Positions 1-64,000 of a stretch of 64,000 bases of DNA are shown piece after piece; the first letter of the stretch is position 1; each line of letters starts with the position of its first letter. Position numbers and translations under genes: made by a program. The notes under the pieces are model-generated. The model was not told the origin of the DNA. It ran no database searches and saw only the letters and a list, made by a program, of their open reading frames with translations. The DNA lies in the NCBI GenBank assembly GCA_034520965.1, contig JAXHMY010000005.1, forward strand, positions 1-64,000, read 5' to 3'. The DNA is from Spirochaetia bacterium. GTDB taxonomy: Bacteria > Spirochaetota > Spirochaetia > DSM-16054 > Sediminispirochaetaceae.

Positions 1-329
1 TGTTGAATGGTTATGGCAGCGATCCGTATGTCACTTCAGTCGGACATTGGGGTTCCCGCTTCCCGGAGCTGACGGAAAAGATGTGCGTACCCTCGTGTGG
101 TCTCCATTGTGGGCATAAGTACTTCCACACGTTCTCGTTGGAGAAACTGGTCGAAAATACGCTCGTTTTCTCTTCCTTTGCTACCAACTGCAAAACCTGC
201 ACGTAACTCAGCTATAACTATGAAGGGAACACAAATTCTTGTGGCTTTACGGAAAACCTGAACCGCCTCGGGCACTGCATCCACAAAGTCCCTATACCGA
301 TTCGTATCTATTGCAATATCTATTGCCAT
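1..329 (-). CDS. vapC: VapC-like PIN-domain toxin (runs off the window start; apparent TGA at 36-38 probably a sequence error)
   Basis: IAIDTN...IAEL PIN motifs; after the stop the same frame continues SDIRIAAITIQ, matching the PIN NDxWIAA motif; overlaps the antitoxin stop. Confidence 0.85.
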
Positions 330-562
330 AGTTCCTGCTCAATAGTATCCTGTTCGCTAAGGGCCTGCTCGAACTCCTCATCCTGCTGCCATGTCCCGAT
401 AAGATCATCGAGATCTTTGTGCTCCTGTTCCTTATCCATACCAATGCCTCTTTTAATGGCGTCCACTATGGCCTGGTTCAAACTTACATTGCGCCGTCTA
501 GCCCATTCACGTAATGCTCGATCCAAAGCACTGGGTATGTTCCTCACAGTATATTGCCGCAC
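320..562 (-). CDS. FitA-like ribbon-helix-helix antitoxin
   Basis: GTG at 562 preceded by AAGGAG; QYTVRNIPSALDRALREWARRRNVSLNQAIV RHH pattern; acidic tail; directly upstream of the PIN gene. Confidence 0.8.
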   Translation of the reverse strand: MRQYTVRNIPSALDRALREWARRRNVSLNQAIVDAIKRGIGMDKEQEHKDLDDLIGTWQQDEEFEQALSEQDTIEQELWQ

Positions 563-758
563 TGATTGCTCCTTTTGCATACAATGTATACATAAAATGC
601 CTACACTTGAAAGTGTAGGAAAAAAGCACTGGGAGGTCAAGACAAAACTTTCCGGCGAATCTCCGGCAAAACTCCGGCGAATCGATAGAGGATGTTAACT
701 TTTTCCTTCAGGTTGTAGGATTATCAAAATAGAAGTATACTGAATAAAGGAATTTATT

Positions 759-3700
759 TTGAATAAAAAAAAACCATCAAATGAGTCTATTACTCGTGAT
801 AAGACTTCACCGTCGGAATCCTTTTCATTTCCAATTGTAGGCGTTGGGGCGTCTGCCGGAGGATTAGCGGCCTTTGAGGCTTTCTTCTCCGGCATGCCCA
901 CCGAAACCGACCCGGGAATGGCCTTTGTGCTGGTGCAGCACCTCGCCCCGGACCACAAGAGCATGCTCACGGACCTCATCAAGCGGTACACGCGGATGCG
1001 GGTCTACGAGGTAGAAGACGGGATGACGGTACACCCGAACAGCGCCTACATTATTCCTCCCGGCCATGACATGTCGTTTATAGACGGCACCTTGAAGCTC
1101 CACGAGCCCGCAGCCCCCCGCGGCCATCGCCTTCCTATAGACTTTTTTTTCCGCTCCCTCGCGGAGGACCAGGGAGAGCGGGCCATAGCCGTGGTGCTCT
1201 CGGGGACCGGGAGCGACGGCGCCCTCGGCATACGGGCAATTAAGGGGGAAGGGGGCATGATCATGGTGCAGTCCCCCGAATCCACCGACTTTGACGGGAT
1301 GCCCCGCAGCGCGATCGCCACCGGCATGGTCGATTATGTGCTTCCCCCGGCGGAGATGGCCGACGCGCTTATCTCCTACACCTCCCGCGCCTTCGGCGAG
1401 ACCGCCGCCGAGGCGAAGGCGCCGGAAAAGGGGAAAGAGAAGAGCCTGAAAACAATCTTCAAGCTGTTGCGGAAGCACAGCGGCCATGATTTTTCCCACT
1501 ACAAGCCGACTACCGTCTTGCGACGCATCAAACGACGCATGGCACTTCTGCAGATCGATGGAATCGAGAAGTATGTGGAGTATGTGCAACAGACAAGCGA
1601 TGAGCTCGATGCACTGTTTCAGGACCTGCTTATAGGGGTGACGAACTTTTTCCGGGATGCCGAGGCGTTTGCGGCACTCGAGGAGTCGATAATCCCGCAG
1701 CTCTTTGCCGGAAAGCGTTCCGGAGATTCCCTGCGGGTGTGGTCGGCGGGCTGCTCCACCGGCGAGGAGGCCTACTCCATAGCCATCCTTCTCCACGAGT
1801 ACATGGAGACCCTGCAGGAGAACTACAACCTCCAGGTATTTGCCACCGACATAGACGACCGGTCTATCGCCGCCGCCCGCGGCGGCATCTATCCCGCCAG
1901 TATCGCCGCCGACGTGAGTCCCGAGCGCCTCTCCCGCTATTTTACCGAGGAGTCGGTTACATCGGAGGGCATACCGGAGAGCTACCGCATACACAAGAAG
2001 ATTCGGGATGTGATGATTTTCTCCAAGCAGGATCTCATCAAAGACCCGCCCTTCTCCAATCTGGATCTTATAAGCTGCCGCAACCTCATGATCTATCTCA
2101 ACGGAGAGGTACACAAGAAACTCATTCCCCTTTTCCACTATGCCCTGCGGCCGGGGGGCATGCTGTTTTTAGGTACTTCGGAGAGCATCGGCGAATGCAC
2201 CGATCTTTTCCACACTCTCGACCGCAAGGCCAAGCTCTATCAGCGCAAGGATACCGCCGCCGCGCATTACAAGTCCTCCGGGAGCTTTCTGCCCCCCATG
2301 TTTCCTCCGCAGAGGATGCTCCGCGGAGCAAGAGCAGCCCTCGAGGCTGCAGCAAAAAGACCGCCCTCGCGCGAGGTGGCCGAGAAGACACTCCTCGAGA
2401 AGCTTGCCCCCGCAAGCGCCCTGGTAAACGAGCATGGGGACATCTTCTACCTCCACGGCCGAACGGGGATGTTCCTAGAGCCGGCTACGGGGGAAGTAGG
2501 ACACTACAACATCCTCAAGATGGCCCGGGAAGGTTTGCGTCACGAACTGACCATGGCCCTGCGTAAGGTCGTGCAGGAGGGCGGGACCATCCGTCGCCCC
2601 GGCTTGCGCGTCAAGACCAACGATCACTTCAGCCCGGTAAATCTGAGCATTTGCCCGGCGGCGGATACCTCCGATGGAACGTCAAGCCCGCCCCTCTACC
2701 TGGTGATATTGGAAGAGGGGGAGCGCGATACGGCCAAAGGAAAAGAACCGCCCGACCTGAGCAATGAGGACGACGACGGAGGCATAGCAGGACATCAAGA
2801 AGGAACTGCGGCTCAAAGAGGAGTACCTGCGGACGGCAAACGAGGAACTCGAGACCGCCAACGAGGAGCTCAAATCCTACAACGAAGAGATGCAGTCGAT
2901 GAACGAGGAGCTCCAGTCAACCAACGAGGAGCTGGAAACCTCTAAGGAGGAGCTGCAGTCGGTCAACGAGGAACTCGCCACGGTCAACACCGAACTGCAG
3001 AGCAAGGTAGCGGACCTCTCGCGTGCCAACGACGACATGAACAACCTGCTCGCGGGCACCGGTATTGCCACCATCTTTGTCGACCACCAGCTTCGTATCC
3101 TCCGCTTCACCCCCGCCGCGAGCGAGGTAATAAACCTGATAGGCAGTGATGTCGGACGGCCCGTTGGGCATATCGTCTCCAACCTCGAGAATTACGACCG
3201 CATGATTGCCGATATCCAGGAGGTGCTCGAGAGCCTTATTCCCAAGGAGGTGGAGGTGCGCAACAACGGGGGCGACTGGTTTACCATGCGCATTCTGCCC
3301 TACCGCACCATGGACAACGTAATTGAGGGGGCGGTAATCAACTTCGTAAATATCACATCCCGCAAGCAGATGGAAGATGAGCTAAAAAAGCAGCTTTCAG
3401 AGAAGGAGCTTCTTCTGCGGGAGGTCCACCACCGGATAAAAAACAATATCGCCTCTGTTGGATCGCTCCTCTCGATGCAGATCCAATCCGTGAGCAACCA
3501 GGAGGCTCTCTCCGTCTTGCAGGATGCCGTCGGTCGTGTAAACAGCATGAAGGTGCTCTACGACAAACTCCTTATACAGAACGACTACGAAGATAGCTCG
3601 GCTAAGAGCTATACGGAGGGACTTATCGAATCGTTGAGGAACCTCTATTCCGACGAAACACATCTTACAATTGAGACACGGATCGACGAGTTCAACCTCC

Positions 3701-4005
3701 CACAAAAAACGCTGTTTTCCCTCGGAATCATTATCAACGAACTTTTTACCAATACAATGAAATATGCCTTTGCCGATAAAACCGGCGGGTCGATAGTCGT
3801 CTCACTGACGAAGACGGAAAATCAGGTAACCCTCACCATACAAGATAACGGTCGGGGGCTTCCCGAAGATTTTGCCATCGAAGAGTCAACGGGCTTTGGA
3901 CTCACCCTTGTCAGAATGCTCATCGAACACCTGGGTGGAAGCTATGCGATTGAGAATCGGGAGGAGTCGGAAGGGGCGAGAAGTATTTTAGAATTCGATG
4001 TGTAA
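759..4005 (+). CDS. CheB methylesterase-CheR methyltransferase-coiled coil-PAS-HisKA_2 histidine kinase fusion (one frameshift near 2775-2790)
   Basis: CheB triad motifs GASAGG, VQHL, GSDGA; CheR WSAGCSTGEEAYS and SCRNLMIY; NEELQS heptads continue in the other frame from about 2791; EVHHRIKNN, NELFTN, QDNGRG, GFGL. Confidence 0.9.
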
Positions 4006-4020
4006 TATTCCTCCAACCTG

Positions 4021-4064
4021 TGTACGCTACCGAACAGACGGCAATGGCTGAGAAAGTGTAAGTT
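4021..4064 (+). promoter_or_regulatory. Crp-type box TGTACGCTACCGAACA-GAC with -10 TAAGTT (4059-4064)
   Basis: One of seven related sites, each with a TAnnnT hexamer 21-22 nt downstream. Confidence 0.65.
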
Positions 4065-4094
4065 TGAAATATCTTATGCAGAGGAGAAGATAAT

Positions 4095-4289
4095 ATGCCG
4101 TTGTTTGAATTGTTAATAGTGTTGGTTGTCGTGGGGGTAGTTCTTTGGCTAATCAATAACTACATACCGATGCAGGCGAATATCAAGAAGATATTGAATG
4201 TGGTTGTTATAATCGTGGTGATTTTGGTTATCCTGAACGCCTTTGGAATCCTGGATACAGGTCCGCGATTTAGGATAGGCAGATGGTAG
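4095..4289 (+). CDS. Small two-helix membrane protein (Thivi_2564-like family)
   Basis: GAGGAG RBS; LIVLVVVGVVLWLINNYIPM..IKKILNVVV pattern. Confidence 0.8.
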   Translation: MPLFELLIVLVVVGVVLWLINNYIPMQANIKKILNVVVIIVVILVILNAFGILDTGPRFRIGRW

Positions 4290-4312
4290 AAACGCTGTTT
4301 CATAACATAACA

Positions 4313-4334
4313 GACCGAGGTTCAGTGCTCGGTC
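4313..4334. terminator. Hairpin between convergent genes
   Basis: GACCGAG-8 nt-CTCGGTC. Confidence 0.4.
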
Positions 4335-4354
4335 AGGTCGTCAGATATTAGGTA

Positions 4355-5080
4355 TCAGATATCAGGTAATAGTCGCTGAAATTCTGCTCTGACAACCTCG
4401 TAGCATTCGCACACCCGGGCCTCAAGGCCCGGTCGATTCAGCACGGTGATACGGCCGCGATGGTAGTTGATGAGGCCCGATTTCTGCAGTTTTCCGGCTG
4501 CCTCGGTTACCCCTTCCCGCCGGACACCCAGCATATTGGCGATTAGCTCCTGGGTCATACTCAACTCGTTGGTCGGTAGACGGTCGAGGCTGAGCAGCAG
4601 CCATCGGCAAAGCTGCTGATCCACCGTGTGGTGCCGGTTGCAGACTGCAGTTTGCGCCATCTGGGTGAGAAGCGCAAGGGTGTAACGCAGTAGAAGGTGC
4701 TGCACTCCCCCGGAACGGTTGAACTCCTGGGTCAGTATCGTTCCTTTTAAACGGTATGCCTGGCCGGCGCTTTGCACTACTGCACGATTCGGCATGGTCT
4801 GCCCGCCCAGAAACAGCGCGATTCCGACCACCCCCTCTTTGCCGACCACCGCAATCTCTGCGGACGATCCATCCTCCATAACATACAAAAGCGATACAAT
4901 AGCGTCGGTGGGAAAGTAGACCCACTTTAGTTCCCCTCCCGACTCGTACAACACGTCGCCAAGCGGCATGGGTACCAGCTCCAAATGAGGGGCAATCTGC
5001 TGAAAGTCGGAATCGTTCAAAGCGCCAAGCAGACGATTTTCACGGGGGTTCGGTTTTTTTACTTGTTCTGGGTCATACAT
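4355..5080 (-). CDS. Crp/Fnr family transcriptional regulator
   Basis: cNMP-like beta-barrel (VVGKEGVVG) and C-terminal HTH_Crp_2 (MTQELIANMLGVRREGVTEAAGKLQKSGLI); AGGAGAG RBS. Confidence 0.93.
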   Translation of the reverse strand: MYDPEQVKKPNPRENRLLGALNDSDFQQIAPHLELVPMPLGDVLYESGGELKWVYFPTDAIVSLLYVMEDGSSAEIAVVGKEGVVGIALFLGGQTMPNRAVVQSAGQAYRLKGTILTQEFNRSGGVQHLLLRYTLALLTQMAQTAVCNRHHTVDQQLCRWLLLSLDRLPTNELSMTQELIANMLGVRREGVTEAAGKLQKSGLINYHRGRITVLNRPGLEARVCECYEVVRAEFQRLLPDI

Positions 5081-5168
5081 GATGCTCTCCTATAATAAAT
5101 TATAATAATTGGTAATTACCAAGTCAATAAATACCTGCGAGTATAGGTCAGCTCATATCAGGACGCTA

Positions 5169-5211
5169 TGTGCGCCGGCGCACAGACGACTGGCCCTGCC
5201 TATGGTATCTT
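5169..5211 (+). promoter_or_regulatory. Crp-type box TGTGCGCCGGCGCACA-GAC with extended -10 TGgTATCTT
   Basis: Perfect 16-bp palindrome 5169-5184; -10 at 5206-5211; divergent from the crp gene. Confidence 0.75.
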
Positions 5212-5240
5212 TACATTATCTTGATTCAAGGAGGAGTAAT

Positions 5241-5303
5241 ATGGGTATTATAGGTGTATTAGTTGTAGTTATTCTGGTAGTTGTACTTGTCTCGATTCTT
5301 TAA
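5241..5303 (+). CDS. 20-aa hydrophobic micro-protein, copy 1 (MGIIGVLVVVILVVVLVSIL)
   Basis: AAGGAGGAG RBS; length and frame conserved in three copies; many differences synonymous. Confidence 0.7.
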   Translation: MGIIGVLVVVILVVVLVSIL

Positions 5304-5456
5304 TAGCAGCATGTGGGCCCAGGTTTGAGGACAATTTATGTGTCTTCGACTATTACGATGAATACACTGGAAGCTGACGCACAACACAAATATGCTATCG
5401 CGTATATGGATTTAACTTATTTCTTGATAGATATTAATCCCAAATACAGGACGCTA

Positions 5457-5499
5457 TGTGCACTGGCGCATAGACGACATGCCCTGCATATGGTACCTT
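5457..5499 (+). promoter_or_regulatory. Crp-type box TGTGCACTGGCGCATA-GAC with extended -10 TGgTACCTT
   Basis: Same spacing (21 nt) as the other copies. Confidence 0.7.
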
Positions 5500-5528
5500 T
5501 AAATTATCTTGATTCAAGGAGTAGTGAT

Positions 5529-5591
5529 ATGGATATTATAGGTGTATTAGTTGTAGTCATTCTGGTAGTTGTACTTGTTTCAATTATTTGA
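5529..5591 (+). CDS. 20-aa hydrophobic micro-protein, copy 2 (MDIIGVLVVVILVVVLVSII)
   Basis: AAGGAG RBS; TGA stop at the position of the TAA in the other copies. Confidence 0.65.
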   Translation: MDIIGVLVVVILVVVLVSII

Positions 5592-5754
5592 TAACAGCAT
5601 TCGGTAGATTACATAATTTCTTGATCTGATGGCCGACAGTGAAAAACATGGAACCCGGGGGGGGCATGATAAGCCCCCATACGTCCGGGTCCTTATACAC
5701 TTCAAATTTACTCGCCATATTAAACTCCTTTGTTGGCTGCTGTGCATTGACTGA

Positions 5755-6258
5755 TCACTTAATAATCTTTGCAACTCGCAGCACGAAGCCGACGACTGCC
5801 GCAAGGTATCCTGCCCCCATTGAATAGCCTCCTGCCTGAATTGTAACTTGTATACCGAAGGTTGTTGTTATGAAGTGGAGAAACTTCGAATTGCTCAGCG
5901 AGAGGAATTTGAGGGCCACTACTATGGACAACAATAAGCTGACCGCCAGCAAAGCGCAGCCAACGAAATAGCCGAAATCTCTCTTGCTGACATACGTGGC
6001 CACAATGCTCAGTAGGGCACACAGAAACACGCCAAGCAGTGCATATCCGTACAGGTCTGCGATAGGTCCCAGAAGCGTGGCCTTCCCCAACTGCTGCGTA
6101 TTTCCAAGGATGCCTTGCGCAACCTGATATCCACCCAAATCGTATGTGATCGGAAGAAAAAGTCCTAGAAAAACAAGGAGACCAGCAGTTTTCAGAATGG
6201 TTGTAGTAGCCGACAGCTTCATTGTGTCTCTCATAGACTTCACTCGGTACTTAATCAT
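5755..6258 (-). CDS. Hypothetical multi-pass membrane protein
   Basis: AGGAG RBS; about 4 hydrophobic segments; co-oriented downstream of the DUF3494 gene. Confidence 0.65.
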   Translation of the reverse strand: MIKYRVKSMRDTMKLSATTTILKTAGLLVFLGLFLPITYDLGGYQVAQGILGNTQQLGKATLLGPIADLYGYALLGVFLCALLSIVATYVSKRDFGYFVGCALLAVSLLLSIVVALKFLSLSNSKFLHFITTTFGIQVTIQAGGYSMGAGYLAAVVGFVLRVAKIIK

Positions 6259-6389
6259 CTTCTATTCTCCTAATTATTTGTATTGACTATTATTTTCAAT
6301 CGGGACTATCAAATCGCCGCTGTGGGAACCTGGGGAGGGCGTTGTCCGCCCTCCATCAAATCCGGGTTTCCTCGATTCTTTGACTTTTG

Positions 6390-7184
6390 TTACGGCTGGG
6401 TAACCGCGTTCGCGTCCAACGTAACCGCTTTCTGTGAGTGCAGCCGTCCGTTCACCGAGGCCCCAGTTTTGAGCGCAATTTCGGTTGCGGTCATGAGCGT
6501 TCCCGCGAACACCGAAGTAGTACTGAGTGTCGCGTTCGATCCGACCTGCCACACGATGTTCTCAGCCAGCGCGCCGCCGGCAAGAGTTACCTGGACGCCG
6601 TTTGCCACGGTGAGGTCGTTTGCTATCTGGAATACCCAGGTTGCGGTCTCCGAACCCCAGAGCGTGACGTCGCTGTTGATAGTGACACCGGTTCCCCACT
6701 TGTAGAGCCCCGGCTCGATGGTCAAACCGCTGATATCCCCGGAGCCGAGCTCGGTGGCATCCGGATCCGGCAGGTCGGCAGCGGTCGTGTACGCCGTCTC
6801 CATGTCGCCGACCGCCGCCGTCAGTTCGGTGGGAGTAGGCTCTTCGTAGTCAAAAGCGTAGAGTCTGCCGTTTACATTATCCGATGTCGAGAACTCGTTG
6901 GTTGAGTCCATTGTCAGCGAAAAGCCTGTTAAGGACGTATCAACCGTTCCGATGTTGCCCGTGATCGCCGTTGTTATTGCGGTGTTCGTGATCCCGGCCT
7001 TCGTTAAGGATCACGTAGTTGCCGGCGGACCCAAGGCTTACCGCAGCGGGCCCTCCGTTGGGACTGGGCACCGAGCAGCGCCCGTCCCCGCGCCAGTAGA
7101 ATTGCACCTCGCAAGAGCCAGGATACCAACGATGGCAACCATCAACACAAGTAGTCGCCTCTTTTTAAAATTAGTACTCATCAT
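6390..7184 (-). CDS. DUF3494 ice-binding-like (lipo)protein (two compensating frameshifts near 7005 and 7070)
   Basis: Signal MMSTNFKKRRLLVLMVAIVGILALARC; stitched frames give PAAVSLGSAGNYVIL-TKAGIT..ITGNIG, then AVGDMETAY, PGLYKW, WVFQI, NIVWQV, GRL..Q.AVTLD. Confidence 0.88.
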
Positions 7185-7297
7185 AAATCTCCTTTCCTCT
7201 CCCAGGATTTTGCGTGAAACATTTCTGTATGCTCCACATTATCAAAACGTTGAAACCTTATAGGCTTCTTTGGTTATTTTTAACCTTCTTATTATTG

Positions 7298-7340
7298 AAA
7301 GTATGCTTTCTTTTGCGGATAGACTGTTCGTTGCCGCACA
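7298..7340 (-). promoter_or_regulatory. Crp-type box TGTGCGGCAACGAACA-GTC with -10 TACTTT
   Basis: Box 7325-7340; -10 at 7303-7298, 21-nt spacing; upstream of the 7184 start. Confidence 0.7.
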
Positions 7341-7380
7341 TAGACCAGCTATTTTTATGAAATTTCTGTCAGTCAATAGA

Positions 7381-7401
7381 GGGCGGCACTGAGAGCCGCC
7401 C
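7381..7401 (-). terminator. GC-rich hairpin after the Ig-DUF3494 gene
   Basis: GGGCGGC-7 nt-GCCGCCC. Confidence 0.55.
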
Positions 7402-7423
7402 GTAGCATCTGTAGAACTCCGTT

Positions 7424-8517
7424 CTATTGCGCGGGCTCGGTCACGGTGGCCTTATCAAGGGCAACTTGGGTCTGTGTCAGAGCGCGTCCGTTCATCGATG
7501 CCCCTGTATCAAAGGTGATATCCTTCATGCTCAGAATTACTCCTTCAAAGTGGGAGCCCGTCTCAAGTAGCACCCCGCCGCCGCCGGCGACCTGCCAGAA
7601 GATGTTCTTCGCCTGCGCGCCACCTGATAGGATCACACTCTTATCGGCCGCTACCGTCAGATCACCGCTCATCTGGAATATCCAGACGTCGTTCGCGCCA
7701 CCGGAGATAGTGACATCAGAGGATGCTGTTACCGAAGAGCCCCACTTGTGAAGACCTGGTTCCAGTGTCAGGGTACCAATCTCGCCGCCACCCTCGTCCG
7801 AAAAATTAGGGTTCTGTCTTCCTTTCGCATCGGTATACGCAGTTTCCATGTCAGAAATTGCGGTAGTCATCATAGTCGGTGTAGGAGGTGTCATGTCGGC
7901 CGCGTAGAGAACCCCTGTCACCTGGGTGATGTCGAGTAACCTGTTGCCTTTGTTTGAGAAAAGCCGGTCAGGTAGGTTTCAGCGGCCGGGCTTACACCGA
8001 TGTCGCCGGTGATTACCGAATCAGGGACTGTTGAGATTCCCGTCTTCGACAGAATCGCAAAGTTTCCCGCGGTGCCTAGCAGTACCGGGTCCGGGCCGAG
8101 GCCGGCTGCTGCGGTTGTAAAGGTCCAGACATAGTCCTCATCCATGTTGTTGCCGTTAATGTCGGTGACGGAGGTGTTTAATTTTGCCGTGTACTCGATC
8201 TCATTGACCAGAAGCTCTGTTGGTGCAAACTTGGCAGTCTCATTGGGCAGGTCATAGGTTACGTTTCCATTGACAGCCGTAGTACCATTCAGGACAGTAA
8301 AATTCGCCCCTACTATGGTTGCATGATCCATCGCCTCGCTGAATTTTGCGGAAATTGTACCAGTGGTGCTTACATCTGTGGCATCAGAATCCGGCATGGT
8401 AGAAATTACCGTCGGTGCCGTGAAGTCCCCTGCGGAACCGGAGGAATTACATCCCATAAAAGCAAATATAGTAAATAGTGCGATCAGGGATATTAGAATT
8501 GTTTTGGTCTTCATCAT
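7424..8517 (-). CDS. Lipoprotein with Ig-like (Big_5-type) domain and DUF3494 ice-binding-like domain (frameshift near 7920)
   Basis: Lipobox FMGC; APTVIST.P...FSEAMD...YVWTFTT Ig domain; LGTAGNFAILSKTGIS, AISDMETAY, WIFQ, NIFWQVAG, NGRALTQT. Confidence 0.92.
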
Positions 8518-8646
8518 ATACTCCTTTGTATAATTAGAATTGGATGATGAAGAATAGAGTGCGCTTGGTCCCGTATTTTTGGGTAAGTCTTTGCACCGTA
8601 AGCAGAACGCCTCCTTTCGTTCATAGATTCTCCACGATCTAATAAG

Positions 8647-8690
8647 AAGATACGCAGAAAGGATAATCGTCGTCTGTACGGTAGCGCGCT
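8647..8690 (-). promoter_or_regulatory. Crp-type box AGCGCGCTACCGTACA-GAC with -10 TATCTT
   Basis: Box 8675-8690; -10 at 8652-8647, 22-nt spacing. Confidence 0.6.
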
Positions 8691-8728
8691 TAGCGGTACG
8701 GTTTGATCTACATATATACTTGGGGCTA

Positions 8729-8771
8729 TGTGCGCCGGCGCACAGACGATAGACCCTGGGATAGGTATCTT
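8729..8771 (+). promoter_or_regulatory. Crp-type box TGTGCGCCGGCGCACA-GAC with -10 TATCTT
   Basis: Palindrome identical to 5169-5184; -10 at 8766-8771. Confidence 0.75.
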
Positions 8772-8800
8772 CTAATTATCTTGATTCAAGGAGGAGTGAT

Positions 8801-8863
8801 ATGGGTTTAGCTAGTGTATTAGTTGTAGTTATTCTAGTAGTTGTACTTGTCTCAATTCTTTAA
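8801..8863 (+). CDS. 20-aa hydrophobic micro-protein, copy 3 (MGLASVLVVVILVVVLVSIL)
   Basis: AAGGAGGAG RBS; same cassette as 5160-5303; below the ORF-track cutoff. Confidence 0.7.
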   Translation: MGLASVLVVVILVVVLVSIL

Positions 8864-9018
8864 TAACAGAGGGAACCAAGAGCAGAGTTTCACGGCTTTA
8901 TTAAGGAAAAATTACCTTGCCGGCACTGTTTTCCGTCGGAACTTGGAGGCGGGCAGTGCGAGGCAATAAATAAAGTGTAATCTGGAGAGGTAAATTTTTT
9001 GAATGGATGTGACTTTTA

Positions 9019-9061
9019 TGTGTGATAGCGAACAGACGGATAAAATTGGGTAGAGTATAAT
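9019..9061 (+). promoter_or_regulatory. Crp-type box TGTGTGATAGCGAACA-GAC with consensus -10 TATAAT
   Basis: Box 9019-9034; TATAAT at 9056-9061. Confidence 0.75.
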
Positions 9062-9067
9062 GGCATT

Positions 9068-9247
9068 ATGTCGGATACAAATGAGTGCAGGAAGAAAGAA
9101 AATGACACTGGAAAGAAATGGTATGCCGGGATGGATGCGTTAGAAGCTCTCTGGCGGACAAAGATAGCGGAGAGCCGGGTAGAATACCTTGAAACTTTTT
9201 TACAGGTGACCAAAAAACGATCAAAACCCGATTTTCCCCGTAATTAG
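9068..9247 (+). CDS. Candidate leaderless 59-aa hypothetical protein
   Basis: ATG 6 nt after TATAAT, no SD; open to TAG 9245-9247 (MSDTNECRKKEND...DFPRN). Confidence 0.35.
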   Translation: MSDTNECRKKENDTGKKWYAGMDALEALWRTKIAESRVEYLETFLQVTKKRSKPDFPRN

Positions 9248-9311
9248 TGCGTGTCATACATGCCGGAAATTAATCGTACCAGAGTCTTTTTATAGTTGAA
9301 GTGAAGAAAAC

Positions 9312-11573
9312 ATGAGAAAACACTCTATTGTGATGATACTCATCACACTTATTATCCCGATAGTTCTTTGTGGACCTCTCTGGGCGCAGGATCATTCTGG
9401 GACACCCCGCCCCTCGGTCGCCCTGGTTCTTGAAGGAGGTGGTGCGCTCGGCTTTGCACACATAGGAGTCATAAAGGTAATCGAAGAGCTGGGCATCCCC
9501 ATCGACCTGGTAGTAGGGACGAGTATGGGAGCCACTGTAGGCGGTTTTTATGCTTTAGGCTACGACTCCGCGCGGCTGGAAGAAATTTCTCTGAGTATCG
9601 ACTGGGACGATATTTTCTCGGAAAAGGTCACTTTTATCGATGAACGGTACCTGGATAGAATCGACCAATCCAGGTATTTTGCACGCATAGAATTTGATAG
9701 CCACGGATTCAAGGTTCCCAGCAGTCTGCTTACCGGCCGGAAGATGCTCTACTATCTTGACCGATTGACCCTGGGAGTCTCCTCTCCCACCGATTTCGAT
9801 TCGTTACCGCGACGATTCCGCGCTGTTGCGACGGATCTTGCTACGGGTGAACGGGTCGTTATCGATCATGGATCGCTATCCGACGCTATGCGGGCCAGCA
9901 TGGGCATCCCCGGTATTCTTGCTCCTTACCGTATAGGCGACAAATATCTCGTTGATGGAGCTATCGTCGATAATCTTCCTGTCAGTGTCGCAAGAGAACT
10001 CGGTGCCGACCTCATCATTGCGGTCAACCTTGTTAGAAAACTTCCTTTTGAACCGGAATCCCTGAATCGAAATCCTCTGGAAACAATGTCCCGTTCCATA
10101 GATATCATGATTCGTTCCAATGTACAGCGTCAATTGCTTGATGCCGATCTTGCTGTCAAGGTTGATGTAAGAGCTTATGATATCGGTGATTATCAAAAAG
10201 CATTGGAAATTATCGCGTTAGGCAAAAAGGCGGCGGAGGAATTGCACGAAGAATTTGATAACCTCAAAACAAAACTCGGCGAACCTCCGGACTACACCGC
10301 TGATATACACCGGAAAGACCAGACTCCGATCCTGAAGGTGAATATAAAAGGGGCCGACAAAAAAGATCGTGATAGAGCCCATGCATTATTTGCACCCTTT
10401 GTGGGAAAAATACTTGTTGCCTCGGATCTGAAAGAAGCAGTGGAAGTTCTTGAAGCCAGGGGAAGCTATGAATACATACGTCTACGACGGACAACAGAAG
10501 AATCTGTTCCCACGTTAACGGTAACACTGCAGAAACGGAAAGCCCCTGGTCATTCAATTCGTCTGGGAATTGATTATAATTCCACCTACTCAAGCTCAAA
10601 CCTTAGTAACGCAGGTATTTCATTTAGTCTGGTATTCCGCAGTCTAATAACAGAAAATTCTAGATTAACCATCAACGCAAAAATAATGGATTCTACGGCC
10701 TTTGAGCTTATTATGTTGCAGCCCTTTGGAGTAAACCTTTTTGCCGAAGGGTTTTTCATGGCGCGTCAAGAAACTGATGCTTTTTATAATAATTCCTCCA
10801 CTATTTCTCTCCAGCAGACAGAGATCATTGAGATGGGTATCAACCTGGGAGCCAACCCGGTCCACTGGGCGGAGCTCGCAGCGGGCGTCCGTTACCAGTT
10901 GGCACAGGCTTCTATGGAACCTATTGTACCCGCAGGAGATGCTAGGGAATCAGTCTTTATCGGGAATATTTTCTTTTCGTCCTATCAACTGGATTCGCCT
11001 ATATTTCCCACCGCAGGGTTTTCAATCTTGTCCAGTTATGATCAATCATTGACTCAGTCCGGTTCCTCCTCTATTTTTCGCATCCTGAATCTCGAAGGCC
11101 TTTTCATTCCGGACTTCAACATTCCACTCTCCTTCACGCTGTGGACTAAGGCGGGAACCGATTTCAGCGAATATGCCGATGCAGCAGGAGCGGCGCCGCT
11201 CTACCACAAGCCAAATCTCTATGATCGACAATTTTTTCCTGGGCCCCTTGGAGTAAGGGAGCGTATCGGAAGTCACATCGCGAGCGTTGGGGCTGAGATA
11301 AAGTATCAGCTGAAAGGAGCTTCATGGGCGACCGGGTTCCCTTTCTTTTTATTGTTGCAGGCATCGCAGGGAACCGTACTGCAGGATGTAAAAGACATCG
11401 AGCGGCCATTCGACTTCACTCATTGGACTGGGACTGTTGGGTTAGGCGGTCGCCTCAACGATGGGTTTGGGGCATTATTCCGTGTCGGAGGTACCTACGG
11501 GTTTGATGAAGAGCTCCACCTTTTTATCGCCTTTGATATGGGCTCTCTGGGTAATCGAAAAAACTCTCGCTAG
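9312..11573 (+). CDS. Secreted patatin-like phospholipase with probable C-terminal beta-barrel (PlpD-like)
   Basis: Signal peptide; LEGGGALGFAHIG, GTSMG, DGAI motifs; C-terminal alternating beta-strand pattern. Confidence 0.88.
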   Translation: MRKHSIVMILITLIIPIVLCGPLWAQDHSGTPRPSVALVLEGGGALGFAHIGVIKVIEELGIPIDLVVGTSMGATVGGFYALGYDSARLEEISLSIDWDDIFSEKVTFIDERYLDRIDQSRYFARIEFDSHGFKVPSSLLTGRKMLYYLDRLTLGVSSPTDFDSLPRRFRAVATDLATGERVVIDHGSLSDAMRASMGIPGILAPYRIGDKYLVDGAIVDNLPVSVARELGADLIIAVNLVRKLPFEPESLNRNPLETMSRSIDIMIRSNVQRQLLDADLAVKVDVRAYDIGDYQKALEIIALGKKAAEELHEEFDNLKTKLGEPPDYTADIHRKDQTPILKVNIKGADKKDRDRAHALFAPFVGKILVASDLKEAVEVLEARGSYEYIRLRRTTEESVPTLTVTLQKRKAPGHSIRLGIDYNSTYSSSNLSNAGISFSLVFRSLITENSRLTINAKIMDSTAFELIMLQPFGVNLFAEGFFMARQETDAFYNNSSTISLQQTEIIEMGINLGANPVHWAELAAGVRYQLAQASMEPIVPAGDARESVFIGNIFFSSYQLDSPIFPTAGFSILSSYDQSLTQSGSSSIFRILNLEGLFIPDFNIPLSFTLWTKAGTDFSEYADAAGAAPLYHKPNLYDRQFFPGPLGVRERIGSHIASVGAEIKYQLKGASWATGFPFFLLLQASQGTVLQDVKDIERPFDFTHWTGTVGLGGRLNDGFGALFRVGGTYGFDEELHLFIAFDMGSLGNRKNSR

Positions 11574-11597
11574 CCTCGGCCGCAGCAGTGCTTTCCT

Positions 11598-12719
11598 TCA
11601 GCTTCTGTTTATAACAGTTTCTCTTTTTAACAGATAGGTGCTGATCAAGAAAAACAGCCCTGCATACATTGAATTTATAATTATTGATATCATAAACGCA
11701 CTTGGACTGCCACTTCCATAGAGAATTGAACGAATTACAAATGAGGCATTGGCAATAGGTATCGTCAAAAAAATAGGATCAATCAAGTAGGGATCGCCGG
11801 CGATCAGGCCGCTGGATAAGGCTGAGGCCAGGACGATAACCGGTAGCGTGAGTATGGTCCCTTCCTTGATGGATTTTGCGTACAAGCCTATCGACATGCC
11901 GACGGCTGAAAACAGCAGCACACAAAACAGCATAATTATCCCCATCAAAGCAATGGATGCCGGGCTGGAAATTTCCAGCAGCGACACTCCTCCCGTAATC
12001 TTTGGGAAAAACCATGAACTTAGCATCAGCCCGCCCAGCAGAGCGGCAACTGCGGTAATACCTACTACGGAGGCGGCAAGTGTTTTGCCCATGATGATGG
12101 CCCTTCGAGAAATATTGGAGCTTAAAAGTGTCTCTATTGTTGAACGCTCCTTCTCTCCGGCACTCATATCAATCACGCTTGACATAGTCGTGGAAGCGGA
12201 AAAGACCATCAGGAAGACTGGAAGAATGATCGACAGAGTGAGGAGGGAGCTGTTTTTCTGTTCGCTTCTCACCGGGATGCTTTGAACCGACAGTGCATCT
12301 TCGCGGGGTTCGGAAGCGGAAAAATACGATCGGAGCAAGGAATTAATACGTACATACGTGAACTCGGAGATTCTTCTGGCGGGATCATAATATAGTGTAA
12401 ACCCTTTGTATTCGTCTCCTTCTTGTATAAACTCTATCCCCAGTTCGGCGTTGCCGTCCCTGATTGTCTCTGTGGGTGCGTTCGATTGAATAAACTGAAT
12501 GCCGTTGATGGATTCGCGAATGAGATTCTGGAGTTGAACTGCTTCTTTCTCAATAATTATTCTCACCTTTGAGCCCACATCTCCTTTTGATGGTTCCAGG
12601 GTCATGAAGAACAGCAGCAAGGGAACGATAACAGCCGGCATAAGCAGCGCTGCGATAATCATTCTCCTGTCACGAACCTGATCAAGCAGCTCTTTTTTTA
12701 GAATAATAAGTAGTTTCAT
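11598..12719 (-). CDS. ABC-2 permease, NatB-like
   Basis: KKELLDQVRDRR start; AGEKERSTIETLLS motif; multiple TM helices. Confidence 0.85.
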   Translation of the reverse strand: MKLLIILKKELLDQVRDRRMIIAALLMPAVIVPLLLFFMTLEPSKGDVGSKVRIIIEKEAVQLQNLIRESINGIQFIQSNAPTETIRDGNAELGIEFIQEGDEYKGFTLYYDPARRISEFTYVRINSLLRSYFSASEPREDALSVQSIPVRSEQKNSSLLTLSIILPVFLMVFSASTTMSSVIDMSAGEKERSTIETLLSSNISRRAIIMGKTLAASVVGITAVAALLGGLMLSSWFFPKITGGVSLLEISSPASIALMGIIMLFCVLLFSAVGMSIGLYAKSIKEGTILTLPVIVLASALSSGLIAGDPYLIDPIFLTIPIANASFVIRSILYGSGSPSAFMISIIINSMYAGLFFLISTYLLKRETVINRS

Positions 12720-13430
12720 TTAGTCTCTCAAATAGGATGTTATATCTTTTCCTCTGCCGGACTGAAATAGTTCGACAGGGGAATCACAAACGATCTGCCC
12801 GGCATGGAGAATAATTACTCTGTCTGCACAGCTTAAGATTTCGTCAAGAGAGTGACTTGAGAACAAGACCGTTTTTCCGCTCTTTTTAAGCCGCGAAATA
12901 ATTGCCTTCACAGAATCTTTTGCAATAATGTCCAGCCCTGAAGAGGGCTCATCGAGGATGATAAACTCCGGATCCGTAATCAAAGTTCTTGCTATTGCAG
13001 TGCGCTGTTTCATCCCCCGTGAGAAGGTTGATACCCTGTCATCTATATAATGGGAAAGTGAAAGTTCTTCGATAAGCAGCTTGAGGTCTGGTTCATATTT
13101 TGCCTTGGGTATACCGTTTAGACGGGCATGATAGATGATATTCTCTCTGGCACTCAAACGATCGTACAGAGAACTTTCTCCGGAAAACAAAGTACCGGTT
13201 CTGTTTTTCATGTACCCCGGATCTTCATGGAAGCTCACCGTATCAAGCGAGATTGAACCTGCATCGGGTCGCAGAATCTGCGAGAGAATCCTGACTAAAG
13301 TACTTTTTCCGGCGCCGTTTTCTCCTACAAGTGCTACAACTTCGCCCTTTTTTACGGAAAATGATATATCCGCCAGAACCATCTCTTTTTTCGCTGGAAA
13401 GCTTTTACAGACCCCGCACAACTCGAGCAT
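12720..13430 (-). CDS. ABC transporter ATP-binding protein, NatA-like
   Basis: GENGAGKST, FSRGMKQR, ILDEP, SSH. Confidence 0.92.
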   Translation of the reverse strand: MLELCGVCKSFPAKKEMVLADISFSVKKGEVVALVGENGAGKSTLVRILSQILRPDAGSISLDTVSFHEDPGYMKNRTGTLFSGESSLYDRLSARENIIYHARLNGIPKAKYEPDLKLLIEELSLSHYIDDRVSTFSRGMKQRTAIARTLITDPEFIILDEPSSGLDIIAKDSVKAIISRLKKSGKTVLFSSHSLDEILSCADRVIILHAGQIVCDSPVELFQSGRGKDITSYLRD

Positions 13431-13627
13431 ACAAAATATCCTTACCACGCTTCTTACATAACTGTAATAAAAGTATCAAATCATCCAGTCTCAGTCTGTG
13501 CGATATCATAGCATAGCCGATTCTTTACAGACAACGATAATCCTTTGAAAATCCTATATTATAGTGAAAATATGAGCTTTGTGAAGCAAGCAATTCCCAC
13601 TGAAGCGGGAGACCCAAAAAAAACAGG

Positions 13628-14194
13628 TTAGAACGTTACTGTGGTCTTGGTGGCTTTGTTGTGAATTGTGTCAAAATCGTCGGTGTCGCCGTAGGCCAGA
13701 ATAAGGTCCAACTCCTCCCCAGGGGTGAGAGGCTGGTCGTACTCGTCGCCGGAGTCGAGGGGAATGGTGAAGGTGAGAGAGGTTGTTCCTTCGCTTTCCG
13801 TGCCGTGGAAGTCTGCGACATCGTCGCTTCCCCCCATATTGAGGTCTGAATCGTGGGAAGTATAGTAATTTCCGAAGTCGTCTCTGACAGCCGCCTCTCC
13901 ATTCTCCACATAGCCGATGATGAGGTTTGCGTCCTGCATCATCCGGGTTGGATTGAATCCCACCGCTACCCATCCGGTGGTGGGCGCCTCGAGGGTAAAG
14001 GTGGCCTTGTCGCCCTCGATGTCCCAGTTCAAGTTGATGCCCTCGGCACTGACAGAAGTGGAATTTTGGGGCTGTTCTGAAGTCGAATTTTGCTCGCTTG
14101 AGGTGTCCTCGCCGCAGGCGGTTAAAGTGAGAATGCCGATGAGAACAGCGGCGGTAATGGCGATCCGACGGGACGGTTTGAGTGTGTGTTGCAT
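13628..14194 (-). CDS. DOMON-domain lipoprotein
   Basis: Lipobox LTAC; TTGWVAVGFNP..MMQDANLIIGYV and a C-terminal His. Confidence 0.85.
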   Translation of the reverse strand: MQHTLKPSRRIAITAAVLIGILTLTACGEDTSSEQNSTSEQPQNSTSVSAEGINLNWDIEGDKATFTLEAPTTGWVAVGFNPTRMMQDANLIIGYVENGEAAVRDDFGNYYTSHDSDLNMGGSDDVADFHGTESEGTTSLTFTIPLDSGDEYDQPLTPGEELDLILAYGDTDDFDTIHNKATKTTVTF

Positions 14195-14205
14195 ACAGTA
14201 CTCCT

Positions 14206-14460
14206 TTAGAATGGTTCTTCGATATTTTGAAGTGCCGTGAGGAGGAGTTCGTACTCCTCACGGCATTCGCCACAACGCGAGAGGTGATCCTGCACCAGCG
14301 CCTGAGCTTCGGTCGGTTCCTTTCCCATGAGTATTCTTTCGGTAAAGGCGTCGAGCTCCTCAAGGCATACGTCGCAATCGATCTCCTCTTCACGGGTGCT
14401 GTAGATTACGCCGAGAATCATTTGTAAGACCGGTCGGTTGAGCCTCTGTTTACGTATCAT
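14206..14460 (-). CDS. Soluble zinc-finger (zf-HC2-like) putative anti-sigma factor
   Basis: CDVC...HLSRCGEC (HxxxCxxC); follows the ECF sigma gene. Confidence 0.8.
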   Translation of the reverse strand: MIRKQRLNRPVLQMILGVIYSTREEEIDCDVCLEELDAFTERILMGKEPTEAQALVQDHLSRCGECREEYELLLTALQNIEEPF

Positions 14461-14496
14461 CCTTCTATATTTCACTCCTTCTCTCTATATATAATG

Positions 14497-14523
14497 GACG
14501 CACATATCGAAGAAATTGTACTT
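14497..14523 (-). promoter_or_regulatory. Candidate ECF promoter AAGTA-N15-GTGCGTC
   Basis: Matches the site at 15255-15282; CGTC -10 core is typical of ECF promoters. Confidence 0.5.
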
Positions 14524-14538
14524 GTTTCACGTAGAAGT

Positions 14539-15186
14539 TCAATCGAAGAGCTCCTTTGTTTCTTCTGCGCCCATCCCCCTCTTTTCCAAGGCCGCTTTTA
14601 AGCGCAGGCGGGAATCGTGCAGAAGCTTATAAACCGCCCCGCGGGTGGAGTTTAACTCCTCTGCAATGCGGGAGGGCGGAACCCCGTAGAGGAAGCGGGC
14701 GGTGACCGCCTTTCGCTGTAGGTCGGTTAAATCTTCTCTGATTACTTGATTGAGATGTTCGATCAGGGAGTGCTTTAATGCTCGCTTTTCGGGCTGTTCA
14801 AAGGGTCTATTGCTCCGGCGAGCGGAAAAGAGTGCTTCGGGATACTCGAGTGTATCGAGGGAGAGCTCTTGCCAGTGTTTCCGGCGCAGTTCGCTGATAG
14901 TATGGTTTATGGCGATTTTCAAAGCCCATGTGGTGAATTTGGAGGAGCCTCGGAAGGATCCGAGGTTATGTAGGATTTTCTGTTCCGACTCCTGGGAAAA
15001 ATCCTGTATATCTTCGTGGGAGAGGTTCTTGTTGTCTCCGAATGCGGCGGTTAAGCCCTTCTGCAGGTAGGAATATAGTTCTTCCAGTGCCGCGTTACAA
15101 TCCGGAGGGGCAGAGCGAAGTTCTGCGGTCCATTGGGCGTTAGTGCGGGATACTGCTTCAATGTGGGACTCTTTTGTACCGTCCAT
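14539..15186 (-). CDS. ECF-type RNA polymerase sigma factor
   Basis: Region 2 SFRGSSKFTTWALKIAIN; region 4 LTDLQRKA...STRGAVYKLLHDSRLRLK. Confidence 0.9.
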   Translation of the reverse strand: MDGTKESHIEAVSRTNAQWTAELRSAPPDCNAALEELYSYLQKGLTAAFGDNKNLSHEDIQDFSQESEQKILHNLGSFRGSSKFTTWALKIAINHTISELRRKHWQELSLDTLEYPEALFSARRSNRPFEQPEKRALKHSLIEHLNQVIREDLTDLQRKAVTARFLYGVPPSRIAEELNSTRGAVYKLLHDSRLRLKAALEKRGMGAEETKELFD

Positions 15187-15254
15187 CGATATAAAGTATA
15201 GTGGGTGGAAAGGGAATACACAATAAAATACTATCAAAATAAATATTACTAAAT

Positions 15255-15282
15255 AAGTAAGATAAAGCCTTCACAGTGCGTC
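15255..15282 (+). promoter_or_regulatory. Candidate ECF promoter AAGTA-N16-GTGCGTC
   Basis: Matches the site at 14497-14523; directly upstream of the RBS of 15306. Confidence 0.5.
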
Positions 15283-15305
15283 AAAGATGGTGAAGGAGGC
15301 TACAT

Positions 15306-16094
15306 ATGAAATTAATAATAACTGTACTTACAGTGTTGTTTATGGCGATCATGCCCGTCGCTCTATTTGCTGGGGGAGAACAGGAGATCCAAGAAAAAGA
15401 GGTGAAAAGCGAGTCATCGACTGAAAGCGAAGCCGGTGACGAGAGCTCGTATAAAAGTTACGAGGGCGACCACGCTTCGCAGTGGAAACTCAAGGCGAGC
15501 GAACTGCTCATCATCGGAGGATACGGCGACAACTTTGCCTATGACGGAGAGAATGTACGACCCGCAGAGGGGAATGCCACGGTCGACGTGAATGCAGATA
15601 AAAACACCGGCACCATGGAGGCCGTCTTTAACGGCACAATCACTCCTGAAAAGGACATCACCTACAGTGGAGAGATCCGTATGGTCTATACGCAATTTTC
15701 CGGCGCCGGATCGGCGTTCAAGGAGGGGGGTATAGCCGATTACGTCTATCTCCATGGCGACACCGGGCAGGAAGCGCCGGTGATGCCGATGGTGAAAACA
15801 GATCTCGCATCATGGGGCCCGGTGGATATCTATGTGGACGGAGAGAAAGTGTATGAGAACCTGGTAGGTCATACTATGCTTACCGAGGCGGCCCGTGATC
15901 AGGAGAACTACGCCATCTACGATGAAAGCGGCGAAGGCTACTACAGTCCGAAGGAGCCGGGAGACTTCTCTATTGCTCATCCCGACCGGAAAACGCTCCA
16001 CTTTGTAGCTCATACCACCGAACAGGACGGCGAAAATTTTCCGCCCCATACTGTCTGGCTGCACTTGAACTTTCAACAGGTCGAAGAGTTTTAA
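15306..16094 (+). CDS. Exported acidic hypothetical protein
   Basis: AAGGAGG RBS; signal ending ALFAGGEQE; several His/Met residues. Confidence 0.8.
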   Translation: MKLIITVLTVLFMAIMPVALFAGGEQEIQEKEVKSESSTESEAGDESSYKSYEGDHASQWKLKASELLIIGGYGDNFAYDGENVRPAEGNATVDVNADKNTGTMEAVFNGTITPEKDITYSGEIRMVYTQFSGAGSAFKEGGIADYVYLHGDTGQEAPVMPMVKTDLASWGPVDIYVDGEKVYENLVGHTMLTEAARDQENYAIYDESGEGYYSPKEPGDFSIAHPDRKTLHFVAHTTEQDGENFPPHTVWLHLNFQQVEEF

Positions 16095-16390
16095 GCAATT
16101 CGTCCTGACTTTTCAGCAGGGGACTGTCTTCGGACAGTTCTCTGTTGTTTTTGTTTATTTGTTTGCCTTTCACTTTGTGTGCGGGCGGAAAACAAGGGGT
16201 GCCCGACGATTTCGTTTACCCACACATTAAGCTCTTCCACCATTGGTCCATAACCGTATCGAACTGATTCAACAATCCCAACTTTATTAATCGGGTGTAG
16301 TTTAGGCGTTGAAGGATGAGACTTGCGACGTCGCAAGTTTTTTGGACCGGCTATGCACATAGTCCCGAGTGTTGCACTGCTTTGGACCTG

Positions 16391-16544
16391 GATGGGGGAG
16401 GTTATATAAACTACGGATATATGGGGTTAGGCAGGCGGGCCACACGGATGGTAGCGGATGGGAAAAAGATTAGGAGCTTGGAGAAATTTTTAAATTTTTT
16501 TTTTCTACATCCGTGTCCATCTATGTATATCCGTAGTTAAATTT
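16391..16544. repeat. MITE-like palindromic repeat, copy A
   Basis: First 36 bp identical to 17916-17951; internal IR AACTACGGATATA (16409-16421)/TATATCCGTAGTT (16526-16538). Confidence 0.75.
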
Positions 16545-16549
16545 CTTAC

Positions 16550-17788
16550 TTAATTTTTCTGATTAGCGGACTCTTTTTTTATAAAGAATCCCACTCCGCT
16601 AATAAGAGTAAATAGAACCATCAGGATCCAGCTGTATTCATAGCTGCCGGTTATATCGGCCACAAAACCGAATACAGGTGGTGACAGGGTGATCCCCAGG
16701 CGAACAAAGACCAATGCGAGGCCGGCGGACATCCCGGTATTACCGCGATCGGCGTCTCTGGAGACTGCTGCAAAAAATACGCCCGGCCATCCTCGGGTAG
16801 AAAAGCCGGCAATAAATGTCGCTGCCAGGACAATCCCAACTGCAGGAATCTCTGTAAATCTATAGAAGAGTACAAACAAGGCAAACACTAGGGTATTCAT
16901 TAAGTTAATCAGTAAAAACCCAACATCTTCCCGACCTTTCAGGAACCTGTCATTGATCAAACCCCACCCAGGCCGTCCGAGTACACTGCCTGCATTGAGG
17001 AATGCAAAACCGATACCGCTAAATACCATGCTGTACCCATAGTCTAAATGAACAAATAGAGTGTAATGCGCGGCAAGGGTGCCGCTTACGGAACCTAATA
17101 CGAAAGCTCTTAGACAGAGGAGGTGGAGTTTCTTATTTTCAAGGAGCAGCCTAAATCCTTCTTTTAACTGGAACTTCTCGGCCGATTGTTCGGCAGCCGG
17201 ATCGACTTCTGTTCGTTCTTTAAAGTAAATCTGAAATACCGTGATGGTAATTAACATGTAGCCGCCCATCACAACGGTGGCCGAACGCCAGCCGAAATAT
17301 TGTGCCACTACCGGCAGAAAGGCACTTCCTGCGAGTCCGCCGATAGACCACCCCATAAACAATATTCCCATGGCTGTTCCCCGACGGGAGGGAGAAAACA
17401 GGTCTGTTACGCCTTTTGTCGCTCCGGGGCTAACGATACTAAAGCCAATGCCGCACAGGGCGGCTAATACAAGTATTATGTTGAAGCTTGGAGCGAATAT
17501 GTGGGCAAAGATCAAAATTGTCAGACTGCCCATCCCGATAAGGATGCCCTTTTTAGCTCCTAATCGATCGGCAATCCAACCGGCAAAGATGGCTAAGGCC
17601 GCCGATACGAGGTACAGAAAGGAAATATACAGCCCCATCACGGTACGGCTAAGCCCGAATTCGGCGTGTATAAAGGGAAACATTGCGGGAAAACCGTTTC
17701 GGTATACTCCGGCCGCCACGGTAAGAGACATAAGCAGGAGAAGCGACATGGTTTTACCGGTGTGTTTTGGGGCTTTTTGGAATCCCAT
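16550..17788 (-). CDS. MFS transporter
   Basis: Motif A GWIADRLGAK and repeat GLINDRFL; about 12 TM helices. Confidence 0.92.
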   Translation of the reverse strand: MGFQKAPKHTGKTMSLLLLMSLTVAAGVYRNGFPAMFPFIHAEFGLSRTVMGLYISFLYLVSAALAIFAGWIADRLGAKKGILIGMGSLTILIFAHIFAPSFNIILVLAALCGIGFSIVSPGATKGVTDLFSPSRRGTAMGILFMGWSIGGLAGSAFLPVVAQYFGWRSATVVMGGYMLITITVFQIYFKERTEVDPAAEQSAEKFQLKEGFRLLLENKKLHLLCLRAFVLGSVSGTLAAHYTLFVHLDYGYSMVFSGIGFAFLNAGSVLGRPGWGLINDRFLKGREDVGFLLINLMNTLVFALFVLFYRFTEIPAVGIVLAATFIAGFSTRGWPGVFFAAVSRDADRGNTGMSAGLALVFVRLGITLSPPVFGFVADITGSYEYSWILMVLFTLISGVGFFIKKESANQKN

Positions 17789-17915
17789 AAATCGCCTTTA
17801 GTCTAACATTGCCCAGAATTTATAAGGAAGTAGCGGTATCTTGGTTTTAATGCAAGCTCCGCCGCACACTCAGATTTTACGACTTTTACCTAAATCTATC
17901 AACCTAAATGATATA

Positions 17916-18066
17916 GATGGGGGAGGTTATATAAACTACGGATATATGGGGTGTACGCAAGGGGGTAACACGGATGGTCGCGGATGGGAAAAAATAGAAT
18001 TTGGGGAAAATTTAAATTTCATTTTTTAGTATCCGTGTTCATCTGTGCAAATCCGGAGTTAAATTT
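17916..18066. repeat. MITE-like palindromic repeat, copy B
   Basis: Direct, diverged copy of 16391-16544 with CACGGAT/ATCCGTG arms. Confidence 0.75.
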
Positions 18067-18082
18067 AGTTCTTATCCGTGGT

Positions 18083-18201
18083 CCGGGGCTGGTCACGCGC
18101 TTCGCTTGTTTGCCCGTGCAACCGGGGCTGGTCACGCGCTTCGCTTGTTGCTCGCCCATGCAACCGGGGCTGGTCACGCGCTTCGCTTGTTGCTCGCCCG
18201 T
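18083..18201. repeat. Three tandem 39-42 bp REP-like units
   Basis: CCGGGGCTGGTCACGCGCTTCGCTTGTT starts at 18083, 18122 and 18164. Confidence 0.85.
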
Positions 18202-18294
18202 ATGTTGACCCGGGTTCTGAAAGGGTTTACTATTTTTCTCAGTTACATAATGTGATGACAACCTCAACAAAATGAATGCAGAAAAGGACTACCG

Positions 18295-18441
18295 ATGGCT
18301 ATCAAAAAATCTGAACTCTACTCGAGCCTCTGGGCCAGCTGTGATGAACTACGGGGCGGGATGGACGTCAGTCAATATAAAGATTATGTATTGGCACTTT
18401 TTCCCGAGAACTTTTTACGGTTGGCTTTTCCCGCAAGTTAA
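18295..18441 (+). pseudogene. hsdM: Type I restriction-modification M subunit, N-terminal fragment
   Basis: MAIKKSELYSSLWASCDELRGGMDVSQYKDYVL, then diverges and stops after 48 codons. Confidence 0.8.
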
Positions 18442-18465
18442 AAAGCTTCTATAAATAATAAATCA

Positions 18466-19850
18466 ATGAAACCCAAAACACCGAATTCAAATCCTCCTGG
18501 CACGACGAACACCTCAAATGGATCTGTGGATTTGCAAACGCTGACGGCGGAATGATCTATATTGGTAAAGATGACAATGGGAAAGTAGTCGGATTGTCGA
18601 ATTATGCCAAACTGATGGAAGATCTTCCCAACAAAATTCGTAATGCCATGGGCATCATTTGCGATGTTCAGCTCAACGAAACAGACAACAAGAAATTTAT
18701 TTCCATCAAAGTTAATCCCTATTCCGTACCGGTTTCTCTACGGGGCAGGTTTTACTACCGTTCCGGCAGCACCAAAATGGAACTTACCGGTGTAGAACTC
18801 AATGAGTTTCTCATTAAAAAAGCGGGTAAAACCTGGGATGATATGATTGAAGATGACGCAACTGTGAAAGACATCAACGAAAAAAGTATTGCCTAATTCA
18901 TTGAAGACAGTGGAGATAAAGGACGATTGCCGGAAACGGAAGGGCTCAACACCTTTCAGATTCTGGAAAAATTGAAACTAACTGAAGGCAAAAAACTCAA
19001 ACGGGCTTCGATTATCCTGTTCGGCAAAGATCCCATGCGGTTTTACCCAAATATACAGGTAAAAATCGGGCGTTTCGGCATAGACGCGGCAGACCTGAGA
19101 TTTCAGGAAATTGTAGAGGGTAATCTTGTGCAGATGCTCCATGAAGTTCAGGTACAGCTCAATTACAAGTTTTTGACACGCCCGATAACATTCGAAGTCT
19201 TTCAACGCTTGGAAAACGATCTTTATCCGATTGACGCACTCAGAGAGATGCTTTTGAATGCACTTGTTCATCGCACCTATATGGGGGCGACCATTCAAAT
19301 GCGAGTGTACGACGACCAGCTTTCCATTTGGAATGAAGGCGCTCTTCCCTACGGCTTGAGTCTGGAAGATCTCAAAAAAGAGCATAGCTCACGTCCTCGA
19401 AACCCGCTAATAGCTAATGCCTGTTTTTTAGGGGGGTATATTGATACCTGGGGGCGCGGAACACTGAAAATAATCAATGCATGCCGGGAAGCAGGTTTAC
19501 CGGAGCCGGAATTCACAGAAAAGAACGGCGGTGTTTCTATGACAGTGTGTGCTCACAGTCTTGCAAGTATGGCCAGTCAAAATATTAGGGAGAAAACGTC
19601 GGAGAAAACGAAAGTAGAATTCGGAAAGAATTCGGAAAGAATTCGGAAAGAATTCGGAAGCGAAGTTGGCAGAGCTTTTGAAATTATATACCAGAGCCCC
19701 GAATTCACCGCAGAACAAATTGCAGAAAAGCTCGGAAAAACACAGCGGACCGTTGAAAATTACATCGCGAGATTGAAAAAGGCTGGGGTTATCACCAGGC
19801 GAGGTCCCAAGCTGGGCGGCTATTGGGAGGTAAACACAACAGAAAAATGA
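18466..19850 (+). pseudogene. AlbA_2 (Schlafen-like) + HATPase_c_4 + HTH protein with damaged start and in-frame TAA at 18894-18896
   Basis: ETQNTEFKSSWHDEHLKWICGFANADGG; ALREMLLNALVHRTY; SRPRNPLIAN; WGRG; C-terminal HTH ending GGYWEV; ORFs 18552 and 18927 share a frame. Confidence 0.85.
19617..19660 (+). repeat. 11-bp tandem repeat GAATTCGGAAA x4 within the CDS linker
   Basis: Units at 19617, 19628, 19639 and 19650 (last ends in G). Confidence 0.9.
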
Positions 19851-19961
19851 CACTGCTAGTGTTAATAGAATTGTTGCTTGGAAAGTGATATAAAGAGGTA
19901 TATATTTCCCCTTATGAGTGCCGGTTAGACTATTAATAGCCTGCAGTGTATACTCCAATTC

Positions 19962-20471
19962 ATGGACAATAAACGCTTAGAAGATTACATGCGCAAAAAG
20001 AGACATGTGTGCTGGATTTTGAACGCTTTGGATGAAGAGTATACGGTCGAGACGACCCTAGGGGTGTACTGCCTTAACCCGACTTCTTTTTTTGATAGAG
20101 TACCGGAGAATGTACTGGAGGTGCTGAGGGGGAAGGGCTATACGAGGTTGTATGTGCTTTATCTTTTCTCCCGTATAGGTAATTTAAAAGAGTTTGCAGA
20201 TCTGCCGGTCGAGGAACTACTGGACGCAAAATGCAATGAGTCTTTAGGCGAGCTTATGCCGGAAGTAGGAAAGATCTTTTTTGCATATGGAACACTGCCG
20301 AACGAAAACATGCGTTTCCTGGTCGAGGGGCGGGTAGAGGAGGTAAAAAGCCTCATTCTGCAGCAAAAACCGGAGGTGGAGTTTTATCATTTCGGAGGCC
20401 TCACTGAAACGGGAGACCCTAAAAGCCTGGAAGCCCTTGAAGAGGGCGACAGCGAGAATAGAATTACTTGA
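19962..20471 (+). CDS. Hypothetical protein, weakly DUF1643-like
   Basis: CLNPT / YLFSR / FAYG / GLTETGDP resemble DUF1643 blocks; leaderless-type promoter TAGACT-17-TATACT. Confidence 0.55.
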   Translation: MDNKRLEDYMRKKRHVCWILNALDEEYTVETTLGVYCLNPTSFFDRVPENVLEVLRGKGYTRLYVLYLFSRIGNLKEFADLPVEELLDAKCNESLGELMPEVGKIFFAYGTLPNENMRFLVEGRVEEVKSLILQQKPEVEFYHFGGLTETGDPKSLEALEEGDSENRIT

Positions 20472-20593
20472 GAGAATACGAATGAGGACCTGGGGGACAC
20501 AATTCTCTGATGCCTGTTGATCCAGTAGTCTTCTTTGTTTCCTGGATGTCTTTTGAACTACCGATTGGTGCTTGTGTTCTGCTTAATTGGGCA

Positions 20594-21901
20594 TCAATCG
20601 ATATTATCCAACCGCTCTATTCTAGCTCCAAGAGCCTTCATGGTTTCATCGAAATTCGGGTAGGACACTGCTGCATATTCAGCATTTTCTATTATAGATG
20701 GACCTTCTGCAGTAAGAGCGGCAATGGTAGTGGCCATTACAATACGGTGATCGTGATGACCGTCAATGAACGCCCCTTTTAGATCAGATTGATAAATTAT
20801 CAATCTGTCCTCAGTTTCTTCAAATTTACCACCCATCTTCTCCAGCTCTTTTCGTATAATAGCGGTTCTGTCAGTTTCCTTAAGCCTACTGGCCGACACG
20901 TTTTTGAGTATCGTTTTTCCTTTGGCTCTGCATCCGAGAACGGCTAAGATAGGAACCGCATCCGGTGTACCGGAACAGTCGATTTCAATTCCATTTAAGG
21001 TATCGGTTCCTTCAACAGTTATGCCTTCTTCCCCACTACCGCGAATAGCAACCCGTGCGCCCATTCGCTCGAGTATTTTTACAAAAGCTTTTTCACCGGC
21101 GTAATCTTGGGTATTCAGATTATAGAAAGTAACTTTTGAATCTGTAATGGCAGTTGCTATCATTGGGTAGCCGGATGTCCCCCAGTCAGCTGGTATAGTA
21201 AAATCGGTTGCCTGCATCTTTTGTCTACCCTTTACTCGGAATTCCAGATAATCCTCAGAATGCTCTACTAAAACTCCAGTATGTTTAAGCATTCCAATGG
21301 TCATGTTTATGTAAGGTATTTCAAGCATCTTATCATCAGTAATGCGAATAACCGTATCACTCTCTGCTTGTGAAGCCGCCACAAGAATTGGTGTGAGCCA
21401 TTGGGAGTTTACACCCGGCATTTCAGCTTCACCACCTCTAAGAACCCCTTTCACCACAAGGGGAGCAAGACCAGAATTTCGAGTGGAATAAATATTTGCT
21501 CCCAATGCATTCAATGCCTTTATTTGCGGGCCGGTTGGCCTATAACAGATTTGGTAATCCCCGCTGATTACTGAACAGCCGTCAATAAGGCTTGCTACGG
21601 CCACTGCCATGTAGAACCCTGTGCCGGAGTTCTCTGCATCTAGAACCTGAGCAGGAACCTGCAGAGCACCACCGGAACCTTCTATAACCCACAGCTTTGG
21701 ATTGGATGTATCAATCTTAACACCTAATGCCCGCATCATATTGATAAGAGAAAAGCTGTCAAGATTAAGCAGAGGATTGTGCACTTTTGTTGTTCCTGTC
21801 GCTAATGAACCAAGTATAATGGAACGGGCGGTGCCTGATTTGTTTCCCGGAATTTGCACCTCTCCCTCCAAAGATTCTGTCTTATTCACTAAAAATTTCA
21901 T
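20594..21901 (-). CDS. aroA: EPSP synthase family enolpyruvyl transferase (AroA paralogue)
   Basis: PGNKSGTAR, NSGT, RP, NSQ, TPDAVP, SRLKETDR, DHRIVM, VSYPNF. Confidence 0.88.
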   Translation of the reverse strand: MKFLVNKTESLEGEVQIPGNKSGTARSIILGSLATGTTKVHNPLLNLDSFSLINMMRALGVKIDTSNPKLWVIEGSGGALQVPAQVLDAENSGTGFYMAVAVASLIDGCSVISGDYQICYRPTGPQIKALNALGANIYSTRNSGLAPLVVKGVLRGGEAEMPGVNSQWLTPILVAASQAESDTVIRITDDKMLEIPYINMTIGMLKHTGVLVEHSEDYLEFRVKGRQKMQATDFTIPADWGTSGYPMIATAITDSKVTFYNLNTQDYAGEKAFVKILERMGARVAIRGSGEEGITVEGTDTLNGIEIDCSGTPDAVPILAVLGCRAKGKTILKNVSASRLKETDRTAIIRKELEKMGGKFEETEDRLIIYQSDLKGAFIDGHHDHRIVMATTIAALTAEGPSIIENAEYAAVSYPNFDETMKALGARIERLDNID

Positions 21902-21926
21902 TTAAAAGACCTCACTATTATGTTTA

Positions 21927-21977
21927 AAGATAACGTTTTCAGTTAATTAGAATAGTATTTTATTTGATTTCTGTCAA
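21927..21977 (-). promoter_or_regulatory. aroA promoter TTGACA-17-TATTCT with downstream LacI-type operator
   Basis: -35 at 21977-21972; -10 at 21954-21949; AGATAACGTTTTCAG at 21928-21942. Confidence 0.7.
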
Positions 21978-22036
21978 TATTAATTTGAATCTTGCTAATT
22001 TTTGAAATTATTTCAAGAAAATCAGTTTAAAACTGT

Positions 22037-22088
22037 TTGACAAGGTATATTTTTAGTTGCTATTATAAAACACAGATAACGTTTGCAG
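22037..22088 (+). promoter_or_regulatory. TRAP operon promoter TTGACA-18-TATTAT with downstream LacI-type operator
   Basis: -35 at 22037-22042; TGc-TATTAT at 22058-22066; AGATAACGTTTGCAG at 22074-22088. Confidence 0.7.
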
Positions 22089-22124
22089 AAGTTTATTTGT
22101 TACTATTTTATTGGAGGTATCGTA

Positions 22125-23105
22125 ATGAAGAAGAAAATTGTTTTAATTCTGATTTTAAGTATGCTGGTTGCAGGGTTTAGTTGGGCGGGTGGTGCTCAGG
22201 AGGATTCCAAGATCATTTCCATTGCTACAGCTGGTACGGCCGGGGCATTATACCCGATGGGGGTAGCATTGGCTGAGGTGTTAAATAACAATATTGAAGA
22301 TATGACAGCTTCCGCCGAATCTAGTGGGGCATCACTTGAAAATATGAGAAACCTTATGCAGGGCAATGTTGAATGGGGTATAAGCCAGAACGAAGTTGCC
22401 TTTCAGGCATACGATGGTATCGGCCCCTACGAAGGAAAAGAATTTAAAGAACTTCGTTCACTTTTCGGCACACTGATAAGCTGGATTCAGGTTTTTGTTC
22501 CTGCTGACAGTGATATTGATGAAATATCGGACATGGAAGGAAAAAGAATTGGGGTTGGGCAAGCCGGCAGCGGAGGCGAAGCGGCTGCAAAGAAGGTTCT
22601 TTCTTATTACGGTCTTGATTACGATTCTATCACTCCGGAATTTATTTCGGATTCCGAGATGGTAAATGCACTAAAAGATGGTGTTTTGGACGGTTTTATC
22701 AGCACACATCCGCTTAAATCGGCTGCTCTCCTGGACCTTACTACTACTTTTAAAGTGAAGATTATTTCGGTTAATGATGAAGGGTTTTACAATGAATATC
22801 CTTATTATACCCGAATGACCATTCCTGCAGGTACATACAGAGGAGTAGATTATCCTGTTGATACTCCAACCTCGAGAATTGTTATGTATACTACCAAAAA
22901 TCTTCCAGAGGACATAGTGTATGAGTCCATGAAGGCAGTTTGGGAAAATGAAGAAGACTGGGTAAAGGTTCATGCAGCCGTGGAAAAATACACAAATTTG
23001 GAGGATGCATGTACAAACCTGTCGGCTCCGTTGCATAAAGGAGCAGCCAAATACTATGAAGAAATGAGAGTCTCCATACCTTCAGAGTATGCGCCGATCG
23101 ACTAA
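22125..23105 (+). CDS. TAXI-family TRAP solute-binding protein
   Basis: GGAGG RBS; SIATAGTAGALYPMG, SGASLEN, GQAGSGG, PLHKGAAKYY. Confidence 0.92.
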   Translation: MKKKIVLILILSMLVAGFSWAGGAQEDSKIISIATAGTAGALYPMGVALAEVLNNNIEDMTASAESSGASLENMRNLMQGNVEWGISQNEVAFQAYDGIGPYEGKEFKELRSLFGTLISWIQVFVPADSDIDEISDMEGKRIGVGQAGSGGEAAAKKVLSYYGLDYDSITPEFISDSEMVNALKDGVLDGFISTHPLKSAALLDLTTTFKVKIISVNDEGFYNEYPYYTRMTIPAGTYRGVDYPVDTPTSRIVMYTTKNLPEDIVYESMKAVWENEEDWVKVHAAVEKYTNLEDACTNLSAPLHKGAAKYYEEMRVSIPSEYAPID

Positions 23106-23595
23106 ATATTTCAGAACAGGGTTGTGGCTTACTGCTGCCGCCCTGTTCCTGTGTTTTCTGCTGATATTGGGAAGGAGTTTTTTTATCCCTTCCTTTACTA
23201 TCTACAATGAAACAAACGGTGAAGTTGTAGCACGTGTTCCTTTAGAAGAGATTCTTGAGATTCGCTATGTATACAGACAGTCCTATGATCGCGGACTAAT
23301 TGAAGAATATTTTGTAATAGAAAATAAGCGCCTAATACCAATTGTTATGACCTATGACACCGATTCCTATGATTATCATGGGAGCCGATATGAAAACTCT
23401 GATCGACGATTGGCCGGAAACAGATGGCATATAAGGATTTATAAACACCTGGGCTATGCAATGATTTCATACAGAATTGGTTATACTATTGAACAGCATA
23501 TGCGCTTACTCACCATCAAAGGAGAGCAGAGCTTTTCTTTCAAACAAATGGGTGAACCCGGGGACCTAATAATTGTTGGTGCAGGAAAGAGGTAA
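23089..23595 (+). CDS. DUF1850-like TAXI-TRAP accessory protein
   Basis: N-terminal TM; IRYVYRQSYDRGLIEEYF; usual position between the SBP and the permease. Confidence 0.65.
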   Translation: MRRSTKYFRTGLWLTAAALFLCFLLILGRSFFIPSFTIYNETNGEVVARVPLEEILEIRYVYRQSYDRGLIEEYFVIENKRLIPIVMTYDTDSYDYHGSRYENSDRRLAGNRWHIRIYKHLGYAMISYRIGYTIEQHMRLLTIKGEQSFSFKQMGEPGDLIIVGAGKR

Positions 23596-23597
23596 GA

Positions 23598-25492
23598 ATG
23601 ATACAAAAAAACACTGTTGGTATGGTGGCAATAGCAGTACTTGGCTTTGCATTTTCCATTTTTCACATTTATACTGCCCTTTTTGGTGTTCTAACACCAA
23701 TATTGCAAGGGGGAATACACCTGTTCACGCTGCTGGCCCTTGGGCTTCTGATATATAGAGTTAAAAAAACTAATGACCAGAAAGAACCTGCCTTTCGTTG
23801 GCATAATGTTTTTCTTTTTTTTGTAGTTGTTATTGTAGCACTTTTTTTTCTTACTCAGCTTAGTCCGGATGAAATACTAAACCGCGGGATTATGGGTCCA
23901 ACCAGAATAGAGCAAGTACTCGGTCTCATAATTCTGTTGCTTGTATTAGAGGGAACTAGGCGCACAATTGGGCTTCCGATTGTAATGGTGGCAGTGTTTT
24001 TTATCATTTACGCCCTATTTGGACGGTACATGCCTTCGGTAATAGCTCACAAGGGGTATTCCATTTGGAGACTTATTGACAATCTTGTCTGGACTACCCA
24101 GGGAATATTCGGAGTACCTATAGCTGTATCTTCCACCTTTGTTATAATTTTTATTCTCTTTGGAAGTATGCTGGATAAACTCGGTGCTGGAGCATTTTTT
24201 ATTAATTTTGCCTATGCACTTACGGGTCATAGAAAAGGCGGGCCTGCTCAGACCTCTGTTATTGCCAGTGGCTTCATGGGGAGCATTTCGGGGTCCTCAG
24301 TTAGCAATGTGGTAACCACCGGTGCTTTCACCATACCGCTTATGAAAAAAACCGGTTATTCATCAGAATATGCTGGTGCCGTGGAAGCGGTAGCCTCTAC
24401 GGGTGGGCAAATTATGCCGCCCGTCATGGGAGCCGCCGCATTTGTTATGGCCGATATGTTGGGGGTTCCCTATTACAGAATAGCCCTGTCTGCTGCAATT
24501 CCTGCATTACTGTATTTTATTTCCGTAGGCTTTATGGTATATTTCCGGGCTTGCCGTAAGGGCCTTGAAGGAGTAGACAAAAAAGAACTTCCTTCCGCCG
24601 GTAAAGTTCTGAAAGAAGGGTATTACGTAGTAATTCCTCTCATTGCCCTTATCTATTTTCTTTTTATCCGAATGTATTCACCCATGCGGGCCGGAGTTTT
24701 TACAATCTTTGTACTGGTAGCTGTCAGTTTCATCTGGACATTTTTCAGAGAAAAGCGTTTTTTATTTAAGAACTTTTTGATGCTCTTGTTCACGGGGCAA
24801 AAATAGCAATTCCGGTAGCTATGGCCTGTGCTTCTGCGGGAATTGTTATAGGTATCGTCAGCCTTACAGGACTGGGGGTAAGGTTTACCCAATTGATTAT
24901 TAGTCTTTCAGGCGGTTATCTTTTTCCGGCTCTTTTGCTGACAATGGTGGCGTGCATTATCCTTGGAATGGGCCTTCCAACCACAGCAGCTTACATCATC
25001 ACTTCGGTGTTGGCTGTTCCGGCACTCACTTCACTTGGAATTCCTGTCATGGCCGCCCATTTGTTCATACTCTATTTCGCAATTATTTCTTTTATAACCC
25101 CTCCTGTGGCAATTTCAGCCTTTGCCGCCTCGGGAATAGCCGGCTCAGATAGTATGAAAACTGGATTCACTGCCTTTCGGATAGGTATAGCTGGTTTTAT
25201 TGTTCCCTTTATGTTCGTATACGGACCCTCTTTGATTTTTATAGGGGCATGGTGGCTTATCCTCATGAATACCGCTAAAGCCTTACTTGGTGTAGTACTG
25301 CTGGCAGGATCTCTGGAAGGCTGGTTTTTCAACAGACGCCTTAAACCAGTCTACCGCATTTTTATTGGGCTTGCCGCAGTGTTTCTCATATTCCCACGAT
25401 TGTGGTCTGGTTTGGTTGGATTAGCGTTTATGTTGATATCTTTTTTACTAATTGTTATTCTGGAAAAGACTGTTATGTATAAGAGTGTATAG
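23598..25492 (+). CDS. TRAP fused 4TM/12TM permease (frameshift near 24760)
   Basis: GGPAQ, SGSSVSNVVTTG, EAVASTGGQIMPPVMGAAAF, LGMGLPTTAAY, ITPPVA. Confidence 0.92.
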
Positions 25493-26563
25493 ATGGAAAA
25501 TAAGGGCTTACCCACCCTAAATGACGTTGCCTCGAGTGCAGGGGTCTCAATCTCTACAGTTTCGCGATATCTAAACGGAATAAAAATCCGGAACGATTTG
25601 GCACAAAAGGTGGAAGTGGCAGTCGCTCATCTCGATTATAAGCCAAACTATGCCGCTCGTGCGATTCGAGGCAGTAAAAGCAGGGCTATAGGAATGATTC
25701 TTCCAAAAATAGAACACCCCTATTTTTCTGCTGTCCTTGAAGGGGCAACGGAAGAGGCACGCAGGCATGATCAAACAATATTGGTTTCTTCTAGCCAGGG
25801 GAAACGGGCCATCGAGAATGACATTATCCATCAATTTTCTCGTAGTATAATCGATGGCTTAATTTACACCCCGGTAGCTACGGATGACGATTTTATAGAA
25901 ACAGAATCTTTTAGAAACCTGCCCGTTATTATAGCTGCCCGAGGACCTAAAGTATATCCTGAATTCATTCATGTGTTTCAAAATACCCGATCCGGAGGCT
26001 ACCTTTCTACTAGTTATCTCCTATCTCTTGGGCACCGGCGAATTGCTTTTTTTGCCAGTTTTTGGGAGCCATTCTGTAACTCCACTACCATCAAATCAAG
26101 TCTTGATCTTCCAGGTGCAGAGGTTTATTCCAGTCTTGACCGTTTTCGCGGCTATCTGGATGCCCTGGAAGGGGCAGAAATCGAATACGACCCAAACTTA
26201 GTAGTTATCTGTGGCTATGGCTTTGATTCAGGCAATGATGCAGTAAAGGAACTGCTTTCCCGTTGTGTACGCTTCGATGCAATTGTTACTGCTTCTGATG
26301 CGGTAGCAGGAGGGGCAATGCATACATTAGACCTGCAGGGTATAGAAATTCCCTCAGATATATCCGTTGTCGGTTATGGTGATTTGGAGATCGGAACAAT
26401 AATGAAACCCTCATTGACAACAATACAGCAGGATATGTTCTTCCTGGGGGAAGAATCAGTAAGGGCATTAAATAAGCTAATTGAAGAAAAGCCGGTTGCA
26501 AACAAGATGCTCGATGTAAAACTGATTGTCAGGAATTCAACAAAAAAGAAACAGATTAAATAA
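25493..26563 (+). CDS. LacI-family transcriptional regulator
   Basis: TLNDVASSAGVSISTVSRYLN, YKPNYAARAI, IPSDISVVGYGD, PSLTTI. Confidence 0.95.
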   Translation: MENKGLPTLNDVASSAGVSISTVSRYLNGIKIRNDLAQKVEVAVAHLDYKPNYAARAIRGSKSRAIGMILPKIEHPYFSAVLEGATEEARRHDQTILVSSSQGKRAIENDIIHQFSRSIIDGLIYTPVATDDDFIETESFRNLPVIIAARGPKVYPEFIHVFQNTRSGGYLSTSYLLSLGHRRIAFFASFWEPFCNSTTIKSSLDLPGAEVYSSLDRFRGYLDALEGAEIEYDPNLVVICGYGFDSGNDAVKELLSRCVRFDAIVTASDAVAGGAMHTLDLQGIEIPSDISVVGYGDLEIGTIMKPSLTTIQQDMFFLGEESVRALNKLIEEKPVANKMLDVKLIVRNSTKKKQIK

Positions 26564-26690
26564 ACTCTGTATTATGAATAAAACATTTCTCCTTTTATAT
26601 TAGACAATCGAAATACTAATTGTTTTCACATCAGATAAAGGTTTGATAAAAAAAACAAGAAAATTATATACTCAACATAAGGCATATATA

Positions 26691-26938
26691 TTGGATGAAG
26701 AGTATACGGTCGAGACGACCCTAGGGTGTACTGCCTTAACCCGCCTTCTTTTTTTGATAGAGTACCGGAGGGTGAAAACATGCGTTTCCTGGTCGAGGGG
26801 CGGGTAGAGGAGGTAAAAAGCCTCATTCTGCAGGAAAAACCGGAGGCGGAGTTTTATCATTTCGGCGGCCTCACTGAAACGGGAGACCCTAAAAGCCTGG
26901 AAGCCCTTGAAGAGGGCGACAGCGAGAATAGAATTACT
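26691..26938 (+). pseudogene. Internally deleted duplicate of the 19962-20471 gene
   Basis: 26691-26770 matches 20028-20108; 26774-26938 matches 20304-20468. Confidence 0.9.
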
Positions 26939-26955
26939 CAAAGTGGGGATAGAAC

Positions 26956-27040
26956 ATGAAAGCATTGGTGCTTGGTGCAAGTGGAGCCACCGGGAAATTA
27001 GTTGTAATGCAATTGATTAAAAGAAAAACTAATGTATTGC
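26956..27040 (+). pseudogene. NAD(P)-binding Rossmann protein, N-terminal fragment
   Basis: MKALVLGASGATGKLVVMQLIKR, then runs into a tandem repeat and stops. Confidence 0.65.
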
Positions 27041-27071
27041 TAATGTATTGCTAATGTATTGCTAATGTATT
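27029..27071. repeat. 11-bp tandem repeat CTAATGTATTG x~4
   Basis: Units at 27029, 27040, 27051 and 27062. Confidence 0.9.
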
Positions 27072-27202
27072 CAGCTATTGTTAAAACGGTACTTTTATGG
27101 TTTTATGAGCACTGAATTTACGGGGCAAATAACAACAGCAACGGAACTATTGAAAATAGAAATTTTTTAGAGGAACTCCGTTGATATAAATAGGAGGAGA
27201 TC

Positions 27203-27505
27203 ATGGAACAGCAACTTATCGAACTATCCACCCCTGGGGAAGTTCTGAAAGAAGAGTTTCTCGAACCTATGGGTATTACTCCTTATGCCCTTGCGAAAGG
27301 GATTTTTGTAGATCCTCCCAGAATAGCCGCAATTATAAAAGGAAAACGTAAGATCACCGCTGACACAGCTGTCAGACTGTCCAGGTACTTTGGGACAACG
27401 CCAGAGTTCTGGATGAACATGCAGAGTCGTTATGATCTGGAAGTTCTGATGGAAGAGAAAGAAACAGAGCTGAACAAGATTACCCAGCATCATAAGGCTT
27501 CGTGA
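27203..27505 (+). CDS. higA: HigA-family antitoxin (no higB seen upstream)
   Basis: PGEVLKEEFLEPMGIT...ITADTAVRLSRYFGTTPEFWMNMQSRYDL; AGGAGG RBS. Confidence 0.92.
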   Translation: MEQQLIELSTPGEVLKEEFLEPMGITPYALAKGIFVDPPRIAAIIKGKRKITADTAVRLSRYFGTTPEFWMNMQSRYDLEVLMEEKETELNKITQHHKAS

Positions 27506-27629
27506 GTATCTGTGGATTGGTACGGATTTTAATCCTGCACCCCTTCAGCATGTGTATGGTTACGTAACTGGAGCTTCAACCGTAGTATGTTAGATTCGTC
27601 ATGCAAACTCTTATCAGCCTGTATGATCT

Positions 27630-27849
27630 ATAGTCTTTGGTTGTCCGGTATGTCTGGTTTTCAAGTGTGATTGCCAGAAGCTATGCTCCTTTAAGCACGT
27701 AACTTCCACGATAATCCGATTGACCAAATCTGTACAGGAATCTTTCAGCCACATACCGGAGCAATAATGACTGATAATCCTCTTTGTATTGACGGCTGTG
27801 ATTCAATTATCGTGCAAGCACTGAAGCAGCATAATCCTTGTGTCTCCAT
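27630..27849 (-). pseudogene. AbiEii-type nucleotidyltransferase toxin remnant
   Basis: Minus frame reads KDYAASVLAR*LNHSRQYKEDYQSLLLRYVAERFLYRFGQSDYRGSYVLKGA*LL...YRTTKD; two in-frame stops, truncated. Confidence 0.75.
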
Positions 27850-28001
27850 GTGACTAAGTGTATATCAATATTCATAAATGTAAACGTTTTGTCACAAAAA
27901 CAAATCCCTTAAAATGCTTTGATGTCAAATTTATAGTATGAAAAATTTAAAACCTGTTCACCCTTTATGAGTATATTCATATAGAGGAAGAGGTTTGAAA
28001 C

Positions 28002-28262
28002 ATGGATAGGGCAGTTACAAAACAATATGAGGTGGTCTACATTGTAAGTGCGAGGGGGCTCTTAGTTGGAAAGATTGAAGACTTCTCATTTGATGAAATG
28101 TGGAAACTCAAGCACATAAGCCCCGTTTTATCCAATGGTGATCTGCTGCGCTGTTTCACTGCGATAGGGTCTGTTGATACCTATGTTTTGGAGATAGAAG
28201 AAAGCTGCAGCTGGCCGCCGGTTTTTAGCATTAGAAAAACATCGGTAATAAGTTACAACTGA
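28002..28262 (+). CDS. Hypothetical protein
   Basis: GAGG RBS; 86 aa; no motif recognised. Confidence 0.4.
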   Translation: MDRAVTKQYEVVYIVSARGLLVGKIEDFSFDEMWKLKHISPVLSNGDLLRCFTAIGSVDTYVLEIEESCSWPPVFSIRKTSVISYN

Positions 28263-28263
28263 C

Positions 28264-29649
28264 CTATTCCAATTCCAGTGCCACACGAACAGTGGTTCCT
28301 GCTTCTGTGCGTATGCTCATAGTGCCGTCAAACTGTACCGTATACCCTTCGACCAGGGTGAGCCCAAAACCGTATTTTCCTTGTTCTACTATTTCGGGGG
28401 GCATGCCGTTTCCGTTATCAGAGACTTCGATGCACAGTAGGTTAGTTTTCTCTTGGTCTTTGTGAATTGATAAGTGTATTTCTCCCCGGTCGTTTTCCGG
28501 AAAGGCGTATTTGATGGAGTTGGTTATAAGCTCTGTTATTATTATACCCACAGGTAGAGACTGTTTTGAGGTAATCTCTATCTCTTCTATATCCGTGGTT
28601 ATGGATATGGACCGGCTGTAGATATAGGCAGCCCGAATATCACGAATAAGCGGGCTTAAAAATGAGGAGATATATACATTACCTATATCCACACCGATGT
28701 AGAGGGATTGATAGATGTTTTGCATCAGTCTCATTTTTGTCTGCACATCTTCAAGGACCCCCTTGATGTGTAAATCATCAATACCATTCGCGCGCAGTGA
28801 AATTATGCTTGAGATTGTGTTCATGTGGTTTTTAATACGGTGATGCACTTCATGCAGCAGATGCTCTTTTTCTTCTAATAGCGTCTCTACCTCCTTTTCT
28901 TTCTGCTTACTCCGGCTAATATCGGTATAGGTAGCCACGACGCCCTCAAACTCTCCGTCAATAATGAGAGGGGATCCGGAGACAATGAGGTGTAATGGGC
29001 TGCCTTCTTTTGTGTATCTGATAGTTTCGATGGGTTCTACGGGCACACCTGAGTGGGCTCTGCTGCTAAACGACAGGGCTTCGTTGTAAATATTTTTATC
29101 ATGAAAGGCTATGCACTCATCAATTGTTTTCCCTAAAACCTCTTCTTCCTTGTAGTGGAACAGCTCCACAGCCTTGTGGTTCCATCCGGTTACACAGCTG
29201 TTCGCGTCGAGCGTTGCTATGGCGTTCGGACTGATATCGATAATAGCTTCTGCATATTTTTTACGCTTCTTGTTAATCCGTTCTAAGTTTTTTCGTTCGG
29301 TAATATCCTCTGCAAAGCTGATAATACCGTTCTCATCAATCTTCATCATTGAAATTGAAAGAGTTTTAGCTGAGCCATCCTTGGTTAGAATTTCTGTTTC
29401 CTCTTTGTAGAATCCTTTAGACAGTAAGGTATGTATAGCCTGTTTTGTTCTTTCCTCCGCAGCTTGAGGCAGTAAAGCGGCAACATTCATGTTCAGCAGT
29501 TCTTGCTCGCTGTAACCGGTACACTGTGAGGTAGCGCGATTTACCTCCTTTATTTTGCCCTTTGTATCTGTGAGCATAAAACTGATGGGTGCATAGGAAA
29601 TGAAATCTAAAAAATCTTCCCACTGCTTACTGATTTGGTCTTTATTCAT
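28264..29649 (-). CDS. PAS-PAS-HisKA_2 sensor histidine kinase
   Basis: Two PAS/PAC repeats; EVHHRIKNH, ELITNSIKYAF, SDNGNG, GFGL. Confidence 0.92.
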   Translation of the reverse strand: MNKDQISKQWEDFLDFISYAPISFMLTDTKGKIKEVNRATSQCTGYSEQELLNMNVAALLPQAAEERTKQAIHTLLSKGFYKEETEILTKDGSAKTLSISMMKIDENGIISFAEDITERKNLERINKKRKKYAEAIIDISPNAIATLDANSCVTGWNHKAVELFHYKEEEVLGKTIDECIAFHDKNIYNEALSFSSRAHSGVPVEPIETIRYTKEGSPLHLIVSGSPLIIDGEFEGVVATYTDISRSKQKEKEVETLLEEKEHLLHEVHHRIKNHMNTISSIISLRANGIDDLHIKGVLEDVQTKMRLMQNIYQSLYIGVDIGNVYISSFLSPLIRDIRAAYIYSRSISITTDIEEIEITSKQSLPVGIIITELITNSIKYAFPENDRGEIHLSIHKDQEKTNLLCIEVSDNGNGMPPEIVEQGKYGFGLTLVEGYTVQFDGTMSIRTEAGTTVRVALELE

Positions 29650-29864
29650 AATAATTCTCTTTGTGTGTTAGGTATATTGATACCGACATAAACATAAAAG
29701 TAGGTAGAGGTTGATACTTATGTGTGTCTCTAAAAAACAAAAAACTTTGATAACTCCAATTACTTAGACTTTAGTTTACTGGCCATTAGCCAATTATACA
29801 AGCCTAATTTTTGGTATTCCCGAATAAATGTGAGCAAATCTCGATTAAAGAAGGACAGAATAAA

Positions 29865-29940
29865 ATGGGTAGAGTTCAGACAAATTTTATTGCCAATCTT
29901 AAAAGGTTTCGCCGGCGTGAGGGCCTTTCGCAAGAAAAGC
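29865..29940 (+). pseudogene. XRE-type HTH regulator, N-terminal fragment
   Basis: MGRVQTNFIANLKRFRRREGLSQEK, then abrupt switch to unrelated GC-rich sequence. Confidence 0.55.
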
Positions 29941-30142
29941 CGGCAGGGACCGCAGCGGTACCCCGCAGCCGTGGGGCGCCTGCAAGGGCGAGCGGGAGTG
30001 AGCCCGGGATGCAGGCGGGCGGGGCCGGCGGCCGAAAGGCGTTGGAGCCTGCGGCTGGAGAAAGGATGTGCCCCTTAGTTCTGCCGGGGGCGGCCGAGGC
30101 GAGGAGTAAAGCGGAGGGCCCGACCCCGCAGGGGGCCGGCCC

Positions 30143-30173
30143 AAAAAAAAAGCCGCCCCTAGAGGCGACTTTT
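30143..30173 (-). terminator. Rho-independent terminator of the betaine SBP gene
   Basis: Stem AAGTCGCC/GGCGGCTT followed by a long T tract on the minus strand. Confidence 0.75.
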
Positions 30174-30190
30174 ATGTGAACTGAGTTTTC

Positions 30191-31081
30191 TTACGGAATC
30201 CAGTCTTCCCATGCGCTGGGGTTGGCTTCCACCCATTCCTGGGCCATGGTGTAGGGATCGTCGGCATCTTTATAAGCTACCAGCAAACTACCCATTTCTT
30301 CGTCGGTGAAGTATATGTTTTCTAAAAACTGAGCCAGTTCAGGCTTGTTTTCTTTAAGACCGGCATTGGCGTACAAGTGGATATTGCCGACTCCCCATAC
30401 CTGAGGTCCGTCCTGTTCAAGAAACGCAAGGTCCCATACGCCGAACTTCCAGTGAGGATTCCAGCCGGCGACTACGATGTACTCGTTGTTTTCAATGGCT
30501 CGTTTCAGGGCGGAGGTCATTGCAGGGCCGCTGGATCCGACCAGGGTGTAACCGGCCTCATTCAGACCGTATCCGGGCATCACTTCATTTTCAATATCCT
30601 GCATCATTCCGGCTCCGGCATCGATACCGGTAATTTTGCTCCGCAGTTTTTCTTTCACTTCCGGTTTTTTCAGGTCTGAGATTGTTTTTACGCCTTCATC
30701 GACCATATACTGGGGTACTACCAGGCCCACCTGGGTTCCTTCGTATATGATGCCTACGTCGTAAATGTTGTCGGCATATTTATCGAGGTAGTCCGCATGC
30801 AGCACGGGCCAGGTTTCCATGAATACGTCGTTGTCGCCTTGTGCAACCGAGGTGTATGCGGGAGCTGCGTCTGCAGCGGTAATTTCTACGTCATAGCCCA
30901 TTTTGGACTCTAATACTACCTGTGCCACGTGGGTGTAGGCTACGCCCTCTGCCCAGTTTACATAGGCCAGGTTGGCGGTTTTTGTTTCTTCGCCTTCCTG
31001 TTGTCCCTCTGCGAAAGCTACTCCAGTGAGCAGCAGAGCCGTCACAGATGCAACAGCAACTAACTTCATTAGCTTTTTCAT
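30191..31081 (-). CDS. Glycine betaine/proline ABC substrate-binding protein (OpuAC/ProX-like)
   Basis: LAYVNWAEG, ETW, GLVVPQY, ITGIDAGAG, GWNPHW. Confidence 0.92.
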   Translation of the reverse strand: MKKLMKLVAVASVTALLLTGVAFAEGQQEGEETKTANLAYVNWAEGVAYTHVAQVVLESKMGYDVEITAADAAPAYTSVAQGDNDVFMETWPVLHADYLDKYADNIYDVGIIYEGTQVGLVVPQYMVDEGVKTISDLKKPEVKEKLRSKITGIDAGAGMMQDIENEVMPGYGLNEAGYTLVGSSGPAMTSALKRAIENNEYIVVAGWNPHWKFGVWDLAFLEQDGPQVWGVGNIHLYANAGLKENKPELAQFLENIYFTDEEMGSLLVAYKDADDPYTMAQEWVEANPSAWEDWIP

Positions 31082-31449
31082 TTGTATCTCCTTATCAATA
31101 TGATTACATATTTCACATACAGCAGAATATAAACAATCAATTTATCTGCTGTATTAGTTTACAACACTAACCATAAATACTGGGATAGTCAAGGACGGTT
31201 AGAAAATATTTTGTGAGAAAAACGGGCTATTTTAGTCATAATGGAGTTATTATTTTAATAAAAAGAGGAAAAAAGTGGAAAATTTAGGTTAACTCAGGGG
31301 TATTCCAGGAGGTTACCCTTTTTTTGTTTTTAGTTCGGCTTTTATAGGCTTAATTAGAATTGGCTATTTTGGGGGGTGTCGGCTAATGCTTTCAGCCCAT
31401 TTATTTAGTGTCGGAAAAATTACATATCTAAATTAACGCTAAATTAACA

Positions 31450-32988
31450 CTACTCGACAAAGAGGCGGCGGCTGGCAAACTGCGGTTCAGAAGTAAGGTT
31501 TACGCCGAGCTTACGCAGGCCCGCTTCATCCCCCGGGCTGGGAAGGTGGGTCAGGTGCATCTGACAACCCCGTAGTTCGTGGAGCCGGTCGACACAGGCC
31601 TGTACAGTGGGGTTAAGGGCGGCGCTGATGGACAGGGCGATGAGCGACTCTTCCACGTCCAGGCTGGGCCGGCTGCGCTGCAGCACCTCCTGCTTGAAGC
31701 GGGAGATAGATTCTATGACTATGGGGGAGAGCAGGTGAATAGAATCTGGGAGCCCGGCCAGGGTTTTGACTCCGTTCAGTACCGCTGCGGTGGCTGCATG
31801 GAGCAGGGTGGAGTTTTTGCCGGTAACCAGGCGCCCGTCGGCGAGCTCGAGGGCAGCCCCGCACCACACCTCTTCGACTCCCTTTGCATCTGGAGAGAGC
31901 GGGTTGGCAAGGGTAATTTGTTTGGCCTCCTCCGCAGCCTCGCGGGCCGCAGGCACCACTTTGCGGTATTCGGGTTGCAGGTTCAGCTCGCTTAACAGTT
32001 GTTTTGCCTTTTCTACGGCCTTATCGTCCACGGCACCCATCATATATTCACAGATGCTGCGGAAATAGCGGCGGACAACCTCCTGCTTTGCAGCCTCCCG
32101 GGCTGCCTCATCGTCTATAATGGCAAAGCCCACACGGTTTACCCCCATTTCGGTGGGAGATTTGTAGATGTTTTCGTCACCGGTTATACGCTCCAGTATT
32201 GACCGCAAAATGGGAAAGGAGTCTACGTCGCGGTTGTAGTTGACCGCCTGCACCCCTGAGGCCTCTAGGTGATACGGGTCGATGAGGTTGTAGTCCTGCA
32301 GGTCCAGGGTAGCCGCCTCGTAGGCCTTATTGACGGGATGGTTCAGGGGCAGGTTCCAGATAGGGAAGGTCTCGAACTTTGCGTACATAGCACGAATGTT
32401 CTGCTGATGGTCGTGGTATACTTGGGAGAGGCAGGTTGCCATTTTACCGGAGCCAGGCCCGGGACCGGTTATTACTACCAGGGGACGGGTGGTTTCGATA
32501 CGCGGGTTGGAACCGTAGCCCTCCGATGAGGCGATAAGGTCCGGGTCGTTGGGGTAGCCCTTAATAGGTGCGTGGGCGTAGACACGGATGCCGCGATTCT
32601 CTAATTTGGTACGGAAGGTTTGTGCCTGGGGTTGATTTTTCCATCGGGTTATGACCACCGCCGAAACTGTAAGGCCCCAGGCGCGCAGATCGTCGATGAG
32701 CTTCATGGCGTCGGCGTCGTAGGTGATGCCATAGTCGGCCCGCATTTTACGGTGCTCGATGGCCCCGGCGTGAATGCAGAGGATTATTTCCGCATCCTTC
32801 TGAAGTTCCTTCAGCAGCCGCACCTTCACATTGGGGTCGTAGCCGGGAAGCACCCGGGCGGCGTGAAAATCGTTTACCAGTTTTCCGCCAAACTCAAGAT
32901 ACAGCCGGCCGTCGAAGCTGCGCATGCGTTCGCGGATAAAAGAGGCCTGTTCGGTGAGGTAGGTTTGGTTATCGAATGCGTTGGTCAT
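31450..32988 (-). CDS. DUF1846 (UPF0371) protein
   Basis: LYLEFGGKL..DFHAARVLPG, GPGSGKMATCLSQ, YAKFETFPIWNLPL.HPVN.AYEAAT. Confidence 0.92.
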   Translation of the reverse strand: MTNAFDNQTYLTEQASFIRERMRSFDGRLYLEFGGKLVNDFHAARVLPGYDPNVKVRLLKELQKDAEIILCIHAGAIEHRKMRADYGITYDADAMKLIDDLRAWGLTVSAVVITRWKNQPQAQTFRTKLENRGIRVYAHAPIKGYPNDPDLIASSEGYGSNPRIETTRPLVVITGPGPGSGKMATCLSQVYHDHQQNIRAMYAKFETFPIWNLPLNHPVNKAYEAATLDLQDYNLIDPYHLEASGVQAVNYNRDVDSFPILRSILERITGDENIYKSPTEMGVNRVGFAIIDDEAAREAAKQEVVRRYFRSICEYMMGAVDDKAVEKAKQLLSELNLQPEYRKVVPAAREAAEEAKQITLANPLSPDAKGVEEVWCGAALELADGRLVTGKNSTLLHAATAAVLNGVKTLAGLPDSIHLLSPIVIESISRFKQEVLQRSRPSLDVEESLIALSISAALNPTVQACVDRLHELRGCQMHLTHLPSPGDEAGLRKLGVNLTSEPQFASRRLFVE

Positions 32989-33111
32989 AGTTGTTCCTTG
33001 GCGTGGTTTCTTGCTTTGAAGTAGTATACCGGATTCAAGTGAAGATTGAAAGCTTGTCCGGCAGCTTGACCTGCAGCTTGACGCGGGCTGGGGAGGACCA
33101 TACAATAGTTT

Positions 33112-33909
33112 ATGAGCACTTCAAATATCAATATTATCCGCTACCAGAAAGGCCGCAGCGAACATGTGCAGGATACAGTGGTGCGTGAGGACTGGCTATA
33201 CCTCTATGTCAACGATATTCTGCTGCTGCAGGCTCCTGTCAGCGGACAGGAGGTGGAAGAGCTTATTTACGGCTATCTGTTTGTAGAGGGATACCTGAAG
33301 GTCGGAGAGAGGCTCAGCCTGCAGCACGAGCACGAGACCTGGCGCACCACCCTAGGCCGCGAGGTAAAGAACCTTACGATGAAAGAGCTGGTGGATTGCG
33401 CCGCCTCTAAAATTGAGTTTGGCGAGGAGATCGAGCCGCTACCGCCGGGGCCGGTTGTAGCGGTTGATACGATTTTGGACCTGCTAGCCGACTTTCAGCG
33501 GCTGCCGTCGCTGTATCACTCTACCGGCGGGGTGCATATGGCCGCTTTTGCTGGAGCTAAGAATCGGCGGATTTTGTATTCGGCGGATGATATTAGCCGG
33601 CGCAATGCAGTGGATAAGGTTATCGGTAAAGTGTTTCTGGGGGAAGGGGGCGACAGGCTCGGGGGCGGCAAGAGTTTAAGGGGCGAGAGCAGTTTTAAGG
33701 AGGGCCTGCTGTTGGTCTCCGGCCGGATCTCCTCGGATATTGTGGTGCGTATGCTCAGAACCGGCATTCCGATTCTAGTTTCAAAGTCCGCGCCCACCGC
33801 GAAGGCGGTGGAGCTTGCAGAGGCCTACGGGGTTACCCTGTGCGGTTTTGCCCGGGGCAGGCGGGTGAACATCTACACCCGCCCCGAGCGGGTGGCCCGG
33901 AGTGGGTAG
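33112..33909 (+). CDS. fdhD: Formate dehydrogenase accessory sulfurtransferase FdhD-like
   Basis: TGGVHMAA, DISRRNAVDKVIG, SGRISSDIV, SKSAPT, TLCGFARG. Confidence 0.85.
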   Translation: MSTSNINIIRYQKGRSEHVQDTVVREDWLYLYVNDILLLQAPVSGQEVEELIYGYLFVEGYLKVGERLSLQHEHETWRTTLGREVKNLTMKELVDCAASKIEFGEEIEPLPPGPVVAVDTILDLLADFQRLPSLYHSTGGVHMAAFAGAKNRRILYSADDISRRNAVDKVIGKVFLGEGGDRLGGGKSLRGESSFKEGLLLVSGRISSDIVVRMLRTGIPILVSKSAPTAKAVELAEAYGVTLCGFARGRRVNIYTRPERVARSG

Positions 33910-33925
33910 ATAGCGGAACTTCTCT

Positions 33926-34852
33926 TTAGTGGCCGATGCCGTGCAGCATGGCTACCATGTGGTCGAGGGTTTTGAAGAGCTCCTGCAGGTACTCTTCTAC
34001 CGCTTTAACACTGCCCGGCAGGGTGTAGAAGATGGTGGAGCTCCCCACCGCGCAGGCGCTGCGGGAGAGCAGAGCATTGGGCTTGCGGGCACCGGCGGTA
34101 AGCCGTATGTGGTCCATGACGCCGGGAACCATTTTTTCGGCTACCGCGGCAAGGGCCTCGGGGGTTATATCCCGTGGACCGATTCCGGTTCCCCCTGTGC
34201 TGATAACTATATCTTCGCCGGCGTTAAGGGCGGCGGTAAAGGCCGCTTCGATAGCCTCCTGTTCGTCCGGTACGCATTGATACTCGGTGCGCAGGTGGTA
34301 GCGTTTTGAAGCAAAGGCGGCTTTTACCAGTTCCAGGGCCCGCGGACCGGAGCGGTCCTTATACACTCCCGCAGAGACCCTGTCACTGACGGTTAAGACC
34401 CGGATCACAAAGTCCCGGGGATGATACTCTATATCCTGGCCGGTCTCGATAGTACCTCCCCGTATGACCCTGGCAAAGAGCCCTTCCTGGGGCATCACGC
34501 ACTTTCCTACCTCTTTGAAAATTGCACAATCGTCGCCGTGACAGGTTTTGCCTATCTGGGTTATCTCAAGCTCAACTCCTCCAATGGTAAAGCGGTCGAG
34601 CACCGCCACCTCGTTCAGGTCGAGTCCCTCAATGGTGAGGTTCTCGCCGAACTCTCCGGGACCGATGTTCCTGTCCATTTGCTTCTCGAAGCGCTCAACG
34701 CTGGCTTGACCCAAAAGGCTTATCATCCGGTGCCAGTCTCCCGAGTGGGCATCCTCCTTGAGGCCCTGTTCATACACTTCGGCTCGGTGGATAGGGGTTT
34801 TTACGGTGCCCTTACGCTCGGATATGTTGATCGATCCTAGGGTGATGCTCAT
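33926..34852 (-). CDS. MOSC-domain + MogA/MoaB-domain protein
   Basis: ATG overlaps the moa[24 protein letters not shown]...C...[30 protein letters not shown]. Confidence 0.88.
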
Positions 34853-35350
34853 TCTACAGCTTCCTTTTTCTTTTCTAGCAGATAGATATTCTCCATTACC
34901 ATAGAGGAGTCGACGGCCTTGCACATGTCGTAGACGGTAAGCAGCGCCAGGTTGACCGCCGTTCAGGGCCTCCATTTCCACTCCTGTCTGTCCGGTGCAG
35001 CGAATGGTGGATTCTACCTGTACGCCCGTCTCGGTCAGTCGGCAGTGCACTTCAATGTGTGTGAGGGGCAGGGGGTGGCACAGCGGAATAAGGGTATGGG
35101 TCTGCTTGGCCGCCTGTATGCCTGCAATTTGGGCTACCGTCAGCACATCGCCCTTTTTCATTTTATTTTCACGCACCAGTTCAACTGTTTCCGGGGCAAT
35201 TCGTATAGAGCCGACGGCACGGGCACTGCGGTGTACCGGCACCTTCGCCCCCACATCCACCATGCGCGCCTTTCCCGACTCATCCACATGGGATAGTCGC
35301 CCCTCTTGTTTTCGTTTTTCGCTTTCTTGCATTTCGTCTCCTAAGTGCAT
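34849..35350 (-). CDS. moaC: Cyclic pyranopterin monophosphate synthase MoaC (1-bp insertion near 34963)
   Basis: [33 protein letters not shown]; other frame continues [18 protein letters not shown]...KKEAVE*. Confidence 0.92.
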
Positions 35351-35352
35351 GT

Positions 35353-36156
35353 TTATCCGCCTATTCCGTAAAAGGTATTGCTGTTACTGACGATTCCCCG
35401 GGCAGGCTTTTCCCGCACCGCCGCAGATATGGCTTCCTCCACCCCCAGGCTGCGGGTGTCGTAGCCGGAGTCGCTAAATAGGCAGGGGTAAATGATCCCC
35501 CTGCTCGAGAGGCGCAGCCGATTACAGAGGGGGCAGTTACCGCCCTCTCCCCCCTCTACCACGGAAAACTCCCCGGAGCTGAGGTCCATCTGCCGGATAA
35601 ATCGAACTTGAAACCCGTGTTCTTTTCCAAACTCGGCCACTCGCTTGGCCTCGGTTTTATCACCATTGGGAGGGATTACAGTGTTCAGTTTAATGGGAAA
35701 GAGCCCCGCCTCGCGGGCGGCAAAAATTCCATCAAGCACGTCCTGCAGCTCTCCCCAGCGGGTAATCTCCCGGTAGCGCTGCGGGTCAAGGCTGTCGAGA
35801 CTTACGTTCACCCGCTGAAGCCCCGCCTTTTTAAGAGGGCCGGCCATCTTTGGCAGGAGGGCTCCATTGCTTGTCATTGCCAAGTCTTCTATTCCCTCTA
35901 TCTCTGCAAGCATGGCAACTAAGTCGACGATGCCCCTGCGAACCAGGGGCTCACCCCCGGTGAGCCGCAGCTTTCGAATGCCGAGGGACACTGCGGTTCT
36001 CACTGCCGCGGTGATTTCCTCAAAGCTCATTACTTCGTGGTGAGGAATGAAGGGTACCCCCTCCTCGGGCATGCAGTAGATGCAGCGAAGATTACAGCGG
36101 TCGGTAACGGAGAGCCGGAGGTAGTCTATTTTGCGGTTAAAAGAGTCGTACAGCAC
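35353..36156 (-). CDS. moaA: GTP 3',8-cyclase MoaA
   Basis: YLRLSVTDRCNLRCIYCMP, LTGGEPL, CPLCNRLRL..C, C-terminal IGG. Confidence 0.95.
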   Translation of the reverse strand: MLYDSFNRKIDYLRLSVTDRCNLRCIYCMPEEGVPFIPHHEVMSFEEITAAVRTAVSLGIRKLRLTGGEPLVRRGIVDLVAMLAEIEGIEDLAMTSNGALLPKMAGPLKKAGLQRVNVSLDSLDPQRYREITRWGELQDVLDGIFAAREAGLFPIKLNTVIPPNGDKTEAKRVAEFGKEHGFQVRFIRQMDLSSGEFSVVEGGEGGNCPLCNRLRLSSRGIIYPCLFSDSGYDTRSLGVEEAISAAVREKPARGIVSNSNTFYGIGG

Positions 36157-37420
36157 GCAGGGCTCCTTTATCGAGGTGTTCTATTCCACGCTCAATCTTA
36201 ATCAACCCCTCTGCCCGGGATATCGAATGGAAATGAGCCGATCCATGGTATTCGAGCAGTGTAATTTGACCCTGTTCGTCTATGGTTACGGGAATCCATT
36301 CATCACGTTCGCTATTTCTGCGGTTAAATTCTTGTGCGAGAGTAGCGAAACTGCGGGGAGCACGGTAGATGCCGTGCATCAGACGGTAGAGGTAGGGTTT
36401 TACCAGTATTTCAAAGATTACGAAACAGGAGACGGGGTTGCCCGCCAAGCCGAACAGGTCTGCTTTATCTGAAACGGCAAAGGTAGTGGGCCGGCCCGGT
36501 TTTACCGCTACCCGATCGTACTGTATCGTAAATCCGTTTCTTTCGATTGCCTCCGGGCCAAAGTCGAAGTCGCCCATAGAGACACCGCCGCTCATTAGAA
36601 TCAGGTCGTTCTCCGATTGGGCCTTTGCCAGGGTACTCTCCAGAGCCTGCGGGTCGTCGGGGACGATTCCGTAATAGGTGGGAATTATTTCCATACGTGA
36701 CAGTTGGGCTACAGCCTGGGGGGCATTGGCGTTACGAATCTGATGGGGCTCGGGTTTTTGCCCCGGTTCTACCACCTCGTTGCCGGTAGAGAGCAGCCCG
36801 ACTTTGGGCAGCGCATATACCGAAACAGACCCGTATCCTACCGAAGCCAGCAAGGCGGTATGCTGAGGGCCGAGGAGGGTGCCCTGTGTAACGACTCGGG
36901 TTCCCAGGGGTACGTCCTCGCCGCGGGGGCTGAAGTTAGGGGGGTGGAACCCAGGATCGGAGCCGGTGTAGCGCACGTACATTTCAGCGGCGTCTTTAGG
37001 GTACTCTTTACTTTGTTCGACCATTATCACGGTATCAGCACCCTCGGGCAGAACCCCGCCGGTCATTACCTTTACACAGCTGCCTTCTTCTACGGAGTGA
37101 AGGGCAGCATCGCCGGCGGAACTGGTTCCTATAAGGCGCAGAGGGCCGGGGAGGTCGCTTTTTCGACAGGCATAGCCGTCAACGGCTACTCTGTCGTAGG
37201 GGGGAAGGTTTCTGTCGGACAGTACGTCCTCGGCCAGTACCCGGCCGCAGCTCTTTCCCACTTCGACCGCTTCGACTGCCTGGGCATGTGTGCGGGTTTG
37301 TGGTTCTTGGCCTTGACCTTGGGCGGAAAATTTTGCTCGTTCTGCGGCCCTGTTCAGGGTGAGTTCAAATATTTCTGAAAAATCTCTTAGTGTGGCATCG
37401 TGTTTCTTTTTCACGCACAT
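36137..37420 (-). CDS. moeA: Molybdopterin metal insertase MoeA
   Basis: PPYDRVAVDGYA, MTGGVLPEGADTVIMVE, STGNEV, SGGVSMGDFD, KPGRP, LAGNPVS. Confidence 0.95.
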   Translation of the reverse strand: MCVKKKHDATLRDFSEIFELTLNRAAERAKFSAQGQGQEPQTRTHAQAVEAVEVGKSCGRVLAEDVLSDRNLPPYDRVAVDGYACRKSDLPGPLRLIGTSSAGDAALHSVEEGSCVKVMTGGVLPEGADTVIMVEQSKEYPKDAAEMYVRYTGSDPGFHPPNFSPRGEDVPLGTRVVTQGTLLGPQHTALLASVGYGSVSVYALPKVGLLSTGNEVVEPGQKPEPHQIRNANAPQAVAQLSRMEIIPTYYGIVPDDPQALESTLAKAQSENDLILMSGGVSMGDFDFGPEAIERNGFTIQYDRVAVKPGRPTTFAVSDKADLFGLAGNPVSCFVIFEILVKPYLYRLMHGIYRAPRSFATLAQEFNRRNSERDEWIPVTIDEQGQITLLEYHGSAHFHSISRAEGLIKIERGIEHLDKGALRAVRLF

Positions 37421-37513
37421 CTACTCCATCGCAAAGTCGTTTTATTGCAATAACGCCTTGTTCGGAATAGAAAAGCAGAAAGAGAGATTGGGCGGGGACA
37501 CTCTTAGCTACAG

Positions 37514-37610
37514 CTCCTTTCCGAACATGGGAGGTCATACCCTTTCGAGTATGGCCCATTGGATTCGCACCATGGCCAAAGGCGGTAGGCGACGAACCTT
37601 CAGAGCGTTA
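37514..37610 (-). ncRNA. Moco-class riboswitch (P3-less, W-cofactor-type variant) upstream of moeA
   Basis: CUCUGAAG...CCUAC...AUGGU...aau-GGGCCAUACUC-GAAA-GGGUAUGACCU-CCCAUGUUCGGAAAGGAG. Confidence 0.75.
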
Positions 37611-37719
37611 TAAAATGTGATTATAACACTAAAGTATTTTGAAGAAAAGAGGATTGCTAAAAATCTTATTCTTGCCTCCTCACCCGAACCATATTATCCG
37701 AACCGTATCATCCGAGCTT

Positions 37720-38790
37720 TTAGTAAAGCCTTATCGAAGAAGCCTTAAAAGAAAGGTATACTTTATCGCCCGGTGAAAGTGCAAGCTCTTCCAGAGATTT
37801 GCGGGTAATTCTAGAGGTAATGAGTCTGCCTTCTACATCTAACGTAACATCTACCAGGCCGGGGGAGTTCCAGCTGCTCTGCTCCGGCCCATCATACGCC
37901 GTGAACGAATATACGGTTCCCTTAAAACAGTTCTGCGCAGAGGAGTGCAGAGGCTCGTCGGAGAGGAGGATCCGATCGTAGTCAATTACGGCGGTGGTAA
38001 AATGGCCATCGATGTCGGGGCAAAAAATTGCAGGTCTTCCAGGCGGTCCCCCAGGCGGTTCACAGACCTGAAATATTCGGTTGCCGGCTTTAGCCGAACT
38101 CATATGCCCCTTTAATATATTTTGTCCGGTGGGTACCAGGCGTCCATCCTCTAACTTGATCAGGGTATCGCCCATCCGGTAGGCGAAGGGGAGGTTGTGG
38201 CTGCTGATAATAATGGTACAACCGTAATCTCTTTGTATAGCCGCAAGGAGCTGTTCTAATTTACCGATGCTGTCTTTATCTATGCTCGAGGTAGGTTCGT
38301 CTAGCAGCAGCACCTCCGGTTCTACCGCCAGGGCCCGGGCTATGGCAACTCTCTGCGCTTCTCCGCCGGAGAGGGCTGAGCTCCTTTTCCGCTCAAATCC
38401 CTGCAGGCCCACCACTTTTAATGTGCGGTGCACCCGCTGTTGCACCTCACGGTGGGAGAACTTCCGCAATTTTAGACCGTATGCAACGTTGCTGTAGACG
38501 GTACCGGAAAACAGGAGGGGGTTCTGGTGCACATAGACCGTTCTTTGCCGCAGGGTACTACCGGTAAGTATATCCTCGTCTTGAAAGCAGATGCTGCCTT
38601 TGGTCGGAAGGAGGAGCCGGTTCATCAGTTTTAACAGGGTTGTTTTTCCAGAACCGTTCGAGCCCAACAATACGTAAATTTTTCCTGCGTTTATCTCGAG
38701 CCGGTCAATTTCCAGCACCGCGGGAGCTTTTTTACCTCGATACTCGGCGGTGTAGCTAAAGCGTAAACCTTCTATTGAAAATAGGGCCAT
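37720..38790 (-). CDS. tupC: Tungstate/molybdate ABC ATP-binding protein with TOBE domain
   Basis: GSNGSGKTT, LSGGEAQR, LLDEP; SSAQNCFKG and C-terminal FKAS TOBE end. Confidence 0.85.
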   Translation of the reverse strand: MALFSIEGLRFSYTAEYRGKKAPAVLEIDRLEINAGKIYVLLGSNGSGKTTLLKLMNRLLLPTKGSICFQDEDILTGSTLRQRTVYVHQNPLLFSGTVYSNVAYGLKLRKFSHREVQQRVHRTLKVVGLQGFERKRSSALSGGEAQRVAIARALAVEPEVLLLDEPTSSIDKDSIGKLEQLLAAIQRDYGCTIIISSHNLPFAYRMGDTLIKLEDGRLVPTGQNILKGHMSSAKAGNRIFQVCEPPGGPPGRPAIFCPDIDGHFTTAVIDYDRILLSDEPLHSSAQNCFKGTVYSFTAYDGPEQSSWNSPGLVDVTLDVEGRLITSRITRKSLEELALSPGDKVYLSFKASSIRLY

Positions 38791-38795
38791 AAGGG

Positions 38796-39479
38796 CTATA
38801 CCTCCGGTTTTACAAGCATATGAGTTGTCCCGTTGATAAGCAGGGCAACTGTCATCAGAATGAGTCCCAGAGACAGCCCCAGCTCGAAATTCCCCTTGCT
38901 CGTTTCCAGGGCAATAGTGGTAGTCATGGTTCTGGTATACCAGCGGATGTTCCCGCCCAGCATCATCGAGACGCCGACTTCTCCAATTACACGGCCGAAT
39001 CCGGCGAGGACGGCAGAAATTATTACGAATCTGGCCTCGGTCAATGAAGCCCGGAGAATATCGGCTTTCCGGGCCGCAAGGGTAATGAGGGTCTCGTGGA
39101 AACGTGGGTCGAGCTTTGAAAGGCCGGAATACACCAGTGAGGTGAGGATCGGCGATGCCAGAATTACCTGCCCGATGATTATTCCGGAGGGATTAAAGAG
39201 GAGATTGAGCTGGCCGAGAGGCCCGGACCTTGAGATAAAAGAGAACACCAGCAGCCCGATCACCACCGTCGGCAGGGCCATCAGGGCATGGAGGATCGAT
39301 ACAAGTGCCCGTTTCAAGGGGAATGAATAGAAGTGCAGCAGAATACCCAGGGGGATGCTGATGAACGAGGCAATTAAAATTGAAATGAGGGAAAATCGCA
39401 AAGAGGTAAGGGCGATAAAGTAGAGCTCCTTATCGCCCGATAAAATGAGACTGAGCGCCTCTGCAAATACGGTATCCAT
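38796..39479 (-). CDS. tupB: Tungstate ABC permease
   Basis: LMALPTVVIGL, SRSGPLG, GFGRVIGEVG.SMMLGGNI...TRTMTTTIALET.KG. Confidence 0.92.
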   Translation of the reverse strand: MDTVFAEALSLILSGDKELYFIALTSLRFSLISILIASFISIPLGILLHFYSFPLKRALVSILHALMALPTVVIGLLVFSFISRSGPLGQLNLLFNPSGIIIGQVILASPILTSLVYSGLSKLDPRFHETLITLAARKADILRASLTEARFVIISAVLAGFGRVIGEVGVSMMLGGNIRWYTRTMTTTIALETSKGNFELGLSLGLILMTVALLINGTTHMLVKPEV

Positions 39480-39480
39480 C

Positions 39481-40353
39481 TTATTCTGCATCCGGCAGTG
39501 CGTCCGGATAGAACAGTTGTTCACCTGCCTTCTTAAAATCGCCGATTAGCTGCTGTGCTTTTTTGCCGACCATCCAGTTTACCAAGGCCATTGCCCCCTC
39601 GTAGTTGATGTGGTCATGGAGTTCGGGATTCACAGAGATAATGCCGTAGGGGTTGTAGAGCAGGGGATCTCCCTCGAAGAGGATCTGCGTTTTGAGCGTG
39701 TCCTGCATTGCGATGAAGGAGCCTCTATCGGCCAGGGTGTATCCGCCCATATCGTTGCTTATGGTAATAACAGCTCCCATCCCCTGGCCTGCCTCTTTGT
39801 ACCACTGGCCCGCCGGTTCGATACCCGCCCTCTGCCAAAGACTCTGTTCTTTGAAGTGAGTTCCGGAATTGTCTCCCCGGGAGACAAAGTTAGCTTCGGC
39901 GGCGGCAATTTTTCCCAGGGCTTCCGCAGCTGTCTCTGAAGCACCCACTTCGGCGGGATCCTTCTTAGGACCGAGGATGATAAAATCGTTGTGCATTACA
40001 TCTTTCCGATGTACCCCGTATCCCCCTCGAGCAAATTTATCTTCTTTGTCCCTGGCGTGGACCAGCACTACATCAACATCGCCACTCTCTCCAAGTTTCA
40101 GGGCGGCCCCGGTTCCTACCGCTATTACATCTACCTGGTAAGCGGTGTCGGCCCTAAATTCAGGAAGCAAGTAGGCCAACAGACCGCTGTTTTCAGTACT
40201 GGTGGTGGTGGCCAATTTAATGCGCTGAGCCTTTTCAGTTTCGGGGGATTGCTGTTGTTCCGAGGACTCTTGGGAACCTGAGGCTCCCAGATGCGTGATT
40301 CCAACTAGCCCAATTAGGACCAGAAGTACAAGTACGATACTTCGCTTGATCAT
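39481..40353 (-). CDS. tupA: Tungstate-binding protein
   Basis: LATTTSTENSGLL (TupA TTTS motif), VGTGAAL, VHA, FVSRGDNSGTH, NPY. Confidence 0.93.
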   Translation of the reverse strand: MIKRSIVLVLLVLIGLVGITHLGASGSQESSEQQQSPETEKAQRIKLATTTSTENSGLLAYLLPEFRADTAYQVDVIAVGTGAALKLGESGDVDVVLVHARDKEDKFARGGYGVHRKDVMHNDFIILGPKKDPAEVGASETAAEALGKIAAAEANFVSRGDNSGTHFKEQSLWQRAGIEPAGQWYKEAGQGMGAVITISNDMGGYTLADRGSFIAMQDTLKTQILFEGDPLLYNPYGIISVNPELHDHINYEGAMALVNWMVGKKAQQLIGDFKKAGEQLFYPDALPDAE

Positions 40354-40359
40354 GTTATT

Positions 40360-40452
40360 CTCCTTTCCAAACACGGGAGGTCGGTGTATTTCTTCACCGG
40401 CCCATCGGCCTGTTACCTTAGGCAAGTTACCCTTAGGTATACGGCTCGGAGT
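40360..40452 (-). ncRNA. Moco-class riboswitch (P3-less, W-cofactor-type variant) containing the tupA RBS
   Basis: CUCCGAGCC...CCUAAGG...UAAGGU...GGC-cgau-GGGCCGGUGAA-GAAA-UACACCGACCU-CCCGUGUUUGGAAAGGAG, ending 6 nt before the ATG. Confidence 0.88.
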
Positions 40453-40465
40453 TTTTTTAAGAACA

Positions 40466-40538
40466 TTGTCCTTAGAACGTTGTCCTTAGAACGTTGTCCT
40501 TAGAACGTTGTCCTTAGAACGTTGTCCTTAGAACGTTG
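40466..40538. repeat. 14-bp tandem repeat TTGTCCTTAGAACG x5
   Basis: Units at 40466, 40480, 40494, 40508 and 40522. Confidence 0.95.
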
Positions 40539-40568
40539 AGGATAGCCGGGGCCAAGGTAGTGTGTCAA
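40539..40568 (-). promoter_or_regulatory. Candidate tupABC promoter TTGACA-18-TATCCT
   Basis: -35 at 40568-40563; -10 at 40544-40539. Confidence 0.55.
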
Positions 40569-40653
40569 GGAAAAATTGGAGTGGAAGTTGGAGTGCTGGA
40601 ATAACAGAAAGAATCATATTGACTACACAAACTTAGGCCAGTAAACTAATTAT

Positions 40654-40881
40654 ATGAAGACCATAAACACTCATGAAGCAAAAACTCATCTTTCCCGAAT
40701 TCTGGAGGAAGTGGAAAAGGGGGAAGTCTACATTATAAGCCGGAACGGGGTGCCTGTGGCAGAGCTTCGAAAGCGTTCGAATCGGCCCCGGAGCAAGACA
40801 GACCCTGTTCTTTCCAGGTTGCAGATCAACTATGATCCTCTGGAGGATCTGGATGAGGAAGAGTGGGGTAACATTGAATGA
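40654..40881 (+). CDS. Phd/YefM-family antitoxin
   Basis: INTHEAKTHLSRILEEVEKGEVYIISRNGVPVAEL. Confidence 0.92.
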   Translation: MKTINTHEAKTHLSRILEEVEKGEVYIISRNGVPVAELRKRSNRPRSKTDPVLSRLQINYDPLEDLDEEEWGNIE

Positions 40882-40951
40882 TTATCCTAAAAGTCCGGTA
40901 GTAACTGCAGACCGCCGCTTCGCCGAATACGGGATCCAGGTGCTGCTCTAA
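40878..40951 (+). pseudogene. VapC PIN toxin with almost all of the interior deleted
   Basis: ATGA overlap gives MIIL; another frame gives PVVTADRRFAEYGIQVLL*, a typical PIN C-terminus. Confidence 0.7.
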
Positions 40952-41083
40952 CGGGGTGTACCGACCTTGTATAATTAAGAGATTATGGGTAAAAAAGGAA
41001 AGATGAAATATTCTAAAATAATCGGTGTATAAGCATATGTACAGTACTTATGTTGAAGGTCGCGCCCCCACAAGGAGTTCTAC

Positions 41084-42346
41084 ATGCTGTTGTTTGAAAA
41101 ACCGCTCTACCGGCTGATGGCGGCCAGTTTGGGAGTGTTCGCACTGGTCGGTCTGCTGAGTGACGGTTTTGCCGGGTCCCTGCAGGGCTTTATCCGTTTG
41201 CAGCAGCATCCGGCCCGACTGATAAACGACTTTACCGTGGTGGGCGGCATCGGCGGGGCTATGCTGAACGCCGTCCTGATGGGCCTTATAGCGCTGCTTA
41301 TTATCCGCATCAATAATATTCGGCTCTCCGGGCCAACTGTGGCCGCGATTTTTACCATCATCGGCTTCAGTCTGTTTGGCAAGACCCCGCTCAACGCCCT
41401 TCCGGTGATAGCTGGGGTGTATCTGGCGGCCAAGCTGGTGGGAAAGTCGTTTAAGAGCTACATCCTGATTGCTTTGTTCGGCACGGCCATGGGCCCGCTG
41501 GTGACCTTTCTGGTGTATGAGGCGGGGTTTACAGGGCCCGCGGCGCTGTTGATGGGAATGGCGGGCGGCTTGGCCGCGGGGCTGCTGTTGCCTGCAGTGG
41601 CGGTGGCTATGCTCAAGCTGCACGAGGGCTACAATATTTACAACATCGGCTTTACCAGCGGTTTCATTGGGTTGTTCGCTGCTGCTCTTCTGGCCGCCGG
41701 AGGGCGGGATATCGACATCCGGGTAATATGGAACGACCAGCCCTCGATACAGCTTATCCTGCTGGTCCCTGTGCTGTGTTTTCTGTTTATCGGCTGGGGA
41801 GTTGCGATGGACCGCACGCAAACCCTTAGGAATTTTAAAAAAATCTTAAAGCAGACCGGCCGCTTGCCCTCCGACTTCATGGAGATAGCTTCTCCCGGTT
41901 CGGCCCTGGTCAATGCGGGGCTGCTGGGGCTGGCAGCCTGTGCCTACCTGCTGCTTGTCGGTGCCGATTTTAACGGGCCGATTATAGGGGGGCTGCTTAC
42001 GGTTATAGGCTTTGCCACTTTTGGAAAACACCTTAAAAACTGCTGGCCCGTGGCGCTGGGTGTAATTGCGGCCACCCTGCTGTTTGGAAAGTCGCTTACC
42101 GCCCCCGGCCCTGTACTGGCACTGCTGTTCGGCACCACCCTGGCGCCCCTGGCCGGAGAGTTCGGCATGTATGTCGGCTTTGCCGCCGGGTTTACCCACC
42201 TGCTGATTGTAGAGCGAACCGCTGCCTGGCACGGAGGCCTTGATCTGTACAACAACGGCTTTGCCGGCGGACTCACAGCAACCTTCTTTGTGGCTATTAT
42301 TGAATGGATAGATTCTAATAGAAAAAGCAATTCGAATTTTAGATAG
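41084..42346 (+). CDS. DUF1576 membrane protein
   Basis: Internal duplication: TIIGFSLFGK/TVIGFATFGKH, ALFGTAMGP/LLFGTTLAP, HEGYNIYNIGF/HGGLDLYNNGF. Confidence 0.88.
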   Translation: MLLFEKPLYRLMAASLGVFALVGLLSDGFAGSLQGFIRLQQHPARLINDFTVVGGIGGAMLNAVLMGLIALLIIRINNIRLSGPTVAAIFTIIGFSLFGKTPLNALPVIAGVYLAAKLVGKSFKSYILIALFGTAMGPLVTFLVYEAGFTGPAALLMGMAGGLAAGLLLPAVAVAMLKLHEGYNIYNIGFTSGFIGLFAAALLAAGGRDIDIRVIWNDQPSIQLILLVPVLCFLFIGWGVAMDRTQTLRNFKKILKQTGRLPSDFMEIASPGSALVNAGLLGLAACAYLLLVGADFNGPIIGGLLTVIGFATFGKHLKNCWPVALGVIAATLLFGKSLTAPGPVLALLFGTTLAPLAGEFGMYVGFAAGFTHLLIVERTAAWHGGLDLYNNGFAGGLTATFFVAIIEWIDSNRKSNSNFR

Positions 42347-42464
42347 TGCAATGCACTATCTAAAATTCGAATGCCTCTATACGTTTAGAGTTGCAAAATT
42401 GTGCTAAGAAAATGAAGCAAATTCAAAATTTGAAAGTTCATAAACTTCCAAATTTTGAATTGCT
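42330..42464. repeat. Two related long AT-rich palindromes
   Basis: Perfect 21-bp arms at 42330-42350 and 42352-42372; near-perfect hairpin at about 42417-42464. Confidence 0.85.
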
Positions 42465-42483
42465 GTAACCAAAAGGAAAAGAG

Positions 42484-42855
42484 ATGAAAAAAGACTACAT
42501 ACTGCACTTAATAAGTGAAATTTCCAACTACATTTTAGAGTCCGACCCCTCGCGAATGGTGATATCCCTGCATCAGGAGTCCGACGGACTGCACCTGGCT
42601 GTCTTCGATGATCATGAACGATCGGATGAGGATATAGAGGATATCTCAAAAGCCCTTAATACCGGCGCCAGGCCGGAGCTCTCCGAGTATTACGGCTCTA
42701 TGGGGGGGACGGACCTGGTGGGAGCGGCCAGACTCAACTTGATCGGATGGCAGATCAAGCGGGCCGATGTAAGCAGAATCGACAAGGGCACTCAGATCGA
42801 CCTGTGGATAGGCAGCAACCGCTTCGATTCATCCAAGTTTAACATCCCCGACTAA
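42484..42855 (+). CDS. Hypothetical protein
   Basis: 123 aa with RBS; co-oriented with the DUF1576 gene. Confidence 0.65.
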   Translation: MKKDYILHLISEISNYILESDPSRMVISLHQESDGLHLAVFDDHERSDEDIEDISKALNTGARPELSEYYGSMGGTDLVGAARLNLIGWQIKRADVSRIDKGTQIDLWIGSNRFDSSKFNIPD

Positions 42856-42878
42856 AGGCCGCCGAAAAGCCGCCGGCA

Positions 42879-45466
42879 CTACACTGACGGCGTGGGCTGA
42901 GCAGGAGGCCAGAGGTACACGGTCAGGCCGGCGGCGGCATAACACAGGGCAGCCGCGGTAAGGGTAGCCGGAAAACCGGCTTCCATCGATATCAGCACCG
43001 CCAGAGGCCCGGCGGCCACCGAGCTAAAACCGTTAATTCCCCAGGCCCAGGGAACCATATCCGGGGCCCCGGCGCTGAGTATTCCCATTCCCGAAGGCAG
43101 CATCCAACCCATGAAGAACGAGGGCAGGGCCAGTATCAAAAGACCAATACAGTAGCGTATTACCAGGGGAAATCCGAACAACAGGTCTACCAATGGGTCA
43201 AGCAGAAAGAGCAGTCCTACTATCAAAAGCACCACTATTGCAGCTGCGGTTTTTATCCGCCGGCCCGGCGGAAGGGGGATGCGCCCCTGCAGGGAGCTTC
43301 CCGCCCCGGCACACAGCAGAATGGCGGTAATTACCGCCGAAGCGCTGTAGATGGGGTCTCCCAGAAACAAGCCGAGCTTCTGAATCATCACCATCTCTAA
43401 AAACATAAACCCGAAGCCTATGGCCCCGAAATGCAGCAGCACCGGCAGCCGGTAGGCTTTGGGCGACTCCTGCAGTCCCTTTAGGCTTCGCCCACGCCGT
43501 ATCCACAGGGGCAGGAGTATCAGCACAAAGGCAACCAAAACTATTTCCAGCAGGGTCAGCATCAGCACCACATAGCCAAGTTCCATCCGCTGCAGGAACT
43601 TCCCCTCGTAGCTGCGGATAAACTGCCCGAGGCTGTCCCACTTAAAAAAGTTATAAAAATAGGGTTTTTGGTCGGTAGGCGGGCGGATGTTGTAGGGCCA
43701 GGATTCAAACAGCTCTTCCCGGTTTCCCTCGGTCAATTGCATGGCCCCGTGGTGGTAGTAGGAATAGGACGCGCCCGGCGGGCCGTCTATCCGGTTGCGC
43801 TGTTCTAACCGCTCCGACTCGATTCCGGGATAGTACTCGATATCCATTCCCAGCTCCCGGCTCTCCCGGCGAAGCGCGTCAATAGCGGCCGTGTCAAAGG
43901 GGTCGGCAGACACCATGGTGGTGACGGCCAGGTAGTTGCGGGCCTGCAGAAGGTGCTTCCGGGGCTCAGCGACACCCATCTGCTCCAGGGCATCCAGAAA
44001 CAGGGCAAAGATTTTTAGGTTGTCCCGGGGCGGAGACTGGATTCCCCGGGTGATGGATACTACTCCCTCTGGCTTAAGAAGAGCCAGGCAGCCGACAATA
44101 CCCTCCCGGTTCACCAGGTAGTCCTCATGGAGGGACTGCATCCCGCCGCCGGCAGCGGGCATTCCCTCCGCCGAAACAAGCTGAATTACATCATAGCGCT
44201 GCTTGCCGCGGCGCTCGAGAAACAGGCGGGGAGGCTGTACCACCGTCTCCACCCCGGGGAGGGTAAAAACACCGCCACCGGCGCTGCGCAAGGGTCCCTT
44301 GAGCCCGTCAATCAGCATTTCGCTGGGCTGCACCACGGTAAACTGTTCTATTCCGAACCGCCGGCCCAGCCAGATGTTGGTGCCGCCCACCTCTCCCAGC
44401 AGAAGGGCTCGCGGAGCAGAAACCTCGCCACTCCTGAGCTCTCCGACCTCCCGCCGCGAGCGCACAAGCCGGTAGGCAAGTGACTGGGGGGTAGAGTCCA
44501 TGATCCGGGCACCCCTGTTCTCCTCAATTTGAAAAATGGTGCCCGCCGGCTCTCCGTCGTAGAGTACCGCCAGCTGGGGGGGCGCCATTACCCCCGCCTC
44601 GGGACCGGCAAACAGGGTCTGGTGCAGCGACTTTGCCTCGTACACGTCCAGTCGCATTCGGGGCGAGTCGCCGGAAAGAACCTTCTCGGCATCTCCCTGG
44701 TGCTCCAGGCGGCGGAGCTGGGCCAGGGTCTTGTACTGGCCCATCCCCATCTCCGCCGGCAACTGCAGGGCGACCGCCGCCAGACCTAGGACAAGCAGCA
44801 GCGAGAAAATCTGCTCCGGTAAGCGCACTTGCGGGGCTTCCTGGCGGGGTGCCTGCCGATGTTCCTGGCGGTGCGTCCCCTTTCCCACCAGCAGCAGCCA
44901 CAACAGCTGGGCAGCGAGGGCTACCACTACTGTCGAGAGGGGCAGCAGTGACGGAGGCAGGAAGTGGAATACCGCCAGGGCACCCACGCCCCGATGCCGC
45001 TGCCGAACAGATTGACCCCGTAGAGCACCGGGATCTGACGCTTGAAATAGCTGAGGCTCAGGCCGATGCACACCGCTCCAAAAAAGAAGGGCAAGAACAA
45101 CAGCAGATTGTACAGAAGCAAGAGCGCGAATTGCCCGCCGCTGTAGAAGATGTAGCGGATATCGATAGGCAGCAGCCGGGAGAGGCTGTAGGAGAGGGGG
45201 ATGGACAGGCTGAAGAAGAACAGGAAGCGGTAGGACCACACTTCGAAGCGCCGGGCAAGCTTTTCAAAGGCAAAGGTGAGGAAGGTGCCGCTAACCCCGA
45301 AGCCCAGTAGGGCGGTACTGATAACCAGATACGAGAAGTGGTAGTTGCGGGTCACCGACAGGGCCCGCATGTAAAACAGCTGCAGGGCGATCAGGGCGAA
45401 GGAAACTAAAAACACCGTCACCGCCGTGGCGGCAGTAAAGCCCGTACTGGGTCTCCTGCTGGACAT
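42879..45466 (-). CDS. Spermidine-synthase-like integral membrane protein with SAM-methyltransferase-fold domain (frameshift near 44985)
   Basis: ISTALLGFGVSG, LYGVNLFGSGIG, YDVIQL, RPPTDQKPYF, GFGFMFLE, VPWAWGINGFSSV. Confidence 0.8.
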
Positions 45467-45467
45467 G

Positions 45468-46262
45468 CTAACTCTGCGCCTCGCCGGTAAAGGGGACAAA
45501 GCGCACCGGCATCAGCCGCTCGGTGCGCACCTCGCCGGAGGCCTCCTTTTCCACCAGCATCAGGGTCTGCACCTCATACACCCCACCGATGGGGATAACC
45601 ATCCGTCCGTCGGGCTTGAGCTGCTCCAGCAGGGGAGGGGGAATGTGTCCGGCCGCGGCGGCTACAATAATCGCATCGAAGGGGGCGTACTGCTCCCAGC
45701 CGTAATACCCGTCCCCCTGTTTTACCTTTACCTCGCTGTAGCCATTTTGGGCAAGGTTTTCCTGCGCCCAGGAGGCCAGCTCATCGATTATCTCGATACT
45801 GTACACATCGTTGCTAATCTCGGCCAGCACCGCCGCCTGGTAGCCGCTGCCCGTTCCAATTTCCAGCACCCGGTCTCCGGGCTTCAGCTCGAGCATTTCG
45901 GTCATGTAGGCTACAATGTAGGGCTGGCTGATAGTCTGACCCTGTCCGATGGGCAGGGGTTTGTCCGCATAGGCCCGGGATCGGTCTCCCTTGCGCACAA
46001 AACCGTGGCGGGGCACCCTGCGCATTGCCTCAAGCACCTCCGGGTCCTCGATTCCTCGACCGGCGATATCCTGCTGTACCATTCTGCGGCGCTCTTCGTG
46101 CATTTCCCCGGAAACCTCTGCAGAATCGGTTGAAGTGGGCTGCTCCGGCTCTTCGGCTTTCTGCTTTTCCGGCTGCCCTCCCGCCGGCAGGGCCACCTCT
46201 GCGGCAAAACTCAAGCAAAGGGCCGCCAGGCTTATACTGAGTCCTCTGTTCAGTAGTCCCAT
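45468..46262 (-). CDS. pcm: Protein-L-isoaspartate O-methyltransferase with N-terminal signal-like extension
   Basis: [61 protein letters not shown]. Confidence 0.93.
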
Positions 46263-46514
46263 GGCACATCCTCCTCAGTTTAAAGTATGGAACCCACCGG
46301 GCGGTTCATGCAAGGCGCCGGTTCATTTTTTATTATAGATGCTCTTCCATTAGCTGCAAGGCCGGTGGACAGCCGGAGGGGCTTGTGGTGTAGAGGCTTA
46401 TTTACACGCCGACCCGCAGCTTACTCGGCGGCGCTGCAGCACAGCCGGGGTTCTCTGCCCTCCGGGCCGGTGTCTAAGGGATAAGCATTTTTATATAGAT
46501 ATACCAAAGAAGGC

Positions 46515-47144
46515 TCAGCGTTTTGCGGCGGCCTGTTCGGCGGCTGCCTCGGCATCGTATAAGGCTTGATTTATGCGGCGGGCGGCTTTAGCCCGGTCCA
46601 GACCGGCCAGATCTTTGATCGGTTCGCCGTAGTGAATAACAATCCTGCTGCCCGGCAAGGGAATCTCGAACTTATCCCAGGAGTGGGCAAAGGTGTATTT
46701 CCAGGAGGCTTTTATACCCACCGGGATAATGGGCAGACCGCTGCGCTGCTGCAGCATCACAGCTCCCAGCTTGATCTGCTTAGGCGGACCCTGGGGGCCG
46801 TCGGGGGTTATTACCACTCGAACCTCCTGTGCAAGCAGTTTCAGCATGGTTCGCAGCGAACTAAGCGCGCCGTCGGTGCTGGAGCCGCTGACTACCCTCC
46901 AGCCGAGCCGTTCTAGAGTCCGGCTGATGATCCGCCCTTTGCGGCTGACCCCGGCCAGGGCGGTGTAGCGGGAGGGGGCCCGATTTATTGCTAGAATCCA
47001 CAGATAACAGTGCCATGCAAGTAAAAGCCCACCCCCGGCGATTGCCTCATCCGCGGGGGGCCGGTTTATTTCCCGAACCCGGTAGGTGAGGCGTATAATT
47101 CGCATGAGTTTCTCTAGTATCCATGGATAGTATCTGTCCAGCAC
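46515..47144 (-). CDS. DUF374 / lysophospholipid acyltransferase-like protein
   Basis: LAWH, VSGSS, ITPDGPQGP, SWDKFEIPLPGS. Confidence 0.85.
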   Translation of the reverse strand: MLDRYYPWILEKLMRIIRLTYRVREINRPPADEAIAGGGLLLAWHCYLWILAINRAPSRYTALAGVSRKGRIISRTLERLGWRVVSGSSTDGALSSLRTMLKLLAQEVRVVITPDGPQGPPKQIKLGAVMLQQRSGLPIIPVGIKASWKYTFAHSWDKFEIPLPGSRIVIHYGEPIKDLAGLDRAKAARRINQALYDAEAAAEQAAAKR

Positions 47145-47157
47145 TGTAGTCGGCTAT

Positions 47158-47892
47158 TCAGTCTTTGTGCCGGCCGGCGTTCACATCGATTATCTCGCCG
47201 GAGACAAAATCATTCTCTAATAGATAAATGATGGTGTGGGCAATCTCCTCGGGTGTGGCGATCCGGCCAAAGGGGGTGAGTTTTGCCAACTTCTCCTTGA
47301 CCTCGGGGCTGATAAGCTCGGTGTCTACCGGGCCGGGGGCTACTGCATTTACGGTTACCTCCGGTGCCAATTCGTTCGCCATGGAGAAGGTCATGCTGCT
47401 CAGGCCGCCCTTGGTGGCCGCATAGTGGGGGCCGAGTTTTCCGCCCATCTTGGCGGCGATGGAGGAGAGGTTTACAATCTTGCCCCTGTTTTTCCGCAGC
47501 TCGTCTACCGAAGCCTTTACACAGTAAAAGGCGCTGGTCAGGTTGCTGTCCAGCACGTTTTTCCACTCGTCCATGGAGATCTCCTCGATCGTGGTATTAT
47601 CTCCATTAACTCCTGCGCTGTTTATCAGGATATCTATACCCCCCAGGGCCTGCTTGATTTCACCCACCAGCCGTTGTACTTCGGGCCACTTGCGCAGGTC
47701 CGCGCCGAAGGCTGCCGCCGTAACCCCATGTTTTTGGGCCTGCTCGACTATTTTTTGGGCCTTATCCTTATGTGAGTGATACACCACCGCCACATCGGCC
47801 CCTTTTTTCGCCAATGCAAGGGCTGTAGCGGCGCCTATCCCGCGGCTGCCGCCGGTAATTACTGCTCGTTTTCCTTTTAGCTCCATGTTCAT
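47158..47892 (-). CDS. FabG-like short-chain dehydrogenase
   Basis: TGGSRGIG, NSAG, YAATK, VNAVAPG. Confidence 0.9.
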   Translation of the reverse strand: MNMELKGKRAVITGGSRGIGAATALALAKKGADVAVVYHSHKDKAQKIVEQAQKHGVTAAAFGADLRKWPEVQRLVGEIKQALGGIDILINSAGVNGDNTTIEEISMDEWKNVLDSNLTSAFYCVKASVDELRKNRGKIVNLSSIAAKMGGKLGPHYAATKGGLSSMTFSMANELAPEVTVNAVAPGPVDTELISPEVKEKLAKLTPFGRIATPEEIAHTIIYLLENDFVSGEIIDVNAGRHKD

Positions 47893-47982
47893 ACTCCTTA
47901 CTTATAGGATAAATACGGACAATTTTATAGTCAAACTTGAGTGCTGAGGGGGAGCCGGCAGCGGGGCTGCCGGCGGGCGGTT

Positions 47983-49227
47983 TTATGTATTCGGACCGGT
48001 AAAGGCCAGCACGCAGTTTTGTCCGCCGAAACCGAAGGAGTTTGAGAGGGCCCCCTTAATAGGAGTTTCTCTGGGCTGGTTCGGCACATAATCAAGATCA
48101 CATTCAGGATCGGGGTTTTCGTAATTGATAGTCGGCGGTAGGACTCCTTCCTTTAATGCCAGCAGGGTTGCGGCAGCTTCAACCGCCCCAGCAGCCCCCA
48201 GGGTGTGGCCTATCATCGATTTAGTAGAGCTGATAGGAATGCGGGAGGCAGCCTCGCCAAAGGCATTTTTGATAGCAAGGGTCTCAATTTTATCGTTTGC
48301 ACGGGTCGATGTGCCGTGGGCGTTGATGTAGCCTATATCCTCAAGGTTTAATCCGCCGTTATTTACGGCCATTTTCATGGCGGCAGCGGCATTTTTCCCG
48401 TCCGGCTCGGGAATGGCGATGCTGTAGGCATCCGAAGTCATACCGGCTCCGGCAATATAGCCGAGTATTTCCGCCCCCCGGTCGCGGGCATGGGCTTCAG
48501 TCTCAAGCACCAGCACTGCAGCGCCCTCTCCGATAAGAAAACCGTCCCGCTCAGCATCGAAGGGACGGGATGCTTTTTGCGGATCTTCGTTGCGGGAGGT
48601 CAGTACTCCCATACAGCCGTAGGCGTTTACCGTTATCGGGGAAATGGCCGCTTCCGCCCCGCCGGCGAACATTACGTCCGCCCCTCCGGTTTTGAGTATC
48701 ATAGCAGCCATCGCGATGGCATGGCCTCCTGAGGCACAGGCGGTGGTTATTCCAATATTCGGGCCGGTAATTCCCAAATCGATACCGATATTGGCGGAGG
48801 ACATGTTGGGTATGATCATGGGCACTGCCAGGGGGTTGCCGAAACCGGGCCCTTTTTCTAGTAATTTTTGATGCTGTGCTTCCAGGTTTTCATAATCCCC
48901 GGCTGCGGTTCCAACAACAGCGCCGGTCCGTAGGGGATCCATTGTATCCAGCTGAATTCCCGATTCTTGTACCGCCTGGATGGCCGCGCACGACGCGAGC
49001 TGGGAAAAACGGGACATTCTTCTGATGCGTTTACGGCTCAGAAACTCCAGCGGATCAAAGCCCTTTATCTCTGCGGCGATTTTGCTTTTATAGTTGCTTG
49101 TATCAAAGCCGCTGATGGCGCCGGCGCCCGACTTACCCTCGATAAGGCCGTTCCAAAACTCTTTTTTGTTATTACCAATTGCGGAGTACACTCCTATGCC
49201 TGTTACGGCAATTCTTGTCTGTTCCAT
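47983..49227 (-). CDS. fabF: 3-oxoacyl-ACP synthase II
   Basis: TACASG, NAHGTST, KSMIGHTLGAAG, NSFGFGG. Confidence 0.93.
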   Translation of the reverse strand: MEQTRIAVTGIGVYSAIGNNKKEFWNGLIEGKSGAGAISGFDTSNYKSKIAAEIKGFDPLEFLSRKRIRRMSRFSQLASCAAIQAVQESGIQLDTMDPLRTGAVVGTAAGDYENLEAQHQKLLEKGPGFGNPLAVPMIIPNMSSANIGIDLGITGPNIGITTACASGGHAIAMAAMILKTGGADVMFAGGAEAAISPITVNAYGCMGVLTSRNEDPQKASRPFDAERDGFLIGEGAAVLVLETEAHARDRGAEILGYIAGAGMTSDAYSIAIPEPDGKNAAAAMKMAVNNGGLNLEDIGYINAHGTSTRANDKIETLAIKNAFGEAASRIPISSTKSMIGHTLGAAGAVEAAATLLALKEGVLPPTINYENPDPECDLDYVPNQPRETPIKGALSNSFGFGGQNCVLAFTGPNT

Positions 49228-49350
49228 AGATTCGCTCCTTGCATCGGGTGTTAAAAATGGATCTTAGCACATTTGCATGGCATGTGCTATAATCTAGGTG
49301 ACTGTAAACCGATCTTGCTGTACGATCTTACTTGATGGAGGGGGAAGCAG

Positions 49351-51157
49351 ATGCAAATTACCTATTTAGACGGGCCTCGACTGAAGCGAGCACTGATTGC
49401 CGCCGGCCGCAGAGTTCAAATTTACCGGGAGCAGCTCAATTCCATCAATGTATTTCCGGTAGCCGACAGCGATACGGGTACCAATATGGGCTCTACTTTA
49501 ACGGCCATGACCAGGGGAATTATAGACAGCTCGGACAGCAGCTTGGCAGCTGTAAGCAGATCCGCCGCCGATTATGCCCTGTCCGGAGCACGGGGAAACA
49601 GCGGAACCATACTTTCCCAATTTTTCTACGGGCTCACCAAGGGAATTGAAGATCGCAGTAGAATCAATACCAGAGCCTTTAGTGAAATTGTGCGTAGGGC
49701 TGTCGATTACACCTATGAGGCCCTCTCCGAACCGGTAGAGGGTACCATACTGACGGTACTAAGGGTATGGTCGGAAAAACTGGTTGAAACGAGTAAAAAA
49801 ACAGCTGATTTTGCCCAGCTTTTTACTGAATCCCTGTCATATGCCAAGGAGGCGCTGCTGGATACCCGCCGCCGTCTACCGAGCCTGCGGAAAGCAAAGG
49901 TGGTAGATGCGGGTGCCCTCGGCTTTGTATATATGATCGAGGGAATCGTGAAATTTTATCGAAAGTGGAAGGATACGCGACCTAGAGCAGATACCGGACA
50001 TAGAGATAAATGAGATTCCGGAGGTGAACGAAGTAGAGGAAGAGTTACACTTTAGATACTGCACCGAATGCATCATTGAAGGCGGCCCTATTGACCAGCA
50101 TGAGCTGAAACAGAAGCTTACCGGATTGGGAGATTCACTTATTGTAGCCGGTTCGAATACCAGAGCCAAAATACACATTCATACCGATGGGCCGGAAGAA
50201 GTATTTGGGCTTGCACGGCAATACGGACTACTGGCCGATCAGAAGGCCGACGATATGTACAAACAGTATGCGGCGGCCCATAACCATCAGACCGAGGTGG
50301 CCCTGGTAATTGATTCGGCCTGCGATCTGCCGCCTGAACTGATGGAAAAACCTTTTGTCCACATGGTGCCGGTAAAGGTGATCTTTGGGCAGAACAGTTA
50401 TATCGATAAGGTCGCCCTGAGCCCGCAGAGTTTTTACGACCTGGTGCGGACAGACAGTGAAGTTGTCGGTACCACTTCGCAGCCTGCTCCGGCGGATTTC
50501 GAGAGGGTGTTTTCTTTTCTTGGAAAGCATTACCGGCATGTGCTGTATCTGTCCCTGGCCGGAGGGCTTAGTGGAACGATAAAATCTGCCAAGAGTGCAC
50601 TTGAGAGATTGGAGCACAGAGATTCCGTGCATATTATCGACTCAAAAAATGTCACCATTGGAGCGGGGCTGATTGCCCGGCGCGCGGCCGAGGCGATAGA
50701 GAAGGGAATGGGGATATTCGAGGTACAGAAACTGGTACGTGACCTTGTCGAGAGGACCCGGCTGCTTATTACCATTCCCCATTTAGAGGCACTTATGCGA
50801 AGTGGCCGCCTGGGGCGCACCAAAGGTTTTATTGCCCAACTGTTCAAATTACGGCCCTTGCTTACCCTTGATTCCCAAGGGAAAGTGGTAAAGGCGGCTA
50901 TGACCCGCGGTCCGGCAGCGGGTAGAGAAAAGCTTATTGCTATGCTGCAGCGCCGCCTTGGAACCGAGGCGGCCGGTGATTTTGCAATAGCCCACGTGGA
51001 CAACCCCGGCACGGCCCTTTGGTTTAAGGAACAAATTGAGCGGTATTTTAAGCCCTCCAGGGAAGTATTTATTCTGGATGCCTCTCCGGCCCTAGCCCTG
51101 CATACCGGTTTTGGTACAAGCGCGGTGGCATATATAGCCCCTGCAGAGGCACAGTAG
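49351..51157 (+). CDS. DAK2 (FakA-like)-DegV (FakB-like) fusion (frameshift near 49951)
   Basis: LNSINVFPVADSDTGTNM, GARGNSG, EGTILTV, VVDAG; YCTE, KIHIHT; IDSACDLP, TTSQP, LSGT, SGR, HTG. Confidence 0.88.
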
Positions 51158-51168
51158 GAGGCACAGTA

Positions 51169-51864
51169 ATGGAGCTACTCCAAGCGGCTCACCTGGCCGC
51201 CGTACTTATTCTCAGCTATCTGCTGGGTTCTCTGCCAAGCAGTATTATTATCGGCAAGCTCTTCTTTAAGAAGGATATCCGCGAGTTTGGTTCAGGGAAT
51301 GCCGGCGGCACCAACGCGGTGAGGGTTTTTGGTTGGCCCGCGGGAATCGCAGTTATTCTTATTGATATTGCCAAGGGAGCCTGCGCAGTACTTTTTATAA
51401 CGCAGCTGCCGCTTTTAGGGTCTATGGAGACGGGTGTGCTTTCAGCCGATGGAACGGCCCTTGCAGCGGGTGCTGCTGCAGTAGTGGGGCACATTTGGAC
51501 CGTTTTTGCAGCCTTTCGCGGAGGCAAGGGAGTAGCCACCGCTGCCGGTATGATTGCAGCCCTGTATCCTGCAGGATTCAGCGCTGCACTGGTTATTTTC
51601 GTGGCTGCGGTACTGCTGACCGGCATTGTATCTGTCGGATCACTGTCTGCGGCAATTTCCTTTCCTTTAGTTCTGTATGCGCTTGATACAAGCGGGCTAT
51701 CAATGGTATCACCCTTGTTAATGGGGTTTTCAATTCCGATTGCTATACTGATTCTCTTTACCCATCGTAAAAATATCGGGCGCCTGCTGCGGGGGGAGGA
51801 AAAACGGCTTTTCAGAAAAAATGGAATCAGAACAAATGAAAATAGAAGCGGGAACAAAAAGTAA
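51169..51864 (+). CDS. plsY: Glycerol-3-phosphate acyltransferase PlsY
   Basis: YLLGS, GSGNAGGTN, DIAKG, GH, FRGGKGVAT, HRKNIGRL. Confidence 0.95.
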   Translation: MELLQAAHLAAVLILSYLLGSLPSSIIIGKLFFKKDIREFGSGNAGGTNAVRVFGWPAGIAVILIDIAKGACAVLFITQLPLLGSMETGVLSADGTALAAGAAAVVGHIWTVFAAFRGGKGVATAAGMIAALYPAGFSAALVIFVAAVLLTGIVSVGSLSAAISFPLVLYALDTSGLSMVSPLLMGFSIPIAILILFTHRKNIGRLLRGEEKRLFRKNGIRTNENRSGNKK

Positions 51865-51899
51865 AAAAGAACTTTTGAAATAAACAGCAATGTATAAAA

Positions 51900-52622
51900 A
51901 TGAAGCCGGAAAATAAAACCAAAAAAATAAAAGAATCAGACCTCTTCCAGCCCCTCAAGGCGTATCTCGAAGGCCAGGGTTACTCTGTGCACGCCGAGGT
52001 GCGCAATTGTGATATTGTGGCCCAAAAGGGGGATGAACTGATTCTTGTAGAGCTGAAAAGTTCAATTAGTCTGAATCTTCTGATACAAGCAGCCGAAAGA
52101 AAAGAGATTAGCGATTCGGTGTATATTGCAGTACCGGTACCCAGGGGTGGCTAGGCGTCCCCCAAACTTCAAGCGGACCAGACACTGTGCGGCGCCTGAG
52201 TAGGCTGTATTCTGGTAGATTTTATGAAGACCAAAACAAAACTGAGGATTGAGCTGCATCCGGCAACACACAATAAAAAGAGGCGGCCTTCAAAGAAGCG
52301 GGCAATTCTGCGGGAGATAGACGGGCGTTACGCTGAGTTTAACCAGGGGGGTGAAGCGGTGGCCGAGGAGAAAATTACTGCGTATAAACAGGAAGCCCTG
52401 CGGATCGCCTACTTCTTACGGAACAGCGGCCCCGCTTCACCGGCTAAGCTGCGCACCGCGGGTACTTCGGAAAAAACCCAGTCAATTCTACTAAAGAATG
52501 TCTACGGCTGGTTTGAACGCCAACGGCGAGGAGTTTACCAGCTGCATCCCGCCGGACACGAAGCGCTGGCCCATTACGCAGCGAAACTTGAGAACTTTGA
52601 ACGAATAATCTTACCAAAATAA
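51900..52622 (+). CDS. DUF2161 putative PD-(D/E)XK protein (frameshifts at about 52140-52210)
   Basis: KESDLFQPLKAYLEGQGYSVHAEV..CD...VELK; TAYKQEAL, NVYGWFER..RGVY. Confidence 0.8.
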
Positions 52623-52633
52623 GGAACTGCACC

Positions 52634-53575
52634 ATGGCTATACCTGACAACACTGCCGATGATACGCAAAACGAGAAGTCTTCACTGCTGATGGTATATA
52701 TTGCACTGCTGCTGGCGGCATTTTTTTGGGGGAGTTCCTTCCCCGCCACAAAGATAGTGCTGCGAGGCTTCTCTCCCATAGCTTATGTGTTTCTCCGTTT
52801 TGTAGGCGCTTCTCTCATTTTTGGAGTTTTGATGCTGCGCAGATACCGGCCTCTGGGAAGGCGGGTTCACCTCAAACTGGTACTGATGGCCTTTTTTCAG
52901 CCCACAATCTACTTTCTGTTTGAGAGTGCCGGGCTGCAGTACACCTCAGCCTCTAGTGCCTCCATGATTATCGCCGCTCTGCCGGGAATTGTAGCTCTCC
53001 TGGCGGGGTTCCTGCTGAAGGAGCGCCTTTCTCTGCGGCAATGGGCGGGGGTGCTGCTGTCGATTGTCGGTGTCATTATACTGGCGGGCTTCGATGACAA
53101 CCCGACCTATGCCGAAAGCAGCCTGCTTGGCAACAGCCTGGTGCTTTTGGCTGTGCTGGCCGCCTCGATGTATATGATTGTCGCCAGGCACTTATCGTCC
53201 AATCTCTCTGCAGTGGAAATTACCTTTTACCAGGTGTTTTACGGAATGCTGCTGCTTGCTCCGGTTTTTTTATTCCGGATGTCGTCGGTTGAATGGAATA
53301 GGGTAGATGCGCCTTCGATTGGCGCTCTGGTGTTTCTTATACTTGGGGCCACACTAATAGCTTTTCTGGCGTACAATTTTGCCCTGACCCGGGTGGATGC
53401 CTCAAAGGCGGCAGTTTTCCTAAACGGGGTCCCGGTGTCTTCGGTCCTTGTCTCGTGGGTGCTGTTAGGAGAGCGACTGGGAATCCTGCAGCTGCTGGGA
53501 GGGCTGATTGTAATATCGGGGGTAAGCCTTACCAACTGGCGCCGCCGTACGCTTGTCCGGCGGCGGATTATGTGA
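52634..53575 (+). CDS. DMT/EamA transporter
   Basis: FWGSSF, GLQYTSAS, LLGE; about 10 TM helices. Confidence 0.92.
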   Translation: MAIPDNTADDTQNEKSSLLMVYIALLLAAFFWGSSFPATKIVLRGFSPIAYVFLRFVGASLIFGVLMLRRYRPLGRRVHLKLVLMAFFQPTIYFLFESAGLQYTSASSASMIIAALPGIVALLAGFLLKERLSLRQWAGVLLSIVGVIILAGFDDNPTYAESSLLGNSLVLLAVLAASMYMIVARHLSSNLSAVEITFYQVFYGMLLLAPVFLFRMSSVEWNRVDAPSIGALVFLILGATLIAFLAYNFALTRVDASKAAVFLNGVPVSSVLVSWVLLGERLGILQLLGGLIVISGVSLTNWRRRTLVRRRIM

Positions 53576-53593
53576 TTTTTGGGGGGGCGTCTG

Positions 53594-55044
53594 TTAGTCT
53601 GAATTAGACAGGCTGAATTCGACTACGCCGGTAGCCCCATTGTCGTTATATAGCTTAAAGCTGCCGTCCAGTTGGTCCGCCAGGTTAGAGATGATGAGTA
53701 GTCCGAGGGATTCACTTTCGTCGAGTATAAAACCTTCAGGCAGACCATGGCCGTTGTCATGAATCACCAACCGGCAGCGCTGTTCTTCTACGGTAAGACT
53801 AATTTCTATACTGCCGTTTTTTATGTTCTCCAGCCCCGTGTTCAAGACTATTAGAGATGAGTTCATTGATAATTAGCCCCAGGGGCACCGCGACGGATAA
53901 ATTAAGATGCACAGAGGGTATATCTATTACTGTTTTCACCGGAGCAGGGTGGGTGTCGTAGATATTTATAAGCTGGGCAACCAAGTCTGATAGGTACTTG
54001 TCCAGGTACACCCGGACAGACCTTCGGTATAATACAGCTGTTCATGGATTAAAGCCATGCTTTCAACCCGGTTTCTGCTTTCGGTGAGGTGCTTGCGGCT
54101 GGCTTTGTCAGATATAAAATTGGTTTGCAGGCTTAAGAGGCTGGCAATTACATGCAGATTGTTTTTGACCCGATGATGGACTTCCTTCAGCAGAAGCTCT
54201 TTCTCTTTTAAATCCTCTCTGACTATTCGTTCGGCCTCTTTTTGGGAGCTTATATCTTGAATCATCACCGTTACCGAGCGATAACTTCCATTGCTTACCG
54301 CATTAAATCGAAAACGAACGTATTTATCACCGAGCTGAAGCGGCTCTTTTATGCCGATTTCAAATTCTTCCCCATTCAAGGAGTGGACGATGTTTTTTAT
54401 ACGGCTTGCAAGTTCCGGTGAGAATAAAGATGGAAAGTACAGGGTAAGCAGTTCTTCCCGAGGTAAGCCCAGCAATGAAGCCCCGGCGTCATTCACATAG
54501 ATAACCTGCAGATCGAGGTTCAGCTCAAAAAAACCGTCGGAAATGCTTGAAAGCAGCACCTCGATATGCTGCTTGGAGAAAAGCAGCTCATTAGTTATAT
54601 CTCGATGGTATACTTGATCAAGCCCAATTATCTTTTTAGAAACCTCAGATGAGTTAGTATGAAACTGCTGTAATAAGTCGAGTACATACTTTTTCATAAG
54701 CCGGAAGGGCATTTTTGCCAGGTATGCATCGGCAATTTCGCTAAAGTCAAAATTGGGCTCTTCCGCAGCGATTACCGAGATTATCACAATACTGCTTTCC
54801 GAAAGCTCCGGTTGTTTTCGTAAAAGTGCGCACAGCTGTCGTCCGTCGATATAGGGCATTACAAGGTCGACAAAAATGACATCAGGTATAAAAGTGCGGC
54901 TTATTTTAAGGGCCTCTACACGTTATCAACAGTGTGAACGCTGTACCCCTCCTGCCCTAATATTTCATTCATAAACTCCAGCATCACCGGGTTGTTGTCG
55001 ACAACGAGAATTTTTTTTATAGTTTTATTTAATTTTCTGTTCAT
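53594..55044 (-). CDS. Receiver-PAS-HisKA_2 hybrid kinase (three frameshifts)
   Basis: ILVVDNNP..., FVDLVMP.IDG; EVHHRVKNNL; NELISNSLEHG; HDNGHG, SLGL across frames. Confidence 0.85.
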
Positions 55045-55370
55045 AGTTGTGATAAGATTTCTTCCTTAATATTCTGATACCCCCGGGAAAGCTGTTCATA
55101 CTGCTTTGATAGCTCATCTGAGGGGGCAGTGCCGGTTTGCAGCAGCAGCTGCAGCTTTTTTGCAAGGGCAGCAAGATCTGTATAGTCCATATTCGCAGCG
55201 GCTCCCTTAATGTGGTGGGCGGTGGCCGCGCTTTGTGTAAGGTTGTTCATCTCGAGTTCTGATTTCAGTTGCAGCAAATCTTTATCGGTATTTTCAATAA
55301 AAAGTGAGCAAATTCGCTTATATGCTTCTAGACTTATACCGATTTCAGCTGCCGAGCTGTGGATATTCAT
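55041..55370 (-). CDS. Hpt phosphotransfer protein
   Basis: AHHIKGAAAN; ATGA overlap with the hybrid kinase. Confidence 0.88.
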   Translation of the reverse strand: MNIHSSAAEIGISLEAYKRICSLFIENTDKDLLQLKSELEMNNLTQSAATAHHIKGAAANMDYTDLAALAKKLQLLLQTGTAPSDELSKQYEQLSRGYQNIKEEILSQL

Positions 55371-55678
55371 GGTATGACTATACTCAAAAATCGTATTTTA
55401 TAAAAGACCCTTCATTCTAAAAACATTTAAAATACATTAAATGGATATATATAAGTTTTTAGATAATATTATCCGATTACATCTATCACCCAGTTCCCGC
55501 TGTCTATGCCTCTCTTTTGCAGGGTTCGCTTACAATATTTCTGAAATTTCCCGTTGTAATAATCAATTTAAAATTGCCCAGATGAGTTTAATATGATACC
55601 TTTACTCAGTTGTGTCGGTCGAGAACCGACAAATGCCGTGAAGGCACATCATAATCAATACACAGAAAGAGGCAGGTA

Positions 55679-57583
55679 ATGGCACAGACAATCCCGAAAC
55701 TTATGCAGGAGATGGCGGAGAAACATCCACGTGTGGCTGCGCAGATGAGTAAGGATGAACAGGGGACTTTTGTTTCAAGGAGTTTTGAGGAACTATACCG
55801 TGAGGTGAGCAGCTTTGCCGCCGGACTGCAGAAGATCAAGGTCAAGCGGGGCGATCATGTTGGCCTCATATCTGAAAACCGGGCAGAGTGGTTTGTGTCC
55901 GATTTGGCATTGCTTTCTTTGGGTGCGGCTGATGTGCCGCGGGGAAATGACAGTATGGCCCAGGAACTGGCCTATATCTTAGGCTTCTCCGAGTGTTCAT
56001 TGGTTATCGTGGAAAACGAAGAGCAGTTGAAAAAAGTCTACTCGGTAAAGGACCAAATTCCAAGTTTAAAACATTTTTTAGTGCTGGACCCTAACTTCGA
56101 CAGTTCCAACAGCATCAATACGGGCCGCATTAAAGTCTCCACTTATGCTGAAGTACGTGATGCCGGTCAGAGCGCGCTGGCAAAACATCCCGAACTTATC
56201 GAGAAAGAGATCGAACAGGGACAAGCGGACGACACCTGTACTATAATTTTTACTTCCGGAACAACCGGTGAGCCCAAGGGCGTAGTCCTTTCCCACAGAA
56301 ATTTCCTGCATCAGGTAAGTTGTATTCCCAGTGTGTTGGATGTAACCCCTGGCGATATCTGGATATGTGTGCTGCCGGTATGGCATTCATTCGAGCGAAT
56401 TGTTCAGTATCTTGCCCTCGGCAGTGCTTCAACCCTTGCGTATTCAAAGCCGATTGGACAGATTATGCTTGCCGATATGGCGGTTATCAAGCCGCAGTGG
56501 ATGGCCTCGGTTCCGCGTATCTGGGAAGCGGTCAGGGCCGGAATTTATCGGAAGATTAAGCAGGAGGGGGGCATTAAGCTGCTTATGTTCAACTTTTTTG
56601 TAGCCGTCGGGGGAAGTCACAAACGCATGGCCGACAAGATTTTTGGACGAGCCCCGCAGTTTAAAACCCGCTCACGGGTGCTGGAGCTATCCCTGAACTT
56701 CCTGCCGTATATGTTGTTGTCCCCCTTAAAACTGTTAGGGAACGCCCTGGTCTTCAAAAAAATAAAAACAAAACTGGGTGGTCGATTTATTGCAGGTGTG
56801 TCCGGGGGAGGTGCGCTGCCGCCGTCTGTGGATTCTTTCTTCGGCTCCGCCGGAATTCTGCTGCTGGAAGGCTATGGGCTGACAGAAACCGCTCCGGTTC
56901 TTGCGGTACGCAGTCAGTTTAATCCGGTTCCCGGTACGGTCGGTCCGATGCTGGCGGACACGGAATGTCGAATTACCGGAGAAGATGGGGAGCTTTTACC
57001 TGCGGGACACATGGGTTTGATTTCTGTTCGCGGACCTCAGGTCATGAGCGGGTATTATAAAAAACCTGAACTTACGGCAAGGGTCCTCTCCGAAGAGGGC
57101 TGGCTCAACACCGGAGACTTAGGCAAGCTTACTCTTCGGGGCGAACTGAAAATTACCGGCCGAGCAAAAGACACTATTGTCTTGCTGGGAGGAGAAAATA
57201 TAGAACCCCTGCCAATCGAGCAGAAGATAACCGAGAGTGAATACATCGACACCGCAGTTGTGGTAGGACAAGACCAGAAGTATCTTGGAGCCTTAATTGT
57301 ACCCAATACAGATGCAGTCGAGCGTTTTGCCGATGAAAACCATATTCCCTATAATCAGCCGGCGGACCTGCTGGACTCGGATGATGTGCGAGAACTGATG
57401 GACGGAGAAATAAATTCTCTGGTAAACGGCAGAACCGGGTTTAGAGTATTTGAGCGGGTGTACCGTTTTGTCATATTGAAAACACCATTTCAAATCGGAG
57501 AGGAACTGTCGGCCAAACAGGAGATCAAACGTCATGTAATTGCCGATAAGTATTCTGCAATAATTGCGTCCCTGTTTGAATAA
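55679..57583 (+). CDS. fadD: Long-chain acyl-CoA synthetase
   Basis: IFTSGTTGEPKG, EGYGLTET, TGDLG, GRAKD...GGENIEP. Confidence 0.92.
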   Translation: MAQTIPKLMQEMAEKHPRVAAQMSKDEQGTFVSRSFEELYREVSSFAAGLQKIKVKRGDHVGLISENRAEWFVSDLALLSLGAADVPRGNDSMAQELAYILGFSECSLVIVENEEQLKKVYSVKDQIPSLKHFLVLDPNFDSSNSINTGRIKVSTYAEVRDAGQSALAKHPELIEKEIEQGQADDTCTIIFTSGTTGEPKGVVLSHRNFLHQVSCIPSVLDVTPGDIWICVLPVWHSFERIVQYLALGSASTLAYSKPIGQIMLADMAVIKPQWMASVPRIWEAVRAGIYRKIKQEGGIKLLMFNFFVAVGGSHKRMADKIFGRAPQFKTRSRVLELSLNFLPYMLLSPLKLLGNALVFKKIKTKLGGRFIAGVSGGGALPPSVDSFFGSAGILLLEGYGLTETAPVLAVRSQFNPVPGTVGPMLADTECRITGEDGELLPAGHMGLISVRGPQVMSGYYKKPELTARVLSEEGWLNTGDLGKLTLRGELKITGRAKDTIVLLGGENIEPLPIEQKITESEYIDTAVVVGQDQKYLGALIVPNTDAVERFADENHIPYNQPADLLDSDDVRELMDGEINSLVNGRTGFRVFERVYRFVILKTPFQIGEELSAKQEIKRHVIADKYSAIIASLFE

Positions 57584-57632
57584 CGGTTTGAATAGCGGTT
57601 TGATAGCGGTTTGAATAGCGGTTTGAATAGCG
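57574..57632. repeat. 12-bp tandem repeat GTTTGAATAGCG x5 overlapping the fadD stop
   Basis: Units at 57574, 57586, 57598 (11 nt), 57609 and 57621. Confidence 0.9.
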
Positions 57633-57689
57633 GCAATTTGGGAATTTCAGAATGCAAGAATTATTTGAAGGTACCATTTTCAGGGACAA

Positions 57690-57969
57690 CCGCCGAGACA
57701 GTACCGTCTACCCATGAATGGCTTAGAAATGCTCAAAGTGTGGAAAACAGAGTTAAAAGCGACGCTGAAAAACCCTACGAGCGAAGTTTTGCTCGTAGGG
57801 TGGAACAGGAGAATGTTATTCTGCAGATAGAACATCTGCGCTCATATCCTTTATTCAGTCCACCGAAGAGCACTCATCCTTACAGATTTATGGCTGGTAT
57901 CATGATATCGGAAAAGGAATCATCTACAACTACAATCAATCCTCCGAAACCTTCGAGCTTATAAAATAA
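57690..57969 (+). pseudogene. Beta-carbonic anhydrase, C-terminal remnant
   Basis: EWL...EQENVILQIEHLRSYP, then (frameshift) LQIYGWYHDIGKGIIYNYN...FELIK*; Zn-ligand N-terminal half absent. Confidence 0.65.
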
Positions 57970-59316
57970 AGACTGTCCCGAAGCTTAGCGGAAAATTAAG
58001 GAAATTCATCGCTGTGATACAGCAACATCCCTCCCCGCACTCTCTGTCCTTTTAACCCCTGGCGTACTTCGGTAGATACTCCTCACCCCACTTCAGAGGT
58101 GTATTGAACAGGCGAAACCATATCCCCCTCTCTCCCGCCTCTAAGGGAAGCAGCGAGGCAAAGGGACGGTGTACAAACCGCCGGGCTAAGAGCTTGTTCA
58201 TCCAGACCATATCACAACCGGCCAAAGATCCGTGGGTGATACCACTCTTGGGACTGTTCTCCCGGTAAGGCTTGATGAAGTTGTGGTGCATCCGGTAGAT
58301 GCACAGCCGATCCAAGAGACAGCAGACGTTCTTCGCCGCATTGACCGTCTGTCGAACATAGTTGACCATATCCTTTCTCAACTGCCGGTCCATGTAGTTG
58401 ACCGAGAACATGGAGTTGCCCCGCCCCGGCTCTTTGGTTGACTTGCTGTGCAGGTGGATCACCCGGCCCTCGGCCATGAGTGTGGAGAGGTTGCGGTTGC
58501 GGTACAAACCTCTGGGGTAGGCCTGATGGTCATCGCTGTAGAGGTACAGAGGCTCCTTGGAGCTGCGGCTACACAGGCAGGCTATCTTCTCAGCGAGCCG
58601 GCAGATAGACTTCTCCACGCCCTTGCGGTCGGGACGGCAGACCTGGTCGAGGAAGTTGCGGTAGAGCCTCTGAGCGGCGCTCATGTTACCCTTGCGCCGC
58701 AGGGTGGTGAAGTCCATCGCGTAGAAGAACTGGCTCTGCATGCCGATGAGGATGTTCAGATGGTGGGGAAAGTACTTGCTTCTGGTGTAGCCCTCAAAGC
58801 CGTCGAAGGCCAGATCTTCATTAACGTGGAGAGTTTCGCCGGCCAGGCAGTGCTGGGCGATCGACCAGCGGGCCATGCGGAAGATGCGGTTCTGCACCGA
58901 GCCGCGGGAGATTTCAAGGTTACGGGCCAGATCACGAATGCCGGCGGTCGAGCGCAACTGGCGAAAGATCTGTTCGTAGTCCACCAGGCGTTTGGCGTAA
59001 TAGTCTAAAGAGAAGCTCTGGGTGCTGAAGCTGTGGCCGCAGTGTTTGCACAGGTAGCGCTGCACCGAGCCGAAGCACGCGGTCTCGTGGTGGCCGTCCT
59101 TGCGATACCACTTTGCCGGGTGCGAACCTTCGTAGTGCATCGGGCAATCCGGCTGTGGGCAGAATGGGGGGATAAATTGGTAGCTCAAGAGCATGAGAAT
59201 ACCTCCTTGGGGTTTGGTTCTTACTTAGTAAGAGGAGGTAATTCTTTATTCTGCTTCAAGAAATCGAGAATTTTTGTTAAATTATTAAAAAATGCACTAA
59301 GCTTCGGGACAGTCTA
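57969..59316 (-). mobile_element. Complete insertion sequence, IS1-like
   Basis: 19-bp perfect TIR AGACTGTCCCGAAGCTTAG (57970-57988 / 59297-59315); flanking direct repeat TATAAAATA (57960-57968 / 59317-59325). Confidence 0.9.
58052..59194 (-). CDS. Transposase (Zn ribbon + HTH + DDE-like)
   Basis: CPQPDC...QRYLCKHC; GIRDLARNLEISRGSV; LAFDGFE, LYSDD, NYMDRQLR. Confidence 0.85.
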   Translation of the reverse strand: MLLSYQFIPPFCPQPDCPMHYEGSHPAKWYRKDGHHETACFGSVQRYLCKHCGHSFSTQSFSLDYYAKRLVDYEQIFRQLRSTAGIRDLARNLEISRGSVQNRIFRMARWSIAQHCLAGETLHVNEDLAFDGFEGYTRSKYFPHHLNILIGMQSQFFYAMDFTTLRRKGNMSAAQRLYRNFLDQVCRPDRKGVEKSICRLAEKIACLCSRSSKEPLYLYSDDHQAYPRGLYRNRNLSTLMAEGRVIHLHSKSTKEPGRGNSMFSVNYMDRQLRKDMVNYVRQTVNAAKNVCCLLDRLCIYRMHHNFIKPYRENSPKSGITHGSLAGCDMVWMNKLLARRFVHRPFASLLPLEAGERGIWFRLFNTPLKWGEEYLPKYARG

Positions 59317-59355
59317 TATAAAATAAACCGCTTTGTAGAGGGTTTTTGTAGAAGA

Positions 59356-60124
59356 CTATCCAGCCATCCATCCACCATCCACCATTAGGTTGACGCCGGC
59401 TATATAGGTAGCCTCATCGCTTGCAAGAAAAAGAACCGCTTTCGCAATATCCTCCGGTCTTCCCAATCGCGGCATGGGAGTACGGTTTTGTGAGTAATCC
59501 AAGGGATCGGCAGCAGAGAGCGGTTTGCCGGTAAGTACTCTACCGGGAGCTACTGCGTTGCAGATAATATAGTCCTTTGCATAGTCGACTGCGATTTGTC
59601 AGGGTAGTATGAACAACTGCACTTTTACCCAGCCATATGCAAAATTGCCTGGAGCACAGATCATACCATGTTGTGATGTAATGTTTATAATGCGTACCAG
59701 GGCTTCTCCCCACAATCTCCTGCAGAAGCATTTGCTGGATAGCCCGTTTCAACCGGAGAATGTGCCCTTCGTCTAATTGTTACCGGTTCAGATCCTCTTC
59801 TGTTATTTCCAGCAGGGGTTTATCAACTCCGATTGCAGCGTTGTTTACCATAATATCTAGGAACCGAATTGTTCAACCGCTACTTCAACCATGGCGTTTA
59901 TATCATCCCACTTTGGAGCATCGGTTTTACAGAACACAGCTGTTCCCCCGGCCGATTGAATCAATTCGGCCGTCGCTTTTCCGCCTTCTTTTACCTCAGT
60001 GGTAATATCTACTATTCCACTAGATTCGGCACCTTCTTCGGCAAAACGTAGTGCAATTGCCCTGCCAATTCCTGAAGCCGCTCCGGTTACTACCGCTGTT
60101 CGTCCTGAAAGTCTGTTTCCCCAT
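59356..60124 (-). CDS. SDR oxidoreductase (several frameshifts)
   Basis: VTGAASGIG, VNNAA, NAVAPG, LMVDGGWMAG* across frames. Confidence 0.8.
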
Positions 60125-60273
60125 AATAACTCCTCATTTTTCACAATACTGCTTGACACGTCTTTGTTTCAAGGTTTTAATAATCTGGAACGCTATACCA
60201 AATTGTGGGTTGTTGTCAACGGACAAATTAGCACTTTGGTTTTTCGCTATAGCACACAAAAGAGGTGAATTAA

Positions 60274-61430
60274 ATGAAATAATTGCGAAAGGTATGGTTT
60301 GCACAAAGCGGCCGAGGCTTTTAACAGCAACGGGGTAATGTTAAACAGTCCCCATACCATTACCCACTTTACCGGTATGAGCTACCATTTGTACCCATTT
60401 TCCCAACAGACCCCTTGTTTGCTTTATGTTCAGCTCAAAGGTCTCAATGATCATCTGTCCCTACGAATGGAGAAGGGCGGTTGCAGATCAAGGATGGCAA
60501 GCGATATACCGCCTATGGAGATGGAGAGGCGAATCCGATTGAATTTGCAGTGGAAGTCATTGCCCAGCTAATAAAGAAGAGCGGTTCCACAGCAGAACGC
60601 ATAGCAATTGAAGAGAAATACGATACCCCTATCCGCTTTACCTGCAGCTACAGGAACATTTTCCCGAAACCGAATGGAGAGAGTAAATAAACGATTGAGC
60701 TCCTTCGCATGCAGAAGTCTCCTGCTGCCCTCGAATTGCTGCACACGGCGGCGGAACAGCTTGAGTTCGGTGTCATTGGGGCTGTGCAACATTTGGAAGG
60801 AAGCCTTGAAGAAAATGGATATACCTTGTCTGAGTTTTGTGAAAGAATCAGGGTGCATGTGTACGAAACCGGCGGCACCGCTGGAGGCCTTGCCGCAGTC
60901 GCTGCGGGCAAGGGAAAGGGCAGTGGTACGATCAACCACAGGGCAAAGTGTTAACGGCGAGTTGGTTCGAATAGAAGCTACTTCACGCTACTACGGTTAC
61001 TGGGCCGATGCTGCTCGGATGATGGTGATCGGGGATGCTGAGGAGCTTCAAAAGCGGGCATATGCAGAGAACTTGCAGTTAAAAAACAAAGCAGTATCGA
61101 TGCTGAAACCCGGAGTCAAATGTTCGACCCTGTACAACGAAGTGGCGGATTTAGCCTCTGCAGAAGGAATAGACTTTCAGAGGTGAGTCGGCATTGGACA
61201 CCGCGTCGGAGTCAGCGAACGAGAAGCACCCTTTCTAAAAGTTGATGATGATACAGCTTTGCTGCCTGGCATGTGTATAGTCGTGGCTGTTTACACAGGA
61301 GCGGAAAAAGAACTGATTTGTGTGAAGGATACCTATTATCAGTGAACAAGGCGCCGTATGTATAAGCGATTTTCATAATTGGGAAGTACTTTACGAGGTA
61401 AACGGATTCCGTTCCGCACATTAAAGTATA
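60274..61430 (+). CDS. M24/creatinase-fold protein 1 (many frameshifts; ends approximate)
   Basis: RMQKSPA, GYWADAAR, LKPGVKCS, GIGHRVG...EAPFL across frames. Confidence 0.65.
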
Positions 61431-61481
61431 AAAAAACTATCATCATTTTTAATATGTGTCTAATTCGAAAGGAAGAGAACA

Positions 61482-62630
61482 ATGAATAAATCTGAAATAA
61501 TTAAAAAAATACAATCAGAGCTTTCCCGAAAACATAATACCTGTTCGGCCTGGATAATATTCGATATGTAGCAGGTAGGGTGTTGCTGGGGACGTTAGAG
61601 AACGACAAAGTAGCGGTATTTCTTCAGCGAAATGAAGAACCCATATTAATAGCCCCTTCATGGTTAAAAGATACCTTCCGATCCATTGGCAGTATTCGCA
61701 ATGTTCAGGGTGTATACTAGCTATTGAGGACGTATTGCCAATTCTAATCCGGCGGTTTGGTTTAGAGACCAAAATTGGAATTAGTGAGAATCGAATATCT
61801 TACAAGCTCTATGATTCCCTTCAGAAGGTCCTGCCGAAAGTCCGTTTTTCCGGGTGCGATAAATAAGGAATACTAATGTCCGGATGGTGAAAACCGAAGG
61901 TGAACAAGAACTGCTGGCAGATGTTGCCAGGAGAACTGATCATGGACTCAGTGGTGCTGCCCATCATGTAATGGTGTATGCCCCACGCCCTGAAAAGGGG
62001 CTTTCAGAGATAATCCGGGTACACTGCATTGAACGTGAATTAGATATGGTAGGATATGAGTCGCTGTCAATTGGTGCTTCTGGTGAACGCACTCACACAC
62101 CCTGGCCGGAAGCTCCCTTTTTCGGAGTGGGTCGCGGCAAATACTTAGAAGAAAAAGAACTTGTGCGTATGGAAATACGGGCAAGTCTGCACGGTTATTG
62201 GTCGGATGCAACAAATGCTACAATGGGTTCACCGACAGCCGAACAGGCAAACTCCTACCAACAGGTCGTTGCTATTCGAAAAAAAGCACTCAGTTTACTT
62301 ACGTCCAGGGATTGCTGCAAGTGATGTGGCGAGTGCATTCTGGAATTTTGTGAGGCAAATAATATCCCGGTCATTAAAGAACACGGCTTTGGCCATGGCA
62401 TGGGGATTCTTCCCATAGAGCCGCCGTTTATTGATGTAAGTGATCCAACAATTCTAAAAAACGGCATGGTTTTAGTTATAAACCCGACAGTAAAGGGCTC
62501 CTCAGGAGAACTTGTACGTTCATATGACACCGTAATCATTGGTCCCACTTCAAGCCGCTTGGTGGGATGGTGTAAAAATTGGGATGAGCCCTATAAGGCA
62601 GTTGCGTCTTACCAACATGGAGGTGGTTGA
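61482..62630 (+). CDS. M24/creatinase-fold protein 2 (many frameshifts)
   Basis: RMVKTEGE, GYWSDA, LRPG, GFGHGMG..EPPFI, LKNGMVLVINP. Confidence 0.7.
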
Positions 62631-62777
62631 GTTTATAGTCGCGCCTTGTGCTGCGAATGAATTTATTTTTGTTTGACTGGCCATATACTTCGTGGTAAAG
62701 TTAGAATGAAATGGTATACCATTATACGAAACAATATCTAACTATGCCGATAAAATTTAAGAAGGTGGATAAAACAA

Positions 62778-63584
62778 ATGAATAAATTAGTAGTGCATGA
62801 CACTAGAAAAAAGATAAAGATCAATCTACCGTTCGAGCTCTTGATAAAGCGATAAACACGCTTGAAATAATAGCCTCACTGGACAGGGACATAGATTTGG
62901 CGGGTATTTCCAAACGAGCAGGAATTCCCGAAAGCACTATGCTAAGACTGTTGAACACTTTAAGCTCTCACAACCTTATTCACCAGGACGAAAAAACACG
63001 AAGGTTTAGTCTCGGATTGGAACTTATTGCTTTGGGCAGGGCAGCGGAACGATCGTTTAATCTTGTGCATCATATTCATCCTTGTAAAACTGTCTGAACT
63101 TACCGGAGAGACCGCTTCGATTATGGTTTTAAAAGGCGACTCCTCGGTATATATGGATCAAGTGTTAAGCACCCGACTGATCCGCGGAGAGCCATTGATA
63201 GGAAAGAAAATAGAGCTGCATTGCAGTTCCGGTGGAAAAGTTTTGATGAGTGAATGGACGATAATAAAATTAACAAATATATGTTACAAGGAAAGGTTCT
63301 TGTACCTCGAACCGAAAAAACCATCACTGATGCAGAAGATCTTAAAAAAGAACTGCAAAAAATACGCGAGCAGGGGTATGCGGTTGACAACGAAGAGGCG
63401 GAAATCGGAGGGCGTTGTGTGGCTGTACCGCTTCGGGACAAATCGCATAAAACTATTGCAGCTATATCGGTAATGGGACCAACCACCCGGATCCGTCAGA
63501 AGGGATTTTCCGTTAGCGGCGATTGTAAAAAACATTGCAGAAAAAGCGTCTGAATCACTTGGATATCAAAATGAAGATAATTAA
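62778..63584 (+). CDS. IclR-family regulator (several frameshifts)
   Basis: TVRALDKAINTLE, IPESTMLRLLNTL, LTGET, LHCSSGGK, GYAVDNEE, AAISVMGP. Confidence 0.85.
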
Positions 63585-63620
63585 CTTGAGGGACTTAACC
63601 CAAAGAAGGAGTTTAATATA

Positions 63621-63979
63621 ATGAGCGGAGATTTTCCATTTTCATCTTCAATGAAGGCCGGAAAATATATTTTTGTTTCCGGTAAAGTAGGGGTTGACCC
63701 AAAAAGCGGTGAGATCCAGCGCGGGGATATAAAAGCCCAGACCGAACAAACATTGGACAACCTGAACCAGGAACTGCAGAACTACAGCCTTGATTTGGAT
63801 TCAGTGGTAAAAACAACTGTATTCCTGACAGACATGCGCATTATGTTGAAGCAATGAACTCGGTCTACAAAGAAAAGTTTCAGCAAAAATTGCCGGCCCG
63901 TTCGTGTGTAAGTGTAACTGCAGTACCGCATGTCGATGCTTTGGTTGAAATTGAACTAATTGCATATCTGGAGGAATAG
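63621..63979 (+). CDS. RidA/YjgF family protein (frameshift near 63840)
   Basis: PFS...IFVSGKVG, VVKTTVFLTDM, MNSVY...PARSCV...LVEIELIA. Confidence 0.88.
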
Positions 63980-64000
63980 AAGTGTATACCTTTTCTATCT

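Follow-up and report, generated by a model that had tools for sequence, protein, structure and literature searches.

A likely single-helix membrane micro-protein encoded by a triplicated unit in a Spirochaetia genome and recurrently linked to ABC-2 exporters

What is specified by a unit of approximately 145 nucleotides that occurs three times within a few kilobases of a Spirochaetia genome? The window, i.e., the whole stretch of 64,000 nucleotides that was analyzed (GCA_034520965.1, JAXHMY010000005.1:1-64000), contains the copies at positions 5160–5310 (copy A), 5448–5598 (copy B), and 8725–8869 (copy C). A repeat search recovered them as one direct-repeat family of 154 nt with three members, 5159–5312 (reference), 5447–5600 (89%), and 8719–8872 (82%). 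Precisely three occurrences of TTATCTTGATTCAAGGAG are present in the window; shuffled sequences, with as many as 3 mismatches allowed, contained it 0.13 times on average, and none of 100 shuffles reached three. Each copy is composed of a Crp-type palindrome, a -10 element, a strong Shine-Dalgarno sequence, and an ORF of 20 codons (Table 1). In the alignment, similarity begins approximately 5 nt 5' of the box and stops 6–9 nt past the stop codon. These results confirm the preliminary description of the locus, made from the sequence alone, as a triplicated cassette of promoter, ribosome-binding site and 20 codons whose similarity ends a few bases after the stop, and the peptides which it listed are exactly the translations of the ORFs. 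The whole metagenome-assembled genome (9 contigs, 3.35 Mb, 85.9% complete) has just these three copies. The copies differ from one another and are therefore not assembly duplicates, which that description had also held to be unlikely. Short contigs from a public DNA run span the region, one of them (5254–6014) joining the copy A ORF, copy B and the next gene, and no differences in the micro-ORFs were listed against these contigs; the run possibly derives from the source sample of the window and is therefore not independent support.

Table 1. Features of the triplicated unit and its surroundings, in coordinates of the window.
Feature	Position	Strand	Remarks
Regulon member, Thivi_2564 family	4021..4289	+	Exact box 4021-4036, then two-helix membrane protein of 64 aa (4095-4289)
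Crp/Fnr-family regulator gene	4355..5080	-	cNMP-binding plus HTH_Crp_2 (Pfam); divergent from copy A
Copy A box	5169..5184	+	Palindrome TGTGCG-N4-CGCACA, exact 16-mer; in the gap that separates micro-ORF A from the divergent Crp-family gene
Copy A predicted -10	5206..5211	+	TATCTT with TG in front, as read from the sequence
Copy A Shine-Dalgarno	5228..5234	+	AAGGAGG, 6 nt 5' of ATG
Micro-ORF A	5241..5303	+	20 codons plus stop; peptide MGIIGVLVVVILVVVLVSIL
Copy B box	5457..5472	+	Degenerate; 3 mismatches, including CACA to CATA
Micro-ORF B	5529..5591	+	Peptide MDIIGVLVVVILVVVLVSII
Two ice-binding-like (DUF3494) genes	6390..8517	-	Pfam; between copies B and C
Copy C box	8729..8744	+	Exact; predicted -10 TATCTT at 8766-8771
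Micro-ORF C	8801..8863	+	Peptide MGLASVLVVVILVVVLVSIL
Regulon member, patatin-like	9019..11573	+	Box 9019-9034 (box scan), 59-aa ORF 9068-9247, patatin-like phospholipase 9312-11573 (Pfam)
ABC-2 exporter	11598..13448	-	Permease 11598-12719, ATPase 12720-13448; Pfam ABC2_membrane_3 and ABC_tran

The product of the unit has the characteristics of a small hydrophobic membrane peptide, a class below 60 aa, as 16 of the 20 codons in copy A and 15 in copy C specify Val, Ile or Leu. The sole charged residue is one Lys or Arg located three residues from the end, a position occupied by Ser in the genus of the window. The hydrophobic core is uninterrupted in members of 18–22 aa, well within the limit of about 50 aa for a single-helix protein, and both the helix and its insertion are predicted from composition. 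Lung surfactant protein C likewise has a poly-valine helix, which is cut from a precursor and lipid-modified. The two share a membrane-spanning helix composed almost wholly of Val, Ile and Leu, an analogy of composition for which no homology is claimed; the organisms are unrelated, and the processing and lipid modification are features of surfactant protein C. The Shine-Dalgarno sequence of copy B, AAGGAGT, is slightly weaker than that of copy A. The predicted 5' UTR of approximately 24 nt leaves the Shine-Dalgarno sequence open, and its folds are no more stable than those of shuffled sequence (z of +2.14, +0.97 and +0.74). A short palindrome, CTTGA-T-TCAAG, lies within the 5' UTR. For the micro-protein, we found no Pfam or NCBIfam family, no identical sequence in 15 billion public proteins, and no paper that describes it; the unit has no match in Rfam. 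We consider it likely that the product is a genuine micro-protein which spans the membrane as one helix and has so far escaped annotation.

Searches beyond the window identified about 50 ORFs of 18–22 codons with the core LVVVILVxVxV in other families of Spirochaetia, in other classes of the phylum, and on seven metagenome contigs. Every one of these ORFs is intact, and a Shine-Dalgarno match precedes each of them except that of L060. Within the genus of the window, a DNA search of 9 other genomes revealed intact orthologues in 2, with changes that are either silent or swaps among Val, Ile, Leu and Ala. A codon-degenerate pattern added 6 members from 401 Spirochaetia genomes, 3 from 401 genomes of the phylum, and 7 metagenomic loci, while the reversed control pattern had 0 matches. 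Every match is an ORF of 18–22 codons with one start codon and a Shine-Dalgarno sequence 5–9 nt upstream, neither of which played any part in the pattern. Profile A2, built from 20 peptides, matched 33 of 401 genomes at E ≤ 1, and 19 of the 21 loci inspected hold a micro-ORF. Because the pattern and profile searches are protein-biased, the pN of the sets which they returned is underestimated. An unbiased set was obtained by fetching loci with the permease protein alone and then finding micro-ORFs by a composition filter, which has 11 matches in the whole 3.35-Mb genome, including the 3 window copies. One or two micro-ORFs were present in 12 of these 15 loci, among them a diverged 18-aa type missed by both pattern and profile.

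The comparison of homologues at silent and replacement sites, which the preliminary description had proposed, gave pS = 0.62 and pN = 0.094 in the diverged synteny-found set, with all frames intact; the silent sites are saturated and the peptide is kept. ORF identity in this set is 0.79, versus 0.30–0.32 in the flanks. Seven residues are invariant in A2, although these are largely the positions fixed by the search pattern, and members found by profile or synteny retain them with few exceptions. Entropies of 0.70, 0.21 and 1.57 bits at codon positions 1, 2 and 3 come from a largely pattern-selected set, and the resulting three-base periodicity is circular because the pattern fixed positions 1 and 2 and left 3 free. 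Several copies, each with its own strong start signals, are present in the window genome as well as in G448, the f54 genomes, G004, and G149. The earlier suggestion of a protein-coding, multi-copy membrane micro-peptide under purifying selection, predicted to be translated, is thereby supported by intact homologues, saturated silent sites, and unconserved flanks.

How might the three copies be expressed? The sequence TGTGCGCCGGCGCACA is found exactly at 5169 and 8729 and with 3 mismatches at 5457, so that the Crp-type box attributed earlier to every copy is exact in A and C and degenerate in B. Genome-wide, exact matches to the box occur at 4021, 5169 and 8729 only. The distance from the box end to the first base of the -10 hexamer is constant over five promoters (22 nt for the three copies and for 9019, 23 nt for 4021). 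At copy A, the hexamer is reached 21 nt past the box end, which would place the box centre near -41.5. Copy A has no -35 element, and a consensus scan detected no -35-containing sigma-70 promoter at this place, which is what activator dependence would predict. A palindrome near -41.5, the missing -35 and a nearby regulator gene are the characteristics of Crp/Fnr class II promoters, and activation of the window copies is predicted on this basis. The regulator encoded divergently from copy A is 87% identical to a regulator beside a micro-ORF in another family (L071) and 71–84% identical to its counterparts in four other families, and boxes of the same type precede the micro-ORFs of L030, L033, L034, L038, and L071. 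It is the presumed reader of the box, and we infer that it activates all three copies from the site near -41.5.

The same box type is distributed over neighboring genes. The product of 4095–4289 scores 67.9 bits against NF041949 (cut-off 33), and members of the Thivi_2564 family, recognized by eye, adjoin the micro-ORF in L029, L030, and L044. The box at 9019–9034 has a perfect TATAAT 21 nt downstream, and the 59-aa ORF downstream of it is conserved; in G007 the order is that of the window, i.e., micro-ORF, a 58-aa ORF, and patatin. The DUF3494 genes have boxes of the same type at 7325–7340 and, weaker, near 8674–8689. Both of these genes appear frameshifted in the window, but an independent contig has an extra G after 7923.

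In most genomes that carry it, the neighbor of the micro-ORF is an ABC-2 exporter, a pairing that recurs in many free-living spirochaetes. Neither this link nor the reach of the family beyond the locus figured in the preliminary description. An ABC ATPase and/or an ABC-2 permease adjoins the micro-ORF in 9 of the 10 loci of one scan and in 17 of the 18 that the profile found, usually in the order ATPase, permease, micro-ORF. In 28 loci, the micro-ORF starts 2–225 nt (median 71) past the stop of a long upstream ORF on the same strand, which is the ABC-2 permease wherever Pfam was run. In the class sample, 25 of 28 genomes with a micro-ORF fall among the 47 with a permease homologue. The operon link recurs in more than 35 loci, and the micro-gene thus lies in or beside the exporter operon across lineages. 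Other arrangements include a micro-ORF 18–181 nt upstream of the ATPase (L033, L034, L038–L040) and one divergent from the exporter (L029 and L030). Since the match to the permease profile reaches its end, the micro-ORF is not a helix split off from that protein. Between families, the permeases share 23–31% identity and the ATPases 32–42%; the peptide is far better conserved. Below cut-off, the window permease is similar to the permease portion of NF041647. A family in which a permease is fused to a CPBP intramembrane protease resembles it in the permease portion, and a search by sequence found no solved relative of the permease. Among the many families against which the ATPases score weakly, below cut-off, are ATPases for PSM export and for lantibiotic protection.

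Based on these observations, we propose that the unit is a small gene with its own promoter and Shine-Dalgarno sequence, whose 20 Val/Ile/Leu-rich codons would be translated into a peptide that sits as one helix in the inner membrane. There it would work together with the ABC-2 exporter, its likeliest role being that of a small partner bound to the transporter. Translation, membrane insertion, and physical or functional coupling to the exporter are all predictions from sequence, and we assign the proposal as a whole a rough probability of 0.45. Precedents include CydX, CcmD of the CcmABCD heme exporter, and the LptC helix in LptB2FGC, all of which are small single-helix partners. Further examples, described in PMC12648545, are KdpF (29 aa; KdpABC) and AcrZ (49 aa; AcrAB-TolC). 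Like all of these, the micro-protein is a single hydrophobic helix encoded in or beside the operon of a complex and of a kind usually missed by annotation. Relative to proteins of the KdpF and AcrZ kind, however, it is shorter (18–22 aa), far more uniform in composition, and far more conserved than its presumed partner, and its gene is often multi-copy with its own promoter, while its binding is presumed. No description of a small partner of NatB-like ABC-2 exporters was found in the literature, and the term 'ABC transporter' occurs 0 times in a 2025 review of small membrane proteins.

Several observations fit a bound partner less well. Conservation far beyond that of the transporter is unusual for a mere docking helix, and may reflect a role as cargo or a constraint on the peptide itself (self-assembly or lipid contact, for example). 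Multiple copies with their own strong start signals are easier to reconcile with a product made in abundance than with a subunit in one-to-one ratio. Five loci have no ABC gene within the available stretch (L057, L036, and, from other classes, L043, L044, and L045). In the window, the micro-genes share no operon with the exporter, which lies 2.7 kb downstream from copy C in convergent orientation to the patatin gene.

The main rival, which we regard as doubtful, is that the peptide is the cargo, i.e., a leaderless hydrophobic peptide that is made in bursts and drawn by the ABC-2 pump from the inner membrane outward, as a signal, a surfactant or a membrane-active agent, or merely for protection of the producer. 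Phenol-soluble modulins are exported by PmtABCD. The published export of SHP/Rgg pheromones by PptAB (PMC5167397) offers a second parallel. Like the genes of these peptides, the micro-genes are ORFs of about 20 aa with no signal peptide, and they are present in several, often tandem copies, every one of them with a Shine-Dalgarno sequence of its own and often a promoter of its own. A transcription-factor site also lies within the promoter, and in the window the gene of the presumed factor is divergently adjacent. In G007, the same transcript would carry another 20-codon ORF resembling a bare signal peptide. The weak ATPase scores against PSM-export and lantibiotic-protection enzymes and the resemblance of the permease to the protease-fused family point in the same direction. 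Both known systems depend on an ABC exporter, as the micro-protein would on this reading. The micro-protein differs from them, moreover, in having neither the amphipathic helix of a PSM nor the charged N-terminus and processed C-terminal pheromone of an SHP, in a conservation that spans a phylum instead of a genus, in its regulator of the Crp/Fnr family, and in its diderm host. Secreted signals and toxins usually diversify, but the seven-residue core, which in A2 was largely fixed by the pattern, is almost unchanged across families. With no charged face, Asp/Gly tail or processing site, the peptide would be insoluble outside the membrane, and in the usual gene order it comes last, not first.

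Both a type I toxin and a leader peptide are unlikely. An Ibs-like stand-alone toxin that depolarizes the membrane and is checked by an antisense RNA, its linkage to the transporter being incidental, is an improbable reading, although size, near-total hydrophobicity and repeated copies agree with the smallest members of this class. The Ibs and Ldr genes are themselves multi-copy. IbsC, at 19 aa, is almost entirely a transmembrane helix (PMC12648545). Read on the reverse strand, codons 3–4 of copies A and B spell TATAAT, but this hexamer is missing in copy C, in G007, and in other homologues, and a consensus scan, which a weak promoter could escape, detected nothing like a sigma-70 promoter on the antisense strand, whether within a copy or next to it. 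Conservation is limited to the ORF and its Shine-Dalgarno sequence. In contrast to Ibs/Sib of E. coli, the leader is neither long nor folded over the ribosome-binding site but short and open, the promoter is predicted to be activator-dependent, the synteny with a transporter is conserved, no antisense RNA gene was found, and no sequence-family match was reported. The preliminary lead toward an Ibs-type toxin thus found no support.

Highly improbable is a cis-acting leader, in which ribosome pausing on the Val, Ile and Leu codons, or on the nascent chain, tunes transcription or translation of adjacent genes and the peptide itself has no role. IlvL and IvbL, the branched-chain amino-acid leader peptides, have similar codon runs in a very short ORF; in five loci the ORF precedes the ATPase, and in one genus two copies stand directly before ilvC. 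In L077, however, the gap holds a separate TTGACA/TAAGGT promoter for ilvC, the ORF follows the permease at the operon end in the 28 loci rather than preceding a gene, and it is divergent from the exporter in two others. In the window, copies A and B have no plus-strand gene behind them, and none of the three copies has a terminator-like hairpin there; the downstream sequence shows no conservation. The micro-ORF thus differs from IlvL and IvbL in having neither an attenuator nor a downstream biosynthetic operon, and in a residue order conserved beyond codon class, the residues being under selection while codons vary freely. That the conserved block is instead a DNA site or a small RNA with an incidental open frame is scarcely credible, the 5' UTR palindrome notwithstanding, as most changes in the synteny-found set are silent, start, stop, length and Shine-Dalgarno sequence are retained across lineages with flanks of random identity, and the unit has neither an Rfam match nor a stable fold.

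In the lineage of the window, the micro-gene has left the exporter operon, triplicated, and joined a local regulon with the Thivi_2564 membrane protein, the two ice-binding-like proteins, and the patatin-like lipase. Together, the Crp-family regulon and the triplication would permit a strong, signal-dependent burst of the peptide.

A repeat search of the window returned a single direct-repeat family, a 154-nt unit present as copies A, B and C. The 18-mer TTATCTTGATTCAAGGAG occurs exactly three times, a count that none of 100 shuffles reached even with three mismatches permitted; of the 16-nt palindrome TGTGCGCCGGCGCACA, copies A and C contain a perfect match and copy B one with three mismatches. 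In the three-way alignment, similarity begins a few bases 5' of the palindrome and ends 6-9 nt past the stop codon of a Val/Ile/Leu-rich ORF (micro-ORF; 18-22 codons among all homologues). Repeat search, alignment and ORF translation reproduce the triplicated unit and the three peptides of the preliminary description, and the alignment end bears out its statement that similarity stops just after the stop codon. Two extended in-frame ORFs, 5109-5303 and 5313-5591, were rejected: their upstream parts are unconserved, and in copy C a stop codon occurs 12 codons upstream. The 9 contigs of the MAG (3.35 Mb, 85.9% complete) hold no further copies, and Rfam gave a single chance-level match in the window, outside the repeats. 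Small indel errors are present in the window assembly; short contigs from one DNA run, possibly of the source sample, extend over the region, one of them from 5254 to 6014, and show the micro-ORFs without differences. A look-up of sequencing runs gave no RNA run for the locus.

Features of the window around the triplicated unit
Feature	Position	Strand	Remarks
CheB-CheR fusion gene and PAS/HisKA_2 kinase	759-4005		upstream of the regulator
Thivi_2564-family gene	4021-4289		64-aa two-helix membrane protein; own exact box
Crp/Fnr-family regulator	4355-5080	-	own TTGACT-17-TATAAT promoter
Repeat, copy A	5159-5312
Repeat, copy B	5447-5600		89%
Repeat, copy C	8719-8872		82%
CTTGA-T-TCAAG, copy A	5220-5230		11-nt palindrome
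CTTGA-T-TCAAG, copy B	5508-5518		11-nt palindrome
CTTGA-T-TCAAG, copy C	8780-8790		11-nt palindrome
Micro-ORF A	5241-5303		encodes a peptide
Micro-ORF B	5529-5591		encodes a peptide
Micro-ORF C	8801-8863		encodes a peptide
44-codon ORF	5584-5718	-	good AAGGAG Shine-Dalgarno; crosses a G8/C8 run; overlaps 3' end of micro-ORF B antisense
Ice-binding-like (DUF3494) gene	6390-7184	-	split into two frames
Ice-binding-like (DUF3494) gene	7424-8517	-	split into two frames
58-59-aa ORF	9019-9247		hydrophilic, conserved; box and perfect TATAAT
ABC-2 permease	11598-12719	-
ABC ATPase	12720-13448	-

The palindrome CTTGA-T-TCAAG, found in all three copies and in the congeneric genome G007, lies just past the transcription start, which is predicted near 5218, 5506 and 8778 in the window, and directly adjoins the Shine-Dalgarno sequence; at locus L033 its position is taken by CTTTGATCAAAG. 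Too short to fold into an RNA hairpin, it may serve as a second site for protein binding.

In a DNA search of 61 genomes, nine of them from other members of the genus, the micro-ORF turned up in two congeners, G004 and G007. The single copy in the Crp-type module of G004, MSIIGVLVVVILVVVLVSII, is intact in spite of the decay around it: the module has a truncated regulator, a box spacer lacking 2 nt and no patatin gene, and its permease carries a disrupting TAG. G004 has a second module, of operon type, on contig C22. In G007, which also has one copy (MGLISVLVAVILVIVIVSII), a further ORF of 20 codons, MKRVIVIFALMMILPAMAFA, preceded by a Shine-Dalgarno sequence of its own, lies between box and micro-ORF (L017/L019); it looks like a bare signal peptide and shares the predicted transcript of the micro-ORF. 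A codon-class pattern found six more micro-ORFs in a sample of 401 Spirochaetia genomes (≤3 mismatches) and three more in a sample of 401 Spirochaetota genomes (≤1 mismatch), and the reversed control pattern had no matches. Among metagenome contigs the strict pattern gave no loci and a looser one gave seven contigs, six of them distinct. Every match is an 18-22-codon ORF with one plausible start and a Shine-Dalgarno sequence at 5-9 nt, neither trait being part of the pattern. A profile of 20 aligned peptides, with L7, V8, V10, I11, L12, V13 and V15 invariant, matched 33 of 401 genomes at E≤1 (7/7 in one family), and the micro-ORF was confirmed at 19 of 21 inspected loci; the exceptions are L072, where a transmembrane segment of a kinase was matched, and L076, where the match is weak. 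A fused 'Rosetta-stone' form was rejected, the long-frame profile matches inspected being chance transmembrane segments such as that of the L072 sensor kinase. In genome samples that are partial and include many incomplete MAGs, pattern and profile searches of the large host-associated families f34 (0/50), f69 (0/75), f74 (0/38) and f26 (0/37 in the class sample, 0/8 in the phylum sample) returned no micro-ORF, and this absence from the host-associated families may be why the gene was overlooked. Plasmid sequences, searched with tblastn, contained no match.

Entropy over 20 sequences is 0.70, 0.21 and 1.57 bits at the first, second and third codon position respectively, values that are partly circular since most of the sequences came from the codon-pattern search; entropy also dips at the Shine-Dalgarno sequence, with no dip downstream. 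Because of this circularity, the case for coding rests instead on loci fetched by the permease protein alone. Of 30 such loci, 17 were scanned, namely those in genomes not already examined plus the loci of the window genome and G007, with a filter on length, Shine-Dalgarno sequence and ≥60% Val/Ile/Leu and nothing else. One or two micro-ORFs were found in 12 of the 15 loci not of the window type, against a background of 11 matches across the 3.35-Mb genome, three of which are the window copies; the three loci with no micro-ORF are L083 (a fragment), L105 (at a contig edge) and L099. An 18-aa variant, MLYLLLCVIAVIIIIRII, missed by both pattern and profile, was present in six genomes of one family. 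For the diverged 18-aa set, identity is 0.79 within the ORF versus 0.30-0.32 in the flanks. The purifying selection suggested in the preliminary description is upheld by this synteny-found set (pS=0.62, pN=0.094), and no internal stop or frameshift was seen among the homologues. Copy A and its G007 counterpart, found by DNA alone, differ over 16 codons by 5 silent and 5 conservative replacement changes.

Pfam searches of the flanks place an ABC ATPase and/or ABC-2 permease immediately next to the micro-ORF at nine loci out of ten (all but L036) and in 17 of 18 profile-found loci, L057 having a cNMP-binding gene instead; at L043-L045, from other classes of the phylum, there is no ABC gene within 1.5 kb. 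The micro-ORF lies 2-225 nt (median 71) behind a long upstream ORF on the same strand in 28 loci, and this upstream ORF is an ABC-2 permease wherever Pfam was run on it. The order micro-ORF, ATPase, permease occurs at L033, L034 and L038-L040, the micro-ORF is divergent from the exporter at L029 and L030, and in this genus the micro-ORF, the 59-aa ORF and the patatin gene converge with permease and ATPase. Within the class sample, 25 of the 28 genomes with a convincing micro-ORF fall among the 47 with a permease homologue. The ATPase of the window shares 76% identity with that of G355, 40-42% with those of G288 and G295, and 32-34% with those on metagenome contigs; permease identity between families is 23-31%. 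The permease resembles, below the cut-off, the permease half of NF041647 (an ABC permease fused to a CPBP protease), and no solved relative was found by sequence. That the micro-ORF is the split-off last helix of the permease was rejected, as the Pfam match reaches the end of the profile. One genus of family f54 has a tandem micro-ORF pair behind the permease (L077, L102, L106 and L107). At L077 the pair lies just upstream of ilvC; a role as ilvC leader in this genus was rejected, since the gap contains a TTGACA/TAAGGT promoter for ilvC itself.

Judged from its composition, the micro-ORF product would be a single helix just spanning the bilayer; the residue three from its end is Lys or Arg in most lineages and Ser in this genus. 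Portions of one account (PMC12648545) describe the small partners KdpF and AcrZ as having been recognised through conserved operon membership. By this analogy we take the micro-peptide to be a predicted membrane-embedded partner of the ABC-2 exporter, the best single reading, to which we give a probability of roughly 45%. The main rival, that the peptide is instead the cargo which the pump handles, would account for several gene copies each with strong private start signals, for a peptide core more conserved than the pump, and for the signal-peptide-like ORF of G007; conservation throughout the phylum, the lack of a soluble or processed form of the peptide and the gene order speak against it, and we regard it as the less likely of the two. 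A type I toxin of the Ibs kind, to which the preliminary description had pointed, has lost ground and is now quite improbable: a consensus promoter scan revealed no antisense gene, the predicted leader is not folded, and synteny would be left unexplained. Slighter still is the chance of a cis-acting leader, given that the micro-ORF usually ends its operon with nothing conserved behind it. A non-coding element with an incidental open frame is at odds with the substitution pattern and scarcely credible.

The exact box TGTNCGNNNNCGNACAGA occurs in the whole genome only at 4021, 5169 and 8729, with one-mismatch sites at 7323/7325 and 9019 and a count near that of the control elsewhere. A -10-like hexamer follows 21 nt past the box, TATCTT in copies A and C, TACCTT in copy B and TATAAT at 9056; for the box at 4021, the -10-like TAAGTT at 4059 is one base further. 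From a box near -41.5 and no -35 we infer the geometry of an activator-dependent class II promoter. The predicted regulon would comprise the Thivi_2564 protein, the three micro-ORFs, the two ice-binding-like genes, and the 59-aa ORF with the patatin gene. Boxes of the window type also precede micro-ORFs at L030, L033, L034, L038 and L071, and right half-boxes do so at L029 and L031; many operon-type loci have no such box, and upstream of the window ATPase gene there is a half-site only. Across five families the regulator keeps 71-87% identity, far above the ABC genes, and it has several conserved cysteines. It is adjacent again in L071 and G288; in G008 the regulator neighbours a DEAD-box helicase gene, and the micro-ORF is absent.

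The Thivi_2564 assignment scores 67.9 bits. Genes of similar appearance, recognised by eye, adjoin the micro-ORF in L029, L030 and L044, and the second helix of the window protein (VVVIIVVILVIL) resembles the micro-peptide, judged by likeness alone. The 58-59-aa ORF, found also at L017 in G007, lies a short way upstream of the gene for a 753-aa patatin-like lipase that bears a signal peptide; the similarity of the ORF to the sll1863 stress-protein family is weak and below threshold (E value 0.061). In a contig from the DNA run, one more G stands after 7923, precisely where one of the DUF3494 frames breaks, and TC is inserted after 6226, in a 167-aa membrane gene; 6694-7206 is uncovered. Based on these insertions, the frame breaks are probably assembly indels, not pseudogenes. 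CheB or CheB-CheR genes also lie near the micro-ORF in L030 and L036, and may belong to a larger conserved gene neighbourhood.

Gene callers do not see proteins of this length. No Pfam or NCBIfam model covers the micro-peptide, and an exact look-up of 10 peptides among about 15 billion public protein sequences gave no match. In the main texts of openly accessible papers, we found neither the peptide core strings nor anything on such a peptide or a small partner of an ABC-2 exporter. The micro-peptide is a new family, of the kind of small helical companions of membrane machines. As a tentative proposal, somewhat less secure than partnership itself, this unrecognised family of 18-22 aa, among the smallest conserved proteins, would be an obligate third component of NatB-like ABC-2 exporters, whether partner or dedicated cargo, throughout free-living spirochaetes and probably beyond; here it would have been captured, triplicated and wired into a Crp-type envelope regulon with Thivi_2564, ice-binding-like proteins and an outer-membrane patatin lipase. 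To our knowledge, the substrates of NatB-like exporters are mostly unknown. Five carrier genomes are complete or near-complete, in 1-4 contigs (G060, G169, G262, G203 and G024); these may represent strains in culture, so bench work seems practicable. Here a 20-codon ORF is established as a conserved gene, and given a likely partner, through comparative genomics and nothing else. NatB-like ABC-2 exporters would gain a testable third component, and the micro-peptide provides a minimal natural poly-Val/Ile helix with which membrane insertion, assembly and extraction can be studied.

Follow-up and report, generated by a model that had tools for sequence, protein, structure and literature searches.

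In the genome of the Spirochaetia bacterium studied here, a second gene of the aroA family shares a putative LacI-type operator with a TAXI-TRAP operon, and the encoded enzyme may well enolpyruvylate an imported acid or a close derivative of it outside the housekeeping route. We assign a probability of about 50% to this reading. Action on an imported acid is suggested because the operator is common to the gene and the importer operon and because relatives of the gene are located beside uptake systems. The window, i.e., the whole stretch of DNA that was analysed, comprises 64,000 nucleotides of contig 5, and the coordinates of all features of the locus refer to it.

The aroA-like gene and its paralogue

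The aroA-like gene (20594..21901, minus strand) encodes a protein of 435 amino acids. Like the housekeeping AroA proteins (E. coli class I; 1g6s, 7tm4, 5xwb), this protein is a full-length, two-domain member of the EPSP_synthase family (PF00275, 311.8 bits, profile positions 2 to 417 of 417) and scores above the curated cut-off of the aroA equivalog model TIGR01356 (359.1 bits, cut-off 287.25). All of the closest relatives with a solved structure are EPSP synthases (E 2e-54 to 1e-51). MurA, the UDP-N-acetylglucosamine enolpyruvyl transferase and the second familiar branch of the superfamily, has the AroA fold and identical PEP addition–elimination chemistry and provides a precedent for the use of acceptors other than shikimate 3-phosphate in this family. 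An identity of the window protein as MurA was rejected, with 105 bits against the murA model TIGR01072 (cut-off 392.7) and a separate murA gene on contig 1.

Three PF00275 genes are present in the genome, namely the window copy, an aroA on contig 9 (TIGR01356, 404.1 bits) and the murA on contig 1 (504.7 bits). The aroA on contig 9 is 38% identical to the window copy (160/424 positions), and its existence makes the latter a paralogue, as the earlier note had assumed when it proposed the search for a second aroA. In family searches, aroK and aroC were found adjacent to each other on contig 3, where aroE is also located, aroB on contig 2 and prephenate dehydratase on contig 9. Contig 5 yielded no further member of the aroA, aroK, aroC, aroE, aroB, or prephenate dehydratase families, in agreement with the previous statement that the window holds no other aro gene. 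Since all of these genes lie elsewhere, the window copy is an extra one; it is neither the genome's own aroA nor located alongside aro genes. Among 40 relatives, an orthologue was found only in two genomes of other families (G019, 80%; G022, 73%) and in none of the nine genomes of the same genus. Judged from these sequence comparisons, the aroA-like gene is an accessory gene.

In the phylogeny, which had been named as a further check, the aroA-like protein is part of a separate clade of 73 rows (SH-aLRT 99), apart from 16 housekeeping copies. The window protein keeps K22, R124, Q171, D313, E341, R344, H385, and R386 (E. coli numbering), which we take to be the catalytic and PEP-site residues, and the retention of the catalytic motifs reported earlier was thereby reproduced. 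Apart from gaps, K22, S23, R27, R124, Q171, D313, K340, E341, R344, H385, and R386 are invariant in the clade; R124, Q171, D313, E341, R344, H385, and R386 occur in 73/73 rows and K22 in 71/73 (two gaps). With K22 and the invariant R124, D313, E341, R344, H385, and R386 the clade resembles housekeeping AroA. The residues S23, R27, S169, S170, S197, Y200, N336, and K340 of the E. coli enzyme are presumably the shikimate 3-phosphate ligands, with R27 binding the shikimate carboxylate and S169 and N336 the phosphate. Of these, S23, R27, S170, Y200, and K340 are unchanged. N is found at position 169 in 72/73 rows and A at position 336 in 69/73; position 197 carries E both in the clade and in 14 of the 16 housekeeping copies. 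N169 and A336 form a clade signature together with W172, W243, and G244 (63/73), whereas the housekeeping copies have T/S, Y/F, F, S, and Q/S/H at positions 169, 172, 243, 244, and 336, respectively. This signature, the separate clade, and the status as a second copy distinguish the window copy from housekeeping AroA. The motifs NSQW, EIPY, and PADWGTS noted before are present in the translation. The caution of the earlier note that they are not diagnostic holds for EIPY, which is not clade-specific (R at the EIPY position in 51/73 rows, I in 10), but not for NSQW and DWG(S/T)SG, which are clade signatures.

The score above the aroA equivalog cut-off and the retention of most presumed shikimate 3-phosphate ligands count against the preferred reading. 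Both, as well as the conserved catalytic positions and the presence of aroK and aroC in the genome, are consistent with an inducible EPSP synthase isozyme for salvage, which we consider possible but doubtful. The TRAP system would then import shikimate, quinate, or dehydroshikimate, the housekeeping kinase would make shikimate 3-phosphate, and the co-induced extra AroA and the housekeeping chorismate synthase would carry the added flux to chorismate. The clade-specific changes at the presumed phosphate ligands S169 and N336, however, argue against this role.

As the gene is another full-length aroA in which every catalytic residue is retained, it could also encode a back-up EPSP synthase with tolerance to a natural PEP-competitive (glyphosate-like) inhibitor. 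Such an enzyme would be induced by accumulating shikimate-type intermediates, and the importer would recapture the excreted intermediate. At the places of R100 and P101 of the E. coli enzyme, the clade does differ (Y and M/F/L/I, respectively). However, these residues are not special to the clade because the housekeeping copies of the carrier genomes mostly have them, too (Y at position 100 in 10/16; L or F at position 101 in 14/16). The retention of the gene in the pathway-less genomes described below would also be left unexplained, and we regard a back-up function as highly improbable.

Operators, promoters, and the TAXI-TRAP operon

Two divergent promoter-like sites were identified between the aroA-like gene and the TRAP operon. 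The site of the aroA-like gene (21949..21977, minus strand) consists of TTGACA (21977–72), a 17-nt spacer, and TATTCT ending at 21949 (10/12 matches). That of the TRAP operon (22037..22066, plus strand) consists of TTGACA (22037–42), an 18-nt spacer, and TATTAT ending at 22066 (11/12 matches), with a TG ahead of the −10 hexamer. As a class, promoter-like sites are not enriched in the region 20400–26800 (15 found vs. 13.0 ± 3.0 in shuffled sequences). Each promoter-like site is followed by a 15-bp site without assigned strand, O1 (AGATAACGTTTTCAG, 21928..21942) and O2 (AGATAACGTTTGCAG, 22074..22088), which begins 6–8 bases past the −10 hexamer and covers approximately +1 to +15. The arrangement of TTGACA promoters and repeats described in the earlier note was thus recovered at both places. 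The operator forms an imperfect palindrome around a CG and extends over the predicted transcription start of the promoter-like site. When both strands of the 3,346,500-base genome are counted, its 13-mer core ATAACGTTTKCAG occurs twice in total, as O1 and O2, and the two genome matches of the looser pattern WGANAACGTTTNCA are also these sites.

Equivalent sites are present in orthologous loci. The G019 locus retains both operator sites, with TTGACA ... TATAAT at the place of the TRAP promoter and a TTGACA for the aroA-like promoter. In one sub-lineage (G022, L023, and L025), both operators have changed jointly to CTGTAAACATTTAC. A site of the TGNAAAC(G/A)TTNA type lies upstream of the aroA-like gene in 19 of 22 LacI-linked loci, and all eight exact matches of TGNAAACGTTWATC in five other genomes are located upstream of an aroA-like gene. 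The spacing between O1 and O2 is not conserved (146, 171, and 118 bp; about 137 bp in L021). This sequence comparison supports the view that O1 and O2 behave as a single locus-specific, conserved LacI-type operator that co-varies in one sub-lineage.

The operon lies on the plus strand. Its first gene (22125..23105) encodes a TAXI-family TRAP solute-binding protein of 326 amino acids (TIGR02122, 272.3 bits vs. a cut-off of 84.35; PF16868), whose closest solved relatives are 1us4, 8u79, 9oz4, and 8s4j. Its start is most likely the ATG at 22125, which is preceded by GGAGG; the TTG at 22083 was set aside in favor of this codon. The following small conserved ORF (23089..23595, 168 amino acids), located between the binding protein and permease genes, has no Pfam or NCBIfam match; homologues occupy the equivalent position in 12 of the 80 loci surveyed. 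The fused TRAP permease (23598..25492) matches profile positions 3–385 and 397–610 of TIGR02123 on two pieces, because one A is missing behind 24767 in the window sequence and the frame is split into 23598–24806 and 24821–25492. A genuine frameshift was rejected in favor of an assembly indel, since all three contigs bridging the break (runs X1, X3, and X4) carry the extra A, which removes the split; the orthologue in G019 is a single ORF of 631 amino acids. With the corrected permease, the binding protein and the small ORF between them, the operon resembles known TAXI-TRAP transporters (1us4/1us5, 8s4j, 9oz4, 8u79). No description of a TAXI system coupled to an AroA-family enzyme was found in the literature.

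The last gene of the operon (25493..26563) starts one base past the permease stop and encodes a LacI-family repressor, as previously reported. It contains a LacI-type helix-turn-helix (PF00356, residues 8–52, 47.5 bits) and a sugar-binding-like effector domain (PF00532, 93.6 bits; PF13377, 81 bits) and clusters with the LacI genes of 25 related loci. The system resembles local repressors of the LacI/GalR type (TGNAANCGNTTNCA-type operators) in the combination of helix-turn-helix and periplasmic-binding-protein-like effector domain, in the imperfect central-CG palindrome, and in the location of the repressor gene within the putatively regulated operon. In contrast to characterized members, the protein reaches no NCBIfam equivalog (best RbsR, 189 vs. 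382). A predicted regulon of one locus, one operator for each divergent promoter, and the variable spacing are its own traits. The LacI protein would bind both operators, and the imported acid or the product formed from it would release the protein. Release from both sites would raise importer, enzyme, and repressor together.

Linkage to uptake genes and the hosts of the clade

The clade occurs in Spirochaetota, Deltaproteobacteria, and Bacillota. Linkage was surveyed in 80 loci, and the counts refer to the 73 loci with a full-length gene. A transporter component lies within 5 kb of the gene in 61/73, TAXI parts are present in 46/73, and in 38/73 the aroA-like gene is directly followed by a TAXI binding protein gene (gaps of −22 to 108 bp). 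Regulators of the LacI, IclR, or LysR type were found in 49/73. The partner roles are filled by four transporter families and three regulator families; the non-TAXI transporters are an NMT1/SsuA-type ABC system, TctCBA, and a Liv-type ABC system, and in L073 a CitMHS permease is located beside the gene. The link to uptake suggested for this locus thus extends across phyla, transporter families, and regulator families, and the clade gene differs from housekeeping aroA in its proximity to importers and local regulators instead of aro genes.

A chance adjacency of an ordinary aroA and an unrelated TRAP operon, with the sites being global catabolite-control (cre-like) sites or chance repeats, could account for the fit of the sites to the common LacI/cre pattern, which has a CG at its center. 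It is contradicted by the absence of the motif elsewhere in the genome, by the eight of eight exact matches at the locus in five other genomes, and by the linkage in 61/73 loci. The second aroA in the genome and the joint change of both sites in one sub-lineage argue against it as well, which makes coincidence scarcely credible.

No aroK- or aroC-like ORF was present among the 978 ORFs of the 80 loci, although a kinase would be the first need of shikimate salvage. The aroA-like gene of the deltaproteobacterial loci has a chorismate mutase and a gene of the U32 family as neighbors. The chorismate mutase scores above its cut-off in some loci, which would suit the salvage isozyme. TrhP takes part in prephenate-dependent hydroxylation, and CmoA uses prephenate (PMC6599085). 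The combination of chorismate mutase, U32-family gene, and aroA-like gene resembles the prephenate-dependent U32 hydroxylases (TrhP, RlhA) and CmoA. Unlike these loci, the window locus has no U32 gene; the neighbors serve as a hint to what the clade may provide, and no similarity of the window genes is implied.

Of 63 clade-bearing genomes tested, 49 have aroC and 50 a second aroA-type gene. Since this genome, too, has aroC, imported shikimate may simply be converted to EPSP in the usual way. In G058 and G072, where aroC is accompanied by a clade-type aroA as the only aroA, the clade enzyme may be the EPSP synthase. On the other side, nine genomes (G045, G049, G050, G051, G053, G074, G081, G091, and G097) keep the clade gene as the single aroA-type gene, with no aroC or aroE found, which speaks against a salvage isozyme. 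In six of the nine, a chorismate mutase is paired with the clade gene. In five of the nine, SKI beyond P-loop stubs, chorismate-binding enzymes, prephenate dehydratase, PDH_N above cut-off, DHQ synthase, and TrpA were not found. The pathway-less genomes are metagenome bins whose completeness is not reported by the searches, and incompleteness does produce misses, since G061, G064, and G090 have a second aroA without an aroC match. In related Deltaproteobacteria (G052, C292:18846-33641; G043, C23:102864-113370), the genes that are missing here sit together in a single cluster of about 11–14 kb, so their absence represents one event per genome rather than several. The pathway-less genomes are related to each other and therefore not independent. 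Nevertheless, the clade differs from housekeeping AroA in persisting where aroE, aroK, aroC, and a second aroA were not found, which is in line with the non-housekeeping role proposed in the earlier note.

Possible reactions and significance

According to the preferred reading, the enzyme would transfer the enolpyruvyl group of PEP to the organic acid that is imported or to a close derivative of it. A hydroaromatic carboxylate related to shikimate or chorismate is the likely acceptor, and the resulting enol ether would feed existing chorismate/prephenate metabolism. More specifically, the product of the clade enzyme might be chorismate or an enol ether resembling it, formed directly from PEP and an imported cyclohexadiene-diol or hydroaromatic acid that carries no phosphate, so that shikimate kinase and chorismate synthase are bypassed. 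This version, which we rate as unlikely, would explain the co-occurrence of importer, AroA-like protein, chorismate mutase, and prephenate-dependent U32-type protein in Deltaproteobacteria that yielded no other gene of aromatic biosynthesis as well as the Trp, Asn, and Ala of the clade at and beside the presumed substrate-phosphate positions.

The EPSP synthase reaction is reversible, and a reverse phosphorylase could convert an imported enolpyruvyl ether or pyruvate ketal and phosphate to PEP and an alcohol, conserving energy in anaerobes. The minimal module of an importer and one enzyme, the hosts, which according to record titles are anaerobic fermenters, syntrophs, and sulfate reducers, and the frequent sensing of sugars by LacI-family regulators are compatible with this direction. 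However, the invariant arginine at the R27 position is easier to reconcile with a shikimate-like acid than with a sugar ketal, and the adjacent chorismate mutase of the deltaproteobacterial loci is left unexplained. We consider it very unlikely.

Being the target of glyphosate, AroA is one of the most intensively studied enzymes of bacteria. All clade members are named plain EPSP synthase in the databases, and no published description of the uptake-linked AroA clade was found. The test set is small and consists of a single enzyme, a single binding protein, and a single repressor whose putative operator is defined. Should the clade act on an imported acid, the automatic EPSP synthase annotation would be wrong for hundreds of genomes, and counts of aroA genes would mislead predictions of aromatic amino acid prototrophy and glyphosate sensitivity. 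A new enolpyruvyl-transfer reaction or a new chorismate/prephenate salvage route in anaerobes would then become testable.

Architecture and origin of the locus

The aroA-like gene (20594-21901, minus strand) encodes a protein of 435 amino acids with a full-length match to the EPSP-synthase family (PF00275, 311.8 bits). It reached 359.1 bits with the NCBIfam aroA equivalog model TIGR01356 (cut-off 287.25) and only 105 bits with the murA model (cut-off 392.7). A gap of 223 bases separates the gene from four genes on the plus strand. These encode a TAXI-family TRAP binding protein (22125-23105), a 168-amino-acid ORF product without a family match even at E-values up to 1 (23089-23595), a TRAP fused permease (23598-25492, two ORFs as assembled), and a LacI-family protein, whose gene (25493-26563) starts one base past the permease stop. 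Seven TAXI structures matched the binding protein (E 2.5e-48 to 2.2e-27); none of their titles names a ligand, and the ligand of the binding protein is not inferable from these solved relatives. RNA datasets were absent among the runs listed for 21500-25500.

The break in the permease was placed near 24767-24771 by comparison with the intact 631-amino-acid orthologue of G019, one of the other genomes compared. In the public sequencing runs X1, X3, and X4, three contigs aligned to 24300-25300 bridge this site, and all three carry one extra A behind 24767. The pieces from run X1 did not differ from the window in any other position; the contigs from X3 and X4 stem from relatives about 95-96% alike to it and contain the same additional base. 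Since all bridging contigs carry the extra A, the split is an assembly indel and the importer is to be taken as intact. A pseudogenised transporter was ruled out on the same grounds. Near-identical DNA for 24300-25300 was present in two runs labelled salt pan metagenome (X1 and X2), and the runs with the relatives (X3 and X4) are labelled microbial mat metagenome. Indel errors of this kind may also underlie other apparent frameshifts in the assembly. Two adjacent ORFs, 18552-18896 (114 amino acids) and 18927-19850 (307 amino acids), look like a single regulator-type protein that has been split. The second contains an HATPase_c_4 and a winged-helix domain (Pfam); the first may, at a guess from its translation, be the missing N-terminal part. 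Either a further assembly indel or a genuine break could account for this split.

Three PF00275 genes were found in the genome, namely an aroA on contig 9, a murA on contig 1, and the window copy. The earlier note had taken the window gene for a paralogue, and with the contig 9 aroA another copy does exist; its product scores 404.1 bits with TIGR01356 and shares 38% identity with the window protein. The genes aroK and aroC lie side by side on contig 3, and aroE, aroB, and a prephenate dehydratase gene are also present in the genome. A chorismate-binding enzyme (PF00425; anthranilate, isochorismate, or aminodeoxychorismate synthase) was not detected in this assembly, which is rated 85.9% complete. 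Only two of 40 relatives searched possess an orthologue of the window protein (80% and 73% identity), both from different families within the class. An orthologue is lacking from all nine genomes that share the genus; the best hits there are 37-44% identical or weakly murA-like, and G001 gave no match. The G+C content of the window between 18 and 30 kb is 40-44% versus about 48% for the contigs. This stretch looks acquired, given its low G+C content and the patchy occurrence of the locus, which has the appearance of an accessory module or island. Also encoded in the low-G+C stretch are an HTH_3 protein and possible antitoxin (27203-27505) as well as a PAS/HisKA_2 histidine kinase (28264-29649).

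Putative promoters and operators

Both 15-bp sites that had been proposed as LacI operators were recovered at exactly 21928-21942 and 22074-22088. Each starts 6-8 bases past the −10 hexamer of a strong promoter-like site, and these two sites match the consensus at 11 and 10 of 12 positions. As a class, promoter-like matches were not enriched in the region (15, compared with 13.0 ± 3.0 in shuffled sequence). Across the 3.35-Mb assembly, the 13-base core ATAACGTTTKCAG is present in just two copies, both at the window locus.

In G019, the same five genes are found with order and orientation unchanged, and the operators read GATAACGTTTGCAG and GAAAACGTTTGCAG. In G022, a contig end falls inside the divergent binding-protein gene. 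Both genomes contain two operator copies per locus with a promoter ahead of each. G022 and the loci L023 and L025 carry CTGTAAACATTTAC at both positions, which means that the two sites changed together in this sub-lineage, as is predicted for one cognate local repressor and not for a global regulator. Among the 22 LacI-linked loci, 17 have a TGNAAACGTTNA-type site upstream of the aroA-like gene, located 25-45 bases ahead of the start codon in 13 of them. An AAACATT variant was identified in two more, and a simple scan detected no operator-type site in three. Exact genome-wide matches to TGNAAACGTTWATC in five other genomes all lie at the aroA-like locus (8/8). Global cre/CcpA sites were ruled out, as the motif is confined to the locus in its own genome and the five others. 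The predicted LacI regulon is the operon itself. As the phase of the two operators is not conserved (spacing of 146, 171, and 118 bp, and about 137 bp in L021), a DNA loop between them is without support.

A clade of uptake-linked AroA proteins

The protein search returned at least 120 relatives; those listed are 58-93% identical, and all named ones among them are designated 3-phosphoshikimate 1-carboxyvinyltransferase. For the analysis of gene neighbourhoods, the best 80 of 366 relative-encoding stretches from a scan with one genome per species were used. They stem from Spirochaetota, Deltaproteobacteria/Thermodesulfobacteriota, and Bacillota, and from single bins labelled Bacteroidota and Actinomycetota. 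ORFs were called by our own script, and 978 were clustered; seven loci were left without a full-length aroA-like ORF after the filters and were excluded, so that 73 were counted.

A recognised uptake-system component lies within 5 kb of the aroA-like gene in 61 of the 73 loci. TAXI parts are present in 46; in 38 loci, the TAXI binding-protein gene directly follows on the same strand (gaps of −22 to 108 bp), and the divergent arrangement of the window was found in four. Elsewhere, the uptake role falls to an NMT1/SsuA-type ABC transporter, TctCBA, or a Liv-type ABC system. Twelve loci have none of these four systems; among them, a binding-protein fragment stands at the end of L026, a CitMHS permease is encoded beside the aroA-like gene in L073, and L074 encodes a Gate-domain membrane protein. 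A LacI, IclR, or LysR gene is present in 49 loci. The constant partner of the gene is thus an importer with a local regulator, and the families filling these roles vary. A DUF554 membrane protein is encoded in 10 loci. BLAST with the proteins of the window's genome as queries, a search of limited sensitivity, detected neither an aroK- nor an aroC-like ORF in any of the loci.

The 75 clade rows with a minimum length of 380 amino acids were placed in a rapid maximum-likelihood tree (LG+G4, with SH-aLRT as the only support measure), together with 16 housekeeping copies drawn from these or related genomes. In this tree, 73 clade rows stand apart from the housekeeping copies with a support of 99; the aberrant long-branch rows L095 and L087_b grouped with the housekeeping set and were removed afterwards. 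The rows were aligned to E. coli AroA and compared at what we take to be the ligand residues of the E. coli structure. R124, Q171, D313, K340, E341, R344, H385, and R386 are kept in all 73 clade rows, and K22, S23, and R27 in 71, the other two having gaps. Differences between the clade and the housekeeping copies comprise N21, A26, G98, N169 (72 of 73 rows), W172 and W243 (73 each), G244 (63), S246, G247, Y248, and A336 (69). Positions 169 and 336 presumably contact the 3-phosphate of the substrate; judged from the alignment, the changes there are suggestive, not conclusive. The EIPY motif, one of three listed in the earlier note, turned out not to be a clade feature, since 51 of the 73 rows have R at that position.

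Two options are live for the reaction. The better one is an acceptor other than shikimate 3-phosphate, with enolpyruvyl transfer to the imported acid or a close derivative, to which we assign a probability of about 0.5. The other, an inducible EPSP-synthase isozyme for salvage, is a tentative alternative.

The presence of the shikimate pathway was surveyed in 63 clade-bearing genomes (a first set of 13 and 50 of the remaining 68 loci). A chorismate synthase match was obtained in 49 and a second aroA-type gene in 50. Nine genomes (G045, G049, G050, G051, G053, G074, G081, G091, and G097) possess just one aroA-type gene and gave no match to aroC or aroE. In the first five of these, SKI matches are P-loop stubs only (22-25 bits); a chorismate-binding enzyme, prephenate dehydratase, DHQ synthase, or TrpA was not detected, nor was PDH_N above its cut-off. 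These five bins are not empty shells, as each has a murA-like match. The pathway-less genomes are interrelated metagenome bins, whose completeness was not reported by the searches, and G097 amounts to no more than 1.5 Mb. The genes that these bins lack form a single cluster in related Deltaproteobacteria (G052 C292:18846-33641; G043 C23:102864-113370), and the absences therefore amount to one locus per genome; in G043 and G078, TrpA is encoded on a different contig. G061, G064, and G090 gave no aroC match, yet contain a second aroA, which shows that incompleteness does cause misses. Of the nine genomes with a chorismate mutase gene beside the aroA-like gene, six are pathway-less, versus three of the 54 others.

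Neighbouring genes and the putative substrate

This mutase is part of a deltaproteobacterial operon (L049 97-8571, L066 545-10708, and related loci) with genes for an NMT1-type ABC importer, the aroA-like protein, and a CM_2 chorismate mutase, which scores above the TIGR01807 cut-off and is the sole CM_2 protein in four of five genomes. The operons also contain a peptidase-U32-family gene (43.1 bits in L049; 22.0 bits in L066 versus a cut-off of 22.4, with an atlas lead in agreement). Further genes encode a B12-radical-SAM protein and a DUF362 protein in L049, and a UPF0261 protein, a UbiD-family decarboxylase, and a UbiE-like methyltransferase in L066. No further aromatic-biosynthesis gene was detected in the genomes concerned. 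The U32 protein RlhA is involved in a prephenate-dependent hydroxylation. One study describes an involvement of the U32 protein TrhP in prephenate-dependent hydroxylation and the use of prephenate by CmoA (PMC6599085). It would make sense if the deltaproteobacterial module supplied prephenate from an imported precursor. Because no chorismate synthase was found there, the product of the aroA-like enzyme itself would have to be the substrate of the mutase. The linked mutase and the missing chorismate synthase are also the basis for a more specific proposal, in which the clade enzyme enolpyruvylates an unphosphorylated diene-diol straight to chorismate; we consider this unlikely.

In the Lachnospiraceae versions, other genes come after the aroA-like gene and a LysR regulator gene. 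They encode a carboxylesterase in L089 (8636-9976), an alpha/beta hydrolase and the Gate-domain membrane protein in L074 (8321-10296), and the CitMHS permease and an arylsulfotransferase in L073 (8339-11716), where a GH1 glycosidase is encoded as well. In a Desulfarculaceae locus (L070 4016-5932), a BKACE enzyme (406 bits with the 3,5-dioxohexanoate:acetyl-CoA acetone transferase model, cut-off 430) and a short-chain dehydrogenase are encoded upstream of the IclR, aroA-like, and TAXI genes. The carboxylesterase, the alpha/beta hydrolase, the GH1 glycosidase with the arylsulfotransferase, the BKACE enzyme, and the DUF554 protein are leads pointing to plant-derived hydroaromatic or phenolic acids, and not evidence for any one substrate. 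Streptomyces gene sets for the formation of cyclohexanecarboxyl-CoA from shikimate probably include an AroA homologue, which has no part in the argument here. At L016 3424-8650, the closest orthologous locus, the aroA-like gene is flanked, in this one genome (G019) only, by genes for a thiamine-diphosphate/ferredoxin oxidoreductase, an ADP-forming acyl-CoA synthetase, and a thioesterase. Going by its Pfam domains, the oxidoreductase looks like an indolepyruvate:ferredoxin oxidoreductase; if so, the flanking genes would belong to aromatic 2-oxo-acid metabolism.

Searches of open-access full text for EPSP synthase or aroA with TRAP or TAXI, for EPSP-synthase paralogues with a solute-binding protein, for TAXI with shikimate, for cyclohexanecarboxylate, and for a syntroph or auxotroph link yielded nothing relevant. 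Each component (AroA-family enzyme, LacI repressor, TRAP importer) is of a kind already known; their combination and the apparent independence of the clade from the shikimate pathway appear to be undescribed in the open-access full text searched. There is good support for the regulatory wiring, for the paralogy, and for the conserved association with uptake, and the enzyme likely serves something other than the housekeeping route.
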